Shown: piece after piece, positions 1 to 64,000 of the stretch | How positions within the stretch are numbered: the stretch's first letter is position 1 | Layout: each line of letters begins with the position of its first letter | Source of the DNA: Nitrospirota bacterium | GTDB taxonomy: Bacteria; Nitrospirota; UBA9217 | Assembly (NCBI GenBank): GCA_963796285.1 | Contig: CAWCKW010000012.1 | Location: forward strand, 1,504,001 to 1,568,000 | Length of the DNA: 64,000 nt | Direction: 5' to 3' | Made by a program: the position numbers and the translations under genes | Notes under the pieces: model-generated | What the model saw: only the letters and a program-made list of their open reading frames with translations | Told to the model about the DNA's origin: nothing | Database searches by the model: none

Positions 1-789
1 ATGAAAACCGCCGTCGATATATACAAGTTCCTCCCCAAGACCAATTGCGGAAAATGCGGCACCTCAAGCTGCTTTGGATTCGCCGCAAAGCTGGCCACAA
101 ATCAGGCCTCGCCCGACGACTGCCCTACCATGACGCAAGCAGCACGTGAATCTTTCCGGGAATTGGCCGTTGAAAAACGCTCTTCTCCCGGTACCGTCTA
201 TGATCAGGCACTGGAATCCCTTCAACCGAAGATCCAGGCTCTGGACTTTAGGAAGGTTGCTTCCCTCTTCGGGGCAACCGTTATCGGTCTGGATAAACTT
301 GAACTCAGGTTCTTGAACGAGAACTACGTGGTCACGAAAGAGAAGATTCTTGATCCCTCCGGGAAGGAACCGCGGCCGTGGATCTCGATCCTCATCTACA
401 ACTACCTCTGCATGCCTGATCCGCCGTCACCTGCGGGTGAATGGACCTCCTTCAGTTCGATACCGGCTTCCCACGCAAAGGACAAGGCATGGGCGGGCCA
501 TGTGGAAGAAGTTATAGCAAAACATTTCTCCGGAAAGGGAGAAGCGCTGAAGGCTGCCTGCGAGAAATCGGGCGGCATAAATGCCGATATGAAGGGCGAT
601 CACGACGCGGCGTACGAATTCCGTTTCTTCCCCCATTACCCCGTGCTGCTGCTCTTCTACGAGGCGATGCCGGAAGAAAATTTCCCGGCGCAGTGCAAGC
701 TGCTCCTGGACAGGACCGCGCCGCGCTATCTGGATATTGAGTCGATCGTGGTGCTGGGAGAGGAGTTTGCCGCCCGACTGACGGCATAG
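1..789 (+). CDS. Fe-S-binding domain + DUF3786-like protein
   Basis: N-terminal LPKTNCGKCG..C..FA..L......CP motif (RnfB/AcsC-type 4Fe-4S domain) followed by a region resembling DUF3786 (FFP..PVLLLF....E.FPA..KLL.D). Confidence 0.75.
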   Translation: MKTAVDIYKFLPKTNCGKCGTSSCFGFAAKLATNQASPDDCPTMTQAARESFRELAVEKRSSPGTVYDQALESLQPKIQALDFRKVASLFGATVIGLDKLELRFLNENYVVTKEKILDPSGKEPRPWISILIYNYLCMPDPPSPAGEWTSFSSIPASHAKDKAWAGHVEEVIAKHFSGKGEALKAACEKSGGINADMKGDHDAAYEFRFFPHYPVLLLFYEAMPEENFPAQCKLLLDRTAPRYLDIESIVVLGEEFAARLTA

Positions 790-820
790 CAGTTGAGCGT
801 TTGGAGTAAGGGAAGGTGAC

Positions 821-1921
821 ATGTACAAGCTGATGAAGTCGATTGCCGTCCTCGGGATACTTATTTTCTGCGCTTGCAGTGGTGGCGGAAGTGGAACAGG
901 TGGGACGTCGCTCACAAATCCACACACGGACCCGCTGCAGGGTCCGCCTGCTGGAAATCCATCCGGGCACTACCTTGTCCCCTCTGAGGCCGGGGTCGAG
1001 GACGTTTCTTACCCGGATCAGGTCATCGGCACGGGTACGCCCGAGAGCTGTACAGCAGAAGCATTTATCCAGGCAATTGCCCAGGGGGGCAAGATCACAT
1101 TCGATTGCGGCCCCAATCCGCTCACCATCACCCTCGATCGCCCGGCCAAGATGTTCAATGACAAGCCGGATGTCGTGATCGACGGCAACGGGTTGGTCAC
1201 TCTCAGTGGCGGCGGTGCAACCCGCATTCTGTACATGAACACGTGCGATCAGAACCAGGTGTGGACCACGTCTCATTGCGACAACCAGGAGCAACCGCGG
1301 CTGACCGTCCAGAACCTGACGTTCATCGACGGCAACTCCCAAAATGAGTCCGAGTATGATGGCGGCGGCGCCATCTGGGTCAGGGGAGGGCGGTTCAAGG
1401 TCGTCAACAGCCGGTTCTTCAATAATGTCTGCGCCAGCCAGGGGCCGGATGTCGGGGGCGCCGCCATCCGGGTCTTCAGTCAATACAACGGCCTGCCCGT
1501 CTATGTGGTGAACAGCACCTTTGGCGGCGCTGCAGGCTATGGCAATATTGGCGCGAATGGCGGCGGCATCAGCAGTATCGGGGTTTCCTGGGCGATCTAC
1601 AACAGCCTGTTTTCATACAACCAGGCGATCGGCAACGGGGGCAATCCCGCCGAGTCCGGGACTCCGGGTGGTGGGAGCGGAGGCGCAATCTACAACGACG
1701 GCAATACCATGACGCTTGCACTGTACGGGACTCTTATCGAAGACAACGAAGTGAACAGCTATGGTTCCGCGATCTTCTTCATCTCCAATGACCATTCCGG
1801 CACACTTCACATCGAGGATTCGGTGATAAGCCACAATCTCGGCGGGTCCTGGTACGAGCTGCCCGGTATCTCGATGCACAGCGACACGACCCGCGAGATC
1901 ATCAACTCGACCATCGAGTAG
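821..1921 (+). CDS. Secreted lipoprotein with right-handed beta-helix (pectin-lyase/Pmp-like) repeats
   Basis: Signal peptide with lipobox-like IFCAC, Gly/Ser linker, repeated GGAI and FxxN motifs, SD GGAAGG upstream. Confidence 0.7.
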   Translation: MYKLMKSIAVLGILIFCACSGGGSGTGGTSLTNPHTDPLQGPPAGNPSGHYLVPSEAGVEDVSYPDQVIGTGTPESCTAEAFIQAIAQGGKITFDCGPNPLTITLDRPAKMFNDKPDVVIDGNGLVTLSGGGATRILYMNTCDQNQVWTTSHCDNQEQPRLTVQNLTFIDGNSQNESEYDGGGAIWVRGGRFKVVNSRFFNNVCASQGPDVGGAAIRVFSQYNGLPVYVVNSTFGGAAGYGNIGANGGGISSIGVSWAIYNSLFSYNQAIGNGGNPAESGTPGGGSGGAIYNDGNTMTLALYGTLIEDNEVNSYGSAIFFISNDHSGTLHIEDSVISHNLGGSWYELPGISMHSDTTREIINSTIE

Positions 1922-2120
1922 TGGAATTAGCCGGGATATGCGTTTGCCGGGTCGCGGCGTAACCGCTTGGCCGAACAACGGAACCCCGCCGGGGACGATT
2001 GAAGTGAAGAATACATGTTGTAACTTGTAATGCGATGTACTTCCTGAACTTAACAGCAGGCGTATTTAAGACTCTGCATAGTTCAAGTTGTAACTGATAA
2101 CTGAAGGACACATACGGGAC

Positions 2121-2851
2121 ATGAAGGATAGAGATATTATAGATACTTTCGTAACATATCTAGGTCGCCATGGTCATCTCAACCTCCAAGTTAATCGACG
2201 GCCAGACGAAGAAAATCGCGACTCGTCTGATATTGACGCAATTGCTGGTCCATTCGCAATCGAACACACAAGCATTGACACGCTCCCCAACCAGCGCCGG
2301 GATTCTGATTGGTTCATGCAAGTTTTTGGCGGACTTGAGCGAGAGCTTTCTGACAAGTCGCGGTTCCGCCTGAACGTTATTATCGAGTACAATGCCGTCG
2401 CGAAGGGTCAAAATTGGCAAATATTCGTGAGATGATCAAAAATTGGATCGCAAACGAAGCACCGCATTTAGCAGACGGACGCCACGTTCTTAATGACATT
2501 CCTGGCGTTCCATTCCGTCTGCACATCATAAAGGCAAGTAATCGCCGCCCACGCGTTATATTCTCCCGTTTTGAGCCCGATGACAACACCCTTCCTGGTC
2601 GTATTCGGCAGCAGTTTGACAGAAAGGTTGAAAAATTTAAGAAATACAAAAGCGCTGGAAAAACGACAGTTCTCCTCATCGAAAACGACGACTCCGCCCT
2701 TATGAACGAAGGGAAGATGATAGATTCTATACGGAAAGCCTACCCGGCTGGATTTTTCCTCGATGTTGACCAGATCTGGTATGCGGGCACATCCATTTCA
2801 AGCGAGATAGAGTTCTTGGACTTTACCAGTGAGCTTCAAGAGGGGCGTTAA
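2121..2851 (+). CDS. Hypothetical protein, possible PD-(D/E)xK-like nuclease fold; frameshift near 2415
   Basis: ORFs 2121-2435 and 2414-2851 overlap and join to about 243 aa; RPD...DID...IEHT motif; lower GC than flanks. Confidence 0.5.
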
Positions 2852-3127
2852 GTCCTTCCTGAAGTCCACGGCGGTTGAGCCTTTGGAAACGTGCTGCTTA
2901 TAGTCTGAATAATTGCATAATTGGTGGTTCAGCGAGGTACAATATGATCGGAAGAATTTTGTCAGGAATGTTTATTCCAATTTTATTATGGATGCTAATA
3001 GGAGGCTATAAAGAAATAAAAAGAGATCATGACATATCAGACGACTTTGATTTTCTCTTTAAAATATTTTGGTTATTGGGGATAGCTTTCGCAACGATAA
3101 ACCTTTTTACCTACGCCTTATTTAATG

Positions 3128-4180
3128 CGCGAATTCTATCTCGAAGTGCAACGGCTTGAGGCCGCGACCTCCGCTGGCGTTCTGTAACCGAGGCACTTTC
3201 TCGGTCGACTGTTAAGCAGATATTCGATCCGGGCTATGTGCTCGGATGCGATCTTACTGAAATCGGTTCCCTTTGGCAAGTACCAACGAATGAGGCCATT
3301 GATGTTCTCATTCGTGCCCCGCTGCCAGGATGAATAGGGATGGGCAAAGTAGCATTTGATTCCAAGCTTGGTCGAGAGCGTTTCGTGTTTGGCATTCTCG
3401 CTCCCATTGTCCAACGTGAGCGTTTGGCGTCCCTTGGCTGGAAGCTTCTTGAGTCGGTCAATGACCGCCTTGTTGGTCTCAGCAGCGCTTTTTCGCTGTA
3501 GCTTGGTGATCAGAACAAGCCGGCTCTTGCGTTCGACCAGGCTATTTAAGGCCGCTTTGCTCTTTCGGGAGACGAGACTGTCGCCCTCCCAGTGACCATA
3601 GTAACGACGACTCTCAACGGACTTCGGCCGGGCATCGATCGGGATCCTGTTGGGAATCTTGGTTTTTCTCACTTTTCTGCCGATGCTCTTATTTCTCCGC
3701 TTCTTGTGGGCTCGGCGCAGCAGATTGATCATCTCCACCCGGTCCGGATTCTGGGGATGGTAGATGTACTGATAGATAGCTTCGTGATTGATGGTTTGCC
3801 CTGGATGGTCAATTCGGATCCGTCCAGAGATTTGCTCCGGAGACCATCCCTGAGCGAGGCCATTCTTCACATATTGCCTGATGAAGTCGTTCTTTAATCG
3901 TCGTGCTGTATTAGCCTTCGTTTTTCGTTCACAAGCCCGAGCATGTGCCCGGCAGGGAACATAGCGTCTTCGTTCCGGCGGTGAGTTCCGCGTGAGCTCG
4001 CGTGAGATTGTGCTTTTGTTCCGGCCAACTGCTTTTGCGATGTCGCCGACACTGAAACCTTCTGAAAGTTGGGCGGCGATGAATTCTCGTTCTTCTTGGC
4101 CAGATGCTTATATGGTTTTGGCATAGACACTTAGAGTAGCATAGCTACCCCAAGTGTTGCACTTCGCTATAGAACTGGCG
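3128..4180 (-). mobile_element. IS30-family insertion sequence, 1053 bp
   Basis: 25-bp imperfect terminal inverted repeats (3128-3152 and 4156-4180, 21/25 match) flanked by direct repeat ATG (3125-3127, 4181-4183); internal transposase. Confidence 0.92.
3136..4124 (-). CDS. IS30-family transposase (frameshifted)
   Basis: WSPEQI, GHWEGD, TLDNGSE, PYSSWQRGTNENINGLIR, LNSRPRKCLGYRTP motifs; N-terminal HTH part (MPKPYKHL) in another frame. Confidence 0.9.
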
Positions 4181-4379
4181 ATGCTTCTGAAGTTACAAAA
4201 CTGAAAATTGGTGAGAGGCAGATGGTTAATATTTTATCCTGAAGCTTACACCTCATGATTGTGTGAGCCGCAGCGCAATTTCAAATGTAAATGATATTCA
4301 ACACTCATTAATAGGATAAACGTTATGAACTGGATATTCAGAATCGTTCGCAAATTCCTGAATACACAGCTAAAGCAGG

Positions 4380-6489
4380 GTGAGTAAACTCGAGCCTAAT
4401 TTGCACAACCGCAACACGACCGGTGTGGCCGTCACTGCCGACAATCCCATCCGGCGTCAGGAAGATGATGTTCTCGGTAGAGCCATCGTTGCCAGATCGT
4501 TCGCCCGGCAGGTTCTCTCACTTGATGCGCGAGAAGGAATTGTAGTGGGTGTGCTTGGTGCATGGGGATATGGGAAAACGTCCTTCATTAACCTTGCTCG
4601 TGATGAGTTCGACCGGGCTGGCGTTCCGGTACTCGACTTTAATCCGTGGATGTTCAGTGGCGCAGAGCAACTCGTTGAATCGTTCTTCGTCGAACTCGCC
4701 GCACAGCTAAAGATGCGCCCCGGCCTCGCCGAGGTGGGTAAGGGCCTTGAGGATTATGGTGAGGCATTTTCCGGCATGGGATGGCTGCCTCTTGTCGGCC
4801 CGTGGATAGAGCGGGGTCGCGGCGCAACCAAGATCTTAGGCAAGATCCTACAGCACCGGAAGGAAGGGGTCAGTGGACGCCGAGCCAAGCTCGAGAAGGC
4901 TGTTACTGATTTAAGCAAACCGATTGTGATTGTACTCGACGACATCGACCGGCTGTCGACATCAGAGATCCGAGACGTATTCAAGCTGGTGCGACTGACT
5001 GCTAACTTTCCCAACATTATCTATATCGTAGCATTTGACCGAAATCGCGTCAAAGAGGCGCTTGCGAGCAGGGGATGCCAAGTCGTGAATATTTGGAAAA
5101 AATCTTTAAAGTCGCAATCGATCTGCCGGTAGTCCCAACGCAAGTGATAAACCAGCAGATCTTATTGGCGGTGAATAACGCCATCGCCGGCATCGAGAAA
5201 ACAGGACCGTTCGACGAACAAGTCTGGCCCGACGTCTTCATGGAGATAATCCGGCCACTTATTCGGAACATGCGAGATGTTCGACGATACGCTGCCGCCG
5301 TCCGCGGGAACGTAGGAGCCCTCAACGGACAGATAGCGCTCGTTGATGTTCTTGCGCTCGAAGCCGTTCGAGTATTTCTTCCCGATGTCTTTAAACACTT
5401 GCACGGTGCCATCGACGGCCTCACGACGACTTCCGAACTCGCATACGGAGGACGTAGCGAGTCAACGCAGTTCAAGGCACAGATCGACGGACTGATTCAA
5501 GCTGCCGGAATGCACAACGGCGTCGTTCGAGCCATGATCGAGCGACTCTTTCCGGCTGGCCAGCGTCATCTCGGTGGTAGCCACTACGGAGGCGACTGGC
5601 AAGGTCGATGGCTCAGGGAGCGTCGGGTCGCTCACAAGGACATTCTACGGCTCTACTTGGAACGCGTGGCGGGCGAAAGCCTGCAAGCCTTCACGGATGC
5701 AGAGAAGGCCTGGACTTACATGGCTAACCGTGAAGCCTTGGACGGCTATCTTCGTTCTCTCGATGCGGCACGACTGCAGGACGTTATCGCGTCGTTAGAG
5801 GCCTATGAAGATCAGTTTGCTCCAGCCCATGTAGTGCCCGGAACAATCGTTCTGCTCAATCTCTTGCCGGATCTTCCAGAACGACAGCGGGGTATGTTAG
5901 GGCTGGACACCAAGCTAGTCGTCTCTCGCGTCTTCTATCGTCTCTTGAAATCTTTGCACGACTCTGCAGCGGTCGAAGCAGCGGTGCGCCAGATACTGCC
6001 CGAGCTGAAGTCTCTCTCTCAAAGATGGAGCTGATTGGTGATGTCGGGTATCGAGAGGGAGCCGGACACAAACTCGTGTCGGAAACAGCGGCAGAAGAAT
6101 TCGAGAAGGCGTGGCGTGACGAAGTTCGATCTGCATCGGTTGATGATCTCGCCAAGGAGCGTGATCTCTTATGGGTATTTCTGCGGGCGAAACGCGAGGC
6201 TCAACCGGCGGAAGGCCTGCTCGACATTGACAATTCGTCCAAACTGACGGTCGCCCTTCTCCGGTCAGCTCGGAGTGAAGTTATGCGTCAATCCATGGGA
6301 AGCCGGGCAGTACGTCGATCCCCACGCCTTGCGTGGGATGTCCTCATCGAACTCTATGGCGCTGAGACAACGCTGAGGGAGCGGATTGAAAGTCTCAAAG
6401 CGACCCACCCCGAAGGCGCTTCAGACCTGCTCGAGCTCGCGGACAAATACTTAGGCGGATGGCGCCCTGGAAACTTCAATAACGACTAG
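4380..6489 (+). CDS. KAP-family P-loop NTPase, split by two frameshifts
   Basis: D.LGR, Walker A GAWGYGKTS, FNPW, Walker B VLDDIDR, YLEKI and NMRDVRR motifs across ORFs 4380-5132, 5075-6034, 6025-6489. Confidence 0.88.
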
Positions 6490-6850
6490 GACCAAAATGG
6501 CGTCAGGCTTGACTTGTTGACTTACTTACCTTTCAACCCCTTTTACACAACCCGAACTTACCATGCGTTATGTAAGTTATGATCCGTATTTGATAATTGT
6601 ATCATAAAGATGAAACTGCAGAGTATGTAGGTGAAGCATGGTTTCCAATCGCGTATTCAACTGTTATCAACGCAAATAATATGTAATACAATGCAACCTC
6701 GACTGATTTCTAATTGTTTCATTCATTTATAATTATCTGCACGCTTTCTCGTTGATCACTGTGCATGCTCTCGAAGATCGTCGCGCTATTTTCAGAACTT
6801 CTTTTTCATTTCTTCCTCAAAAGTCCAAACTCAGAACTCCGAACTATTCC

Positions 6851-7604
6851 TTATTCACGCCCGATTGCGTAAATTAGAAATTCCACATTACCATCCTGTC
6901 CGGTGATCGGCGAGGGGATCACGCCAATGACATTGAGGCCTGTTTCATGGAAAAAGGCCTTGACCTTCTCGACCACTTCGATCCTCAGTCCCTCGTCGCG
7001 CACAATACCCCCTTTGCCCACCTGCCCTTTCCCTACTTCGAACTGCGGCTTGATGAGCGCGATCAGTCCTGATCCGGGCCTGAGAAATTGCATGATCGAA
7101 GGAATTACCTTTTCGAGGGAGATGAACGAAGCATCGATCACGACGATATCGACAGGTTCGGGGATGAGCGAAGGGTCCATTGTACGAATGTTCGTGCGTT
7201 CAATGACGACGACGCGCGGATCTTGCCTGAGTTTCCATGCCATCTGGCCGTAGCCCACATCCACGGCATAGACCTTGTTGCATCCGTGCTGGAGCAGGCA
7301 GTCGGTAAATCCGCCGGTTGATGCTCCCACATCGATGGCGATCCTGCCTTCAACGGACACCTTGAACTCGCGCAATGCGGCCTCAAGCTTCAGCCCTCCC
7401 CGGCTGACATAGGGAAGCACCTCTCCGAGAATACGGATCTCGGCATCTTCGGGAACAAGCACGCCGGACTTGTCCTGCTTCTGGCCGTTCACGAGCACCT
7501 GGCCGGCAATGATGATGGGCCTGACCGCGCTCCCGGCTCTCGACAAGGCCCCGTTCAACGAGAAGCCGATCGAGGCGAAGCTTGTGCTTTTTTATTTCGT
7601 GCAT
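6851..7604 (-). CDS. tlyA: TlyA-family rRNA methyltransferase (frameshift near 5' end)
   Basis: RLDRLLVERGL (S4), YVSRGGLKL, DVGASTGGFTD, LIKPQFE, SPITG.DGN.EF; follows dxs. Confidence 0.93.
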
Positions 7605-7716
7605 TTCGGATTTCGGATTGCTTTTTCATGCGAACCCCTTTGACTGCATTTCATTCCGCAATCCGCCTGTCCCGACGTTTTGGCAACAGTCGGGGCAATC
7701 CACATTCCGCAATGCT
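7604..7716. repeat. Heptamer-repeat hairpin (ATTTCGG / ATTCCGC) with nested mini-palindrome
   Basis: ATTTCGG x2 on left, ATTCCGC/AATCCGC/AATCCAC/ATTCCGC on right, interrupted by CCCGAC...GTCGGG. Confidence 0.6.
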
Positions 7717-7717
7717 C

Positions 7718-9653
7718 TTACGCATCCTTTGCTCTGAGCGACGCAACGGGAGCCACTGCCTTAAGGCGGGTCTTCTCCACAAACGCCTTCACTGATGCAT
7801 ATATACCGTCGACATCCAGACCATACTTCTGCCGGAGGATCTTCTGTGTTCCATGCTCGATATACGCGTCCGGCAGGCCGATGCGGTGCGTCTTAATTCC
7901 ACTAACTCCATTCGCATCGAGGCATTCGAGCACCGCGCTTCCAAAACCGCCGAGGAGCACGTGCTCCTCGATCGTCACGATCCTTCCCGTCTTCTTTGCA
8001 AGGGCGAGGATCATTGCTTCATCGAGCGGCTTCACGAACCGCGCGTTCACCACTGAGACGGAGATCCCTTCGTCCGCAAGTCGTTTTGCCGCTTCGATCG
8101 ACGGGCAGACCATATTGCCGATGGCGATGATCGCCGCCTCGCTCCCGTCCTTGATCAGCTCGGCTTTGCCGATCTTAAGGGTCCGCAATTCCTGGTCCAT
8201 GGGAACGCCGCAGCCCATGCCGCGCGGGTAGCGCACTGCCGAAGGACCGTTGTGTTCCACGGCCGTTTTGAGCATGTGCTGGAGCTCGTTCTCGTCCTTG
8301 GGCGCCATCATCATCATGTTCGGGATATGACGCAGATAGGCAATGTCGAACACGCCGTGATGCGTTGGCCCGTCCTCGCCCACCAGGCCGGCGCGATCAA
8401 GCGCCAGTGTCACCGGCAGGTTCTGGAGACAGAGATCATGCACCACCTGGTCGTAGGCACGCTGGGTAAACGTCGAGTAGATGGCCGCAACCGGATGCAG
8501 CCCCTCCACGGCAAGGCCGCACGCGAAGGTAACGCCGTGGGACTCGGCGATGCCCACGTCAAAGAACCTGTTCGGGAAATTGTTCGGCGAACTTGTCGAG
8601 ACCGGTGCCCTCGGGCATGGCCGCAGAGATGGCGACGATCTTGTGGTTGTCCTCGGCGAGTTTGATCATGGTCTGGCCGAACACCTCCGTGTAGCTCATG
8701 ATGGACTGCTTCTTTGCCGCAACCTTGCCCGTCTCCGGATCAAAAGGCGGGGTGCCGTGGTACTGTGAGGGGCTGCACTCAGCAAATTCACAGCCTTTTC
8801 CTTTTTTAGTGATGACATGCACCAGGACCGGCCAGGTGTATTCCTTGACATTCCGGAACGTCTCGAGCATATGGTCGATATTATGGCCGTCGATGGGGCC
8901 GATGTACTGGAACCCCAGGTCCTCGAACAGCATGCCCGGCACCATCAGGCCCTTGATGGAGTCCTCTGCCTTCTTCGCAAGATTGAACATGGACTCGCCG
9001 ACCCTGGGGATGCCCTGCAGAAAAGTCTTGGTCTCCCGTCGCAGCCTGGTATAAAAATGACCGGTCATCATCCTGCTGAGATAGGATGAAAGCGCGCCCA
9101 CGTTCGGCGATATGGACATCTCATTGTCATTCAGAATGACAATGAGGTTCTTTTTCAAATGTCCGGCCTGGTTCATACCCTCGAACGCCAGCCCCGCGGA
9201 GATGGACCCGTCGCCGATCACGGCGATCACGTGGAAGTTGTCCCCTTTGATGTCCCGCGCCGCTATCATGCCGAGGGCGGCGGAAATGGACGTGCTGGCG
9301 TGTCCCACATCAAAATTGTCGTAAGGACTTTCCTCACGTTTGGGGAATCCGCTGAGCCCGCCGTGCTGCCGGAGCGTCGGGAACTGCTTACGTCTGCCGG
9401 TCAGGAGCTTGTGAGCATAGGCCTGGTGCCCTACATCCCAGACGATCTTGTCCGTGGGCGTATCAAAGGCATAATGAAGCGCGATGGTCAGATCGACGAC
9501 GCCCAGACTCGGCGCAAGGTGGCCGCCGGTCTTCGACACAACGTTGATGATCTCCTGCCGAAGTTCGTCGGCCAGCTTCGGCAATTCCTCCGGGGGAAGA
9601 CCCCTTAGATCTTGCGCATTATTTACATTATCGAGTATCATTTGGTCCCTCAT
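7718..9653 (-). CDS. dxs: 1-deoxy-D-xylulose-5-phosphate synthase (frameshift near 8570)
   Basis: [49 protein letters not shown]. Confidence 0.96.
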
Positions 9654-9659
9654 AAAATA

Positions 9660-9745
9660 GGGTCAAGTAGCTAGGGTCATGGGTTAAGGGTCATGCTTGT
9701 TGCTTCTGATATCCTTGACCCTTGCTACTTGACCCTTGACCCTTC
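9660..9745. repeat. Heptamer-repeat hairpin (GGGTCAA / TTGACCC)
   Basis: Five 7-mers on each side; GGGTCAAGTAGCTAGGGTCA is 19/20 complementary to TGACCCTTGCTACTTGACCC. Confidence 0.75.
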
Positions 9746-9750
9746 GTTTC

Positions 9751-10642
9751 TTAATTCACTCTATTTACAATATACTTCGCCAGTTCCCTCAGCGGATCTG
9801 CCTTATGGTCGAAATCCCGCAGTGATTGGATCGCCTTGTTCGCAACCTCATTGGCCCTCAACCGTGATCCCTCGAGACCGAAAAAACCGGGAAAGGTCTT
9901 CTTACCTTTTTTCAGGTCGCTGCCAACTGTCCTTGCCGATCTCGTCCTGCTTGCCGGTGATATCGAGAATGTCATCGGCGATCTGAAAAGCGAGACCGAC
10001 CCTCTCACCGTACCGGGTAAGGGCCTTTAAGCGTTTTTCACTCGCCTTTGCGTACAGAGCGCCGACACGCACTGAGGCGCGAATGAGCGCGCCGGTCTTG
10101 TGCGTATGGATATATTCGAGCGTCGGGAAATCGATATCCTTGCCCTCGGACTCCATATCAACCACCTGACCGCCCACCATACCATGGACGCCTGATGCAT
10201 TGCCGATCTCGTTGATGATGGAAAGAAGCCTGTTCGCGGGGACCGCTTTGGTCCTGCGGGGATCGGACAGCACTTCGAATGCCATGTTCAAAAGCCCGTC
10301 CCCTGCGAGGATGGCAATGGCCTCGCCGTATACCTTATGGCAGGTTGGCCGCCCCCGTCTGCGATCATCATCGTCCATGGCAGGAAGATCGTCGTGGATC
10401 AGCGAGTACGTATGAATGAGCTCCAGCGATCCTGCCAGGGGAAGCAGGTCGGAGGTCTTTGCGCCAAGCGCCTCGGCAGCGGCAATGGCCAGAATGGGCC
10501 GCACCCGCTTGCCGCCGGCAAAGAGGCTGTAGCGCATGGCCTCGTGGACCGAGGTCGGGAACATTTTCGCGGGCGGAACGAGCTTATCGAGCGCCTTGTC
10601 CACGATGGCCTTTTTTTTGGCAAGATATGACTTGATATTCAT
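9751..10642 (-). CDS. ispA: Farnesyl/geranyl diphosphate synthase (frameshift near 9930)
   Basis: GGKRVRP, SLIHDDLPAMDDDD.RRG, KTGALI, FQIADDILD; between xseB and dxs. Confidence 0.93.
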
Positions 10643-10654
10643 GGTAACGGGGGA

Positions 10655-10888
10655 CTATTCCTCTTCCTGTTCTTCAAAGGGTTGGGCTTTCAAACTTCCT
10701 GCCTTATCTTTGAGCAGGATCTCCACCTTGCGCTCGGCCGCTTCCAGCCGGGTGTTGCAGATGCGTGAAAGCTTGATCCCCTCTTCGAACAATTTCAGCG
10801 ACTGCTCCAGGGGGAGGTCACCCTGCTCAAGCTCCTGCACGATCACCTCCAGCCGCGCCAGCGCTGTCTCAAACTTTTTTTCCGCCAT
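10655..10888 (-). CDS. xseB: Exodeoxyribonuclease VII small subunit
   Basis: FE.AL.RLE.IV..LE.G.L.LE.SL..FEEG..L...C...L..AE.KV. Confidence 0.95.
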
Positions 10889-11043
10889 ATGATCGCATAC
10901 TCCACGATGTCGAGCCAAAAAAGAAAAGCCCGACAGAATAATTATATCCGCAACGAATGGACAAAATCAAGGATAAAGACTAGAAACATGCGTCAGGAAT
11001 GCTCACCGGGAACGGCTGGCTGCGTGGTTTGCACTGGTGTCTC

Positions 11044-12477
11044 TTATTCGAGATATTTTTTTAAATCGATTTTGGCGGCGTTCGGATCAATGGTGCCGGC
11101 AATGGAGCGCCGATAGCGTCCTCCCGCGGTCTCCAGAAGACTGATGTCCGCGCCGGTCTCCTTTTCCGATCCATCGAACCGGTTCAGAATTAAAACGCGG
11201 GGACGCATCAAATCGCGCGTTTGATGCATGACGAGACCGACCTCACCCGTGTCCAGTTTAACAAGGGTGCCGATGGGGAAAATACCGACCATGTTGACAA
11301 ATGCCTTGACGAGGACGGGGTCGCAGGTGGCCCCTCTGTTCTTGATCAAGATCAGGATGGACTGGTTCGGGGGCGTCTGGGAGCTGTAATACACCCGAGC
11401 CGCCGTGATCGCTTCATAGGCATCGGCGAGGGCCACGATCTGAGAAAAGGGATGCCGCTCATGTTGACCGTTCACCTGTGGATAGCCCCGGGCTCCTCCG
11501 TGTTGGTGGTGTTCAAAAGCCGCCACCATGGCCATCTTGGACACGCCCGGTGTGTCGACGAGCAGCAGCGCCCCTTCGACGGGATGCCGTTTCACCTGAT
11601 CCCACTCTCCAGGCGTGAGCTTGCCGGGCTTATTGATGATCTCGTGAGGGACAGCCACCTTGCCGATATCATGCATCAGCGCCGCGGTACCCAATATGGC
11701 GATCTGGGGTTTGTCGAATGAGAGAAAGGTGCCGAGGGACGCCGCGAGGATCGACGTATTCACTGAGTGGGCGAAGGTGTATTCATCATACATCTTGAGG
11801 CTGGTCAAACCCATGAGGGCGTCCCTGTTGTCCAGGATATTGTCCACCATGGTTTGTATGACGGAGTTGACTTTTCGCACACTGGATACCTGCTCAAAAT
11901 GCATTGCCTGGACCATCTCCTTCACCGTGTCGATTGCGTCCTTGAACAGGTCGGATGCCTTCTTTTTCCCCGCCTTGTTGGACGCACCGGACTGCTTTTC
12001 AACAAGGACCACGTTGTGAAGCACGATGTGCAGTATTCCCTCTTTCTCGATAAGAGAATGGATGCCCCCCTGGCCGGCGAGAACCGCTGGTTCTTTGATC
12101 ATGAGACCGGCAAACCGGATTAGTTCCGGCGCGGAAAGTCCCGGAGTGAAGACGATCCCGCCCACGTCCCTCGTGGTGAATTGTTCCAGGAGCAGGGAAA
12201 GCGATTGGTCGATCGGGATGGATATTTTCTCAAAAAACAGCTCGCCGCCGACAAGAAAAAAAACCACTTCCTTTCGGTCCACAAGCAGTTCTTCGATCTT
12301 GCCCCGGAATTTGTCCGCTGCGGTAAGCAGATACGGGTGCGCTTCCGGATACAGGGCCGCGTTCTTCAGGATGGCGGAGAGTTGCTGGAACGCGGTCCGC
12401 GCCGAGTCGATCAACAGCTGTTTCGCGTAAAAGGACTGTCTCGCCTCTCCCCGGCTATCGCTTTGTTCGTCCGCCAT
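11044..12477 (-). CDS. HD-GYP domain cyclic-dinucleotide phosphodiesterase
   Basis: DEYTFAHS, HDIGK, KPGKLT, EHH.....GYP, ADAYEA motifs; start MADEQ with GGAG upstream. Confidence 0.9.
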   Translation of the reverse strand: MADEQSDSRGEARQSFYAKQLLIDSARTAFQQLSAILKNAALYPEAHPYLLTAADKFRGKIEELLVDRKEVVFFLVGGELFFEKISIPIDQSLSLLLEQFTTRDVGGIVFTPGLSAPELIRFAGLMIKEPAVLAGQGGIHSLIEKEGILHIVLHNVVLVEKQSGASNKAGKKKASDLFKDAIDTVKEMVQAMHFEQVSSVRKVNSVIQTMVDNILDNRDALMGLTSLKMYDEYTFAHSVNTSILAASLGTFLSFDKPQIAILGTAALMHDIGKVAVPHEIINKPGKLTPGEWDQVKRHPVEGALLLVDTPGVSKMAMVAAFEHHQHGGARGYPQVNGQHERHPFSQIVALADAYEAITAARVYYSSQTPPNQSILILIKNRGATCDPVLVKAFVNMVGIFPIGTLVKLDTGEVGLVMHQTRDLMRPRVLILNRFDGSEKETGADISLLETAGGRYRRSIAGTIDPNAAKIDLKKYLE

Positions 12478-14554
12478 TGTCCAGTCTCCTCGATATTTCT
12501 TCTCCGGCTTGTTCGGCCGCGACCTTGATCTGCTTTTGAGGTTTCCGGGGTCTCCACCACCGGATGATTTCATACCGTTTAAGAAATTCCATCGCATCCC
12601 GCCCGCCGATTTTCCCCAGCGTCTTGATCGCATCGATCGTGAGTTCTAGCTCTTTCTTTCTCAGGGACCGTTCCTCCAGGAACTCCATCAGCGGTCTTGA
12701 TTCCTCAGCACCGATGCCGGAAAAATCGCCATACGCATGGATCGCCGTCGCCTGGACGCCGGCATCTCCGTCGCGCAGCAATTTCGCCAGAATACTGGCC
12801 GCCTTTTTCCCGCCGATGGTTAGCAGCCCCTTGATGACTTCCTGCCGGATTCGGACATTCTTGTGGTCCGCAGCCTTTCGGAGAAATAAAAGGGCCTGGT
12901 CCGTCTTGCTTTCCCCGAGGATGCTCACAATATTGCGCACAAAATACCAGCGATTGTCCGAAAGGAGTTCCCCAAGCAGGGCGATCTGGTTCCTGCCGAC
13001 ATCTTTCAAGAGATCTACGTAGAAGATCCGCGCCGGACGGTCCTGTTCCTCCGCCATAAGTTCCAGAAGGACTTCCGTTGTTTTCCGTTCGAATTTTGAG
13101 ATGTAGGCATAAGCCGACTGGTATTCTCGAGAACTCTTAGGATGCTTTCTCAGTTCGCCGATTGCCGCAATAATAACGGACTTGGATGCTGTCTTCTTCA
13201 GGGCCTCTTCTATTCGCTGCTGGAATGCAGGGTCCACCGGCTGCTGAAACGCCTGGATAATGCTTAATGCTCGATCATAGTCCTTTCCATTCAAAAAAAA
13301 GCTCAACATGTCCTCGAGCTGACGGACCACGCTGGAAAAACGGATGAGTTCCTTCTCATCCGGAACGGAATGCAGCGGATTCTTCGCGAGAGGCAACAGG
13401 CAAATGAAGGTGTGCAGTGCTGCTTGGAAGATGTCCGATTCCATGCCGGCTTCTCCAAGAATTTTAAGCCGTTCCATTTCGTCCGGACTGTACTCGGCCA
13501 TTTCTCTGGCGATCCCGGGGAGGTCCTGGGATATGGACGCGGCTTCCAGCTCAGCGGGTGACACTGGAGGAGTGGATGGGAGGGCTTTCTTTGATGAAGA
13601 TTTCTTCAGGAGCGTTGATACCTGCTGCACGGTCCAGGCATGGGAAAAACGCCCTGCCTGGATCTCGTGAAGCGCGGAGGGCAACTGTTGATCAACGTCG
13701 GATTGCTGTTCCGCCGCCATTTCCGTGTCCAGGTCTTTATACAACTTGCCGGCAACGAGCGAGTCGCGAAAGTTTGGCTCAAGAGAAAGAGCGGACTTGG
13801 CCAGGCCCTCGAACATGGCATCGCTCTGTCCGGCATGCTCAGCTTCTATCTTTGCGCCTGCTTCCTGATATAGGGAATACAGTCGGTCCTCCACACTTTC
13901 ATGTTCAGCGCGCGTCCGCTTAGCAAGTTCAAGCATACTGAAGGCGAACCCCGAAGGATCGCTGATCAGATCACCCAGGACCAGTGTGCGGCCAAAAAAT
14001 ACTTTTTCCTTCTTGGCCACTGACGGCGCCATTGCTTCCGTGGTTGCAGTGGCCCCCGTTGAGGTCTTATCCATCAAACCCTTTGACCTCTTCGTCGTTA
14101 TGATTTCGTCAAGACCCGCCTCGGTCACCTTGATATGCTCCGCACCCTTTTCCCAGAGGATCGAAGTAATACCGTTCTTCATCGCCAGGTCTTCCGATGA
14201 CAGGGCGAGTGCCCGACAAAGCTCAAGCAGTTCCGCCTCAGTCACCCCGGCGCTGAGGACGATCTCACGGATCCCTTTCGCAAACAGGTCCTGAGCAATG
14301 GCCTTGTTCAGCTGCGCCTCTTTCCCAACGGGCATGCGCTGGTAGGTGAAGTTGGTTTTTTGCACACCGACCGAGTATTCCGGCGCCGTGGTCAGAAAAT
14401 GTTCCAGCAATTCAAAGGATTTTTTTATTGATTGGAAATAAATGGGATTATTGGGAGGGTAGATCTTAACCGTCCTGATCGCCGACACGAGAGAGCGCAT
14501 AACATCGTGTACTTCGGGGGTAAGAATTTCTTCCTGGCCGATATCTTTCTGCAT
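12455..14554 (-). CDS. HEAT-repeat protein
   Basis: C-terminal HEAT-like repeats (D.RWYFVRNIV.ILG, RIRQEVIK.L..IGG); overlaps HD-GYP start. Confidence 0.8.
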   Translation of the reverse strand: MQKDIGQEEILTPEVHDVMRSLVSAIRTVKIYPPNNPIYFQSIKKSFELLEHFLTTAPEYSVGVQKTNFTYQRMPVGKEAQLNKAIAQDLFAKGIREIVLSAGVTEAELLELCRALALSSEDLAMKNGITSILWEKGAEHIKVTEAGLDEIITTKRSKGLMDKTSTGATATTEAMAPSVAKKEKVFFGRTLVLGDLISDPSGFAFSMLELAKRTRAEHESVEDRLYSLYQEAGAKIEAEHAGQSDAMFEGLAKSALSLEPNFRDSLVAGKLYKDLDTEMAAEQQSDVDQQLPSALHEIQAGRFSHAWTVQQVSTLLKKSSSKKALPSTPPVSPAELEAASISQDLPGIAREMAEYSPDEMERLKILGEAGMESDIFQAALHTFICLLPLAKNPLHSVPDEKELIRFSSVVRQLEDMLSFFLNGKDYDRALSIIQAFQQPVDPAFQQRIEEALKKTASKSVIIAAIGELRKHPKSSREYQSAYAYISKFERKTTEVLLELMAEEQDRPARIFYVDLLKDVGRNQIALLGELLSDNRWYFVRNIVSILGESKTDQALLFLRKAADHKNVRIRQEVIKGLLTIGGKKAASILAKLLRDGDAGVQATAIHAYGDFSGIGAEESRPLMEFLEERSLRKKELELTIDAIKTLGKIGGRDAMEFLKRYEIIRWWRPRKPQKQIKVAAEQAGEEISRRLDNGGRTKR

Positions 14555-14561
14555 GGTTTTT

Positions 14562-14590
14562 ACTGTACCACAAGACGGACCGGGTGTCAA
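14562..14590 (-). promoter_or_regulatory. Sigma70 promoter of HEAT gene, likely leaderless
   Basis: TTGACA-17-TACAGT with extended TG, 7 nt before ATG. Confidence 0.65.
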
Positions 14591-14676
14591 AAGGAGAACG
14601 GAACGCACCCCCGCTTCGGTAATCGCAGGCGGGCGCTCCCGCCTGGTCATTGGTAGTGCACGGCTTTCGGCGGCGA

Positions 14677-15894
14677 CTACGTGTCCATGGCGTCGGGCCT
14701 TTCCACGCGGGACAAGACCTCTCCCTCATGGAGCCTGGTGCTGATCAGATCGCCCGCCATGACCGCTGCGGCATCTTTAAGGATCACCCCTTCAGGCATT
14801 TTTCTGGTTACACTATATCCACGCGATAGGATACCGAGCGGATTTAAATGGTCGAGACCCGCGGTCAGAGAGGTAAGTTGTGCCCGGTCCCGCCGAACAT
14901 GCTGCCGAAGTCCCAACGCCATCCGGCGAACCAGTTCATCCACCCGCTGCACGACCTGCTCCAGCCTCCGCCGCGGATCTCCCAGCAGGCGGATGTTCTC
15001 GCGGAGCGATGCACGCAACGTCTCGATCCGCTGTTCCATGCGGCCGATAAGTCTGGACTCAAGAGAGTGAATGGTGTCCCGTAAACGCTCCTCGCTCCCC
15101 ACCACCATTTCGGCCGCAGCAGAGGGCGTAGGCGCACGGAGGTCAGCGACAAAATCCGAGATCGTATAGTCCGTTTCGTGTCCGACTGCCGAAATGATCG
15201 GTATTTGCGATGCATGAATCGCGCGCGCCACTTCCTCTTCGTTGAATGCCCAGAGGTCTTCGAGAGATCCGCCGCCGCGGCCCACGATCATCACATCAAC
15301 GTTCTTAAACCTGTTGAAATACTGAATCGCCTCGACAATGGCGGGAAAAGCTTCTTTGCCCTGGACCGGCACGGGATAGAGCAGAATATGCATCCTGGGA
15401 TGGCGCCGCTTGATCACGCGCAGCATATCACGGATCGCAGCGCCGGTCGGTGAGGTAACGATACCGATGCGCCGGGGCAGAAGAGGGAGCGGCTTCTTGC
15501 GATCGCGGTCGAACAGCCCTTCTTTTTCGAGCCTGGCCTTGAGCTGTTCAAAGGCAAGCTGAAGCGCGCCCACACCTTTGGGTTCTATATAGTCGAGAAT
15601 AAGCTGGTACTCACCGCGCGGGTCATAGACACTGAGCCTGCCCCGGCAAAGCACGTGTATGCCGTGTTGCAGCGTGAACTTGAGGAACCGAAGTGAGGAG
15701 CGGAACATGACCGCGCGAATCTGGGCGTGTTCGTCCTTGAGCGTGAAATACGCGTGACCGGACTGGGGGATGCTGAGGTTCGAGATCTCACCTTCCACCC
15801 AGACATCGGGAAACGCCTCTTCGAGGAAGGTTTTGATCTGAGAGGTAAGCTGTGTAACTGTTAGAATATGAGACTTACTTGGCCCTTGACCCAT
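14677..15894 (-). CDS. xseA: Exodeoxyribonuclease VII large subunit
   Basis: VEGEISN..SGH.YF.LKD, TSPTGAAIRD, GRGGGSLEDLWAFN, VGHETD, RAPTPSAAAE. Confidence 0.96.
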   Translation of the reverse strand: MGQGPSKSHILTVTQLTSQIKTFLEEAFPDVWVEGEISNLSIPQSGHAYFTLKDEHAQIRAVMFRSSLRFLKFTLQHGIHVLCRGRLSVYDPRGEYQLILDYIEPKGVGALQLAFEQLKARLEKEGLFDRDRKKPLPLLPRRIGIVTSPTGAAIRDMLRVIKRRHPRMHILLYPVPVQGKEAFPAIVEAIQYFNRFKNVDVMIVGRGGGSLEDLWAFNEEEVARAIHASQIPIISAVGHETDYTISDFVADLRAPTPSAAAEMVVGSEERLRDTIHSLESRLIGRMEQRIETLRASLRENIRLLGDPRRRLEQVVQRVDELVRRMALGLRQHVRRDRAQLTSLTAGLDHLNPLGILSRGYSVTRKMPEGVILKDAAAVMAGDLISTRLHEGEVLSRVERPDAMDT

Positions 15895-15905
15895 GACTCC
15901 AGATC

Positions 15906-16685
15906 CTACGATTTAAGGTGTATGCGCTCAATGGAATTCGCCTTTCCCGTCTTTCCATCAATATCAACTAGCACTGCGCAGAGGTGCACCGGTCCTTTGG
16001 GTATCTCGAACCTATGCGGGGTCTGCGTGAGGAACCTCGCAATGGCCTGTTCCTTTTTTACACCGATGACCGAGTCAGTGGGACCGGTCATGCCCGCATC
16101 GGTAATGAAAGCCGTCCCGCCCGGAAGGACCCGTTCATCGGCTGTCTGAACATGCGTATGGGTCCCGATCACCGCGCTCGCCTTGCCGTCCAGGTGCCAG
16201 GCGAGGGCGATCTTCTCGGAGGTGGCCTCGGCGTGAAAATCGATGATCACAACAGGCGTTTCTTTTTTCAGTTTCTCGATCTCTTGTTCGGCAACACGGA
16301 ACGGGTCTGTCAGGTTCGACATGAAGACCCTCCCTTCGAGGTTCAGGACCGCAGCCTTGCCGGCGTTCTCGGTCGAGATGATCACACTTCCATATCCGGG
16401 GTTCCCGTCGGGGTAGTTGGCCGGCCGGATGAGCCGGTCCTGCTTGGCGAGATAGGGTTCGATCTCCTTCTTGTCCCAGACGTGGTTGCCCGACGTCAGC
16501 ACGTCGATGCCGAGAAAGAACAGCTCATCGGCGATCTCGGATGTGATTCCGAATCCGCCCGCCGAGTTCTCGCCGTTCGCTATTACGAGATCGGGACGAT
16601 GCGTGTCCCTGAGCCCGCGCAATTGCGCCCGAACCATCTTCCTGCCCGGCTCGCCGATGATGTCACCGATGAAAAGAACCTTCAA
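15906..16685 (-). CDS. ymdB: YmdB-family (TIGR00282) metallophosphoesterase
   Basis: FIGDIIG..G, NGENSAGG.G, TSGNH, DFHAEATSEK, GTHTHVQTAD; TTG start after GGAGG; follows rny. Confidence 0.92.
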   Translation of the reverse strand: MKVLFIGDIIGEPGRKMVRAQLRGLRDTHRPDLVIANGENSAGGFGITSEIADELFFLGIDVLTSGNHVWDKKEIEPYLAKQDRLIRPANYPDGNPGYGSVIISTENAGKAAVLNLEGRVFMSNLTDPFRVAEQEIEKLKKETPVVIIDFHAEATSEKIALAWHLDGKASAVIGTHTHVQTADERVLPGGTAFITDAGMTGPTDSVIGVKKEQAIARFLTQTPHRFEIPKGPVHLCAVLVDIDGKTGKANSIERIHLKS

Positions 16686-16700
16686 CAGAACCTCCATGAC

Positions 16701-16788
16701 ATTCAGAAGCCAGGATGTCAGAGCCAGGATGATAAATGCAATGTTCATCTGATTTCTGACTTCTGTCTTCTGGCTTCTGTATTCTGCT
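16701..16788. repeat. Heptamer-repeat hairpin (CAGAAGC / TTCTGAC type)
   Basis: TTCTGAC TTCTGTC TTCTGGC TTCTGTA TTCTGCT preceded by complementary CAGAA/CCAGGA units. Confidence 0.7.
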
Positions 16789-16791
16789 TCA

Positions 16792-18348
16792 CTACTTCGC
16801 ATACTCCACATACCTGCTCTCGCGCACCACCGTAACCTTGATCTGACCGGGGTAGGACATCTCGGTCTCGATCTTCTTGGCTATATCGCGCGAAAGCTGG
16901 GCGGAGTGCGCGTCAGAAAGGTCTTCCGGTTTGACGATGATGCGGATCTCACGGCCTGCCTGGATTGCGTAGGATTTCTCGACCCCTTTGAAGGAATTTG
17001 CCGCGGTCTCGAGCTGCTCAAGCCGCTTGAGGTAGCTCTCGAGTGTCTCTCGACGCACGCCCGGCCTTCCCGCCGAAAGCGCGTCCGCAGCCGCAACCAG
17101 AACAGACTCCACACAGTTCGGTTCCCCGTCGCCATGGTGGGTCATGATCGCGTTGATCACCTTGGGGTTCTCGCCGTACTTTTTGGCCAGGTCTCCGCCG
17201 ATCTGGGGATGGGTTCCTTCCACCTCGTGGTCAATAGCCTTGCCCAGGTCATGCAGCAGACCGGCGCGGCGCGCGAGCTTCTGGTCCACGCCGCACTCCG
17301 CAGCCATGATGCCGGCGAAATAGGCCACCTCGCGCGAGTGCATCAGCACGTTCTGTCCGTAGCTCGTACGGAACCTGAGCCTCCCGAGGAGTTTGATGAT
17401 CTCGGGGTGAATATTATGGAGACCCAGGTCGAAAGCTGCTTTTTCTCCCTCCTCCTTCATCGTGACATCGAGGTCTTTCCTGACCTTCTCGGCAATCTCT
17501 TCGATCCGGGCGGGATGAATGCGGCCATCGTGAATCAAACGCTCGATGGTGAGCTTCGCGATCTCTCTCCGGAGAGGATCATAGCACGATAGGATCACCG
17601 CTTCCGGCGTATCGTCGATGATCAGGTCAATGCCGGTCGCTGCCTCGAGTGCCCTGATGTTCCGGCCCTCGCGCCCGATGATTCTGCCCTTCATTTCGTC
17701 ATTGGGGAGATTGACCACGGAGACCGTGGCCTCCGCCACATAATCGCTGGCATACCGCTGGATGGCGAGGCTCATGATGTTCTTCGACTTCTTGTCCGCC
17801 TCTTCCTTGGCCTCGTCCTCGATCCGCTTGATGCTCTTGGCCGCCTCATACTTGGCCTCGTCTTCCATCGCGACCATGAGCTGGCGCTTGGCCTCCTCGG
17901 CGGTCATGTTCGCGATCTTCTCGAGCATCTCCCGCTGCTCGCGGAGTCCCCTCTCGAAGCGCTCTTCTTTTTCCTGTGCGACCTTTTCCTTCGCCGTCAG
18001 TTCCCGCTCGCGCCGCATTGCATCGGCTTCCCGCTTCTCGATAAGGTCGGTCTTTTTGTCAAGACTCTCTTCCTTCTGGGTGAGCCGCCGCTCCTGGTTC
18101 TGGAGTTCCTGTCGCTTGTCACGGGTCTCCTTCTCGAAGTCCGAGCGTGCCTGATAGAACTTGTCCTTGGACTCGAGCACCGCCTCCTTGCGCTTGGTCT
18201 CCGCCTCGCGCTCGGCGGTGGCAATGATCCTCGCAGCCTCGGTCTCAGCGTCCTTGATCTTGTTGGCAACGGCCTTCCCCTTGATCAGCAGGCCTGCGCC
18301 GACACCTATGGCAAGCCCTACAACCAACACCACAATATACTCAATCAT
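16792..18348 (-). CDS. rny: Ribonuclease Y
   Basis: N-terminal TM, coiled coil, KH ([13 protein letters not shown]), HD (LLHDLGK), [10 protein letters not shown]. Confidence 0.97.
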
Positions 18349-19684
18349 GCCCCATTTCCTCCTGGTATCTCTTCTTCAGCCCGGCAAGGCGCTCTTTGAT
18401 CCTTTTTTCTTCGCCTTGCTCCGAGGGCCGATAATATTCCCGCTTTTGCGGGAGGTAGTCCTGGGCCGTATAGTGGCCCGGAAAATCATGCGGATATTTG
18501 TAGCCCTTGCCCCTGCCAAGACGACCAGCCCCTCTGTAATGAGCGTCTTTCAGGTGGTCCGGTACAGGCAGGAGCTTTCCTTCCTCAATGTCTTTCATCG
18601 CCCCTTTGATGGCAAGATACGACGCATTGCTCTTCGGCGCCGAGGCGACATACACTGCCGCCTGTGCAAGCGGCAGCGTGCCCTCGGGCATGCCGATGCG
18701 CTCCACTGCCTGATATGCGGAAACGGCCACGAAGAGCGCCCGCGGGTCCGCGTTCCCCACATCCTCGCTTGCGGCGATAACGATCCTGCGCGCAATAAAC
18801 AACGGGTCCTCGCCTGCGGTGATCATCTTTGCCATCCAGTAGAGCGTTGCATCGGGGTCGCTCCCGCGCATGCTCTTGATGAACGCGGAAATCGTGTCAT
18901 AGTGCTCGTCTTCATCGTAGGCCAGAGCCTTCCTCTGGATGGACTCCTCGGCAGTAAGGAGATCATACAGTATTGCGCCATCAGTGCCCGGCGCTGTCGA
19001 GAGAACGCCGAGTTCGAGGGCATTCAGCGCACGCCGCGCGTCACCGTTTGATTTCGCAATAATGTGGTCGAGTGCGTCCGGCGTCAGGGTCACCGCCAGG
19101 TTCCCAAGTCCCCGTTCTTTATCCGCAAGCGCACGGAGGATGAGCGCCCTAAGGTCTTCATTGTCGAGCGGCTTGAACTCAAAGATCTGCGAGCGTGATG
19201 AGAGTGCTGGAATAATGGCGAAAAAAGGGTTCTGCGTCGAAGCACCGATAAGTGTGATATTCCCTCGTTCTACATCGGGCAGGAGCGCGTCCTGCTGCAC
19301 CCGCGTAAAGCGGTGGATCTCGTCGATAAAGAGAAGGGTCCTCCTACCTCTTTGAGATCGCTCCTCTGCGGACTCGTGCGTGACCTTCCGGATGTCGGCG
19401 ACACCGGCAGTGACAGCATTGAGCGCGACAAAGTGTGCACTGCTCCGCTCCGCGATCAGGTGCGCAAGCGCGGTCTTACCCACGCCAGGCGGACCATAAA
19501 GGATAAGCGACATGAACCGGTCGGTCTCGATGGCCCTGCGAAGGAGTTTGCCCGAGCCAAGGACATGTTCCTGTCCTACGAACTCAGACAGGTCACGGGG
19601 GCGCATTCTCCAAGCCAGAGGCGATAGAGAAGGCTCGATGGACGACTCTTCAGGTGTATTTTTTTTGAGGTTTTTGAGACCCAA
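18341..19684 (-). CDS. rarA: Replication-associated recombination protein A (MgsA/RarA)
   Basis: [50 protein letters not shown]; exact start uncertain. Confidence 0.93.
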
Positions 19685-20128
19685 CGTTCTTAACTGCAGG
19701 AGGGCTTACACGGGACCTGTGACAGTGAGGTGACCAGATTGATCCAGATCAGGATAACAGGGAACCGGGGATTTGATCGGATAACCGGGAACTTGCTGAT
19801 TTTCCAGGAGATTGCACAAGCCGACCCTGGCGAAGGGCCTTGGCTCGCATCGTCTCCAGAATGTCTGTTCCCGGTGATTCCTTTCGGTGAATATATGTAT
19901 GCATGAAAATCCCCATGTTCTTGATATGTTACCGCGCTGGCAAAACAATCTGTTTGCGGAACTGAGAAAACATCCCTTAGTGAAAACCTATATGCTCTAT
20001 TGTCTCAGCGTACCGCAGTTGCTTGAACACTATCACAAGCGCCGGAGCCGTATTCCCGCTCCTTTCGAACTCGCGCTGATTACACGTTATTTATGGCAAT
20101 GATGCCGTTCTTGTCGAACCGAAAAAAA

Positions 20129-20301
20129 CCCCCGCTTTTGCCGTGTGGATAAACTTGATTCCTGGTATTAACCAGGTGGGCGCCATGTCAAAAAGTTTAG
20201 GCTTCCCAGTCCTATCTGGGCATGCACACCCTTTTCAGTGACAGCTCCCGTAATTTTTTTTTCACGAGGAACAAGTTACATCATCACGGGCAAAGCAGGG
20301 G
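20129..20301 (-). ncRNA. ssrS: 6S RNA
   Basis: Ends pair (CCCCUGCUUUGCCCGUG / CACGGCAAAAGCGGGGG); internal GGGAGC..GUGCAUGCCC..GGGAAGCC..GGCGCCCACCUG..CAGG pattern; canonical position downstream of zapA. Confidence 0.85.
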
Positions 20302-20319
20302 ACATTTTTTATTTATACT

Positions 20320-20350
20320 ATTATATACCAGAACCAGTTGAAAATGGCAA
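20320..20350 (-). promoter_or_regulatory. Sigma70 promoter for 6S RNA
   Basis: TTGCCA-17-TATATA(AT) with TG extension just upstream of the RNA. Confidence 0.65.
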
Positions 20351-20478
20351 GAGGAAAAAATAACGAGCTTTGTCACCGGGTAGCTCAAATTGCACCTTAT
20401 TTCATACTGTTATACAAATATACGTCTACTCCCCTACCCCGTAAACATCGCGACCAAACATTGTTTGTCAAGTATTGA

Positions 20479-20751
20479 TCAGAGGTTTTCAGTCAGGTCG
20501 AGCAGCCGTTTAGCCGCATTCTCAGAGGTTTTTTCCATGTTACCATATTGCTCACGCAAGCGGTACAGCTCATCAGTGATCGTGAGCGCCGTCAGAATGG
20601 CCACCCGATGCGGATCTGCTGTTCCCGTACCTTTCTGTACTTCCTTCATCTTTGAATCAATGAACGCAGCCAGTTCGCGGATATAGGCAGGATCATCCTT
20701 GCCTTTGATGCTGTATACCTGACCGAATATTTCTACCTGCACGCGTTCCAT
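20479..20751 (-). CDS. zapA: Cell division protein ZapA
   Basis: V.IFGQ.Y.I, Y..ELA..ID.KM.E, AIL.AL.I.DEL; adjacent to 6S RNA. Confidence 0.9.
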   Translation of the reverse strand: MERVQVEIFGQVYSIKGKDDPAYIRELAAFIDSKMKEVQKGTGTADPHRVAILTALTITDELYRLREQYGNMEKTSENAAKRLLDLTENL

Positions 20752-20874
20752 GGTATAGTCCAATATTCTCCGTCACACATTCCAAGTACAATCAAATCTA
20801 AACTCCCTATTGTAAGATCGTGCCTGGTGCATGGAGTTTAACTGTCATTTCGTGTGTGGTACCCGTGCTTGCCC

Positions 20875-21780
20875 TTAAAACAGTGCGTTCACGAATTCCC
20901 TCGGATCAAAAACCCTCAGGTCTTCAATGGCCTCGCCGATGCCCACAAACTTTATCGGTATCGATAGCTCCTTGACAATAGCGAAAACAATGCCGCCCTT
21001 GGACGTGCCGTCAAGCTTCGTGAGCACGATACCGGTGACACCCACCGCCTCATGAAACATTTTGGCCTGCACCAGCGCGTTCTGTCCCGTGTTCCCGTCC
21101 AGGACGAGCAGCGTTTCATGCGGCGCGCCCGGCAGTTCGCGTGAAAGAATGCGGTGTATTTTCTTGAGCTCGTCCATGAGGTTCGATTTCGTATGCAGCC
21201 TGCCTGCAGTATCCACGATGAGCACGTCCACTGCACGGGCCTTTGCCGCCGAAACGGCATCGAACACCACAGCGCTGGGATCGGCGCCCTCCTGATGCTT
21301 GATCACCGGAATTCCTGCACGCTCCCCCCAGATCGAAAGCTGTTCCGATGCCGCTGCCCGGAAGGTGTCCCCCGCGGCAAGCATCACTTGCTTCCCTTCT
21401 GCTCGAAGCCGGTATGCCAGTTTGCCGATAGTGGTGGTCTTGCCCGTGCCATTCACTCCAACAACGAGCACGACAGCGGGGGAAGCAGCAGGGAGAAACA
21501 CCGACGGCCGGGCTGAGAGGATTTCAACCAGGATCTGCCTGAGCCTCTCCTTGACTTGCGAGGGAGAGGACAATTCATTGCGTTTGAACCGCTCTTTCAA
21601 GTCCTTGAGAACGTGCGAGGCGGTCCCCATTCCGACATCCGACGCGATAAGCGCCTCCTCAAGCTCGTCGAGAAACGCTTCGTCGATCTTCTCGCCAAGG
21701 ATCAGCGAGCCGACCTTGTCAGTAAAATTTTTTCTGGTCTTTGCCAGCCCGTCACTCAGGCTGCGGAGAACACCGAACAT
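20875..21780 (-). CDS. ftsY: SRP receptor FtsY
   Basis: GVNGTGKTTTIGKLA, DTFRAAA, DTAGRL, TKLDGTSKGG, GIGE. Confidence 0.97.
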   Translation of the reverse strand: MFGVLRSLSDGLAKTRKNFTDKVGSLILGEKIDEAFLDELEEALIASDVGMGTASHVLKDLKERFKRNELSSPSQVKERLRQILVEILSARPSVFLPAASPAVVLVVGVNGTGKTTTIGKLAYRLRAEGKQVMLAAGDTFRAAASEQLSIWGERAGIPVIKHQEGADPSAVVFDAVSAAKARAVDVLIVDTAGRLHTKSNLMDELKKIHRILSRELPGAPHETLLVLDGNTGQNALVQAKMFHEAVGVTGIVLTKLDGTSKGGIVFAIVKELSIPIKFVGIGEAIEDLRVFDPREFVNALF

Positions 21781-21796
21781 AAAATATCCTCACATG

Positions 21797-21895
21797 AATT
21801 GGAAATTTGAGATTGGAAAATAGACTGCTTACGACCGTTTCCCTTCAATTTTAAATTTTCAATTTACACTCTTCAATTTCCAATTCGACATTCGC
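21797..21895. repeat. Heptamer-repeat hairpin (AATTGGA / TTCAATT)
   Basis: AATTGGA AATTTGA GATTGGA then TTCAATT TTAAATT TTCAATT TACACTC TTCAATT TCCAATT. Confidence 0.65.
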
Positions 21896-21904
21896 AGAAT
21901 GTCG

Positions 21905-22960
21905 TTATATATCCAGCGGCAGCTTGCCGGACGCGTCCGCTTCACCGCCGGAGACAGCCTTTTTGCCTTTGTGCCTCTGTTCTTCACCGTCATCGAGCCC
22001 TTCCGACTGAGAGGGATAGATCAGCTGCCGGTAAAGATACCGGTCGTGCATTTTACTGTAGCCGGTCCATGCTCCCTCGGCCACATTCTCTTTCTTGAGC
22101 GTTGCCTGGAAGTTGTTGATCTTGGCCGCGAGGTCGTCCAAATAGTTGATGACGATCGCTTCCTGGATCTTCGGCCTTTTGGGAGAGCCAAACTCGTATT
22201 CTCCGTGGTGCGAGAGCATGATATGCTTGAGCAGCAGGCTCAGTTCCGCGGGGAATGCCGGGATTGCATTTACCTTCTCAACGATCATCTCGTACCCCAG
22301 GGAGATATGTCCGATAAGCCGCCCTTCGGTCGTATACTCGATCGATTTCCTGACCGCAAGTTCTTTCACCTTGCCGATGTCATGCAGGAACGCGCCCACC
22401 GTCAGCAGGTCCATGTCAATTGAGGGAAAGTGCCTGGCCACATCGCGAGCAAGCGCGACAAGCTCAACAACGTGCTCAAGCAGCCCGCCGATGTAATTGT
22501 GATGCAGCGTCTTAGCGGCCGGCGTGCGTTTGAACAATGCCATAAAAGTCGGATCGTCCAGAAAGGCGTTCATGAGCTGCCGGAGATACCCGTTGGCGAC
22601 GGCGGCCGCAACAATCCGCAGCTCTTTCACCATGTCCTCGATGTTTCGCGGCGACGTTTCGAGAAAGTTTGAAACGTCCACCCTGGAGTCATCCACCTTT
22701 TCGAGCGCCTTCATCTTTATCTGCATGGACCCCTGGTATATCGAGGCCATCCCCTTGATGCGGACAAAATCCTCGCGCGCGAACTTCCCGGAAACGTCAT
22801 CAGCGTTGTCCCACAGTCTGCCGTCGATCTCGCCGGTCTTGTCCGCGAGCTTCAGCGAAAGATAGGTCACGCCGTTCTTTGCCGTCGATATCTGCTTCGA
22901 CGTGACAAGGTAGATTTCTTCGACCCAGTCGCCTTCTTTTAACGATGCTATGGTCTGCAT
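21905..22960 (-). CDS. YhaM-family 3'-5' exoribonuclease (OB fold + HD domain)
   Basis: L.DKTGEI.G.LW, PAAK.LHH...GGLLEH, LHDIGK, GHI, SHHG..E.GSP. Confidence 0.88.
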   Translation of the reverse strand: MQTIASLKEGDWVEEIYLVTSKQISTAKNGVTYLSLKLADKTGEIDGRLWDNADDVSGKFAREDFVRIKGMASIYQGSMQIKMKALEKVDDSRVDVSNFLETSPRNIEDMVKELRIVAAAVANGYLRQLMNAFLDDPTFMALFKRTPAAKTLHHNYIGGLLEHVVELVALARDVARHFPSIDMDLLTVGAFLHDIGKVKELAVRKSIEYTTEGRLIGHISLGYEMIVEKVNAIPAFPAELSLLLKHIMLSHHGEYEFGSPKRPKIQEAIVINYLDDLAAKINNFQATLKKENVAEGAWTGYSKMHDRYLYRQLIYPSQSEGLDDGEEQRHKGKKAVSGGEADASGKLPLDI

Positions 22961-23545
22961 CAATGCTCCTTCCACATGAGACAGGATCTCACCCTACCAC
23001 CCCTTCGATGGGGGAAGAATCGGTGGCGGGGGTGATCACCGCAATGCCGAAAAAGCTACGTTTTACCCTCACTTGGTGAAGATCGCTCATCACTGTTCAT
23101 GGGTGTTTTGATAATAAACTATCGTCCCAGCATTGTCAAACGGAAAGCAGAAACGGAGCACACCAGACCACTATACAAATGCCTTTCCGCACCTTCACCT
23201 GGGTATAGGCATGCGTTCGGAAGAATCCCAGAAAATACCGGTCGCCCGACATCACCCTACTTCTCCGTCGTACTCGGCGCATCGAGAGAACATCAGGGAT
23301 TTCTGACCAGCTTGTTCATTGTTGTTAAAATCTTATAGAGGTAGGTTCCTATACATGCACGGAGGAATGGGAAGGCGGAGTTCATGATGAAAACGAACAA
23401 GGCATCGCACGCTTCAAAATCAACCAATTTGCGCTAAGGCGACAGAAAACCGAACAGTTGTTTCCCGCGAACAGGGAGCGCAGCGACAAGTCCCTTTATA
23501 CTGGGGATGAAAACAGCAGCTGTATCATTCAAGGTTTCGTAGTGA

Positions 23546-23788
23546 TTATTTCTTCTTCACGTAGACATGGTATTCTTCGCCTTGCTTGGTAAGGCCGAGA
23601 TACCCATTCCCCGTCATCCGGCACCACGCCGGCATGTCCTTTTCGATGCCTTCGTCGTCCGACTGAATCTCGAGCACCTGGCCGGTCCGCATTTCTTTGA
23701 TCTTGTTCGCGGTCTTAAAGATCGGCATGGGACAGGCAAGCCCGACACAATCGAGCACTACATCAGGTATGATCTTCTCTTCACTCAT
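23546..23788 (-). CDS. tusA: TusA-family sulfur carrier
   Basis: LDC.GL.CPMP, DD....D.PAWC. Confidence 0.88.
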   Translation of the reverse strand: MSEEKIIPDVVLDCVGLACPMPIFKTANKIKEMRTGQVLEIQSDDEGIEKDMPAWCRMTGNGYLGLTKQGEEYHVYVKKK

Positions 23789-23954
23789 ATGCTTATCGAT
23801 CTACCACCCGTCGCACCCTGCAGCAGCAATAAACAACCCGACCGGAATCCCACACTCTCAACACGATCAAATAATAAAGTCGAAACGCTCTTCCCGTTTG
23901 AATGTGAGTGGCGCAGTAATGCGTACTGACCATTCAGGATGTGTCGTGTGCGTA

Positions 23955-24383
23955 CTACTCCATCTCATTCTCGTGCCCTGTTTCAGCAGGCATTTTCACC
24001 GGCGATGTCTTGCCCTGCTTCTTGTAATAATCGTCGAGGGCGGACTTGAGCGCCTCTTCAGCCAGCACCGAGCAATGCATTTTCACTTTCGGCAGGCCGC
24101 CGAGCGCTTCAGCCACCGCGGCATTCGATATCTTGAGCGCTTCGTCGATGGACTTTCCCTTTACCAGGTCGGTAACCATACTGCTCGTGGCGATCGCCGC
24201 GCCGCACCCGAAGGTCTTGAATTTGGCATCGGTGATGATGTTGTTCTCTACCTTGATATAGAGGCGCATCACGTCACCGCACACCGGGTTACCCACGGTG
24301 CCGACGCCGTCAGCGTTCTCTATCTCGCCCACATTATGGGGCTGGGCGAAATGCTCCATCACTTTTGAGCTGTACTGTTCCAT
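23955..24383 (-). CDS. iscU: Fe-S cluster scaffold IscU/NifU-N
   Basis: GNPVCGDVM, FGCGAAIA.SS, LP..KMHCS.LAE. Confidence 0.95.
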   Translation of the reverse strand: MEQYSSKVMEHFAQPHNVGEIENADGVGTVGNPVCGDVMRLYIKVENNIITDAKFKTFGCGAAIATSSMVTDLVKGKSIDEALKISNAAVAEALGGLPKVKMHCSVLAEEALKSALDDYYKKQGKTSPVKMPAETGHENEME

Positions 24384-24393
24384 AGGTTCCTCC

Positions 24394-25578
24394 TCATTTT
24401 CCTCTTTCTTTTTTGATCATATCTTCATAGAGAGGCGACATCTCCCGCAGGCGCTGCACGATGGGAGGTAGCGTCTCTATCACGTAATCGATATCGTCCG
24501 CGGTATTGCCCATCCCGAGCGACAACAGCAGCGTCCCGTTCGCCACAGCCGCGTCCGTGCCGATGCAGGTGAGCACATGCGACGTTTTGAGCGACCGCGA
24601 GGTGCACGCGGATCCGCTCGAGACCGAGATCCCCTTCATGTTCAGGAACAGGAGCATGGACTCGCCTTCCACATACCACAGGGATATATTCAGGTTGTGC
24701 GGCAGTCTTTTAGTGGGATGGCCATTGATCACCAGGTGGTCGATCTTTTCCACGAGTCCCTTCTGGAGCCGGTCACGCAGAACGGTAAGGGTGCTCATCC
24801 GGTGTGTGATCTCAGCCGCCGCGATCTCCGCTGCCTTGCCCAGACCCACGATGGCAGGAACGTTCTCGGTGCCCGCACGTCTCCCGTCCTCCTGAATTCC
24901 GCCCTCGATCTGCGGTTTGATCCGGACGCCCTTCCGCACAAAGAGTCCGGCTGCACCCTTGGGGCCGTAGAACTGGTGGCCTGAGAACGAAAGAGCATCC
25001 ACGCCCAGCGCCTTCACCTCCACGGGGATCCACCCCGTGGTCGCAACAGCATCGGTATGGAACAGCACGCCCTTTTCTTTCGTTATCCGCCCTATCTCTT
25101 CGATCGGTTCGATGGTGCCGATCTCGTTGTTCGCGTGCATGATCGAAACGAGTATGGTTTCCTTGGTGATCGCCTTGGCAACATCATCAGGGCTCACGAA
25201 CCCCTGTTTGTCCGTCGGCAGATAGGTGACCGTGAAGCCGGATTTTTCGAGTGTCTTGACCGGATGAAGAACGGAAAAATGCTCTATTTGCGACACAATA
25301 ATATGTTTGCCCTTCTGGCTGTTCGCCTGGGCCAAACCCTTGATCGCGAAGTTATTCGACTCGGCTCCGCTTGCGGTAAAGAATATTTCGTCAGCCTTGG
25401 CCCCGATGAGCGTGCCGGTTTTGACCCGCGCCTCGTCGACGGCATTCTTCGCCTCCCTGCCGATGTCGTGCAGGTTCGAAGGATTGCCGAACTTAACCGT
25501 AAAATAAGGAAGCATGGCCTCCAGCACCTTCGGGTGGACCGGCGTTGTTGCTGCATGGTCAAGATATACGTTTCTCAT
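24394..25578 (-). CDS. iscS: Cysteine desulfurase IscS/NifS
   Basis: YLDHAATTP, GNPS, ANNEIGTI, HTDA, RAGTENVP, SSGSACTS; PLP motif reads SGHQFYGPKG. Confidence 0.92.
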   Translation of the reverse strand: MRNVYLDHAATTPVHPKVLEAMLPYFTVKFGNPSNLHDIGREAKNAVDEARVKTGTLIGAKADEIFFTASGAESNNFAIKGLAQANSQKGKHIIVSQIEHFSVLHPVKTLEKSGFTVTYLPTDKQGFVSPDDVAKAITKETILVSIMHANNEIGTIEPIEEIGRITKEKGVLFHTDAVATTGWIPVEVKALGVDALSFSGHQFYGPKGAAGLFVRKGVRIKPQIEGGIQEDGRRAGTENVPAIVGLGKAAEIAAAEITHRMSTLTVLRDRLQKGLVEKIDHLVINGHPTKRLPHNLNISLWYVEGESMLLFLNMKGISVSSGSACTSRSLKTSHVLTCIGTDAAVANGTLLLSLGMGNTADDIDYVIETLPPIVQRLREMSPLYEDMIKKERGK

Positions 25579-25579
25579 G

Positions 25580-26053
25580 TCAACATGCCCCCTTTCCTGC
25601 CAAAGCCGCTTTTCTCCTCGGCTTCAGGAGGAGCGCTTCTTTCTGATTCCGCTGCAAGAGGTCATCAAAACTGATACTGTCGAGCGCTTCCTCGATTTTC
25701 GCGCCGACTTTTGCCCAGACCATTCTGGCCACGCAATCGTCCGCCTGATAGCAATCAGCCGATTCACCAGGCTCGAGACAATGGGAAAGGGCTATCGGGC
25801 CTTCCAGTACACGCACAATGTCACCGATCGTCAGTTCCGACGGCTGCCGCGCGAGTAGATATCCTCCCGCTGGACCGCGAACGCTATCGATCAATCCGGC
25901 CTTGCCAAGTTTGTGCAGAATCTGCTCAAGATAGGAAAATGAAATTCCCTGTCGTTCAGCGATCTCCTTGATTGAAATAGGCCCCTTGCCGTAATGACGC
26001 GCGATCTCGAACACCGCCCGAACTCCATATTTACCTTTTGTAGACAGCTTCAT
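25580..26053 (-). CDS. iscR: Rrf2-family regulator (IscR-like)
   Basis: MKLSTKG.YG, YLEQI, SVRGP.GGY.L, three C-terminal Cys; heads iscS-iscU. Confidence 0.85.
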   Translation of the reverse strand: MKLSTKGKYGVRAVFEIARHYGKGPISIKEIAERQGISFSYLEQILHKLGKAGLIDSVRGPAGGYLLARQPSELTIGDIVRVLEGPIALSHCLEPGESADCYQADDCVARMVWAKVGAKIEEALDSISFDDLLQRNQKEALLLKPRRKAALAGKGAC

Positions 26054-26135
26054 ACTTTATACTCACCGGAAGTTCATTATCCAATCTTCAAACAGGATGG
26101 ATTCAGTCCTCACTGTCTGATATTAGAAACATATC

Positions 26136-26160
26136 AAAGTTGACTAATCTTGTCAAGTAT
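26136..26160 (-). promoter_or_regulatory. IscR type-1-like operator
   Basis: ATACTTGACAAGATTAGTCAACTTT on minus strand, imperfect palindrome resembling ATASYYGACT..AGTCRRSTAT, overlaps a TTGACA. Confidence 0.7.
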
Positions 26161-26566
26161 ATTATTTTCTCGTTTTTTGCCGACAAATGCACTGGCTCTA
26201 TTCATGTTCTGAGAATAGCCGTGCATTCCGATAAATTCGAAATCCCCCTGTCCAGGGAACTGAACGTACGCAGGAATACGATCCAGGGGACCCAGAAATC
26301 CCTCGGACTACTGGAGCAAACACAACTTAACCGCTAGGTTTCACTCAGCGGATCTTCAATAAATTGATAGAGCATCCCGGATAAAGCGGCCGAAGTATTC
26401 GAATAAATTCCAGATCCAGTTCAACTATTACATGGGCGATGATAACCTGGAAAATAATGTAATGGTCGTATTGAGCTTGAGCATATACGTTTAATTGTCC
26501 CCCTGACCGCTGGTTGCTTTCGAATTTCCTTTTTACCCGTGCCTTGATTATGTTATACTCCCTTCC

Positions 26567-27386
26567 ATGCAGCAGACCAGCCCGCACAATCCGATCACCA
26601 GTAAAGACAACAATGTCATAAAACACCTTCGCTCTCTGTCCGATCCAAAACACCGGAAAAAGGAACAGGTCTTCTTGATCGAAGGCGTTAAGATGGTCGA
26701 GGAGGCGCATCCGGGACAAGGCTTGGGTCAAAATGGTCGTGGCCTCACCGGCACTCGTTCAGCATCACGGCAAAGCGGTGCTCAAGCAGGCGGAAGCCGG
26801 ATCAATCGCCATTCTCTGGATCTCGGAAAAACTGATGGACGCGGTATCGGAAAGTAAAACGCCTCAGCCGGTTTTGGCCGTGGTCGGGATGAAGGAGCAC
26901 ACTGAGGACGAACTCTTTGCCCATGGCTCGAAGCTCATCGTAATCGTTCATCAACTCCAGGACCCCGGCAATCTCGGTACCATCATCAGAACAGCCGAAG
27001 CCGTGGCCGCGGCCGGCATAGCGCTCACCCCAAATACAGTTGACCCATACAGCGCCAAGGCCATCAGGGCATCAATGGGCAGCATCCTCCGGCTTCCCGT
27101 CGTACGCGTCGGGGAAATAGAAGCATTCGTGAAGCGCTGCAAAAAGATGGGATTTCAGATTGTCGCGACCGTGGTGACCGGTGATAAGACCCCATTTGAC
27201 ATCGATCTTACAAAACCGACCGTAGTCATCTTAGGACAGGAAGGCGCCGGACTGCCACAGGACATCATGGCTGAAGTCGACCTTCGCGTTCGCATTCCCA
27301 TGGCGGAAACAATCGACTCGTTGAATGTCGCAACCTCCGCGGCGGTTATTCTCTATGAAATGATGAGGCAAAGGCTGCAACGATAG
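26567..27386 (+). CDS. TrmH/SpoU-family RNA methyltransferase (frameshift near 26710)
   Basis: ITS.DN..IK, F.IEG.K.V.EA, QDPGNLGTI.RTA, RASMGS, GQEG.GL, DSLNVA. Confidence 0.9.
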
Positions 27387-27558
27387 CTTCGAGACGACGT
27401 GCATGACTTCCCTGAACTTCATCCATGTATGCAAACGCCTGAAGACTTACCAGGAACACCTAGAACACATGGGCGGCATATGACGGACCCATGCTGATAA
27501 TCAGCAAATTATGACCATTTTATCGGGGAATATAGGTATTATGCTGACTGAAAACATG

Positions 27559-28468
27559 CATGAACGGGAGAGTTGTAACATGTTCAATTGTTTTTTATCG
27601 AAGTATTGCTTTCTCTGCTTTCTCATCACCGCATGTGCGTTCCCCGTCGTTTCCTCCGCTGACGAAGTCGTGTCAACAACAACCGTGACCAGTAAGCAAG
27701 GCGAGCCGAAAGAGATAACGTTGAGCGAAAAGAACGTTGAGTTCCACAAGGGCTATTTCAAAGTGTATGTTACGGATTTCAAGAACATCGTCACGGCGCC
27801 TGGTCGCTGGGATTCATCGGACTGGCTCACGGCCGGGATCGTCACGGGTGATCGCCGCAGGACTGTACAACAATGATGCGAAGATCCAGAAATGGGTGCT
27901 GGACCACAAAACCACGACCACGGACAATATCGGCGACACAGTCACTTCTTGGGGCCTCACCTATACGCCGATTCTTCTCGGAGGGATGTACCTGTACGGG
28001 CATTTCGCAGACGACCCAAAAATGCGCAAGACCGTTCTGCTCACAATAGAGAGCGTTGTCTTGACCGTTATCTCTGTTGAGACGCTCAAGTATGCGGTGC
28101 AGCGGCACCGGCCCTATACCGGAGACGGTCCTCACGCCTGGGACGGCATCGGACACGGATCAAACAGCAGGCTCTCCTTCCCCTCAGGCCATGCAGCGGC
28201 GGACTTTGCCATCGCAACGGTCATCGCATCGGAGTATGACAACTACATTGTGCCGCCTCTCGTTTATACTGTCGCCACAATTACCGGTCTTACCCGTATC
28301 GCTAAAAATGACCATTGGTCATCCGATGTCTTTGCCGGCGCGGCGATCGGATATTTTACCGGCAAATTATTGGTGACTTCCCACCGTAACGACAAGGAAG
28401 ACAACCTCAGTTTGGCGCCGATGATAAACGATGGAGGCTTTGGCATGATGTTGACCCGTCGATTTTAA
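27559..28468 (+). CDS. PAP2-family phosphatase (frameshift near 27845)
   Basis: K....R.RP, SFPSGH, RI...DHW.SDV motifs; start uncertain. Confidence 0.82.
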
Positions 28469-28728
28469 TCCGGTATGCGTCTCACGTAGTAAGCATCATC
28501 GATATGATCGAGAACAGCGCCTTCTCCAACAATTCATCCCGACGATTAATCAAAATCAATTACACGGTTCCCGCATTCCGGCATTCCCAACGGGTATGCC
28601 GCCAGAAGCGGCGGCGCTATTCCATAACGTACTGTTTTCACTAGCCAATATAAATATTATTCTCTGTTGCAAAACTCACATTCAGAGTTATATAATACGG
28701 CGTCATTTCGCATTGGAGGTATCCAGGC

Positions 28729-29727
28729 TTGAATCGAAAAGCAGTCGCTCTCATTTCAGGGGGGCTCGATAGCGTCCTTGCTGCAAAGATCGTCATGGAG
28801 CAGGGCTTCGACATCACCGGGCTCTACTGTACCTCTGCCTTTGCTAAAAGCTATGGCCGGGAACAGGAGACCCATGCTGCCAGGGTCGCAAAGGCCATCG
28901 GTATCGAACTCCGGATTTTCGACATGGGACAGGACTATATCAATCTGATCCGTCATCCAGCTCACGGTTACGGCAAGAATGTGAACCCCTGCATCGACTG
29001 CAAGATCTTCATGCTCAAGAAGGCGAAGACCGTGATGGAAGAGCTCAACGCGCCATTCGTCGTCACCGGCGAGGTCCTCGGACAGCGGCCTATGTCCCAG
29101 CGTCGCGACACCTTTCCGGTGATCGAACGCGATGCCGACATGCGCGGTATGGTCCTCCGTCCCCTATCCGCAAAACTTCTCCCTCCCACCCAGGGCGAGT
29201 TGGACGGTGCGATCGATCGTGAAAAGCTCCTCAGCATCAGCGGCCGCGCACGAACCGTCCAGCTCCGGCTTGCCGAACGGTACGGCGTCAGCGGGTACTC
29301 CACACCGGCTGGCGGTTGTCTGCTCACCGACACGAATTTCTCGGCAAAACTGCGTGATCTATTCGATGACAGTCAATCTGTCAATCCCAATGACATCCGC
29401 CTCTTGACCGTAGGCCGCCATTACCGGATCGACTCGGGGGTCAAGATCGTCGTTGGCCGCGATAATAGCGAAAACAACGTGCTCATGTCACTCGCACCTT
29501 ACGGCTACCACCTCTTCATGCCTCAAGGTTTCCCCGGCCCCGTTGCCTTGCTGAACGGGAACCCCACACAGGACGTGAAGCAAACCATCGGACGCCTTAT
29601 CATAACTTACAGCAAGAGGGTTGCCGGCCGCACATATCACATCCGCTATGGAAATGAGGTCTTCGATCCCGGAGAACCGCTTCCGATCGACGTCACCGGC
29701 TTGCGCCGTGTTGGGGCGGATTGTTAG
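28729..29727 (+). CDS. ThiI/MnmA-like PP-loop tRNA thiolation enzyme
   Basis: SGGLDS, NPCIDCKI, TGEVLGQRPMSQ, PAGGCLLT, GRH.R. Confidence 0.8.
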   Translation: MNRKAVALISGGLDSVLAAKIVMEQGFDITGLYCTSAFAKSYGREQETHAARVAKAIGIELRIFDMGQDYINLIRHPAHGYGKNVNPCIDCKIFMLKKAKTVMEELNAPFVVTGEVLGQRPMSQRRDTFPVIERDADMRGMVLRPLSAKLLPPTQGELDGAIDREKLLSISGRARTVQLRLAERYGVSGYSTPAGGCLLTDTNFSAKLRDLFDDSQSVNPNDIRLLTVGRHYRIDSGVKIVVGRDNSENNVLMSLAPYGYHLFMPQGFPGPVALLNGNPTQDVKQTIGRLIITYSKRVAGRTYHIRYGNEVFDPGEPLPIDVTGLRRVGADC

Positions 29728-30050
29728 CAAACCCCCTTCCCGGAAAAACCCGAAATGCTTTACTGCAGGATTACAGAATATCTCCGATAAAAATATTTCC
29801 GCATCCCGTCAATCCCGTACATCCAGTTAACCTGCCAAGTATTCTGATTTTTCCGCCACTGTTAAGAAGACATTGATTCTTGAGACACCGTCTCCATTGC
29901 AGCCTCCATATAAATAGCTGGGCGTCCTGTGAAAAGTAACCTTCCAGTCTCTTGCGGCCGAAAAAAACATGATACAATAGAAATGAGCCAGAGTCATTGA
30001 CGTACGATAGGGCTCATATCGTGCATCAGCGGACCATTATCGTGGAGAAT

Positions 30051-31136
30051 ATGCCACAGATCACCATACAAGCGGTCACTCAGTATCTCGCGTCCCTCTA
30101 TGCCAGGTCCGTGCGCGTGCTCTCCATGACCACGGAGGGAAAGCAGGAAACCGGCGATGACCTCAAGGCCTTTGGATACGGCTCGCCCCTGTTTCTGGAG
30201 TACGAGGTCGCCGGTGAGCGGAAGAAGGCCGTACTCGAGACCATGACACCCTCGTCCTACGGTCATGACCACTTTTCAGACCGCGCTCAGGCCATCCTGT
30301 GGGAACACTCAGCGTTCAACAACCTCCCGCGTCATGTGCGCTCTCTCGACAGCGGTGCTTTTTTGGATTCAGGGGCCATCATTTCCACAGGCAAGACCCG
30401 GGAATTTTTTTTGCTGACCGAATTTGTGCAGGGAAAGGGCTATTTTAAAGACCTCGACCGGATAAGGGAATCAGGTATAGCTGAGGACAAGGATTTCACA
30501 AGGACCCGGTCCCTTTCGGATTTTCTCGTCGAGATCCACTCCACAAAACTTGATTCACCAGGACTTTATGCCAGAAGGACCCGTGAACTCCTGGGCCATG
30601 GCGAGTGCATCATGGGACTGATCGACAACTACCCGACCTCCTTTGGGTTCATCGATCAACAGCTCCTCAAGAAGATAGAGTTGGCCTGTACCGAATGGCG
30701 CTGGCACATCAAGCGCCGCACGCACCGGCTTTGCCGGGTGCACGGCGATTTCCATCCCTATAACATTTTGTTCCGTGAGGGTACGGACTTCACGCTGCTC
30801 GATCGCTCACGGGGAGAATGGGGAGAACCAGCGGATGATACCACCTGCCTGAGCATAAACTATCTTTTTTCCTCGCTCCTGCGCTCGGGAAAGCTTGACG
30901 GGCCTTTCGAAAAAATGTTCTTGTCCTTCTGGGACAATTACCTCACCAGGACAAATGACCTGGAAATGCTCGAGGTCGCAGCGCCCTTCTTCGCCTGGCG
31001 AGGGTTGGTCATAGCAAGTCCAGTCTGGTACCCGCACCTGCCCATGGCGGTGCGCCGGACCATATTTAATTTCATCCAGAACATCTTGGCTGCCGACCGG
31101 TTCGATCCACAGGACGTGAATAGGTATCTCACATGA
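30051..31136 (+). CDS. APH/choline-kinase-like phosphotransferase
   Basis: VHGDFHPYNILF and LLDRSRGEWGEPADD motifs. Confidence 0.8.
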   Translation: MPQITIQAVTQYLASLYARSVRVLSMTTEGKQETGDDLKAFGYGSPLFLEYEVAGERKKAVLETMTPSSYGHDHFSDRAQAILWEHSAFNNLPRHVRSLDSGAFLDSGAIISTGKTREFFLLTEFVQGKGYFKDLDRIRESGIAEDKDFTRTRSLSDFLVEIHSTKLDSPGLYARRTRELLGHGECIMGLIDNYPTSFGFIDQQLLKKIELACTEWRWHIKRRTHRLCRVHGDFHPYNILFREGTDFTLLDRSRGEWGEPADDTTCLSINYLFSSLLRSGKLDGPFEKMFLSFWDNYLTRTNDLEMLEVAAPFFAWRGLVIASPVWYPHLPMAVRRTIFNFIQNILAADRFDPQDVNRYLT

Positions 31137-31660
31137 GCATCCAACAGGGGTTCGCTCTTTGGCTGACCGGCATCCCGGCATCGGGTAAAAGCGCCATAAC
31201 CCGGGAACTGGTGAAGAAACTGGAGATATGGGGAGTTTCCGTCGTCGTACTGGAGTCGGACGGGATGAGAAAGATCCTCACCCCTGAACCGACATACAGT
31301 CAGGAGGAGCGCGATGCCTTTTATCGGTCACTGACGCTGATCGGTGAATTGCTCACCAGAAACGGTGTGAACGTAATCTTCGATGCAACGGCGAACAAGC
31401 GGAACTACCGAGAGTATGCACGCGCGCTCATTCCTCGATTCGTAGAAGTATTCGTCTCATGCCCCCTTGACATCTGCATGCAACGGGACCCCAAAGGGAT
31501 CTACCGCAGCGCCGCCACTGGCAAGACAAGCACGGTCCCGGGCATTCAGTCGCCCTATGAACCGCCCATCAAGCCTGATATCACGCTGGATGGCCGGAAT
31601 CCACCCGAGGCATCAGCTGATACAGTTTTAGATTATCTAAAATACCTGCTATACATATAA
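31133..31660 (+). CDS. Adenylyl-sulfate-kinase-like P-loop kinase
   Basis: WLTGIPASGKS, EVFV.CPL..C..RDPKG.Y, PG....YE.P; ATGA overlap with upstream gene. Confidence 0.8.
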   Translation: MSIQQGFALWLTGIPASGKSAITRELVKKLEIWGVSVVVLESDGMRKILTPEPTYSQEERDAFYRSLTLIGELLTRNGVNVIFDATANKRNYREYARALIPRFVEVFVSCPLDICMQRDPKGIYRSAATGKTSTVPGIQSPYEPPIKPDITLDGRNPPEASADTVLDYLKYLLYI

Positions 31661-31692
31661 AGAGTTCTTTCCCCCCCATTTGTGAAACTCAT

Positions 31693-31721
31693 TTGACTGA
31701 CCTACCTCTGTCCGATACAAT
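31693..31721 (+). promoter_or_regulatory. Sigma70 promoter, likely leaderless
   Basis: TTGACT-17-TACAAT, 7 nt before ATG 31729. Confidence 0.7.
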
Positions 31722-31728
31722 GCGCGTC

Positions 31729-32175
31729 ATGGGCAAAATAGTAACATATGAACGATGGATGACCCTTTATCTTCCTGATGGGTGGACTGAACGGGAAGAC
31801 GAGGGTTTTGTATTACTGGAAAAGGACGGCTGGCCTGGTATGATGCAACTCTCGTTTATTGAACGGGACGAAATAAAAACACCGCCTGCGGAGGCGGCCC
31901 GTATTCTCCTCGAAGACACCCTGGAGGAGCGTGATGTTCCCTTCCCTCGTGAAGCTGTTAAAGTAGAAAGCCGGGGAGATATAGGAATAGCGGCCCTGGA
32001 TTATACTTACGACGTCAAGGAAGAAAAGACCCATTGGCGCATTTGGTTTCTCGTAGACAAAACACGGGCCATTATGGCCGCCTTTGTCAGCGATCTTGAG
32101 CACGTCAATCCGGCATTGGCTGAAGCCACTCGGATTATCGCTGATATCGAGTTCGTCCTGAGCACGAACGATTGA
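31729..32175 (+). CDS. Hypothetical protein
   Basis: 148-aa acidic ORF with own promoter; LPDGW motif. Confidence 0.65.
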   Translation: MGKIVTYERWMTLYLPDGWTEREDEGFVLLEKDGWPGMMQLSFIERDEIKTPPAEAARILLEDTLEERDVPFPREAVKVESRGDIGIAALDYTYDVKEEKTHWRIWFLVDKTRAIMAAFVSDLEHVNPALAEATRIIADIEFVLSTND

Positions 32176-32256
32176 GCATTCCCATTTTGTAGTAAGCGGA
32201 AAACATCCGCGCTCTTTATATATCAAGACCAAAAAATAGATCAGGCAGAAAAAGAC

Positions 32257-32286
32257 AAAGGGCGCAGATAATTATCTGCGCCCTTT
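32257..32286. terminator. Bidirectional intrinsic terminator
   Basis: Perfect 30-bp palindrome AAAGGGCGCAGATAATTATCTGCGCCCTTT between convergent genes. Confidence 0.85.
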
Positions 32287-32312
32287 ATCGCATTCCTTAT
32301 GAATAAGTAACA

Positions 32313-33677
32313 TCAAACATACTCCCTCAGCATTTTGCTCCGCGCGGGATGGCGCAACTTTTTGAGCGCCTTGATCTCGATCTGCCTTATCCTCTCACGC
32401 GTGAGATTGAAGAACTTGCCTACCTCTTCGAGCGTGTGCTCGCTATTCACTCCGATACCAAACCGCATCCTGATTATTTTCTCTTCCCGCTCGGTGAGCG
32501 ATGAAAGTACTTGTTCGATGCGGCTTGAAGCTTCGCTGTTCTCAAGTGTCTTGAAGGGAGAAATGGCTTTCTCATCGATGATTACGTCCTTGAGTTCCTT
32601 CTCTTCCGAGAGGATCGGTGTTTCCAGGGATACCGGCTCCTGGATCGCCCTTAGGATCTCGTTCACCCGAATCACCGAAAGCCCCATGATCTTCGACACT
32701 TCTTCGGGCGCAGGTTCCCTTCCCTTTTCACGCATGAACTTGGCAAAGATACGGCTGATGCGGGTGCTCTCCTCGATAAGGTGCACCGGCAGCCGAATGG
32801 TACGCGCCTGGTCCAGAATGGCACGGGTAATCCTCTGCCTGATCCACCACGTGGAATAGGTACTGAACTTGGTCCCCTTCCCTGACTCATACCGGTCTGA
32901 GGCCTTCATCAGGCCAATGTTGCCTTCCTGGATAAGGTCGAGGAGCGTCAAACCCCGATTAACGTATTTTTTTGCGATCGAAACCACAAGCCGCATATTT
33001 GCCTGGACCAGTACGTCCTTGGCCTCCTTTACCTTGGCCTCCACTTTATCGATGCGGCTGACCATGTCCATGAGGGTAAACTCATCGAGCCCGAGTTTCT
33101 CCATCTCAACGGTGATGCCTCGCTCTGCCTGCTTGCCTAATCCCGCGAGCTTCTTGAGCATCTTCTCGATCTCGCGGAATGAGAGGCTCATTTCGTTCAC
33201 CGTAGCCGTTGCCCGTTCCATATCACGTCTGGCCACCTGCCTCTTAAGCCTGTTGTAGAGGCGCATGAACTCCGCCTCGTACGAGTCTTTCCACTCGCCG
33301 GGGAAACGAAGAACATCCTGCGCTTTCACGAGCCCCTGCTTGACGTTCGCGCCCAGTGCCAAGACCCTCGGGATCGCGAGCGGAGAACTCAGCGCGATCT
33401 CCTTAAGCACAGCCTTTCCTTCCTCAAGCGTACGCACATATTCCTGCTCCTCTTCGATCTTGAGCATGGGGAATCTGCCCACGGATTTGAGATAAGTATC
33501 GACCAAGTCAGCGCCTGTAACGGCCACCTCTTCGGCAACCTCAGCAACCTCGGCTGGAGAAGGTTCCTCGTCTTCCTCTTCTTCGTCAGCGAACTCGTCC
33601 GCAAGGTCCTCCAACACTTCCTCGGGCACCCCATCGGGATATCCGCTCTTTTCTTCTGATAATGCTATCTTGCTCAT
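32313..33677 (-). CDS. RpoD-like sigma-70 factor
   Basis: ANMRLVVSIAKKY, DLIQEGNIGLM, FSTY.TWWIRQ, TLEEVG..F..TRERIRQIE; short acidic N-terminus. Confidence 0.92.
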   Translation of the reverse strand: MSKIALSEEKSGYPDGVPEEVLEDLADEFADEEEEDEEPSPAEVAEVAEEVAVTGADLVDTYLKSVGRFPMLKIEEEQEYVRTLEEGKAVLKEIALSSPLAIPRVLALGANVKQGLVKAQDVLRFPGEWKDSYEAEFMRLYNRLKRQVARRDMERATATVNEMSLSFREIEKMLKKLAGLGKQAERGITVEMEKLGLDEFTLMDMVSRIDKVEAKVKEAKDVLVQANMRLVVSIAKKYVNRGLTLLDLIQEGNIGLMKASDRYESGKGTKFSTYSTWWIRQRITRAILDQARTIRLPVHLIEESTRISRIFAKFMREKGREPAPEEVSKIMGLSVIRVNEILRAIQEPVSLETPILSEEKELKDVIIDEKAISPFKTLENSEASSRIEQVLSSLTEREEKIIRMRFGIGVNSEHTLEEVGKFFNLTRERIRQIEIKALKKLRHPARSKMLREYV

Positions 33678-33842
33678 ACAACCCACCTTTCATCTCTTTC
33701 TAGTTCAATTATAGCAAATACAGCTATCAGGTCAAACTTTTATTTTATCAAGCAGAGAAAGTGCATATAACCTCGTTCGCGTGAGCAGAACAAGCTTTGT
33801 GTACATTTCAGTTATTTTTTGGCCTGAGATGTCGCGACTTCC

Positions 33843-33960
33843 CCGGACTGGGCACTGGACTTCCTCTTCGGCATTGGCGGGAGTGCGGGCATGTATATCG
33901 GCGCGCGGTTCCAGAAATAGGTGCCTCGGGCATATCAGCAAGCTCATGCTGGGTATCATG
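33843..33960 (+). pseudogene. C-terminal relic of a TauE/SafE (TSUP) transporter
   Basis: Translates PDWALDFLFGIGGSAGMYIGARFQK*VP then, shifted, KLMLGI; typical TSUP C-terminus with in-frame stop. Confidence 0.6.
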
Positions 33961-34003
33961 CAGCCTTTTTCTTTCACCATAAACTTCTGCTGACAGCCAA
34001 GAG

Positions 34004-34600
34004 CTACTTGAGTCTCCTGCTGCCCGGCTTTACCGGCTTACTGCCCCCCTTGCACTGCGGACAGGTCTCCGCCGTATACGTGGGAACATTCAGCGTTACG
34101 AGGGATTTGTACGGTACCCCGATATCCGCTTTGCCGCCGGAACGGTCAACAAGCGAAGCTGCGGCAATGACGACCCCGCCCGCCTGCTGCACGACCTTGA
34201 TGGTCTCCTTCGTCGACTTGCCTGTCGTGATCACATCTTCCACCACAAGGACCCTCTCACCCGGTTTGATCGTGAATCCGCGCCGAAGTGTTAGTTCACC
34301 GTCCGCTCGTTCGGCGAACAGTGCGCGCACTCCCAATGCTCGCGCCGTTTCGTGAGACACGAACACACCGCCCAGTGCCGGCGCGATGACGACGTCGATC
34401 ATTAAATCCTTAAAGTTGTCCGCAAGGGCTGCGCAGAGCTTCGTCGCGATCTCCGGTTGCTGAAGTACGAGCGCGCTCTGCAGATACTGTTCGCTGTGGA
34501 GGCCTGATGAGAGCAGAAAGTGTCCGTTAAGCAGCGCCCCGGTCTTTTTGTAAATGTCCAATACCTGTTCTGATGTCATGTCCTTACCCCTTAGATTCAT
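34004..34600 (-). CDS. pyrE: Orotate phosphoribosyltransferase
   Basis: GHF.LSSG.HS..Y, VVEDVITTGKS, KPGSR; follows pyrF. Confidence 0.94.
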   Translation of the reverse strand: MNLRGKDMTSEQVLDIYKKTGALLNGHFLLSSGLHSEQYLQSALVLQQPEIATKLCAALADNFKDLMIDVVIAPALGGVFVSHETARALGVRALFAERADGELTLRRGFTIKPGERVLVVEDVITTGKSTKETIKVVQQAGGVVIAAASLVDRSGGKADIGVPYKSLVTLNVPTYTAETCPQCKGGSKPVKPGSRRLK

Positions 34601-34631
34601 TTGCTGCAGCGTTTACAGAGATCACAGAGCA

Positions 34632-34701
34632 AGTTATGGTTCCTATTTGATGGTTCATGGAGAATAGACTCTCACAAGAACTATGAGCCATGAACTCAGA
34701 A
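34632..34701. repeat. Heptamer-repeat hairpin (GTTCATG / CATGAAC type)
   Basis: AGTTATG GTTCCTA TTTGATG GTTCATG then CTATGAG CCATGAA CTCAGAA. Confidence 0.5.
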
Positions 34702-34739
34702 CGACATCCTGTGACTTCCGCGTGCATCCCCGTGAGCAT

Positions 34740-35465
34740 TTATTTTATTTCTTCAAGAATTTTCTCCACCGCGGCCTTCCGGTCCCTTGCTTTGAGCACC
34801 GGCCTCCCGACAACGATATAGTCAGCGCCGGCCTTGAGCGCCTCTCCCGGCGTCATGACCCGCTTCTGGTCGTCCTTATCCGCCCATGCAGGTCTTACGC
34901 CCGGCGTGAGAATGACGAATTCTCCACGAACGACCCGGCGCAGCATCTTGATCTCCTGCGGTGAGGCGACCACTCCGTGCATTCCCGCACGCTGTGCCAG
35001 CCGCGCCAGGTGGGCTACCTCGCGCTGGAGCGAACGCGTTATTTTGAGCTCTTTTCGCATACTTTTTTCGTCCATGCTCGTGAGGATGGTGACCGCGAGT
35101 AACGTCGGCACCGGCACGTTGTATTTTCCCGCTGTTTCCTTCGCCGATTCGACCGCCGCCCTCATCATGTCGATCCCGCCCAGGGAATGCACATTGAAAA
35201 TGCTCACGCCGAGTTTCACTGCCTCGGCAGATGCTTTGGCCACGGTGTTCGGAATATCGTGGTATTTGAGGTCAAGAAATACGCGACCGCCCATGCCGAT
35301 GATTCGGCGCACGATGTCCGGACCGTATGCGGTAAAGAGCTGATGACCGACCTTGAACACACCAACGGAATCCTTGAGTTCGGCAACGATAGCAAGGGCG
35401 TCACGATCGTTGTCAACATCCAGCGCGAGTGCAATGCGGTCTCTAGCGGTAATTGTATTGACCAT
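34740..35465 (-). CDS. pyrF: Orotidine-5'-phosphate decarboxylase
   Basis: LALD, FLDLKYHDIPNTV, VTILTS, TPGVRP, DDQKRV.TP, VVGRP. Confidence 0.96.
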   Translation of the reverse strand: MVNTITARDRIALALDVDNDRDALAIVAELKDSVGVFKVGHQLFTAYGPDIVRRIIGMGGRVFLDLKYHDIPNTVAKASAEAVKLGVSIFNVHSLGGIDMMRAAVESAKETAGKYNVPVPTLLAVTILTSMDEKSMRKELKITRSLQREVAHLARLAQRAGMHGVVASPQEIKMLRRVVRGEFVILTPGVRPAWADKDDQKRVMTPGEALKAGADYIVVGRPVLKARDRKAAVEKILEEIK

Positions 35466-35512
35466 AAGATGAAAAAGCTTTTACGCCGGCTCCTGACTTT
35501 TGACCCGGCCCG

Positions 35513-36083
35513 TTAATAGATCCTGAGCAAGCTCAACAATCGGTCCTTGAACACTTCTGCCAATACCTGCAGGCGCGGCGGAAGCAGAAACTTGTTCGCG
35601 TTGTTGGAAAACAGGACCCATGCCTCGTGGGGGAAATCCTGGGTCTCCTGAGACAGTTCCAGGTGCAGATGAACCATCGGCAATGCCTGGATCGAAATTG
35701 CCATGTCGCTGCCGATGAGACTCGGCACTGTTTTGGCGTTCACCATGGGCAGGAGGGTGTTTGCACGGGTAATGATCTCCGCCGCATAGTTGACGATCGG
35801 CAGTTCTACTCTTTTCCTGAAATCCGGCGACGGTTGACCGGAGAAACCGCCGATCGTGCGCCAGGGTAGCAGGTCCAGCGACGTCCCGGATGAAGAATAG
35901 ATAGTCGAGGATCACGGCTGCATGGACTTCGGGCGCCTGCTGGCCATGAAGAAAAATACCGTCGTGATGGATAACATACTCCTGTCCAAGCATGTCGAGG
36001 AGAAGTGTATCCTCTTCGTCATTATAGAGAGCACAGATACGGTCCGCTTGTTCCGGAAATGAGGTATGCGCCAGGGATTTCAC
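35513..36083 (-). CDS. DUF3786-like protein (frameshifted)
   Basis: Joined ORFs show LG.EY.I, ILDYL, ALP.V.L.L, FP..A.VLF..NA..FL, similar to the C-terminal part of 1-789. Confidence 0.55.
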
Positions 36084-36216
36084 AGCAGTCTCCGGCGTTG
36101 AATCTTTTCAAGGGGAATTACACCGGCACCCGGGGAAAAGGTCATCAGAAAATTCGGGAATACCCAAGGCGTGAGGAGCGATCCTGATAGGATAGGGAAA
36201 AGGCAAGGCCATGGTG

Positions 36217-36703
36217 TCAGACTTCCTGTTTTATTCGCTGGATGATTTCGGCGATCAAGTCCTGAAAATTGATTTGAAGCTGGATAATATCGGAAGGGAA
36301 GCGCTCCTCGAACTGATAATCGGCCTGCATCCAGCAGAAAGAGGCTGAAAATAATCTCCTTTACCTGGGCCTTTAAGCCGCCGAACAGGTCCTTGGACGA
36401 TATAAGTCGGTTTTCGACAAGGATCGCCCCCAGTTGTTTCAATCCCAGATTTTTCTTGTGAAGTTGGGTCGCATACTCCAGGTTCTCACGCGTAAGCATG
36501 CCGGTTTTAACGAGGACATCACCAAGCCGGTCATGGCTGATGTTGGACGTTGCAAAAACGATCTGGCCGATCTTAAAATAAATGCACTTTTTCAAACCGC
36601 CGCTGCTCACGATCAAGGTGCCAGTGGCTTTTTTCTGGCGCAGTTGTTCCAAAACATCCACGAGCGGTGTAAACGATATTTTTCCTGAAAGCGCAATAGA
36701 CAT
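36217..36703 (-). CDS. DUF4388 (PATAN-like) domain protein (frameshift near 36325)
   Basis: LSG.I....L.DVL..L......GTL, IYF..G.IVFA.S, RLG..LV..G, LG.ILV. Confidence 0.7.
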
Positions 36704-36804
36704 TAGATGATTTTACATGGGAGAGAAGAACCCATTTGCCTGCTCATCACCGCATCGTTGTCGACAGCCACACGTCCAAAAAACCGCCAGCAGTGCAGTT
36801 AAGC

Positions 36805-37431
36805 TTAATACTCAAACCTGATCCCGGCTCCACCCATCAGTTTGGAACCGGATTTCAGTTCCAGGAGGACCATGAATTTCTGGCTCAGCTTCCATTCCAA
36901 GCCGCCGAAAACATTCAGCGATGTATTGTTGTCATCAGGCAGCGATCCGCGTAACACTGCCATCTCGAGGCCGCCATAGGGAGTGAATTTATATCCGCGA
37001 TCGGCCAGCGAGAACCCCTTGCTCACAATTGTAGAAAACGACGTAACGGTTGCATTTTTGCTGTGGATGATCGTATTGTCCAACCCTAAGTCCACCGCAA
37101 GGTCGATGGGCACCCCTTCGGTTTCCTTGATGATCTGATACTTAAAATCAGCGCCGACCAACGCGCCAACACTTTCGCCCGAATCGATCGAAGCGGACGT
37201 GAGCCCGAACTTTACGCCCACTTCCATCATCGCCCCTAATCCATAGCGGACTTCGGGATAGTAGTTTTTATAGTGGTCTCCAAGCGTAAACTGAATGCCG
37301 GCCTGGGTCATGCCCGAGTCGAGGCTCTCCGCAGTGGTAAATTCAGCCTGGGTAAAACGGGGGGTCGCACCCACCTGGCCGGCTAATAGGACGAGCATGA
37401 TTCCTGCGCACAGCGTAACTATTTTTTTCAT
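36805..37431 (-). CDS. Exported protein, probable outer-membrane beta-barrel
   Basis: Signal peptide, alternating Gly/aromatic strands, C-terminal GIRFEY. Confidence 0.6.
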   Translation of the reverse strand: MKKIVTLCAGIMLVLLAGQVGATPRFTQAEFTTAESLDSGMTQAGIQFTLGDHYKNYYPEVRYGLGAMMEVGVKFGLTSASIDSGESVGALVGADFKYQIIKETEGVPIDLAVDLGLDNTIIHSKNATVTSFSTIVSKGFSLADRGYKFTPYGGLEMAVLRGSLPDDNNTSLNVFGGLEWKLSQKFMVLLELKSGSKLMGGAGIRFEY

Positions 37432-37638
37432 TCTCTTGCCCCCTCTTTTGTGTAATGGTTTTTCAACACACCGCCTCAAAATATAACATCAAACATCTGG
37501 ATTGACAAGAAAAAAATCAGTGGGTGGAAAAAGCCGGGGAAGAGTGCACAGGTTCTACGGTTTGGGAAATAAGCGGAATTTCAGGAGCGGAGCGCGGGTA
37601 CGATCTGATAGGGGCGGGCAGCGGAACCGCGCACCGTG

Positions 37639-38175
37639 TCAGCCGTCCCTGTCCAGTTCAACATTCCAGTAGAGGTAATCGCGCCAGCTCAAAGGCGCAT
37701 TCTTGATCCCAAGCGTAAGCGTGACCACCGGCATCCACTTGGGTTTCACCGGCGGTCTGATCAGCCTCATTTTCGCCTCTCGCGGGGTCCTGCCTCCTTT
37801 TCTATTGTTGCAGGCGAGGCAGGCGGTCACGATGTTCTCCCAGGTGGCGTCACCGCCCTGCACTTGCGGGATGACGTGGTCGAAGGTAAGGTCCTCGGCA
37901 TGATATTTCACACCGCAATATTGACAGACGTATTTGTCGCGCTGGTAAATGTTGGCCCGGGAAAACCGCACTTCGCGGCTCGCTCGCCTGATCTTGACAA
38001 GCTTGAGCAAACGGAGGATCGAGGGAAGCCTGAAGGTGAGGGACACTCCCCGGATGTCCCGGTCGTAAGAGTCGATCACCTCGACCTTGCCCTGAGTGAG
38101 CAGGGTGATCGCCCTCTGCCAGGAAATGATCTTTAGCGGTTCAAATGTTGCGTTCAGAAGCAGCGTCCGTTCCAT
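37639..38175 (-). CDS. HNH endonuclease family protein
   Basis: LLLNA.FEPL, RD...CQYCG, TFDHVIP...GG...WEN.VTAC..CN.RKG. Confidence 0.92.
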   Translation of the reverse strand: MERTLLLNATFEPLKIISWQRAITLLTQGKVEVIDSYDRDIRGVSLTFRLPSILRLLKLVKIRRASREVRFSRANIYQRDKYVCQYCGVKYHAEDLTFDHVIPQVQGGDATWENIVTACLACNNRKGGRTPREAKMRLIRPPVKPKWMPVVTLTLGIKNAPLSWRDYLYWNVELDRDG

Positions 38176-38280
38176 TCAGACCCTCGGTGAATACCAGACT
38201 TCTTGAAATCGATATCCCCAGTGAACCGGAAACACAATAACACGCTCATTGAGGTATAAAAATACAGAATATAGTACCAT

Positions 38281-38309
38281 TTGTCAATAGGTTTGAAACT
38301 TTGTATAAT
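38281..38309 (+). promoter_or_regulatory. Sigma70 promoter, likely leaderless
   Basis: TTGTCA-17-TATAAT, 6 nt before ATG 38316. Confidence 0.7.
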
Positions 38310-38315
38310 GGGACC

Positions 38316-39211
38316 ATGTCCGAATCAGAGGAGCTACGAAGTGCGCAGGCAGCGGCTGCAAGCGAGGAGGAGATCGCCAGGTTTCTCCATGATCCCTCTC
38401 CCCGGGTCATGCGCGCGCTGCTCGAAAACAGGCGCCTGGCAGAAGAAGACGTCCTGATCATCGTGAAGAGAAAGAACCTGCCTTCGGACATCCTGGTAAT
38501 GGTCTTTAAGGACAAGCGCTGGGCCGAGAGTTACCCGGTCCGACTGGCGCTCGCCAGGAATCCACGGTCACCGCTCTCGGTCTCGCTGACCATCGCCCGC
38601 TACCTCCGCTTCTTCGACCTCGAAGAGATAACCCGCAGCCATTTCATCCCCCTTGTCTTCAGGCACAAGGTTGAAATGATCATCAACGAGCGGATCCCCA
38701 CCATGCCGCTCGGGAACAAGAAAACGCTCGCCAAGAAAGCTGCCGGCGGTGTCCTGCTCAAATTGCTTCTGGACGCCGATGCCGAGGTCGTGAAGCTCTG
38801 TCTCAATAACCCCCATATCACCGAGGGTCACCTCTTCAAGGTCATCAGCCGCAGAGACACGCGAGCAGAGACGATCCGGATGATCGCGGAACACCCGAAC
38901 TGGTCAAGCCGCTCGCTGATACGGTTCTCCCTGGTCCGCAATGCGACTACACCCCTCTCTCTTTCTCAGTACGCTTTCTTTCGGAGATGAAGATCATGGA
39001 CCTGCGGGAGCTCTATGCCGATCCGTCAGTGCCCGTGACCATCAGGCCGTTCATACACCGCGAACTATGGGTGCGCGGAGAAGAACCGTCGCTGGAGGTG
39101 AAAGAACACATTTTTGAAATAGACGAGGAAGAAATGGCGGAGATAGAGGCTGAAGGAACGATGCCCGAGATCGTCGATGAGGAGGAACAGCAGAGAAGCG
39201 ATGCTGAATGA
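38316..39211 (+). CDS. Hypothetical helical-repeat protein (frameshift near 38965)
   Basis: Repeated LL.N/ALARNP/L.NP units; acidic tail in second ORF 38987-39211. Confidence 0.6.
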
Positions 39212-39283
39212 AGTACCTTCTCTGCGTCTCCGCGTCTCGGCGGTCAAAGTCGATGTGCTCCGATGTTATCTAATATCACCCTG

Positions 39284-40417
39284 CTACTTCAGAATTTTGA
39301 GCGCCCATCCCCTGCCTACCGTGATCGCGCCCTGGGGACAGAATTCCTGACAGCAGAAACAGCGAATGCAGTCTCGATAGCGTATCTCCAGTACCCCGTC
39401 CCTGTTCTCGATCGCTCCCTGCGGGCAGTGGCCCTGGCAGATCCCGCACTGGATGCATGAGCGGTTGTTGATCACCGGTTTCGTGGTCAATGCGTCCTTG
39501 AGCACCAGCCTCGCCCATTCAGGGAGACGCCATTCGAGGTGTTCCTGCGGCGGCAATCGAAACTGTTTGACCGCCACGCTCGCGATGGATTCGCCAAAGA
39601 CCCTGATGCGGTCTAGCTGCGTTTCTCCATATCCTGCTGTCGCGGCCGCTCGAATGAGGGGAAGTTTTTCCAACGATACACCCAGCACACTGCTTGAGAC
39701 CACATCCACTGCCACCGGGTCCTGACCTGCGATCACCACACCGATCTGCCGCGGTTCGCCGCTGCCGGGACCGTTTCCTTCCATCCCGATGACCGCATCC
39801 ATGATCGTGAGCCGCGGCTTGAGCAGCGCGCAGAGCTCGTTCAGCATGGTCGCAAAAAGCTCGTGATTCACACCGGTATTGAAATGCCACTGGACCTTTC
39901 GCTTGCCGGGCACACACCCGAAGAGGTTCTTGACCGCCCCCGTGAGCGTCGTCATGCCGTGGGTCTTGAGCTTCGGAAGATTGATGATCGCATCCGCTTC
40001 GTATGCCGCACGGGCGATCTCGAAGCGCTGGAACCTGCCCTGGTTCCTGACCTGCACGACCTCGTCCAGTTCCACCAGCGTTGCGCCTTCCTCATTCACT
40101 ACGTCCAGGATACCGGCCTTCTCGCACACTTTCCGGAGATCTCCCATGCCGGGGCTGTCGCCCACCATCGGCTCGCCGCCCGCCTCGCGCACGAGCCTGA
40201 TCACGGCCCGCACGACCTCGGGGTGCGTGGTCACCGCCGCTTCCGGCGCCTTGCCCTTGAGCAGGTTCGGTTTGATGAGCACCCGCTCGCCGGGTTTCAC
40301 GAAGGCGTGCATCCCTCCCAGCAGGTCAACGGCCTGCTTGACCGCAGCAAAAATCCGCTCACGGTCATAATCGGCACAGCGCACAATGGAGACAGCTGAT
40401 GAAGTATGTTTAGTCAT
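39284..40417 (-). CDS. DUF362 protein with C-terminal 2x[4Fe-4S] ferredoxin domain
   Basis: VLIKPNL, TTHP, NLPKLKTH, AVKNLFG, GMEGNGP, CIQCGICQGHCP, CIRCFCCQEFCP. Confidence 0.9.
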   Translation of the reverse strand: MTKHTSSAVSIVRCADYDRERIFAAVKQAVDLLGGMHAFVKPGERVLIKPNLLKGKAPEAAVTTHPEVVRAVIRLVREAGGEPMVGDSPGMGDLRKVCEKAGILDVVNEEGATLVELDEVVQVRNQGRFQRFEIARAAYEADAIINLPKLKTHGMTTLTGAVKNLFGCVPGKRKVQWHFNTGVNHELFATMLNELCALLKPRLTIMDAVIGMEGNGPGSGEPRQIGVVIAGQDPVAVDVVSSSVLGVSLEKLPLIRAAATAGYGETQLDRIRVFGESIASVAVKQFRLPPQEHLEWRLPEWARLVLKDALTTKPVINNRSCIQCGICQGHCPQGAIENRDGVLEIRYRDCIRCFCCQEFCPQGAITVGRGWALKILK

Positions 40418-40735
40418 ACATTATTATAAAGCATCTCAAGAGAATAGCGACGGAGCATTTGCAGATTATTTCTGTTGATCCGAAGTCTGCTTCTTATCTC
40501 GCGACTTTTGTAAAAACAATGGCATTTGATCAGATCGGGAATCAGCCAGCGTATATTTGCGCTGGCAATCGAGAAAATCCCCGATCCATTTCCTGCAATC
40601 AGCATGGCGGGAAATGGGGATTATCGCTTTTTCATTACATCTTCGTATGCTGAAGAAATCTCGTTTGGAATTGGAAGTATAAATGGTTGACCTCGTCCGG
40701 ACTAATATCCGAAAATGCATGTTCGTCAGTTTTAA

Positions 40736-40806
40736 ACTGTAATGAAATTAGACATATACGTCAAGTAATATTTTTCCTTGACGGTAAAAAAGCAACCTGC
40801 TAAAGT
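40736..40806. promoter_or_regulatory. Back-to-back sigma70 promoters
   Basis: Rightward TTGACG(40778)-17-TAAAGT with TG extension; leftward TTGACG(40764)-17-TACAGT. Confidence 0.65.
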
Positions 40807-40844
40807 CGATTCCTGTAACTGCTCAATAACTATTTAGCCATTGA

Positions 40845-41063
40845 ATGAATATGAATAAACTACTCCGTTATATTATGGGTGGTATGGTCTTTCTTCTTGG
40901 ATGCTATCTAACCGTCCTTGAAATCGGGATCACATATTCTGAATGGCGAGTATTGCAATCACCAGGCAATGTGACCAGACAATTAGCAATGGTTGCCTTA
41001 TTCACTTTGATAGGGCTTTCAATAGCTTATGGAGGGATTCGAATAATAAGGAAGAAAGAGTAA
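40845..41063 (+). CDS. Small two-TM membrane protein, gene-cassette ORF
   Basis: 72 aa, two hydrophobic helices, AT-rich, followed by attC. Confidence 0.65.
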   Translation: MNMNKLLRYIMGGMVFLLGCYLTVLEIGITYSEWRVLQSPGNVTRQLAMVALFTLIGLSIAYGGIRIIRKKE

Positions 41064-41113
41064 GACTCACAGATTAATTCAGTTGTCCGGAACAATAAGC
41101 AACAGAAGGACAA

Positions 41114-41173
41114 GGCTAACAGCCGGGTCGAGAACGACGCGCTAGAAACGCGCGTCTCACCCGTGCGTTAAAA
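41114..41173 (+). mobile_element. Integron attC recombination site
   Basis: GGCTAAC ... CGGGTCGAG / CTCACCCG with one extrahelical base, inner ACGCGC/GCGCGT stem, ends GTTAAAA; 60 bp. Confidence 0.8.
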
Positions 41174-41227
41174 AAGCACGATCGATATACGGAATATTTG
41201 CCCGCACAGCACCCGCACAGCATGTCC

Positions 41228-41256
41228 TTGACAAATGTCCTTCATTGTCTTACTCT
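41228..41256 (+). promoter_or_regulatory. Sigma70 promoter of REC-LpxC gene
   Basis: TTGACA-17-TACTCT. Confidence 0.6.
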
Positions 41257-41298
41257 GTTAACTATTCAAATCGCAATGAACACCAGGCATAACCTTAT

Positions 41299-42627
41299 AT
41301 GAACCCTATTTGTATAGTAGACGACGTTTCTTCCATCACTTCCACGGTAGAGAGCATTCTGAAGGACGAGGGGTATCCCGCCATCTCATTTCCGGATGCG
41401 GAGAGCTTCTGGCAGAGGCTCGAGACAATGGAGCCCTCGCTCGTTCTGCTGGATATCTGGCTCCCCGGAATTGACGGCATGCAACTCCTGAAACGTCTGC
41501 ATTCCCGATTCCCCGAACTCCCCGTCATCATGATGAGCGGACATGCCGGTATCGATGCGGCGGTTGCTGCCATAAAGGCCGGCGCCTATGATTTTCTCGA
41601 AAAACCGCTGCAGTTGGAGGTCCTGCTCGACAAGGTGGCGTCTGCCCTTAAGCACCGGCCAGCCGTGAGCAGCGAGACCCTGCCCTCGGATACAAGGCTT
41701 GAGATCGTCAGTGCCGGCCATTCGGTGCCTCCCGGCGTAGTGGACGTGGTGGATTCCCCTGAACCTCAGCGTACCCTCAAAAGGAATGTGGTCCTGAACG
41801 GCATCGGGCTTCTGAGCGGCCGGAACACCGGTGTCATCCTGAGCCCTCTCGGGACCAACGAGGGGATCGTCTTTCAAACGCTTGACGGTCAGACCATCCG
41901 TGGACATATCACGTCCCTTGAGGATTTCTCCCAGACTGGCCCATCGAAGACCTTTTCCGCCAACTCCACCACCCTGGACAACGGCAGGCGGCGGGTGCGC
42001 ACCATTGAGCACCTGATGGCGGTGCTTTCCATGTACGGCATCACCAACGTGCTCGTAAAGGCCGACGAGGAGATACCGAACATAGACGGCTCTGCCAAGG
42101 ATTTTTGCGACCTCATAGAAGCGGCAGGGATAGAGGAACAGCCTGCTAAGACCAAGGTTGCCGTCATCCGCCAGAAGATCGGAGTGGGTAACGAGACAAA
42201 ACATGAAAAGCATCTTATTGCGGAGCCCTTTGAAGGGTTCGAAATATCGATGAGGGTTGACTACCCTTTACCTATCGGCGAACAGGTCCTCACGTTCAAT
42301 CCTGAACGAGGGTCTTTTGCAAAGGAAATAGCCCCGGCCCGCTCCTTCAACACCTTTGAAAATATCGAAATAGCCCAGAAGCTTGGAAAAGTTGGAGGCG
42401 GATATCTCCATTCACACATCATCATGTACGACGGCAAGGTCATCAACACGGAACTCCGTTATCCCGACGAATTCGTTCGCCACAAGATATTGGACCTGAT
42501 CGGAGACCTCTGCCTTCTCGGCCTTCACATCAGAGGACGCATTATTGCCAACATGACCTCTCACGGCTACAATCAGGTTTTGGTGCAACGCTTGTACCAG
42601 GCTGTTCAGAACAGCTCCAGTCGGTAG
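41299..42627 (+). CDS. lpxC: Receiver domain fused to UDP-3-O-acyl-GlcNAc deacetylase LpxC
   Basis: REC: IVDD, LLDIWLPGIDG, MSGH, FLEKP; LpxC: QRTL, TIEHLMA.L, EIP..DGSA, EIAPARSF, EFVRHKILDLIGDL, SH. Confidence 0.9.
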   Translation: MNPICIVDDVSSITSTVESILKDEGYPAISFPDAESFWQRLETMEPSLVLLDIWLPGIDGMQLLKRLHSRFPELPVIMMSGHAGIDAAVAAIKAGAYDFLEKPLQLEVLLDKVASALKHRPAVSSETLPSDTRLEIVSAGHSVPPGVVDVVDSPEPQRTLKRNVVLNGIGLLSGRNTGVILSPLGTNEGIVFQTLDGQTIRGHITSLEDFSQTGPSKTFSANSTTLDNGRRRVRTIEHLMAVLSMYGITNVLVKADEEIPNIDGSAKDFCDLIEAAGIEEQPAKTKVAVIRQKIGVGNETKHEKHLIAEPFEGFEISMRVDYPLPIGEQVLTFNPERGSFAKEIAPARSFNTFENIEIAQKLGKVGGGYLHSHIIMYDGKVINTELRYPDEFVRHKILDLIGDLCLLGLHIRGRIIANMTSHGYNQVLVQRLYQAVQNSSSR

Positions 42628-42716
42628 GTCGGGTAGATCATGGCGAAACCCGGCTGAATGCGATCAAATCGTTCTCTGGAACATGTAGGGTTTCACTTCG
42701 CTCTACCAGCCCGTAG
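42624..42716. repeat. Degenerate GTAG-type REP doublet
   Basis: GTAGGTCGGGTAGA..GAAACCC and inverted GGGTTTC..TCTACC between convergent genes. Confidence 0.5.
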
Positions 42717-42790
42717 GCTTAAAAGCTGCCTTATAACAAGTCATGCAAGGACCTGTGGCCGCTCAATTCTTCAAATAGGCGTACAAGCGC

Positions 42791-43582
42791 TTATCGCACC
42801 TTCCGACGTTCCACCTCTCGCAGTATCTCGGCCATCCGCTCATGCACTTTTCCATTGCTCGCGAGGATCTCGTCGTCGCGGATGCTGAATCTCGAACCGG
42901 AAAGATCCGATACCCTGCCTCCCGCCTCGGTCACGATGAGGCTCCCTGCCGCCACGTCCCAGGGTTTGAGCTTGAGTTCCCAAAAACCATCGAACCTTCC
43001 GGACGCAACATAGCAGAGGTCGAGAGCCGCGGAGCCGTCGCGACGCACTTCCTGCGAGGCCATAAGAAGATCGTGGAAGTAATCCAGGTTGTTCTTGTCA
43101 CTCACCTTGCGATCGTAGGGAAATCCCGTGGCAAGAAGACTTTTTATGAGCGTATCGATACCGGAGACCCTGATCTGCTTTCCGTTCAAGAACGCGCCTT
43201 TCCCCTTCTGTGCCGAGAACAGTTCATCCCTCATGGGGTCATACACGACGCCAAGAACGATCTCATCGTCTTGTTCAAGGGCGATGGAAACGGAAAAGCA
43301 GGGATATCCGTGCGCGTAGTTTGTGGTGCCGTCCAGGGGGTCGATGATCCAGGTAAATCCGGAACCGTTGCGGATCGTGGTCTCTTCTTCGGCAATGATC
43401 CCATGATCGGGAAAAGATGCGAGCAGCGTCTCGACCACCGCCCGTTCGGACCTCGTGTCCATCTCGGTGACCAGGTTGATGTCGCCTTTAAACGTGATCT
43501 CGCGAATGCCGTGAATATTGTCTCTTAAAATCCCGCCGGCCTTGAGTGCCGCTTCACGGGCAACGGATAAAAGGTCTTTCAT
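42791..43582 (-). CDS. suhB: Inositol monophosphatase family protein
   Basis: LVTE.D, WIIDPLDGTTNYAHG, ATGFPY, RR.GSAALDL, WDVAAG. Confidence 0.9.
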   Translation of the reverse strand: MKDLLSVAREAALKAGGILRDNIHGIREITFKGDINLVTEMDTRSERAVVETLLASFPDHGIIAEEETTIRNGSGFTWIIDPLDGTTNYAHGYPCFSVSIALEQDDEIVLGVVYDPMRDELFSAQKGKGAFLNGKQIRVSGIDTLIKSLLATGFPYDRKVSDKNNLDYFHDLLMASQEVRRDGSAALDLCYVASGRFDGFWELKLKPWDVAAGSLIVTEAGGRVSDLSGSRFSIRDDEILASNGKVHERMAEILREVERRKVR

Positions 43583-43649
43583 TTGTCCTCCGGGACCATT
43601 ACTAAGGTATGCGTGACGGAAGGATACTACCATATTTCAGTACGTTATC

Positions 43650-43685
43650 AAAAAATAAAAAGGGTAAGGCTTGTGCGCCTTACCC
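43650..43685 (-). terminator. Intrinsic terminator after HTH gene
   Basis: GGGTAAGGC-6-GCCTTACCC stem followed by T-rich tract on minus strand. Confidence 0.75.
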
Positions 43686-43737
43686 ATCAAACGACATTAT
43701 CAGCGATGACGAACGGTGAAAAAATTAACTGGATCGG

Positions 43738-43926
43738 CTACTGAACGATCCGCTCCATCCCAACGCCAAGATAGTCCGCCAGGAGTTTTACCGTACGAGG
43801 TTTCATGGTGACTCCCCTCAAGGTTCTCGATACGGTCACCTTATGCATACCCAGCGTGTCAGCGATCTCTGTGTAGCTCAGCCCCTTCTCCAGCCGCTTT
43901 TTTTCAAGCATTTCAATTCGATACAT
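43738..43926 (-). CDS. Small XRE/Cro-like HTH protein
   Basis: 62 aa, R.EKGLS..EIA..LG....TVSR.L.G; AGGAG upstream, own terminator. Confidence 0.8.
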   Translation of the reverse strand: MYRIEMLEKKRLEKGLSYTEIADTLGMHKVTVSRTLRGVTMKPRTVKLLADYLGVGMERIVQ

Positions 43927-44264
43927 GGCCTGGCTCCTTTGTAAAGAGTTATTCTTGCCCGAAAACATATACCTTGATTATATAAAAAACAAATTATTAA
44001 TGGTTATAACTATAGCACAAACATTTGCATTTTATACACTGAAGGATAATTATTTTTGCAACTTTTTGTTTATATTAGATGGGAAGCGGGGTATATATCG
44101 TCCGAAATGACACTTGCGGAATATTCAAAAAAGCCGGGGATTAAACTCTTTGAAAGATCATGGGGCTATATTAGCCTATCATGATAAATGGGATACAGAT
44201 AATTTGTTTCGGCTTCTTTTCTGGTCCGCCTTGTCCGATTTAGACAATCCGCTCACGGCAAACG

Positions 44265-45101
44265 CTAACGTATGCTCCATCGATGGGGCTTGTGGCAGGT
44301 CTTGCAGCTCTTGCCTGAAGCGTGGACCGGTTTAAGCGCCAGAACCTCTCGGGTATGGCAACGCAGGCAGTCGTCGTCGCTCGGCTTAATGCGGGCATGA
44401 GGCTTGTGGCACTCATAGCAGTTCAGCCGCGCCATCGGCACCCTGTCCGGGAAGGACGTCTTTGACGACTTCCGGTGGCAGGTCAGGCACCGGTCCCGGT
44501 CCGGGATAAAGGCTTCCCGTTGCTTTGGCGAGAAGGCATGGCATCTGAGACAGGAGATATTCTCCATTCCCACTCCGTGAATTTCCCAATTCTTGTGACA
44601 GCGAAGACAGGCGTCCTTGTCGGGCCTGAAGGAATGCACCGTCCGGCTGTGACAATCCTTGCAAGCGAGCTTTTCCATAAAGACGTGCCGCGCATGACCC
44701 GTTGACTTATTCACGGTCAGTGACCCCTGGGCAGCCTCATCCCAGTGGCACTTCGTGCAGGTCTTCCACGGGGTCTCGTTCCCGTGCGGTTCGGGCGTTT
44801 TCCGGCCCGGTGAAAAAATGAATTTGACCAGCAACCCGTTCTGCTCCATCATGCCGAGCTGGTGGCATCCCTGGCATACGATATTCCTGTGGCCGGAGAG
44901 CTTCCATGCCGTGTACGCCTCTTCCATGAGATGGCAGCTGTTGCAGAACTCGGGATCTTTTTGGATATAGTTGTAGTAGCGGACCGCCAGCACGATACCC
45001 AGGACCGAAATGATGAACATGAGGGAAACAATGATGACCTTGTCCCGCGGGCTGAGACCCTGTTCGAGCTTGTCGATTATTTTGGAGATTAGTTTATACA
45101 T
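44265..45101 (-). CDS. Membrane-anchored decaheme c-type cytochrome
   Basis: N-terminal TM then ten CxxCH motifs; PEFCNSCH.M...Y..W..S.H resembles NapC/NirT start. Confidence 0.9.
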   Translation of the reverse strand: MYKLISKIIDKLEQGLSPRDKVIIVSLMFIISVLGIVLAVRYYNYIQKDPEFCNSCHLMEEAYTAWKLSGHRNIVCQGCHQLGMMEQNGLLVKFIFSPGRKTPEPHGNETPWKTCTKCHWDEAAQGSLTVNKSTGHARHVFMEKLACKDCHSRTVHSFRPDKDACLRCHKNWEIHGVGMENISCLRCHAFSPKQREAFIPDRDRCLTCHRKSSKTSFPDRVPMARLNCYECHKPHARIKPSDDDCLRCHTREVLALKPVHASGKSCKTCHKPHRWSIR

Positions 45102-45180
45102 GGTAAGATCAGGTTTTAGGATCCGGAGGCCCGACTTCACATCGGTTACACGTGATATGTTCCTAGTTCCCGGCTCCTGA

Positions 45181-46197
45181 CTACTGTATTAAGCGCTCTG
45201 CGATCTGCACGGCGTTCAGCGCCGCGCCCTTGCGCAGGTTGTCGGACACGATCCACATATTGATGCCATTCGGGATCGACTCGTCTTCCCTGATCCTGCC
45301 CACGTAGACCTCGTCCTTGCCCGCCACATCGATCGCAAGCGGATAGAGGTTTCTCTTCGGATCATCGTACACGATAATGCCCGGTGCAGCCGAAAGGATG
45401 GCCCGTGCTTCGTTGGCCGATATGTTCTTCTCCGTCTCGATGTTCACGGACTCGGAGTGGCAGCGGAACACCGGTACGCGGACCGTTGTGGCGGTCACGC
45501 GGATGGAATCGTCTCCCATGATCTTCCTCGTCTCGTTCACCATCTTCATCTCTTCCTTGGTGTAGCCGTTGTCGAGGAAGGCATCGATATGCGGGAGACA
45601 ATTGAACGCGATCTGGTGCGGATAGACCTTCGTTTCAATATCCCTGAAGTTCAGGAGCGCGACGGTCTGTCCCGCCAGCTCATCTATGGCATCCTTGCCC
45701 GTTCCGGAAACAGACTGAAAGGTCGTGACCACGATGCGCTTGATCTTCACAGCGTCATGGATCGGTTTCAGCACCATGACCATGCCCGATGGTGGAGCAG
45801 TTCGGGTTGGCAATGATGCCCGCTGTGCTTCGCGATCGCATGGGCGTTCACCTCCGGCACCACAAGCGGCACCATCGGTTCCATGCGGAAGGCGCTCGAG
45901 TTGTCAATGACCACGGCGCCGGACTTCACCGCTGCCGGGGCGAACTCTATGCTGCGTTCGGCACCTGCCGAAAAGAGCGCGATGTCCACGTCCTTGAACG
46001 CGTCCTTGGTCAACTTCCGGACAACCAGCTTCTTGCCGTTAAACTCGACCCTCTCGCCCTCGGAACGCTCCGACGCAAGCGGGATCAGCTCGGACACCGG
46101 GAAATTCGCGCTCCTCGAGGATTTCGATCATTTCCCTGCCCACAGCGCCGGTGGCGCCGACAACGGCAACTACATATTTAGTTTTTTTCTTGAGCAT
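45181..46197 (-). CDS. asd: Aspartate-semialdehyde dehydrogenase, common bacterial type (frameshifted)
   Basis: VAVVGATGAVG, ALFSAG, IDNSSAFRM, VPEVN, IANPNCST, QSVSGTG, YTKEEMKM, DNLRKGAALNAVQIAE across frames. Confidence 0.92.
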
Positions 46198-46236
46198 GAG
46201 TTTAAAGAAAATTTAAAACCTTTCACGTAAGGAGTC

Positions 46237-46332
46237 CGTCATTCCCGAATGATTCTATCGGGAATCCAGCTGCTTCATAAATAAATGAGGAGACACAACG
46301 CCTCTGGATTCCGGGTCAAGCCCGGAATGACG
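46237..46332. repeat. REP-like palindromic element (GTCATTCC...GGAATGAC)
   Basis: CGTCATTCCCGA..TCGGGAATCCAG ... CTGGATTCCGGGTCAAGCCCGGAATGACG; terminal and internal inverted repeats. Confidence 0.8.
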
Positions 46333-46351
46333 ATTTACAGGGGAATTTCTT

Positions 46352-47464
46352 CTATTTCTCCACCACGATCCGCAGCATGCGCCGAAGCGGTTCCGCCGCG
46401 CCCCACAGGAGCTGGTCGCCGCAGGTGAAGGCGTTCAGGAACGTCGGCCCCATGTTCATCTTGCGCAATCGTCCGATCGGCACGGTGAGCGTGCCGGTGA
46501 TCGCCGCCGGGGTCAGCTCGCGTATGGTTATCTCACGATTATTCGGGACGACCTTGACCCACTTGTTGTGCTTGGCGATCATGTCGGTGATCTCGGCAAG
46601 AGGCACGTCCCTGGTCATTTTTATCGTCAAGGCCTGGCTGTGGCAGCGCATGGCGCCGACGCGCACGCAGGTCCCGTCGATCGGGATCGGATTGCCTTCG
46701 CGGCCCAGGATCTTGTTCGTCTCGGCCTGGCCCTTCCACTCTTCCTTGCTCTGTCCGTTGTCGAGCTGCTTGTCGATCCAGGGGATGACAGAACCGGCAA
46801 GCGGCACACCGAAGAACTCTTTGGGATACGCATCGGAGCGGATGTGGTCGGACACCTTGCGGTCGATCTCGAGGATCGCGCCTGACGGGTCGTCCAGCAG
46901 GTCTTTACCGTGCCATGGATAGAACCCATCTGCTTCAGCAGCTCGCGCATGTTGTTCGCGCCCGCGCCCGAGGCCGCCTGGTAGGTCATGGCGCTCATCC
47001 ATTCCACCAGCCCGCGCTCGTACAGCCCGCCCAGGGCCATGAGCATGAGCGACACCGTGCAGTTTCCGCCGATGTAGTTCTTGATGCCCTTGGCCATGCC
47101 GTTCTTGATCACGTTCAGGTTGACCGGATCGAGGATGATGATGGCGTCTTTGTCCATGCGAAGGGCGGACGCAGCATCGATCCAGTAGCCCTTCCAGCCG
47201 GCAGCGCGCAGCTTGGGATAAACCTCGTTCGTGTAATCGCCACCCTGGCAGGAGACAATGGTCATCCATCGCCTTCAGCTCATCGATGTTCTTGGCATCC
47301 TTGAGCGCCGGGACGTCCTTGCCGATATTCGGCCCCTTGCCGCCAACGTTCGAGGTGGTGAAGAACACCGGGTCGATAAGATTGAAATCCTTTTCCTCGT
47401 TCATGCGGCCCATGAGCACCGAGCCCACCATGCCGCGCCAACCGATAAAGCCTACTCGCATCAT
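46352..47464 (-). CDS. asd: Aspartate-semialdehyde dehydrogenase, gamma/beta-proteobacterial type (frameshifted)
   Basis: [79 protein letters not shown]. Confidence 0.94.
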
Positions 47465-47546
47465 TGTTCTATTCCCCTCAGTTTTCATATTCGCAATCTT
47501 TAGCTCTAGACCACGCGTACTCCGCAATCCGAATCGTAGTCCGCAA

Positions 47547-48624
47547 TTACACCATCCCCGCCACCATGTCCCCCACTTCCGTCGTGGACATGCCCATCTT
47601 GCCCGCTGCCTGGCTCTTCATCTTCTTCATCACCGCGATCATTGCCGCCTCGATGGCCTGCGATGACTTCGTTTCACCGAGCGAATCGAGCATCATCATG
47701 GCCGCGCCGATGGCCGCCATGGGGTTGATCACCTTCTGGCCCGCGTACTTCGGTGCGCTGCCGCCCATGGGTTCGAACATGGAAACACCCTCGGGGTTGA
47801 TGTTCCCGCCCGAAGCCACGCCGAGCCCGCCCTGGATCATGGCGCCGAGGTCGGTGATGATGTCGCCGAACAGGTTCTCCGTGACAGCTACGTCGAACCA
47901 TTCGGGGTTCTTCACGAACCACATATTCGCGGCGTCGATGTGGTTGTAGTCCCGTTTAAGGTCAGGGTACTGTTTCGCGCCCATCTCCTCGAAGGCACGG
48001 TACCAGAGGTCTCCGCAATGGGTCAGCACATTCCGCTTGTGGATGAGCGTGATCGGCTTTGCGGCATACTTGGGATTCAGGGCATTGCGTTTTCTCTTCA
48101 GTTCAAAGGCATACTTCAGGCAGCGGTCCACCGAGCGCCGGTCGTACACCATGACCTGCGTGGCGATCTCCTCGGACGTACCCACGCGCGTTGCTCCGCC
48201 ATGTCCTGTATAGATGCCGCCCGTGTTCTCACGGATCACCACAAAATCGATATCCTCGGGACCCTTGTCCTTGAGCGGCGTGTCCACGTTCGGATAAAGC
48301 TTCACCGGCCTGAGATTGATGTACTGGTCAAGGGCAAAGCGTATCTTGAGCAGGATCCCCGCTTCCAGGATGCCGGGTTTTACATCCGGATGCCCTATAG
48401 CGCCCAGGAACATGGAATCGAACTTCTTGAATTCGGGGATCGCGCTGTCCGGAAGCGTCTCACCGGTCTTCAAGTACCGGGCAGCGCCGAAATCGAACTC
48501 GGTGAACTCGAGTCTTGAACCCGCCCTTTGCTGCAGCGGCATTGACGACTTTTACCGCTTCTTTAACGACCTCGGGTCCGGTCCCGTCACCGGGGATCAA
48601 TGCGATCTTGTAGGTCTTTGCCAT
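47547..48624 (-). CDS. leuB: 3-isopropylmalate dehydrogenase (frameshifted at 5' end)
   Basis: PGDG.GPEV, LRPVKL, RENT.G.Y, N.FGDIITD, FEP.GGSAP, NP.A.I; follows leuD. Confidence 0.9.
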
Positions 48625-48681
48625 ATTTGAAGACTCCTAACCCGGACAAGCCGGAACTAAAGGTCAAAATCGAAAAGCATC

Positions 48682-48774
48682 TCTCGCAAAGACGCAAAGA
48701 ACGCTAAGAAAATCTTTTAATTTTTATTTAAAAATAATTGAGCCGTTCTTTGCGACCTTTGCGTCTTGGCGAGA
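48682..48774. repeat. Inverted repeat built from 8-9-mers (CGCAAAGA / TCTTTGCG) around an AT-rich spacer
   Basis: TCTCGCAAAGACGCAAAGAACGCTAAGAA versus TTCTTTGCGACCTTTGCGTCTTGGCGAGA. Confidence 0.8.
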
Positions 48775-49001
48775 AATCAGCACTTGACTTTCCTCGCGCT
48801 GCAGTTATTCGTCCGCATCTCGTTGCACTTTTCGTCGCCGGGAATGAAATCCAGTCCGCAGGAATGCTGTGAAGGTTCGCTTGATGAGGAATAGAGACGG
48901 ATCAAGGTTCCCGCTGAAATATACACATTGCTCACAGAGGAGGTCGATCTCGGCTGTTGATCCGGCTGAAGCGCTTTCATCAGCTTGAAACACGCGGTCA
49001 C

Positions 49002-49499
49002 TTACAGCCCTGCCTTCTTCCTCGTGTATGCCATCAGCCCGCCGGCCGCAATGAGCTCCTGCATAAAGGGCGGCACCGGCGCGACCTTGAAGGTCTTCTT
49101 CGAGGTGAGGTTGCGGATCACGCCCGCATCGGCGTCCACCTCGATCTGATCGCCCTCCTTGATCCCATCGACCGCCTCAACGCTCTCGAAGATCGGCAGC
49201 CCCATATTGAAGCAATTCCGGTAAAAGATCCGCGCAAAGCTCTTCGCCACGACGCAGGACACACCGGCGGCCTTGATGGCGATCGGCGCATGCTCGCGGG
49301 ACGATCCGCACCCGAAGTTCTTCTCCGCAACGATGATGTCGCCGGGCTTCATCTTCTTCATGAAGTCGGGGTTCATCGAGTCTTCCATGCAGTGCTTCGC
49401 CAGTTCCTCGGGATCGGACGTGTTCAGATACCGCGCAGGGACGATCGCATCAGTATCGACATCCGCCCCGAATTTCCATGCATTGCCTTTGAATTTCAT
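49002..49499 (-). CDS. leuD: 3-isopropylmalate dehydratase small subunit
   Basis: DVDTD.I.PARYL, NFGCGSSREHAP, SFARIFYRN. Confidence 0.95.
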   Translation of the reverse strand: MKFKGNAWKFGADVDTDAIVPARYLNTSDPEELAKHCMEDSMNPDFMKKMKPGDIIVAEKNFGCGSSREHAPIAIKAAGVSCVVAKSFARIFYRNCFNMGLPIFESVEAVDGIKEGDQIEVDADAGVIRNLTSKKTFKVAPVPPFMQELIAAGGLMAYTRKKAGL

Positions 49500-49622
49500 T
49501 TAAACCCTCCTAAGACTTATCACTGATGTACACGGATATAGATCGAAGCTTACGATTCATCGTGTCTATCTCGTCCATTCGTGTCATTCGTGTCTCTGTT
49601 TGTGTCTCCGTGGTGAAAATTA

Positions 49623-50886
49623 TTACTTCAGTTCTTCCGGCCTTCCGATCCTGCCGAGCACAGCCGATGCGGCCGCGATCGCCGGGATTGGAGAGATAGA
49701 CCTCGCTCTTGGGGTGCCCCATCCTGCCGACAAAGTTCCGGTTCGTCGTGGCAATGGCGCGCTCACCGGCGGCAAGGATGCCCATATGGCCGCCCAGACA
49801 GGGGCCGCAGGTCGGCGTGCTGAAGGCCGCGCCGGCATCGATGAAGATGTCCACGAGGCCTTCTTTAATGCACTGTTTATAGATCGCCTGCGTGGCCGGG
49901 ATCACGATCATGCGGACATAGGGATGCACTTTGTGGCCCTTGATGACCCTGGCCGCCTCACGCATGTCCTCGATCCTGTCCGTTCGTACAGGAACCGACA
50001 ACGGACTGGTCGATATTGATGGCCGCAAGCTGGCTTACCGGCTTCACGTTCTCGGGAAGATGCGGGCAGGCGATCTGCGGCTCCATGCCGGTCAGATCGT
50101 ACTCGCGCACATCCACATAGTTCGCCTTCTTGTCGCTCTTGATAGAACTTATATTTCCGCTGGGCGCGCTTCGCAACATACTTCTCGGTGATCTCATCGG
50201 GCTCGATGATGCCGTTCTTGCCGCCGGCCTCGATGGCCATATTGCAGATCGTCAAACGACCGTACATCGGGAGTTTTTTGATCACCTCGCCGGTAAACTC
50301 CATGGCACGGTACAGGGCTCCGTCCACACCGATATCGCCGATGGTGCGGAGAATGATGTCCTTGCCGCCGACCCACTTGCCGAGCTTGCCCTTGTAGATG
50401 AACTTCATGCTCTCCGGCACCTTGAACCAGGCCTCACCCGTGATCATGGCAGCGGCGACATCGGTGCTGCCCACGCCGGTCGAGAACGCGCCCAGCCCGC
50501 CGTAGGTGCAGGTGTGGCTGTCAGCGCCGATCACCACGTCGCCGGGCACCACGATCCCCTGCTCCGGAAGGAGCGCATGCTCGATGCCCATCCTGCCGAC
50601 CTCGAAATACAGGGAGAGGTCATGCTCCCGCGAGAATTGGCGGAGCAGGTTGCACTGTTCAGCCGAGGCGATGTCCTTGTTCGGCGCAAAGTGGTCGGGA
50701 ATGAGCGCGATCCGCTCGGGATCGAACACCTTTTTCGCCCCCGTCGCGCGAAACTCCTTGATCGAGATCGGGCGCCGTGATATCGTTCGCGAGCACGAGA
50801 TCGAGCTTCGCGTTGATCAGTTCGCCGGGCTTCACTTCTTTTTTGCCGCAGTGCGCGGCCAGTATCTTTTCAGTAATGGTCATCAT
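49623..50886 (-). CDS. leuC: 3-isopropylmalate dehydratase large subunit (several frameshifts)
   Basis: [56 protein letters not shown]. Confidence 0.93.
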
Positions 50887-50920
50887 AGGTTTTTGACTAT
50901 ACAATATCCCTTATTCAGAT

Positions 50921-52451
<1,531 letters not shown>

Positions 52452-52508
52452 ACTGGTTTCCTCAATACTTTGTGGTCACAGGTCCCTCTGGAGCCGACCA
52501 AATAATGT

Positions 52509-52543
52509 AAAAAAAGAGATTAAGACCGCCTTCTTAATCTCTT
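52509..52543 (-). terminator. Intrinsic terminator between pssA and leuA
   Basis: AAGAGAUUAAGA-AGGCGG-UCUUAAUCUCUU perfect 12-bp stem running into a U tract. Confidence 0.85.
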
Positions 52544-52616
52544 GCTCCCTCACTGTCGTAATCGCTATTCCGATCAGAACGGATTAAGGAGAGGCGGTCT
52601 TCTGTCTCCTGAGCAG
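52509..52616 (-). promoter_or_regulatory. Candidate attenuator of leuA with antiterminator inside the pssA 3' end
   Basis: AAGACCGCCU-CUC-CUUAAUC (52601-52582) is complementary in 10+7 bp to the left arm, loop and part of the right arm of the terminator; Leu-Leu codons at 52616-52611. Confidence 0.6.
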
Positions 52617-53333
52617 TCCATACAGTGCCTCTGCCAGGCCGATCGCAACATAGGTTATTGAAACAAAAAACAGGACGAGCGCCGGATGATAGGCAACAAA
52701 CGCCAGAAATGCCGCGATAATGACCAGGATCCCGAAAGGACGGCGCTCCTTCAGATTGGCTTCCTTGATGCTATGATACGTGATGTTGCTCACCATGAGG
52801 CCGGCAAGCAGGAACGTCATCCCCAACACCCAGTAATCCTTGACCATCACATCGGCCAACCTCTCCAGTTTCCAGTTCTCAAGGTTCTCGATGACCTCTC
52901 CGTAGGCAAGTACCGTGGTGGCGATCACCAGAGCTGCTGCAGGCGTCGGCAGCCCGGTAAAATGTTTTTTCTCAGCGCCGCTCATCTGGACGTTGAACCT
53001 CGCGAGCCTGAGCGCCGCGCAGGCGACCAGGAAGAACGCACCAAGCCAGCCGACCTTGCCAAAGGCCGACAGCGTCCAGGTATAGACCAGGACACCCGGC
53101 GCGACACCAAAGGAGATCACGTCCGAGAGCGAATCTATCTCAATGCCGAAGCGCGTTGCCGTATGCGTTATCCGCGCGACCCAACCGTCCAAGACATCAA
53201 ACACCGACGCGATCATGATGGCCCACGCGGCCCGCTCGTAATCGCCGTTCAATGAGGCAATGATCGAATAGAACCCCGAGAACATGCTCGACAGCGTGAT
53301 CAGGTTCGGGAGTATGTATATCCCTTTTCTCAT
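52584..53333 (-). CDS. pssA: CDP-diacylglycerol-serine O-phosphatidyltransferase
   Basis: PNL.T, D.LDG.VAR, FG.E.DSL.D.ISFGVAP, ALRLARFN, F.GLP.P. Confidence 0.93.
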   Translation of the reverse strand: MRKGIYILPNLITLSSMFSGFYSIIASLNGDYERAAWAIMIASVFDVLDGWVARITHTATRFGIEIDSLSDVISFGVAPGVLVYTWTLSAFGKVGWLGAFFLVACAALRLARFNVQMSGAEKKHFTGLPTPAAALVIATTVLAYGEVIENLENWKLERLADVMVKDYWVLGMTFLLAGLMVSNITYHSIKEANLKERRPFGILVIIAAFLAFVAYHPALVLFFVSITYVAIGLAEALYGLLRRQKTASP

Positions 53334-53974
53334 TTCAACACCCCGATGACGTCCCGCGCTCCCTTGACGCGGTCGCCGACCTTTACCTTGAGGTCCGCGT
53401 CCTTGGGGAGGAAGATGTCCACCCGGGAACCGAACCGGATCAGGCCGTAACGTTCTCCGGTGCGTATGGCATCGCCCGGTTCGGCATAGCATACGATGCG
53501 CCGCGCGATCAGACCGGCGATCTGCTTCACCAGCACCTTGTGCTTCCCGTCCGAAATGACCATGGCGGTCTGCTCGTTGTCAAGCGAGGCCTTGTCCACG
53601 GACGCGACATGGAATTTGCCGGGATTGTATTTCACGGTCTCGACCGTGCCGCTGATCGGGGACCGGTTCACATGCACGTTGAACACGGACAGGAAGATAC
53701 TGATCTGCTTCACCTCCTGCTTCAGGTAAGTCGGTTCGAAGATGTCCTTCACCACGATCACCCTGCCGTCCGCCGGCGACACGACCGCGCCCGCGCCCTG
53801 GGGCACGGTGCGCTCCGGGTCACGGAAGAAGTACAGGACGAAGAGCGTAAGTGCGAGCGACACAACAGCGGTGTTCTTCCATCCGAGCGCGAACAAGAGA
53901 GCGGTGACGATCGCGAGCGGGATGATGAACGGCCAGCCCTCCGAAGCAACCGGTATTCCGTAGTTTTTCATCAT
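53330..53974 (-). CDS. psd: Phosphatidylserine decarboxylase proenzyme
   Basis: FFRDP.R, SPADG, IFLSVFNVHVNR.P, QIAGLIARRI, IRFGSRVD. Confidence 0.94.
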   Translation of the reverse strand: MMKNYGIPVASEGWPFIIPLAIVTALLFALGWKNTAVVSLALTLFVLYFFRDPERTVPQGAGAVVSPADGRVIVVKDIFEPTYLKQEVKQISIFLSVFNVHVNRSPISGTVETVKYNPGKFHVASVDKASLDNEQTAMVISDGKHKVLVKQIAGLIARRIVCYAEPGDAIRTGERYGLIRFGSRVDIFLPKDADLKVKVGDRVKGARDVIGVLK

Positions 53975-54028
53975 GCTGTTAAGGGTTTTCTCCTTACATC
54001 TGACTTCTTACTTCTGACCTCTGTCCCT

Positions 54029-55802
<1,774 letters not shown>

Positions 55803-55815
55803 TCCACATCCTGAA

Positions 55816-56289
55816 CTATTCACGGGTAATTGCCACCTTTCCTGTGCGTACGATCTCTTTGATCCCGATGGGCCTCAAGAGCTCGATGATCGCCGCGATC
55901 TTTTTTTCATCTCCCGTAATCTGGAAGGTATAGCTCTTCTGCGAAGAATCAACAACGCGCGCTCGGAAGATATCGGCGATCCGGAGCGCCTCTGCCCGGT
56001 GCTCGGCAGGAGCATTGACCTTGATGAGGCACATCTCCCTCTCTACGAACTCCTTTTCCGCAAGATCCGTGACCTTGATGACATCGATCAGCTTATTGAG
56101 CTGTTTGATGATCTGCTCGAGGATGCGTTCGTCTCCCGCGGTCACGATCGTCATCTGCGAGATCGTGGGATCGAGCGTGGGGCCGATCGAGATGGTCTCA
56201 ATATTGAACCCCCTGCCGCTGAAGAGTCCCGACACCCGCGACAGCACGCCGAATTTGTTTTCCACTAATACGGATATAATATGTTTCAT
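55816..56289 (-). CDS. ilvN: Acetolactate synthase small subunit
   Basis: [39 protein letters not shown]. Confidence 0.95.
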
Positions 56290-56300
56290 AGGCTATTTTC

Positions 56301-56362
56301 ACTCCGCATTCCGCTTGTACCCGCGCTCTCGCCAGAGCAGGGTGAATTCCGCACTCCGCATT
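56301..56362. repeat. Heptamer repeat (ACTCCGC/ATTCCGC) with nested insert
   Basis: ACTCCGC ATTCCGC [31-nt insert] ATTCCGC ACTCCGC ATT. Confidence 0.65.
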
Positions 56363-56365
56363 GGC

Positions 56366-58105
56366 CTACTTCACCGCTTTCAGCTTCTTCTCTTCCTTTT
56401 TGCCCTCTTCTCCGAATATCATCTCATTGATGGACGCACCTGCGGGAACCATGGGGAAGACCTTTTCGTACCGCGCCGTCACAAAGTCCATGAACACCGT
56501 CCGCTTGGATTTGAGCGCTTCCTTGAGCACCGGCACTACGTCCACGGGCTTCATGGCGCGCAGGCCGACAGCTCCATAGGCCTCAGCCACCTTTACGAAA
56601 TCGGGCGTGCTGCCGAGGTCCACCGAGGAGTACCGTTCCTGGTAGAACAATTCCTGCCACTGTCTCACCATGCCGAGGAACCGGTTGTTCAGGATCACCA
56701 CCTTGACAGGGATGCGGTTCTCCACTGACGTGGCAAGTTCCTGGATGTTCATCTGGATGCCGCCGTCGCCGGAGATACAGAACACATCCCGGTTGGGATT
56801 GGCCACCTTGGCGCCAAGGGCCGCCGGGAACCCGTACCCCATGGTGCCGAGTCCGCCGGAGGAGAGCCAGTTCCGGGGTCTGTCGAATTTGTAGTACTGC
56901 GCGGCCCACATCTGGTGCTGGCCCACATCGGTCACGATGATCGCATCTCCCTTCGTGACCTCGTAAAGCTTCTCGACCACGAATTGCGGCTTGATGACGT
57001 CATCGGCATATTCGTACGAGAGCGGCCTTTCTTCGCGCCAGGCGTCGATCTGCCTGAGCCAGCTCTTGCGGATCGCGTCCCATGGCTCTTTGATCTGGTG
57101 GAGTTCCTTGTTGAGGTCCACCATCACATGTTTCACATCGCCCACGATCGGGATATCCACACGCACGTTCTTCCTGATCGAGGTCGGATCAACGTCGATA
57201 TGGATGATCTTGGCATCAGGCGCAAATCCCTCAACTTTGCCCGTCACCCGGTCGTCAAAGCGCGCGCCGATGGCGACAATGAGGTCGGAATTATGGATCG
57301 CCATGTTGGCATAGTACGTGCCGTGCATGCCGAGCATGCCGAGTGAGAGCGGATGCGTGCCGGGGAACCCGCCGATACCCATGAGGGTATGGGTCACCGG
57401 GATCCTCGTGATCTCGGCGAATTCGAGCATTTCCGCTGCGGCATTCGAAAGAATAACACCTCCGCCGATATAGGCGACAGGTTTTTTCGCTTTTGCTATG
57501 GCTTCCGCTGCCTGCTTGATCTGCCATTTATTCCCGGCAACGGTCGGATTGTAGCTCCTGATCTCCACCTTGTCCGGATAATGGAACTCAGCCTTGTTCG
57601 TCACGACATCACGTGGAAGATCGATGAGCACCGGTCCGGGTCGGCCCGTGGAGGCGATATAGAACGCCTCTTTGATCGTCTGGGCGATGTCCTTTACGTC
57701 CTTGACCAGAAAGTTGTACTTGGTACAGGGTCGCGTGATGCCGACGATGTCCGCTTCCTGGAACGCATCATTGCCGATCAGCGCCGTGGGCACCTGTCCG
57801 GTGAAGACCACGATCGGGATGGAATCCATGTATGCCGTGGCGAGGCCCGTGACCACGTTCGTGGCCCCTGGGCCGGACGTCACCAGGGCGACGCCGACCT
57901 TACCTGTAGAGCGGGCATAACCGTCGGCCATGTGGACCCCGCCCTGCTCATGCCGCGGCAGAATAATGCGGACATCCTTCTGATCGTAGAGGACGTCGAA
58001 TATCTTGAGTACGACGCCGCCTGGATAGCAGAAAAGCGTGTCGACCTTCTCTTTCTTCAAGCATTCAAGAAATATTTCTGCGCCCGTAATCTCTTTGTTG
58101 GACAT
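56366..58105 (-). CDS. ilvB: Acetolactate synthase large subunit
   Basis: YPGG, RHEQ, TSGPGATN, GMLGMHG, RFDDRVTG, DVGQHQMWAAQ, GDG, LGMVRQWQ. Confidence 0.97.
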   Translation of the reverse strand: MSNKEITGAEIFLECLKKEKVDTLFCYPGGVVLKIFDVLYDQKDVRIILPRHEQGGVHMADGYARSTGKVGVALVTSGPGATNVVTGLATAYMDSIPIVVFTGQVPTALIGNDAFQEADIVGITRPCTKYNFLVKDVKDIAQTIKEAFYIASTGRPGPVLIDLPRDVVTNKAEFHYPDKVEIRSYNPTVAGNKWQIKQAAEAIAKAKKPVAYIGGGVILSNAAAEMLEFAEITRIPVTHTLMGIGGFPGTHPLSLGMLGMHGTYYANMAIHNSDLIVAIGARFDDRVTGKVEGFAPDAKIIHIDVDPTSIRKNVRVDIPIVGDVKHVMVDLNKELHQIKEPWDAIRKSWLRQIDAWREERPLSYEYADDVIKPQFVVEKLYEVTKGDAIIVTDVGQHQMWAAQYYKFDRPRNWLSSGGLGTMGYGFPAALGAKVANPNRDVFCISGDGGIQMNIQELATSVENRIPVKVVILNNRFLGMVRQWQELFYQERYSSVDLGSTPDFVKVAEAYGAVGLRAMKPVDVVPVLKEALKSKRTVFMDFVTARYEKVFPMVPAGASINEMIFGEEGKKEEKKLKAVK

Positions 58106-58128
58106 AATAGCACCTATCGATAAACAGG

Positions 58129-58182
58129 GTAGCCGCAGGCCTTAGCCTGCGACAACGAACGCACCCGAAAGGATGCGGCTAC
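58129..58182. repeat. GTAG-type REP doublet
   Basis: GTAGCCGCAGGCCTTAGCCTGCG ... CGCACCCGAAAGGATGCGGCTAC; two hairpins in inverted orientation with GTAG/CTAC ends. Confidence 0.75.
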
Positions 58183-58191
58183 AAATCATTT

Positions 58192-59844
58192 TTACGCTTT
58201 CACGATCGCTCCGGTATTCGCCGAGGTGACCACCTTGGCATATCGCGCGAGCCATCCGGTCTTGATCTTCGGTTCCCGCGGCTTCCATTTTGCCAGCCGT
58301 TTCTTGATCTCCGCGTTGGATAGTTTTACTTCCAGCTTGCGGCCCGGGATATCGAGAACGATCTTGTCTCCGTTCCGAACGATGGCGATCGGCCCGCCCT
58401 CCGCTGCCTCGGGCGAGATGTGGCCGATGCACGGTCCGCGCGTGCCGCCCGAGAACCTGCCATCGGTCAACAGAACGACCGATTCGCCGAGCCCCATGCC
58501 GGAGATGGCCGAGGTGGGAGAGAGCATCTCACGCATGCCCGGCCCACCCTTGGGCCCTTCATACCGGATCACGATCACATGACCGGGCTTGATCTTGTTC
58601 GCGAGAATGGCCTTCATCGATTCTTCTTCCGAGTCGAACACAATGGCCGTGCCTTCGAACGTTTTCATGTTGTCGCTTACCGCGGTCTGCTTCACCACGC
58701 TGCCGTCCGGCGCAAGGTTGCCCTTGAGCACCGCGATCCCGCCCTCTTTGTGATAGGCGTTTTGCAAGGTCCGGATCACGTCATCGTTCCCGACGCGGCC
58801 TGACTTTGCATGCTCGATGATCGATCTGCCGCTCACCGTGGGTGAAGGTTTGAGCACCTTTGCGAAGCGGGACAGGACTCCCGGGATGCCGCCCGCGGCA
58901 TCCAGGTCCTCCATATAGGTAGGACCGCCGGGCAGCATGTTGCACAAATGCGGCGTCGTGCGGCTGATCTTGTCGAACGTGTCGATCGATAATGCAATGC
59001 CCGCCTCATGCGCGATGGCCGGGATATGGAGCGTCGTATTCGTGGACCCGCCGAGCGCCATGTCGATGCGGATGGCGTTCTCGAAGGCGTTCCTGGTCAT
59101 GATCTTGCGCGGAGTGAGACCTTCGTTCACCAGACCCACGATCCTCTTGCCGCTCTCGAAGGCGATCCTGCGCTTCTCGCCGGACACGGCGAGGGCGGTG
59201 GCGCATCCCGGCAGGCTCATGCCGAGCGATTCCGTGACGCAGGCCATGGTGTTTGCCGTATACATCCCCTGGCACGAACCGGGGCCGGGGCAGGCGCAGG
59301 TCTCGAGTTCCGCGAGGTCGATCTCGGACATCTCGCCTTTCCGCACCTTGCCCACTGCCTCGAATGCGCTGATCAGGTTCACGCGGTTGCCGCGATACTT
59401 CCCGGAGTACATGGCACCGGCGGTCACCACGATCGTCGGGATGTTGAGCCGCGCCGAGGCCATGAGCATGCCCGGCGTGATCTTGTCGCAGTTCGTGAGC
59501 AGCACGAGCCCGTCAAAGGCGTGTGCCATGGCAACGGATTCTACCATGTCCGCGATCAATTCGCGCGAGGCCAGGGAATAGTGCATTCCCATATGGCCCA
59601 TGGCAATGCCGTCGCAGATGCCCGGCACTCCGAAGAAGAGGGGCCATCCGCCGCCGGCGTGCACGCCCTTCTCTATGAACCGCTCCAGATCGCGCATGCC
59701 GATATGGCCCGGGATGAGGTCGTTCCAGCTCGTAGCCACGCCGATCATGGGCTTGGCAAGTTCGTCCCGGGTTATGCCTGTGGCGAATAAAAGAGACCTG
59801 TGCGGCGCGCGCTCCAGGCCTTTTTTGATACGGTCGCTTCTCAA
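58192..59844 (-). CDS. ilvD: Dihydroxy-acid dehydratase
   Basis: [55 protein letters not shown]; TTG start. Confidence 0.97.
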
Positions 59845-59906
59845 TGATGTTCTCCGTTAACGGAAATGATTGTAATTTTTAACATATATGGAGGGAAAGA
59901 GTCAAT

Positions 59907-59944
59907 AAAAAAATCCCCCTTTACGCTCTCTTGTAAAGAGGGAT
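59907..59944 (-). terminator. Intrinsic terminator upstream of the ilvD promoter
   Basis: ATCCCTCTTTAC / GTAAAGGGGGAT stem plus T tract, followed by TTGACT and an AT-rich -10 region. Confidence 0.75.
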
Positions 59945-59985
59945 CCTCACATCCTCCAGGGATGAATGAACACAAAAGGCAAGGT

Positions 59986-60246
59986 TTATTTACCTTGCCT
60001 TTGCTTTGTCAGGCCAGCTCCTACGCTGGTGCGCCTGATGATATCCATCATTCTGTCTTTTGCCGCCAGCTTCAGTTTCTGTATCCGCTTCCTCTCCACT
60101 TCTTGCTCAGGAGTAAGATACCGGTAGATCTCGAATGACATCAGCGTATCTTCAAGCTTCCTGTGCTCCTGCTCCCACTTCTGATAGTCCGGATTCTCGG
60201 TCCTGAGCCTTGCCATGAGTGCATCTTCTTTTACCTCCACATTCAT
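59986..60246 (-). CDS. DUF465 (YdcH-like) small protein
   Basis: L..ENP.Y....EH..L, LTPE.E.E.K...KLKL..KD; GGAGG upstream. Confidence 0.75.
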   Translation of the reverse strand: MNVEVKEDALMARLRTENPDYQKWEQEHRKLEDTLMSFEIYRYLTPEQEVERKRIQKLKLAAKDRMMDIIRRTSVGAGLTKQRQGK

Positions 60247-60392
60247 AATGCGTCCCTCCTTTAGGGTTAAATGTTTGTGAGAAGGTTTTGGAAAAGAGCA
60301 GTGTATGGTATGTACAAAAAAGTTATCATATTTCATGTGAAAAGGCAATAGCGAAATAGTACTTAAAAAACAATATATTAACAAACCTCATA

Positions 60393-60884
60393 CTACGTTA
60401 CCAGGCTCTTGAACACCCCCTGCTCCAGAACCATCACCACGGCATCTTCGATCGGCGTATCGTAATACTCCCGCCGCACGGACGTACCCGTGAACCCGAG
60501 GTCTGAATAAAGCTTCTGGGCCGCTGTGTTCGAAGCCCGGACCTCAAGAAAGGCCCTTGCGGCACCCTTCTGATGAGCATGCTTCAGCCCTGCCAGTACC
60601 AGCTTTCTAGCTACCCCCTGCCTTCTCTGCTCAGGTGTTGTCGCCAGGTTCAGGATGTGCATCTCGTCGGCTACAATCCAATACACGATATAACCAACCA
60701 CGTTCCTCAACAACGGATCATCGGCAAGCGCGACCAGGAGAGTGGAAACAAGAGGACTGCGGAATTCGGAAAGGAACAGGTTTCTCGACCAGGGCATGCT
60801 GAATGAGGCTTGCTCGATCGCGAGGACCTGGTCGATGTCCTCTTTATGCATGAGATCTATCGTGATTGCGCCCTCTTTTCCCAT
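60393..60884 (-). CDS. rimI: Ribosomal protein S18 N-acetyltransferase
   Basis: IE..SF..PWS, E.HILNLA, FLEVRASN..A..LY, R..YY..P.EDA. Confidence 0.92.
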   Translation of the reverse strand: MGKEGAITIDLMHKEDIDQVLAIEQASFSMPWSRNLFLSEFRSPLVSTLLVALADDPLLRNVVGYIVYWIVADEMHILNLATTPEQRRQGVARKLVLAGLKHAHQKGAARAFLEVRASNTAAQKLYSDLGFTGTSVRREYYDTPIEDAVVMVLEQGVFKSLVT

Positions 60885-61555
60885 GCCACCTCTGCCTCGG
60901 GCCTTCGGATATACATTGGCGTCAAGGTGTCCGGGTCAGCCTGGTTTCCGCTCTTGATCATATCGAGTCCGATCTCAGCTACAGCAGCCGCCGAGGGGAG
61001 AATAGCCGAGATCGGCGCGAACAGGGCCCGGTCGCCGAATAGTTCCATGATGTCCGTGCGGAAGAGACGGGACGCCTCGCCGGTAAAAATGGTCTTTTCG
61101 GATATCCGCTCGGAGAGCCGCGATAGAGAGACCACTGCCTCGGCCATGCCATAGACAAGAGCGGGCCCCTCGAACCGGTAGGTCGCCGCATACACCTCGT
61201 TCTTTCGCGCGTCGAGCATCGGGCAGACCGGGTACGCCGCATAAGGCAGGTTCCACGCCAGCGCCTTGAGCGTCGGTACGGCGGCAACCGGCTTCCCCGT
61301 GACGAGCGCCAGCCCCTTGACCGCGGCCAGCCCGATCCTGAGGCCGGTGAACGAACCCGGCCCGATCGCGACAGCATAGCCATCCATATCGGCTATCTGG
61401 AAGCCCGTGTCCGTCAGCACGCGGTCCACCGTGGACATCAGGCGCTCGGAGTGCGTCACTTCGATGTTCAGGCTGTACTGTGCAATGATGCCGTCTTCGG
61501 AGACGATCGCAACGCTGCCGGTCTTGGTGGATGTCTCGATGCCGAGGATGAACAT
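60857..61555 (-). CDS. tsaB: tRNA t6A biosynthesis protein TsaB
   Basis: ILGIETST, HSE.L, GPGSFTGLRIG, DARK.EVY, P.YIR. Confidence 0.94.
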   Translation of the reverse strand: MFILGIETSTKTGSVAIVSEDGIIAQYSLNIEVTHSERLMSTVDRVLTDTGFQIADMDGYAVAIGPGSFTGLRIGLAAVKGLALVTGKPVAAVPTLKALAWNLPYAAYPVCPMLDARKNEVYAATYRFEGPALVYGMAEAVVSLSRLSERISEKTIFTGEASRLFRTDIMELFGDRALFAPISAILPSAAAVAEIGLDMIKSGNQADPDTLTPMYIRRPEAEVAWEKRAQSR

Positions 61556-61561
61556 GAAGGT

Positions 61562-61590
61562 AACTTACAGAAAAAACCAGGACATGTCAA
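61562..61590 (-). promoter_or_regulatory. Sigma70 promoter of tsaB, likely leaderless
   Basis: TTGACA-17-TAAGTT, 6 nt before ATG. Confidence 0.65.
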
Positions 61591-61642
61591 AGCAAAATAA
61601 CAGAAAACGAGATCATGAGCAGAGGCGCGCGACATGTTCTCA

Positions 61643-62518
61643 TCACTGAAACCGGCCGACCATGAAACCTGCGCCTATCCTGCTGGTGTACCGGTTATAA
61701 TCGATCAGGCTTTCGCCGTACCCGTCAAATGCCTGGATATAGAAAGAAACGTCGTTCCTGATCGGGATAGCAAGTTCGATCTGCAGGGAACCCCGGTTAT
61801 CGTGAGGGCGTAGATTGTCCCGTCCGGTCATCAGCACGGAGAACGCCTTGTCCCGGTATTCAGCGGTCAGTTCTCCATAACCCAGGAACCGCGAAATGTC
61901 GGGGTTATCGTCGCCCCGCGCGTCCGTAGACAACTTCTTTGCCGACTCGGGAATGCGGTACCACGGCTTCAGGCCGATGGTGATCCGCTCCCAGTCGAGC
62001 TTGGCCTCAGCGTACAGCCTGTTCCAGCTCCTCGATTCAAGACCGCCCCTGCCGTTCGATTGGTGTATGAAGCTGACCACGGTCCTGATCCGCTCCAGCC
62101 CCAGCAGTGTTGAACCGGTCTCAAAGGCGGCCATTGCCTCGGGCGCGTAGTTCGTCTCCCGGAACGACGATGAGTAGTCGGTGTTGAACATCTGCCAGTA
62201 CGAGACCTGAGTGTAGCCGATCGCGGCCTTGCCGTTCCAGAACGGGATCGTGCTGACCGGGATCTTGAAGCTGAGCTGGAACTGCACTTCGACTTCCTGG
62301 AGAGTCGGGTCCTGAGTGTCCAATGTCCGGTCGAAGGCTCCGATAAAGTACAGGGGTTTGTACGGCTCAAGCCTGAAGATATCGCCTCCGGTCCCCGTCG
62401 CCTGGCTGAACACTTGCCCGTATGCGGCGTCCGCGTTCAAGTGCATCAAGCAGAGCACGCAGCACGTGAACATGAAGAGTCGTCGATGGATATGCCTGAG
62501 CATTGTTATGAGCAACAT
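61643..62518 (-). CDS. pldA: Outer-membrane phospholipase A
   Basis: FQLSFK, YTQ.S.WQ, FRETNY.PE, HQSNG...SRSWNR, GYGESLIDYN; start uncertain. Confidence 0.92.
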   Translation of the reverse strand: MLLITMLRHIHRRLFMFTCCVLCLMHLNADAAYGQVFSQATGTGGDIFRLEPYKPLYFIGAFDRTLDTQDPTLQEVEVQFQLSFKIPVSTIPFWNGKAAIGYTQVSYWQMFNTDYSSSFRETNYAPEAMAAFETGSTLLGLERIRTVVSFIHQSNGRGGLESRSWNRLYAEAKLDWERITIGLKPWYRIPESAKKLSTDARGDDNPDISRFLGYGELTAEYRDKAFSVLMTGRDNLRPHDNRGSLQIELAIPIRNDVSFYIQAFDGYGESLIDYNRYTSRIGAGFMVGRFQ

Positions 62519-62750
62519 GGCCCCTCCCCTGAAAGTGTGATGTCGATGAAAAATTCGCCGCGCGGGGCGGCAAACTGGTCTTCCGCCAAATCCCTTGCAT
62601 ACCTGGAGATGAGTGCTGTTCGTTAATGAATGCGGCCACTTTATATGATACGGCGAATTCCTGTCAAGAATATCACTGAAGATGTCGGTGAGTTATCCGA
62701 TAGCGAGGGAACGTGCGTCACAACAGGTGCAACATCGTCCTGCGTGCATG

Positions 62751-63353
62751 TTAGAGCGCTGCCAGCCTACGTCCAGCCTCGCGCGCCTTGCGCAGCATGT
62801 TGTCCGGAACAACCGTCTTCTGCTTTTGGGCGCTCAGCCCCGCAAAAAGCGAGGCGACCGGCTTTGCGCCCATCGTCTCCGCTATAATGCGGAGCGCGCG
62901 CGGAGCTCCGGTAAAGAACCTGCCCATGATCGCCGGCATCGCGCTCGAGGTGATAAGAACGGCTTTCTTGTCCCGAGCTTTTTTTCTCAGCACATATCCC
63001 CCCTTGCCCCACGGCCAGTACGTGAGGCACACGAGCCGTTCCATGAATCTCCGGGTAATGGCATTCAGGTTGAAGCAGTTCACCGGCGCGCCGATCACGA
63101 TCCCGTCCGAGGCATCGTATCTGTCGAGGATGCCGGCCATGTCGTCCCGATGAACGCACTCACCGCGCCCAGTCCCCGGTTGTTGCGTGCAGGTCCTGCA
63201 ATTCGTGCAGAACTCGACATGCTTGTCGATAAGATAGATTTTCTCCGTCTCAGCACCCTGCTCTTCAGCAGCGGACAGGACCGCCTGGACCAGGGCATCG
63301 ATCGTTCCGTTTCTGCGATAGCTGCCGACAATGCCCAGTATTTTTTTCCCCAT
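62751..63353 (-). CDS. Flavodoxin family / iron-sulfur flavoprotein-like protein
   Basis: GIVGS.R..G, FCTNCRTC, C...DDM, GAPV. Confidence 0.8.
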   Translation of the reverse strand: MGKKILGIVGSYRRNGTIDALVQAVLSAAEEQGAETEKIYLIDKHVEFCTNCRTCTQQPGTGRGECVHRDDMAGILDRYDASDGIVIGAPVNCFNLNAITRRFMERLVCLTYWPWGKGGYVLRKKARDKKAVLITSSAMPAIMGRFFTGAPRALRIIAETMGAKPVASLFAGLSAQKQKTVVPDNMLRKAREAGRRLAAL

Positions 63354-63699
63354 GTGCCGCACCTCCTTGTGAATTATAGCATCGTTTTCGGAATGCAGCG
63401 AAGGTAATGGCCGGCGACAGGTTGAGCAGCAAAACCTTCCAATAGCCACGATGATCAAATAGCGCGTTGTGTCTATTTATTATTTTTTGCGGCTGAACGT
63501 CACTGATTCCTTGACGCCGGACCCCTGCCCTTAATTCTTTGAGAAACAGAGGTGAATGGAGAATGTCCCTAAAAAGTTAAAGGAATCCTTTTGTTTGATT
63601 CCGGTAATTCGGAGGGGTGCTATACTTACGTCATATAAAATGTTCATGACAACATGACAATACAACGGATTATGAAAAAATATATTAAGGAGGCTCGCA

Positions 63700-64000
63700 A
63701 TGCCGATACGAAAGGCTGAAGCCGTATGGGAGGGAAATCTTAAAAAAGGAAAGGGGCGCATGAAATTCGGGAGCGGGGCCTTTGAGGGCAGCTATTCCTT
63801 TGCGTCCCGTTTCGAGGAGGGGCCGGGAACGAATCCCGAAGAGCTGATCGGAGCTGCCCATGCCGGATGCTTCTCCATGGCCCTGTCCATGATACTTGAT
63901 ATGTCAGGATATGCCCCGGAGCGCATCCACACAGTCGCCCGGGTGCACATCGAGAAGGTCGGAGAGGGGTTCAAGATCACGACCATCGAGCTCGAGACCG
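63700..64000 (+). CDS. osmC: OsmC-family peroxiredoxin, truncated by window end
   Basis: A.W.G.LK.GKG, YSF.SRFE.G.GTNPEELIGAAHAGCFSMAL; AAGGAGG upstream. Confidence 0.93.
   Translation, partial: MPIRKAEAVWEGNLKKGKGRMKFGSGAFEGSYSFASRFEEGPGTNPEELIGAAHAGCFSMALSMILDMSGYAPERIHTVARVHIEKVGEGFKITTIELET

Follow-up and report, generated by a model that had tools for sequence, protein, structure and literature searches.

A receiver-LpxC fusion from a Nitrospirota genome belongs to a multi-phylum family that points to an NtrX-derived response regulator with a deacetylase output

LpxC is a control point of lipopolysaccharide synthesis and an antibiotic target. The family (PF03331, TIGR00325) includes structures from E. 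coli, P. aeruginosa, and Aquifex. The zinc ion is reported to be bound by H79, H238, and D242, with E78 and H265 as catalytic residues, and a segment termed insertion II is described as forming the acyl tunnel and contributing to specificity (PMC13333357). LpxC activity is described as being controlled by partner proteins (MurA, LapB) or by proteolysis (PMC13333357, PMC12444477). A 2025 review states that very little is known about LpxC regulation outside the Proteobacteria (PMC12444477), and a 2026 review presents direct control of LpxC activity as an emerging paradigm, exemplified by LapB and MurA (PMC13333357); the word "fusion" is absent from the retrieved text of both. The only other LpxC fusion met in the retrieved literature is LpxC-FabZ (NF009667; PMC3087551, 10.1101/2025.10.16.682753), which features a C-terminal metabolic domain and falls in an LpxC clade separate from the receiver fusions. 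In a full-text search of openly licensed papers, receiver-LpxC fusions were nowhere described, in agreement with an initial annotation of this DNA that knew of no characterisation; output-domain censuses in subscription papers or supplements could list it. The NtrX-derived receiver-LpxC family is apparently undescribed.

Transcriptional control of lpxC by two-component systems has been reported. In Desulfovibrio, a kinase and a GAFTGA-bearing sigma54 regulator have lpxC as their sole target, and loss of the kinase raises lpxC (PMC3333781, PMC4045070, PMC4641369). This system, DVU2931/DVU2934 (Dde_3000/Dde_3003), is described as dedicated to lpxC, with a kinase that lowers output in normal growth, and in Syntrophobacter lpxC is reported to lie directly upstream of the orthologous operon. 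DVU2934/Dde_3003 is a putative counterpart of NtrX. In alphaproteobacteria NtrYX is reported to lower lpxC transcription, an effect that is indirect in Rhodobacter (PMC7240162, PMC12444477), and DUF4390 is described as PlrP, a periplasmic partner of NtrYX-family systems (PMC13001219). Response regulators with enzymatic outputs include CheB, PleD/WspR, and RpfG. These proteins carry receiver and enzyme in one chain, as the fusion does, however, their outputs are signalling enzymes and the output of the fusion is a biosynthetic cell-envelope enzyme.

The fusion gene lies in a 64,000-nucleotide stretch of a Nitrospirota genome, the window (Table 1). The initial annotation had described one uninterrupted 442-aa reading frame, with no histidine kinase or other lpx gene adjacent, and had proposed a search for proteins carrying both domains. 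ORF calls and Pfam (Response_reg, E 7e-28; LpxC, E 2e-71) confirm an unbroken frame, and both domains were found in 120/120 listed homologues (the best 120 of 4812; 84-96% identity, 99-100% coverage). This check matters because several housekeeping genes of the contig are split by apparent frameshifts, which is what would favour an assembly or frameshift artefact that welded two genes together. The homologues are on independent contigs, which argues against a chimera, and the fusion is also present in 36/80 genome loci, the isolate Desulfopila sp. IMCC35006 among them; the artefact is refuted by the homologues and is left with next to no probability. The receiver-LpxC fusion is real and conserved. 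Among the matches listed, the closest named homologues are Nitrospirota, as are the two best Atlas clusters.

Table 1. Positions of the fusion gene and its parts in the window
Feature	Residues	Nucleotides	Strand	Basis or remark
REC-LpxC fusion gene	442 aa	41299..42627	+	Pfam, NCBIfam, homologues; monocistronic, flanking housekeeping genes on the minus strand
NtrX-type receiver	aa 4-113	41308..41637	+	Pfam; best receiver match NtrX in NCBIfam and PDB; conservation
Linker	aa 119-155	41653..41763	+	AAA+ and HTH of longer relatives missing here
LpxC-fold zinc deacetylase (predicted)	aa 157-433	41767..42597	+	Pfam, TIGR00325, PDB alignment, conservation, Foldseek
Remodelled insertion-II/acyl-tunnel segment	aa 349-373	42343..42417	+	Alignment to P. 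aeruginosa LpxC, residue comparison

The isolation of the gene described in the initial annotation was also found here: a Pfam scan of 68 ORFs of the window returned no histidine kinase or other lpx gene, and the fusion ORF was the sole match to receiver or LpxC profiles among 280 six-frame ORFs of at least 70 aa. Its GC3 (0.67) is typical of the window, and it is therefore not a recent arrival. Scans for sigma70 promoters and terminators gave results at chance level. None of 1183 matching plasmid records covers 80% of the protein; separately, several plasmids of 210-370 kb from Klebsiella and Citrobacter carry an annotated stand-alone lpxC gene unrelated to the fusion. Two AlphaFold2 models (pLDDT 86, pTM 0.70-0.71) support both folds and are uninformative about the receiver-LpxC interface. 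In these models the front part of the linker is disordered and its end part is a predicted beta strand continuous with LpxC. A motif resembling SDTRLE is found in the linker of 112/121 close sequences.

The receiver features the complete canonical phosphorylatable set that the initial annotation had listed: D8/D9, the phosphoacceptor D52 in a D-I-W motif (LLDIWLP; codon at nt 41452-41454), S80-G-H, and K102-P. D8, D9, D52, and K102 are invariant in 121/121 close sequences and S80 is kept in 120/121. The NCBIfam receiver scores place NtrX (105 bits) ahead of FixJ (99) and NtrC (97) by a small margin, the best PDB matches are the NtrX structures 4d6x and 5m7n, and the D-x-W and SGH signature is common to the window protein and free NtrX. 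At a set of positions that we take to be kinase-facing, the window receiver scores 3.53 against receivers encoded next to NtrY, whose own range is 3.55-4.25, and unrelated receivers reach at most 1.69 in this comparison, which includes a single NtrC-type control. In signature and kinase-facing residues the fusion thus resembles NtrX of the NtrYX-PlrSR systems with DUF4390 (PMC13001219). Unlike NtrX, the window protein lacks AAA+ and DNA-binding HTH domains, its output is an enzyme, and its 105 bits fall below the NtrX equivalog cut-off of 600. By these comparisons the protein is NtrX-derived, not an NtrX.

The LpxC domain scores above the cut-offs of TIGR00325 (204 versus 187 bits) and of Pfam LpxC (241 versus 27), and Foldseek aligns the fusion model to P. 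aeruginosa LpxC with a target TM of 0.85-0.89. The counterparts of the zinc and catalytic set are all present, as H238, H395, and D399 and as E237 and H422 (E237-H238 at nt 42007-42012, H395-K396-x-x-D399 at nt 42481-42495, H422 at nt 42562-42564). E237, H238, H395, K396, D399, D403, and H422 are invariant in 121/121 close sequences, so that the EH, HKxLD, and late-His motifs read in the initial annotation hold. Its description of the enzyme as apparently active stands for the catalytic centre, which is intact, and is weakened by the acyl-tunnel segment, which is unusual. Fold, zinc ligands, and acid-base residues are shared with ordinary LpxC, and the fusion differs in its N-terminal receiver, its polar or bulky tunnel residues, and a Ser in place of T191.

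The insertion-II segment is present in the window protein with low pLDDT (53-70 for aa 351-370), and it carries S349, N351, T352, N355, A359, Y369, and H373, residues that presumably line the tunnel; L172, near the N-terminus of the LpxC domain, replaces the usual His. N351, N355, and H373 are found in 16/16 sequences of the window's branch (six of them close) and in 0/411 other LpxC domains, namely 171 from a set of fused and stand-alone proteins and 240 further stand-alone ones. The branch also has T352 and A359, lacks a His at 172, and has S349 and Y369 in most members. The position of the catalytic-accessory T191 is Ser (S349) in 121/121 close sequences and 15/16 branch sequences versus Thr in 169/171 and 240/240 elsewhere, a conservative change. 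The other fusions have Arg or Lys at position 369 (64/73 versus 0/98) and keep T191 in 72/73.

There are signs that the window's branch is mobile. The fusion of this Nitrospirota genome is 79% identical to that of Desulfopila, synonymous sites are not saturated between the two (pS 0.44-0.53), a Spirochaetota-dominated cluster is within the three best Atlas matches, and the branch apparently moved between phyla. Seven loci represent the branch (the window, L001-L005, and L025). None of the seven has an adjacent NtrY-type kinase and no neighbour is common to them; L004 adjoins a gene with an LptA/LptD_N domain. Two branch members, P0123 and P0163, lack a receiver and may be fragments. Horizontal movement and a changed pocket would fit an accessory enzyme with an altered acyl preference. 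In such a reading, the branch would be a phospho-regulated deacetylase that works beside a housekeeping lpxC on another UDP-sugar, whose position 3 would bear a short chain, a polar group, or no acyl group, and its gene would have passed between phyla. This reading draws on coordinated changes from hydrophobic to polar or bulky residues in the tunnel segment (N351, T352, N355, A359, H373) and the loss of His 172 being fixed in 121/121 close and 16/16 branch sequences, on the role reported for insertion II in specificity (PMC13333357), and on the cross-phylum similarity without common neighbours. However, the protein scores above the lpxC equivalog cut-off, it retains every zinc and acid-base residue, the other members of the parent clade keep T191 and G-F, and no sugar-modifying partner gene is common to the loci of the branch. 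Among the best 120 of about 8000 matches to each of two stand-alone LpxC proteins, from a Desulfobacterales and a Nitrospirota locus, there was no named genome of the window's lineage or of Desulfocapsaceae. The accessory reading is judged the less likely one, and the window's enzyme probably still supplies lipid A synthesis, perhaps with an acyl chain that is shorter.

The window protein is, by sequence comparison, the shortest architecture (REC-LpxC) of a multi-phylum family that arose from an ntrX-lpxC fusion. Both profiles match 61 of the 150 listed representatives of 50%-identity clusters, many of them fragmentary, and 15 of the 61 also carry a sigma54-type AAA domain (650-736 aa). Three full-length architectures occur: REC-AAA-lid-(HTH)-LpxC (650-736 aa), REC-HTH-LpxC (491-505 aa), and REC-LpxC (412-461 aa). 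The fused LpxC domains cluster apart from stand-alone LpxC and LpxC-FabZ (SH-aLRT 98 and 95 in quick trees). The expectation in the initial annotation that similar fusions may be in databases proved right: at least 17 Atlas clusters with 50 or more members, among the 30 matches listed, have the domain pair, and the architecture is therefore already in databases, annotated simply as LpxC. A genome scan, which is a sample and not a census, yielded 36 fusions and 44 stand-alone genes among the best 80 of at least 601 candidate loci. The 36 fused loci are found in Nitrospirota, Desulfocapsaceae (including Desulfopila sp. IMCC35006, a cultured carrier), Desulfomonile, Syntrophorhabdus, Nitrospinota, Binatia, and Thermoanaerobaculia/Holophagae. 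This range leaves aside doubtful bin labels, namely an archaeal (L006) and an enterobacterial one (L032), both on 3-4 kb contigs, and a "Myxococcota" label (L001) that nests among Desulfocapsaceae. L012 is broken into two ORFs, and L025 and L028 are cut off by the ends of their contigs. In a Thermoanaerobaculia bin, a second, partial LpxC-like stretch lies directly downstream of the REC-LpxC gene (L020:3717-4613).

Gene order points to the origin of the fusion. Six of the 36 fused genes lie directly behind an NtrY-type kinase with a gap of at most 46 bp, and three of these overlap the kinase; five of the six kinases have the Pfam order NtrY_N-HAMP-PAS-HisKA-HATPase, with L015 near-identical to L011. 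In three of the six, DUF4390 is in front and no lpxC precedes it. The remaining 30/36, like the window gene, are orphans in the sense that they have no adjacent NtrY-type kinase. Unfused lpxC-DUF4390-kinase-ntrX operons occur at 3/44 stand-alone loci (L050, L060, L080), and at L068 lpxC-DUF4390 is followed by the contig edge. Two free and two long fused proteins were scanned, and each has NtrX as its best regulator match. From the operons, the kinase adjacency, the NtrX matches, and the identity of DUF4390, the fusion is therefore one between ntrX and the lpxC gene of the same operon. The resemblance to NtrX stated in the initial annotation thereby gains a line of descent, some relatives still being encoded directly behind an NtrY-type kinase. 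Tandem duplication would give the gene order of the fusion, which is speculation. 

Promoters were scored against a sigma54 consensus that we assume to be the standard one. A sigma54-like promoter (at least 11 of 13) precedes 9/44 stand-alone lpxC genes versus 0/33 fusions with enough upstream sequence. The stand-alone genes concerned (L047, L048, L049, L050, L052, L053, L069, L075) are from Methylomirabilota/Rokubacteria, Acidobacteriota, Nitrospirota, and Myxococcota, and one of the nine positives comes from Campylobacterales. L060 and L080 reach just 10, L068 has none, and for operon-internal fusions the region ahead of DUF4390 or ntrY scored at most 9. The comparison suggests that sigma54 control of lpxC reaches well beyond Desulfovibrio. 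Taken with the reported Desulfovibrio and alphaproteobacterial systems, it indicates that NtrYX and lpxC were probably linked by transcription in the ancestor. The sigma54 promoter and the intact GAFTGA activator of DVU2931/DVU2934 are both lost in the fusions.

The fate of the activator domain carries the core argument for phospho-control. The Walker-B DE, GAFTGA, and arginine-finger motifs are missing in 23/23 long fusions, three of which are near-identical, whereas both complete free NtrX proteins keep them. Nine changes are required to account for the presence of AAA across 43 fused rows of the tree, and the hypothesis of one loss is rejected (AU p 5e-50). The phosphoacceptor Asp, by contrast, persists in 70/72 diverse receivers with the column filled and the Lys in 73/74. 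Many of the sequences counted in these comparisons are relatives, so that the counts overstate independence. The receiver tree carries little weight because it has few columns, and the other trees are quick trees. As judged by this comparison, ntrX was fused to lpxC once, and the activator part decayed and was deleted several times with the receiver kept. With the DNA-side machinery gone and the Asp kept, the enzyme would be the only remaining output, and we infer that a transcriptional NtrYX-lpxC circuit was turned into direct phospho-control of the enzyme. The initial proposal that lipid A flux may be switched by two-component phosphorylation is strengthened insofar as a phosphorylatable receiver was kept while the activator decayed; that the window protein itself carries this flux is doubtful because of the polar tunnel substitutions and the apparent cross-phylum move.

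The receiver could also be a passenger or a phosphate sink, so that the fusion couples expression only and enzyme activity is constitutive. Purifying selection acts on the window's receiver, however, it evolves faster than the LpxC domain, with a dN/dS of ~0.21 versus L002 and ~0.27 versus Desulfopila (~0.2-0.27 overall) compared to 0.10 for LpxC, as a passenger might. A few clade members have no receiver, and the Asp is lost in two related fusions, P0138 and P0150, pseudo-receivers with a replaced acceptor that are nested among intact long forms. A passenger would not readily explain why the Asp outlasted an AAA domain that decayed throughout and was repeatedly deleted, nor why the receiver is kept although most fused genes lie outside the operon. 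This explanation is given little credence, and it is likely that the receiver controls the enzyme in some way.

Control might also act on how much enzyme is present or where it is located instead of on its catalytic rate, by phospho-dependent proteolysis or by tethering to a membrane kinase. LpxC is described as commonly being under proteolytic control (PMC12444477, PMC13333357), and the predicted disorder at the front of the linker means that a fixed allosteric contact would not be required. No recurring protease or adaptor neighbour was found among the genes scanned, however, and the receiver survives across many lineages with differing linkers, which makes this route improbable. The best overall explanation is that the protein is a response regulator of the NtrYX family with an LpxC-type deacetylase output (probability roughly 0.5). 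The phosphorylation of D52 would be set by an NtrY-type kinase/phosphatase in the membrane, encoded at another site in the genome, and a periplasmic DUF4390 (PlrP-like) partner would probably tune that kinase. The state of the receiver would in turn gate deacetylation of the presumed substrate, UDP-3-O-acyl-GlcNAc, by relief of autoinhibition or by phospho-dependent dimerisation. The phosphorylated form would most likely be the active one, following the ancestral circuit, in which lpxC was presumably turned on by a phosphorylated sigma54 activator. The more specific proposal, that an envelope-sensing NtrY/DUF4390 pair gates an LpxC-type deacetylase by Asp phosphorylation in several non-proteobacterial phyla, with the window's branch as a portable form with a retooled acyl tunnel, is tentative and is put at slightly under even odds. 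Some relatives of the fusion sit in DUF4390-ntrY operons, whereas the window gene is an orphan.

Where ordinary LpxC is controlled by partners or proteolysis, the fusion features a covalently attached putative phospho-switch. If this is correct, some environmental bacteria would switch a lipid A enzyme directly by phosphorylation and not via control of the gene or of breakdown, and the switch would be the counterpart, based on phosphorylation, of control by YejM-LapB-FtsH. An LpxC gated by phosphorylation within one chain would add another control mechanism and offer a tool for mapping allosteric sites, and NtrYX, whose signal is debated, would gain one output that can be measured. The graded series from the free operon through REC-dead AAA-LpxC and REC-HTH-LpxC to REC-LpxC would display a transcriptional circuit turning post-translational.

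Several other features of the window were observed. Just upstream of the fusion, positions 40835-41170 (+) hold a solitary unit resembling an integron cassette with a 72-aa hydrophobic ORF (40845-41063) and a hairpin at 41116-41170 (bottom strand -17.8 kcal/mol, z -4.2) that we take to be attC-like; the fusion lies outside the cassette. Right after the fusion stop codon, a degenerate inverted pair at 42623-42722 (-14.5 kcal/mol, a value with no shuffle control), presumably REP-like, possibly serves as a terminator between convergent genes. Genes for a KAP NTPase, dxs, two copies of asd, leuC, and leuA are split across frames (4380-6031, 7721-9653, 45184-47527, 49513-52451), which suggests indel errors in the contig. 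At 3139-6486 an integrase-core (rve) ORF adjoins the KAP-family P-loop NTPase in a region of lower GC3, which may be a small island of mobile or defence genes. Pfam also identifies a multiheme cytochrome c at 44268-45140 (-), with a NapC/NirT-like N-terminus and a c7/c3-like C-terminus.

Follow-up and report, generated by a model that had tools for sequence, protein, structure and literature searches.

Leader-peptide attenuators are known from the trp, leu, his and ilv operons of Proteobacteria and from the leu and ilv operons of Actinobacteria. At rph–pyrE the logic is different, since a ribosome reaching the hairpin suppresses termination and the signal is the UTP-dependent speed of the polymerase. 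In the trp mechanism, as described in PMC7858274, a ribosome placed at the stop codon favours termination. The leader ORF may also be a full-length gene, as in rph–pyrE of Escherichia coli, where the position of the stop codon with respect to the intercistronic attenuator sets downstream expression, according to PMC2784333, which credits these findings to Bonekamp 1984 and Jensen 1993. Also in E. coli, the repression of a terminator by the ribosome is reported to fade with distance (PMC4824070). Finally, leucine T-boxes have been placed upstream of leuA in Geobacter (PMC2700814, PMC2494555). The locus presented here, the pssA–leuA junction of a Nitrospirota bacterium, shares features with each of these systems: an intrinsic terminator in front of leuA competes with a helix formed by the end of pssA and its stop codon.

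The window, that is, the whole stretch of DNA analysed, comprises 64,000 nt of contig CAWCKW010000012.1 (assembly GCA_963796285.1). Its minus strand carries an operon in the order ilvD-ilvB-ilvN-(ORF)-ilvC-psd-pssA, followed by the element and leuA-leuC-leuD-leuB. Canonical-looking promoter hexamers are present at the 5′ end of the operon. The genes relevant to the analysis are the following.

59844-58192, minus strand, ilvD
58105-56366, minus strand, ilvB
56289-55816, minus strand, ilvN
55823-55140, minus strand, ORF between ilvN and ilvC, without gene name
55060-54029, minus strand, ilvC
53974-53330, minus strand, psd
52584..53333, minus strand, pssA, CDP-diacylglycerol--serine O-phosphatidyltransferase (NCBIfam TIGR00473, 134.6 bits versus a cutoff of 107)
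50921..52451, minus strand, leuA, 2-isopropylmalate synthase, the regulated gene (NCBIfam matches to both halves)

The pssA gene has 249 codons and encodes a membrane enzyme. Its ATG, assigned from sequence and translation, overlaps the psd stop codon as ATGA, and its 3′ end reads AAG ACC GCC UCU CCU UAA (52601-52584). A spacer of 132 nt separates it from leuA, which starts at 52451 and appears in the window as two ORFs split by one extra base near 51667. Because the contigs of three runs have one base fewer at 51666-51668, this frameshift is probably an assembly indel or a strain variant. The source assembly of the window shows apparent indels. The sequence-only reading had named a separate leuA promoter downstream of the terminator as a possible explanation of leuA expression; a simple scan of the 57 nt between terminator and leuA, which unusual promoters could escape, found no sigma-70-like site, so that leuA needs read-through. 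In the metatranscriptome X19 (an RNA library), contigs cover the terminator and both flanks, among them one that differs at 52473, a position 53 nt away from the end of that contig, and a second one spanning 52509. These contigs are a weak hint of co-transcription across the terminator, as contigs cannot give ends or levels and DNA carry-over is possible. Contigs of X20 lie outside the element and are neutral as evidence.

Between the end of pssA and the U tract, the following features are found.

52611..52616, minus strand, Leu-Leu codons CUG CUC, codons -10 and -9 of pssA, the proposed control codons (read from the sequence)
52506..52586, minus strand, full extent of the element in its match to covariance model R1 (91 bits, E = 1.4e-20; G000:C12:1556506-1556586)
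52582..52601, minus strand, antiterminator 5′ strand, made of the five C-terminal codons of pssA, UAA and the 2 nt that follow (duplex with 52543-52522)
52555..52580, minus strand, middle hairpin, +4 to +29 after the stop (present in the minimum free energy structure, MFE)
52548..52559, minus strand, most conserved unpaired-looking block, ACGACAGUGAGG in the window, Shine-Dalgarno-like (alignments A1 and A2)
52514..52543, minus strand, terminator stem-loop with 12 perfect bp and a 6-nt loop (fold and simple terminator scan)
52507..52513, minus strand, U tract, U7 (read from the sequence)

The terminator, the pssA tail and the CUG CUC pair had been located by the sequence-only reading, and re-reading gave exactly the same coordinates. 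The perfect 12-bp stem with its U tract, which that reading had set between pssA and leuA, begins 40 nt past the pssA stop codon and stands out from its background: folded alone, it reaches -14.6 kcal/mol (z = -3.8), and none of 200 shuffles is as good. In contigs of X19 and X1, the U tract is one base shorter (at 52509), giving U6, as in the relative L010.

The competing helix of 10+7 bp, likewise proposed at the outset, pairs 52601-52582 with 52543-52522, and its 3′ strand runs through the left arm of the terminator and the loop into the right arm, of which it takes in the first four bases. The terminator and this stop-region antiterminator are mutually exclusive. The duplex amounts to -24.6 kcal/mol, a value matched by 0/2000 dinucleotide shuffles of the 27-nt stop region and reached by only 2 of the 21,325 windows of 27 nt on the minus strand of the 64-kb window, both of which are taken to be the site itself. 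The helix appears in the MFE of a 161-nt stretch, the fold of the whole stretch being unremarkable (z = -0.95). When the whole element is folded, the antiterminator state lies at -44.3 kcal/mol and the enforced terminator state at -40.5 kcal/mol, in line with the exclusion of one structure by the other. The Leu-Leu pair ends 9 nt upstream of the antiterminator strand.

The distribution of the element was established from 30 related genomes and 80 named GTDB records, which gave 108 usable pssA–leuA loci. Among these, 56 unique junctions have pssA identities of 70% or more; L008 and L038, whose contigs do not include the stop codon, were left out. The adjacency of pssA and leuA is kept in all 56 family junctions, and about half of them carry the element of ~80 nt directly 3′ of the pssA stop codon. 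Its layout in 28 sequences (alignments A1 and A2) comprises a pyrimidine-rich stretch after the stop, a hairpin, a ACGACGGUGAG block and the terminator, whose outer stem is conserved (GAGAGAU/AUCUCUC) and whose inner stem and loop are variable. The gap between stop codon and stem is 29-44 nt across copies. Model R1 matches in 30/64 genomes, belonging to 8/19 genera of one uncultured Nitrospirota family, and has no match in 16 genomes from 10 other families of the phylum. Other members of the family have unrelated terminator-like hairpins at the junction, and in some lineages there is no element because pssA and leuA overlap.

The element is single-copy per genome and always precedes leuA. Of the additional weak R1 matches that might have been second copies, five were inspected and turned out to be generic terminators after unrelated genes, and two matches in G045 correspond to one junction on two contig ends. 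A second strong copy in G016, a MAG of 490 contigs, is preceded by no more than ~18 C-terminal codons of pssA and followed by a full-length leuA; it may reflect a strain mixture or a chimera. The downstream gene encodes LeuA in 28/28 copies; a type of ~60% identity is included here and passes the NCBIfam cut-offs for 2-isopropylmalate synthase. The copies are related, and all 27 of those compared below for pairing may derive from a single origin. No Rfam 15 family matches the element, either in region 50000-58000 at E <= 1 or in the whole window at gathering score; the sole Rfam 15 match in the window is a 6S RNA (20125-20304). In metagenomes, a scan with GACGGTGAG-N4-7-GAGAGAT gave at least 120 stretches, with R1 matching 0/80 among the loci listed.

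Covariation in relatives, which the sequence-only reading had expected of both helices, is clear for one and modest for the other. In the terminator helix, 90.3% of the alignment cells are paired (28 sequences) and the covariation score beats all shuffles (0/500). In the antiterminator columns, 67.5% of the cells pair, versus 31-48% when partners are slid by 1-3 columns; in these fixed columns the covariation score is reached by 42/500 shuffles and the double-change count by 21/500. The RNAalifold consensus of the 28-sequence alignment consists of the terminator only, the antiterminator not being returned.

The pairing solutions differ among copies. One class pairs CUUA(A/G)UC with GAUUAAG, together with GCCGC with GCGG(C/U), and another pairs GUCUCUC with GAGAGAU. 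In L072, a UGA stop codon inside UGAUCU pairs with AGAUCA, and GUCUCUG with CGGAGAC. The pairings CUCGG with CCGAG and CCGCU with AGCGG are found in L102 and L013, respectively, and L054 and L047 have separate solutions. In most copies, the pairing extends from about -14 to about +9 relative to the stop codon.

Complementarity was also examined by position, by forming duplexes between the left arm plus loop and every 16-nt window from -240 to the terminator (~260 windows) in 27 copies, L009 being excluded for want of a clearly called terminator. In 16/27 copies, the best partner overall is the window over the stop codon. No window outside the stop region is equally good in 17/27, and at most 1% of the outside windows are equally good in 19/27. 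L051, L043 and L048 take an intermediate position, and five of the 27 show no special stop-region pairing (L076, L020, L018, L037 and L045). As a negative control, six non-homologous terminator-like hairpins at pssA–leuA junctions were treated in the same way, and none shows stop-region pairing. In addition, among 16 subclass representatives, tails paired with their own terminators average -13.8 kcal/mol, versus -11.0 +/- 0.7 kcal/mol for permuted combinations (0/20000). Part of this signal comes from shared ancestry, since class-B tails find a better partner in the class-A terminators than in their own. From these sequences, we conclude that the competing helix is a selected feature of the element, a conclusion for which the upkeep of complementarity and the position of the helix count more than covariation in the classical sense. 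We regard the two structures as well supported, and likewise their conservation and their fixed link to the stop codon and to leuA.

The segment of ~40 nt between stop codon and terminator, which had escaped the first reading, retains its primary sequence among genera between which the spacer further downstream is unalignable. In most relatives, its unpaired-looking block reads ACGACGGUGAG (A1 and A2). Within the middle hairpin, 72% of the alignment cells pair, versus 27-54% with partners slid, and covariation is no better than in shuffles (198/500). One subclass (L002-L005) has lost most of the segment and has retained a GAC(A/C)(A/G)UGAGG block, the terminator and the stop pairing. The middle hairpin is possibly a pause or spacer hairpin, and hairpin and GACGGUGAG block together may time the polymerase or bind something; the segment as a whole could be a pause or timing hairpin, a Shine-Dalgarno-like site that holds the ribosome, or a factor-binding site. 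Two coding interpretations were discarded. An extension of pssA past its stop codon, in the frame S-V-L-I-G-I-A-I-T-T-V, is broken in relatives by indels of 1 or 4 nt and by in-frame stops, and a small leader ORF after the Shine-Dalgarno-like GGUGAG has, by inspection, neither a canonical start nor a conserved peptide.

In other Nitrospirota families, the same junction is occupied by a different regulator. Six candidate T-box loci were found between pssA and leuA, four of which reach the Rfam gathering score (L024, L029, L030 and L082), with L093 and L101 below it. Their GAA-CUC-G loop is presumably the leucine specifier, if its placement follows general T-box anatomy. The placement of a T-box there by sister lineages designates the pssA–leuA junction as a regulatory point. 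No T-box (RF00230) is found in region 50000-58000 at E <= 1, in the window at gathering score, or in the whole genome (96% complete). A degenerate T-box core was considered for the element and dropped, GGUGAG..GCG being a partial letter match that neither a helix nor Rfam backs.

The explanation that we favour, with about as much confidence as doubt, is that of a transcription attenuator placed between two cistrons and sensitive to where the ribosome completing pssA is located. In every class, the strand competing with the terminator is centred on a translated stop codon. As the stop-region strand is transcribed first, the antiterminator should, in the absence of a ribosome, form ahead of the right arm of the terminator. 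If the stop-region strand is uncovered once the left arm is made, it would pair with this arm, the terminator would be blocked and transcription would proceed into leuA. A ribosome following the polymerase closely, on or near the pssA stop codon, would mask the antiterminator strand; the 12-bp hairpin and its U tract would then form, and transcription would end between pssA and leuA. Ribosomes that slow down or stall towards the end of pssA, or in the gene as a whole, would thus lead to more expression of the leu genes. The 40-nt gap being too long for direct occlusion of the hairpin, the ribosome can act only through the stop-region strand. The switch must also be kinetic, given that the terminator state is the overall MFE in 20/27 copies. 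In this plausible mechanism, the part played by the ribosome, the sign of the response and the nature of the signal are what we infer from the arrangement. The element may report the speed of translation in general, in which case it would need to function in the face of Rho-type polarity.

A special case of the ribosome-position attenuator was put forward by the sequence-only reading, namely that a ribosome stalled at CUG CUC for lack of Leu-tRNA frees the antiterminator, so that the element senses leucine. The geometry of the window fits, with the Leu pair just upstream of the antiterminator strand, at codons -10/-9, the last stall position that leaves the whole strand free in this genome. 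Leu codons are found at -9/-10 or -10/-11 in most element-bearing tails, leuA is the regulated gene in every copy, even where it is of the ~60%-identity paralogue type, and the T-boxes of the sister lineages, if their loop is rightly read, carry a Leu specifier. However, the Leu codons at the pssA tail belong to a conserved protein motif, EALYKLL(K/R), and they are not enriched with the element: between -8 and -12, the mean number per tail is 1.57 in 28 tails with the element (L102 being included despite a tail frameshifted upstream) versus 2.07 in 27 family tails without it. One element-bearing tail has none in this interval (L076) and seven have one (L003, L022, L039, L046, L037, L045 and L040). 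The two codons are also the commonest Leu codons of the operon (CUC 43% and CUG 34% of 197 Leu codons in 8 genes), and pssA contains many others. Moreover, since the paired strand starts only at -7 to -14 in most relatives, a ribosome halted on one of the Arg, Lys, Gln or Pro codons lying between would do just as well. Leucine specificity is thus unsupported by the sequences compared, and sensing by CUG CUC is regarded as distinctly unlikely. A more elaborate scenario, in which we place equally little credence, would have the T-box replaced, in one Nitrospirota family, by a minimal attenuator that lacks a leader peptide of its own, with the C-terminal and stop codons of PssA as the sensing device, Leu-Leu as control codons and GACGGUGAG as a pause or ribosome-holding signal that synchronises polymerase and ribosome. 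If it were true, a housekeeping lipid gene would double as the leucine sensor of leuACDB.

The attenuator reading based on ribosome position does not require the strongly conserved middle segment, and because it leaves this segment unexplained, a riboregulator of another kind stays alive. Hairpin and GACGGUGAG segment would bind a ligand or a factor (riboswitch-like, or dependent on a protein or a tRNA), the competing helix would be stabilised or prevented in consequence, and the overlap with the stop codon would be mere compaction. Conservation of 40 nt across genera beside an unalignable spacer speaks for such binding, and the element functionally replaces a T-box. On the other hand, no Rfam family matches even at E <= 1, the middle hairpin lacks covariation, L002-L005 dispense with most of the segment while keeping terminator and stop pairing, and the element is very short for an aptamer. 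A switch independent of the ribosome would, in addition, be expected to avoid an antiterminator strand centred on a translated stop codon, which is its position in every class. This explanation is deemed unlikely. The remaining alternative is an ordinary leaky terminator inside the operon, or a 3′-end element, at which the ilv-psd-pssA message could finish or from which a 3′-UTR sRNA could be derived; the pairing would then have a role in the stability or processing of the mRNA, or be a chance inheritance. A hairpin with a U tract is the commonest feature of this type after a gene, unrelated terminator-like hairpins occupy the junction in other family members, and a conserved single-stranded block followed by a terminator resembles 3′-UTR sRNAs. 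What speaks against it is the enrichment of the pairing at the stop position (16/27 copies versus 0/6 controls) and the strictly single-copy, leuA-linked occurrence of the motif. Furthermore, a constitutive terminator would starve the leu genes, leuA lying 57 nt past the U tract with no promoter-like site. We regard this alternative as very unlikely.

If the mechanism based on ribosome position holds, attenuation would be possible without a dedicated leader peptide, and the end of any translated gene of an operon could be recruited as a sensing ORF with trp-like antiterminator logic. It would add to the lone textbook case, rph–pyrE, in a phylum without a genetic model, and would document the evolutionary exchange of one regulatory device for another (T-box, attenuator or none) at a junction of the branched-chain amino-acid operon that itself stays fixed. 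The annotation of Nitrospirota genomes would also gain a conserved RNA motif that is new and has no Rfam entry. A general search suggests itself, for terminators whose 5′ half can pair with the stop codon before them. Since the organisms are uncultured, little practical impact is to be expected. A literature search, with supplements and most subscription journals outside its range, found no description of a pssA–leuA attenuator or of such a motif in Nitrospirota. The sequence-only reading knew of no description of such an arrangement, but rph–pyrE offers a partial precedent for a full-length leader gene (PMC2784333).

How the element stands among the known systems can be stated as follows. Like leader-peptide attenuators, it has an intrinsic terminator before a biosynthetic gene and an exclusive antiterminator with its 5′ strand at the stop codon of a translated ORF, and a ribosome at this stop codon is predicted to favour termination. 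The distance of ~75 nt from the stop codon to the U tract also resembles that of classical attenuators. Unlike them, it has neither a short dedicated leader ORF, the ORF being pssA, nor a run of cognate codons; no 1:2 hairpin precedes the control region, and the element lies between cistrons rather than at the 5′ end of the operon. With T-box leaders, it has in common the junction, the regulated gene and an output through terminator and antiterminator, but these leaders exceed 200 nt, whereas the element has ~80 nt and is devoid of Stem I and specifier loop. As in rph–pyrE, the translated leader is a full-length upstream gene of the same operon; in contrast to rph–pyrE, there is a separate antiterminator and the stop codon is 40 nt off the hairpin, too far for occlusion by the ribosome. 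The predicted response also runs the other way, in that a ribosome at the stop codon would favour termination. Finally, plain intrinsic terminators, as presented in PMC4824070, share with the element a hairpin and U tract after a stop codon and an efficiency modulated by upstream translation, but the modulation proposed here would operate through a conserved competing helix and not through steric occlusion.

In several Nitrospirota relatives (loci L002, L003, L004, L005 and L007), palindromic, repeat-like insertions are present between the terminator of the candidate attenuator and leuA. Counted from the pssA stop, those of L002 and L004 lie at roughly +80 to +200, and the terminator-leuA spacer of the relatives carrying insertions spans 294-366 nt. 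Insertions are evidently tolerated 3′ of the terminator and not inside the element. A further difference concerns the terminator itself, where contigs of two coded sequencing runs (X1 and the RNA library X19) and the relative L010 have U6, one U fewer than the window at position 52509; the tract either varies naturally or was misread in length, as homopolymers can be.

One metagenome-assembled genome, G016, holds two copies of the element, L111 (contig G016:C91, 2687-2820, minus strand) and L007 (contig G016:C252). One copy comprises an intact pssA and the element, after which come ~190 nt of inserted sequence bounded by inverted repeats and then part of leuA; the second retains only the last ~18 codons of pssA, joined to unrelated upstream sequence, with an intact leuA downstream. 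This double copy could stem from a mixture of strains, from rearrangement or from a chimeric assembly.

Further features noted in the window are the following.

60245-59986, minus strand: small ORF, followed by a terminator-like hairpin and then by the promoter-like hexamers upstream of ilvD
59869-59905, minus strand: promoter-like hexamers upstream of ilvD, TTGACT and, further on, TACAAT
55140-55823, minus strand: 227-codon ORF occupying the ~750-nt ilvN-ilvC gap
52451-51411 and 51757-50921, minus strand: leuA as two ORFs, split near 51660-51670
49908-50729 and 49510-50028: leuC, split into two ORFs
47547-48542: leuB, match beginning at model position 34
45181-45813 and 46352-47527: two adjacent ORFs, both matching the semialdehyde dehydrogenase C domain
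20125-20304, minus strand: 6S RNA (RF00013, 103.5 bits), the sole Rfam match across the window

The hexamers at 59869-59905 mark a likely operon start, and neither a leader peptide nor a T-box was seen in this region upstream of ilvD. The 227-codon ORF is an unusual insert for an ilv operon; it has no NCBIfam match, and its sole Pfam match, Lipoprotein_16, is sub-threshold (24.6 bits, cutoff 25). Split or truncated ORFs affect leuA, leuC, leuB and the two adjacent ORFs. For leuA, at least, the break seems to be an indel of the assembly or a variant of the strain and not a family-wide pseudogene, since one base at 51666-51668 is absent from the contigs of three coded runs.

Other structures occupy the same junction elsewhere. 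Loci of other Nitrospirota families (L024, L025, L029, L030, L082 and further ones) have T-box leaders at the pssA-leuA junction, and all those noted carry GAA-CUC-G in the presumed specifier loop, which we take to specify Leu. In the family member L019, which is devoid of the element, another long hairpin that ends in a U-rich tail extends from +14 to +76 relative to the pssA stop, and the stop region of L019 (UAAGAUAUU) repeats the hairpin left arm. This stop region could instead pair with the right arm, which would represent, in this single case, a different route to an antiterminator.
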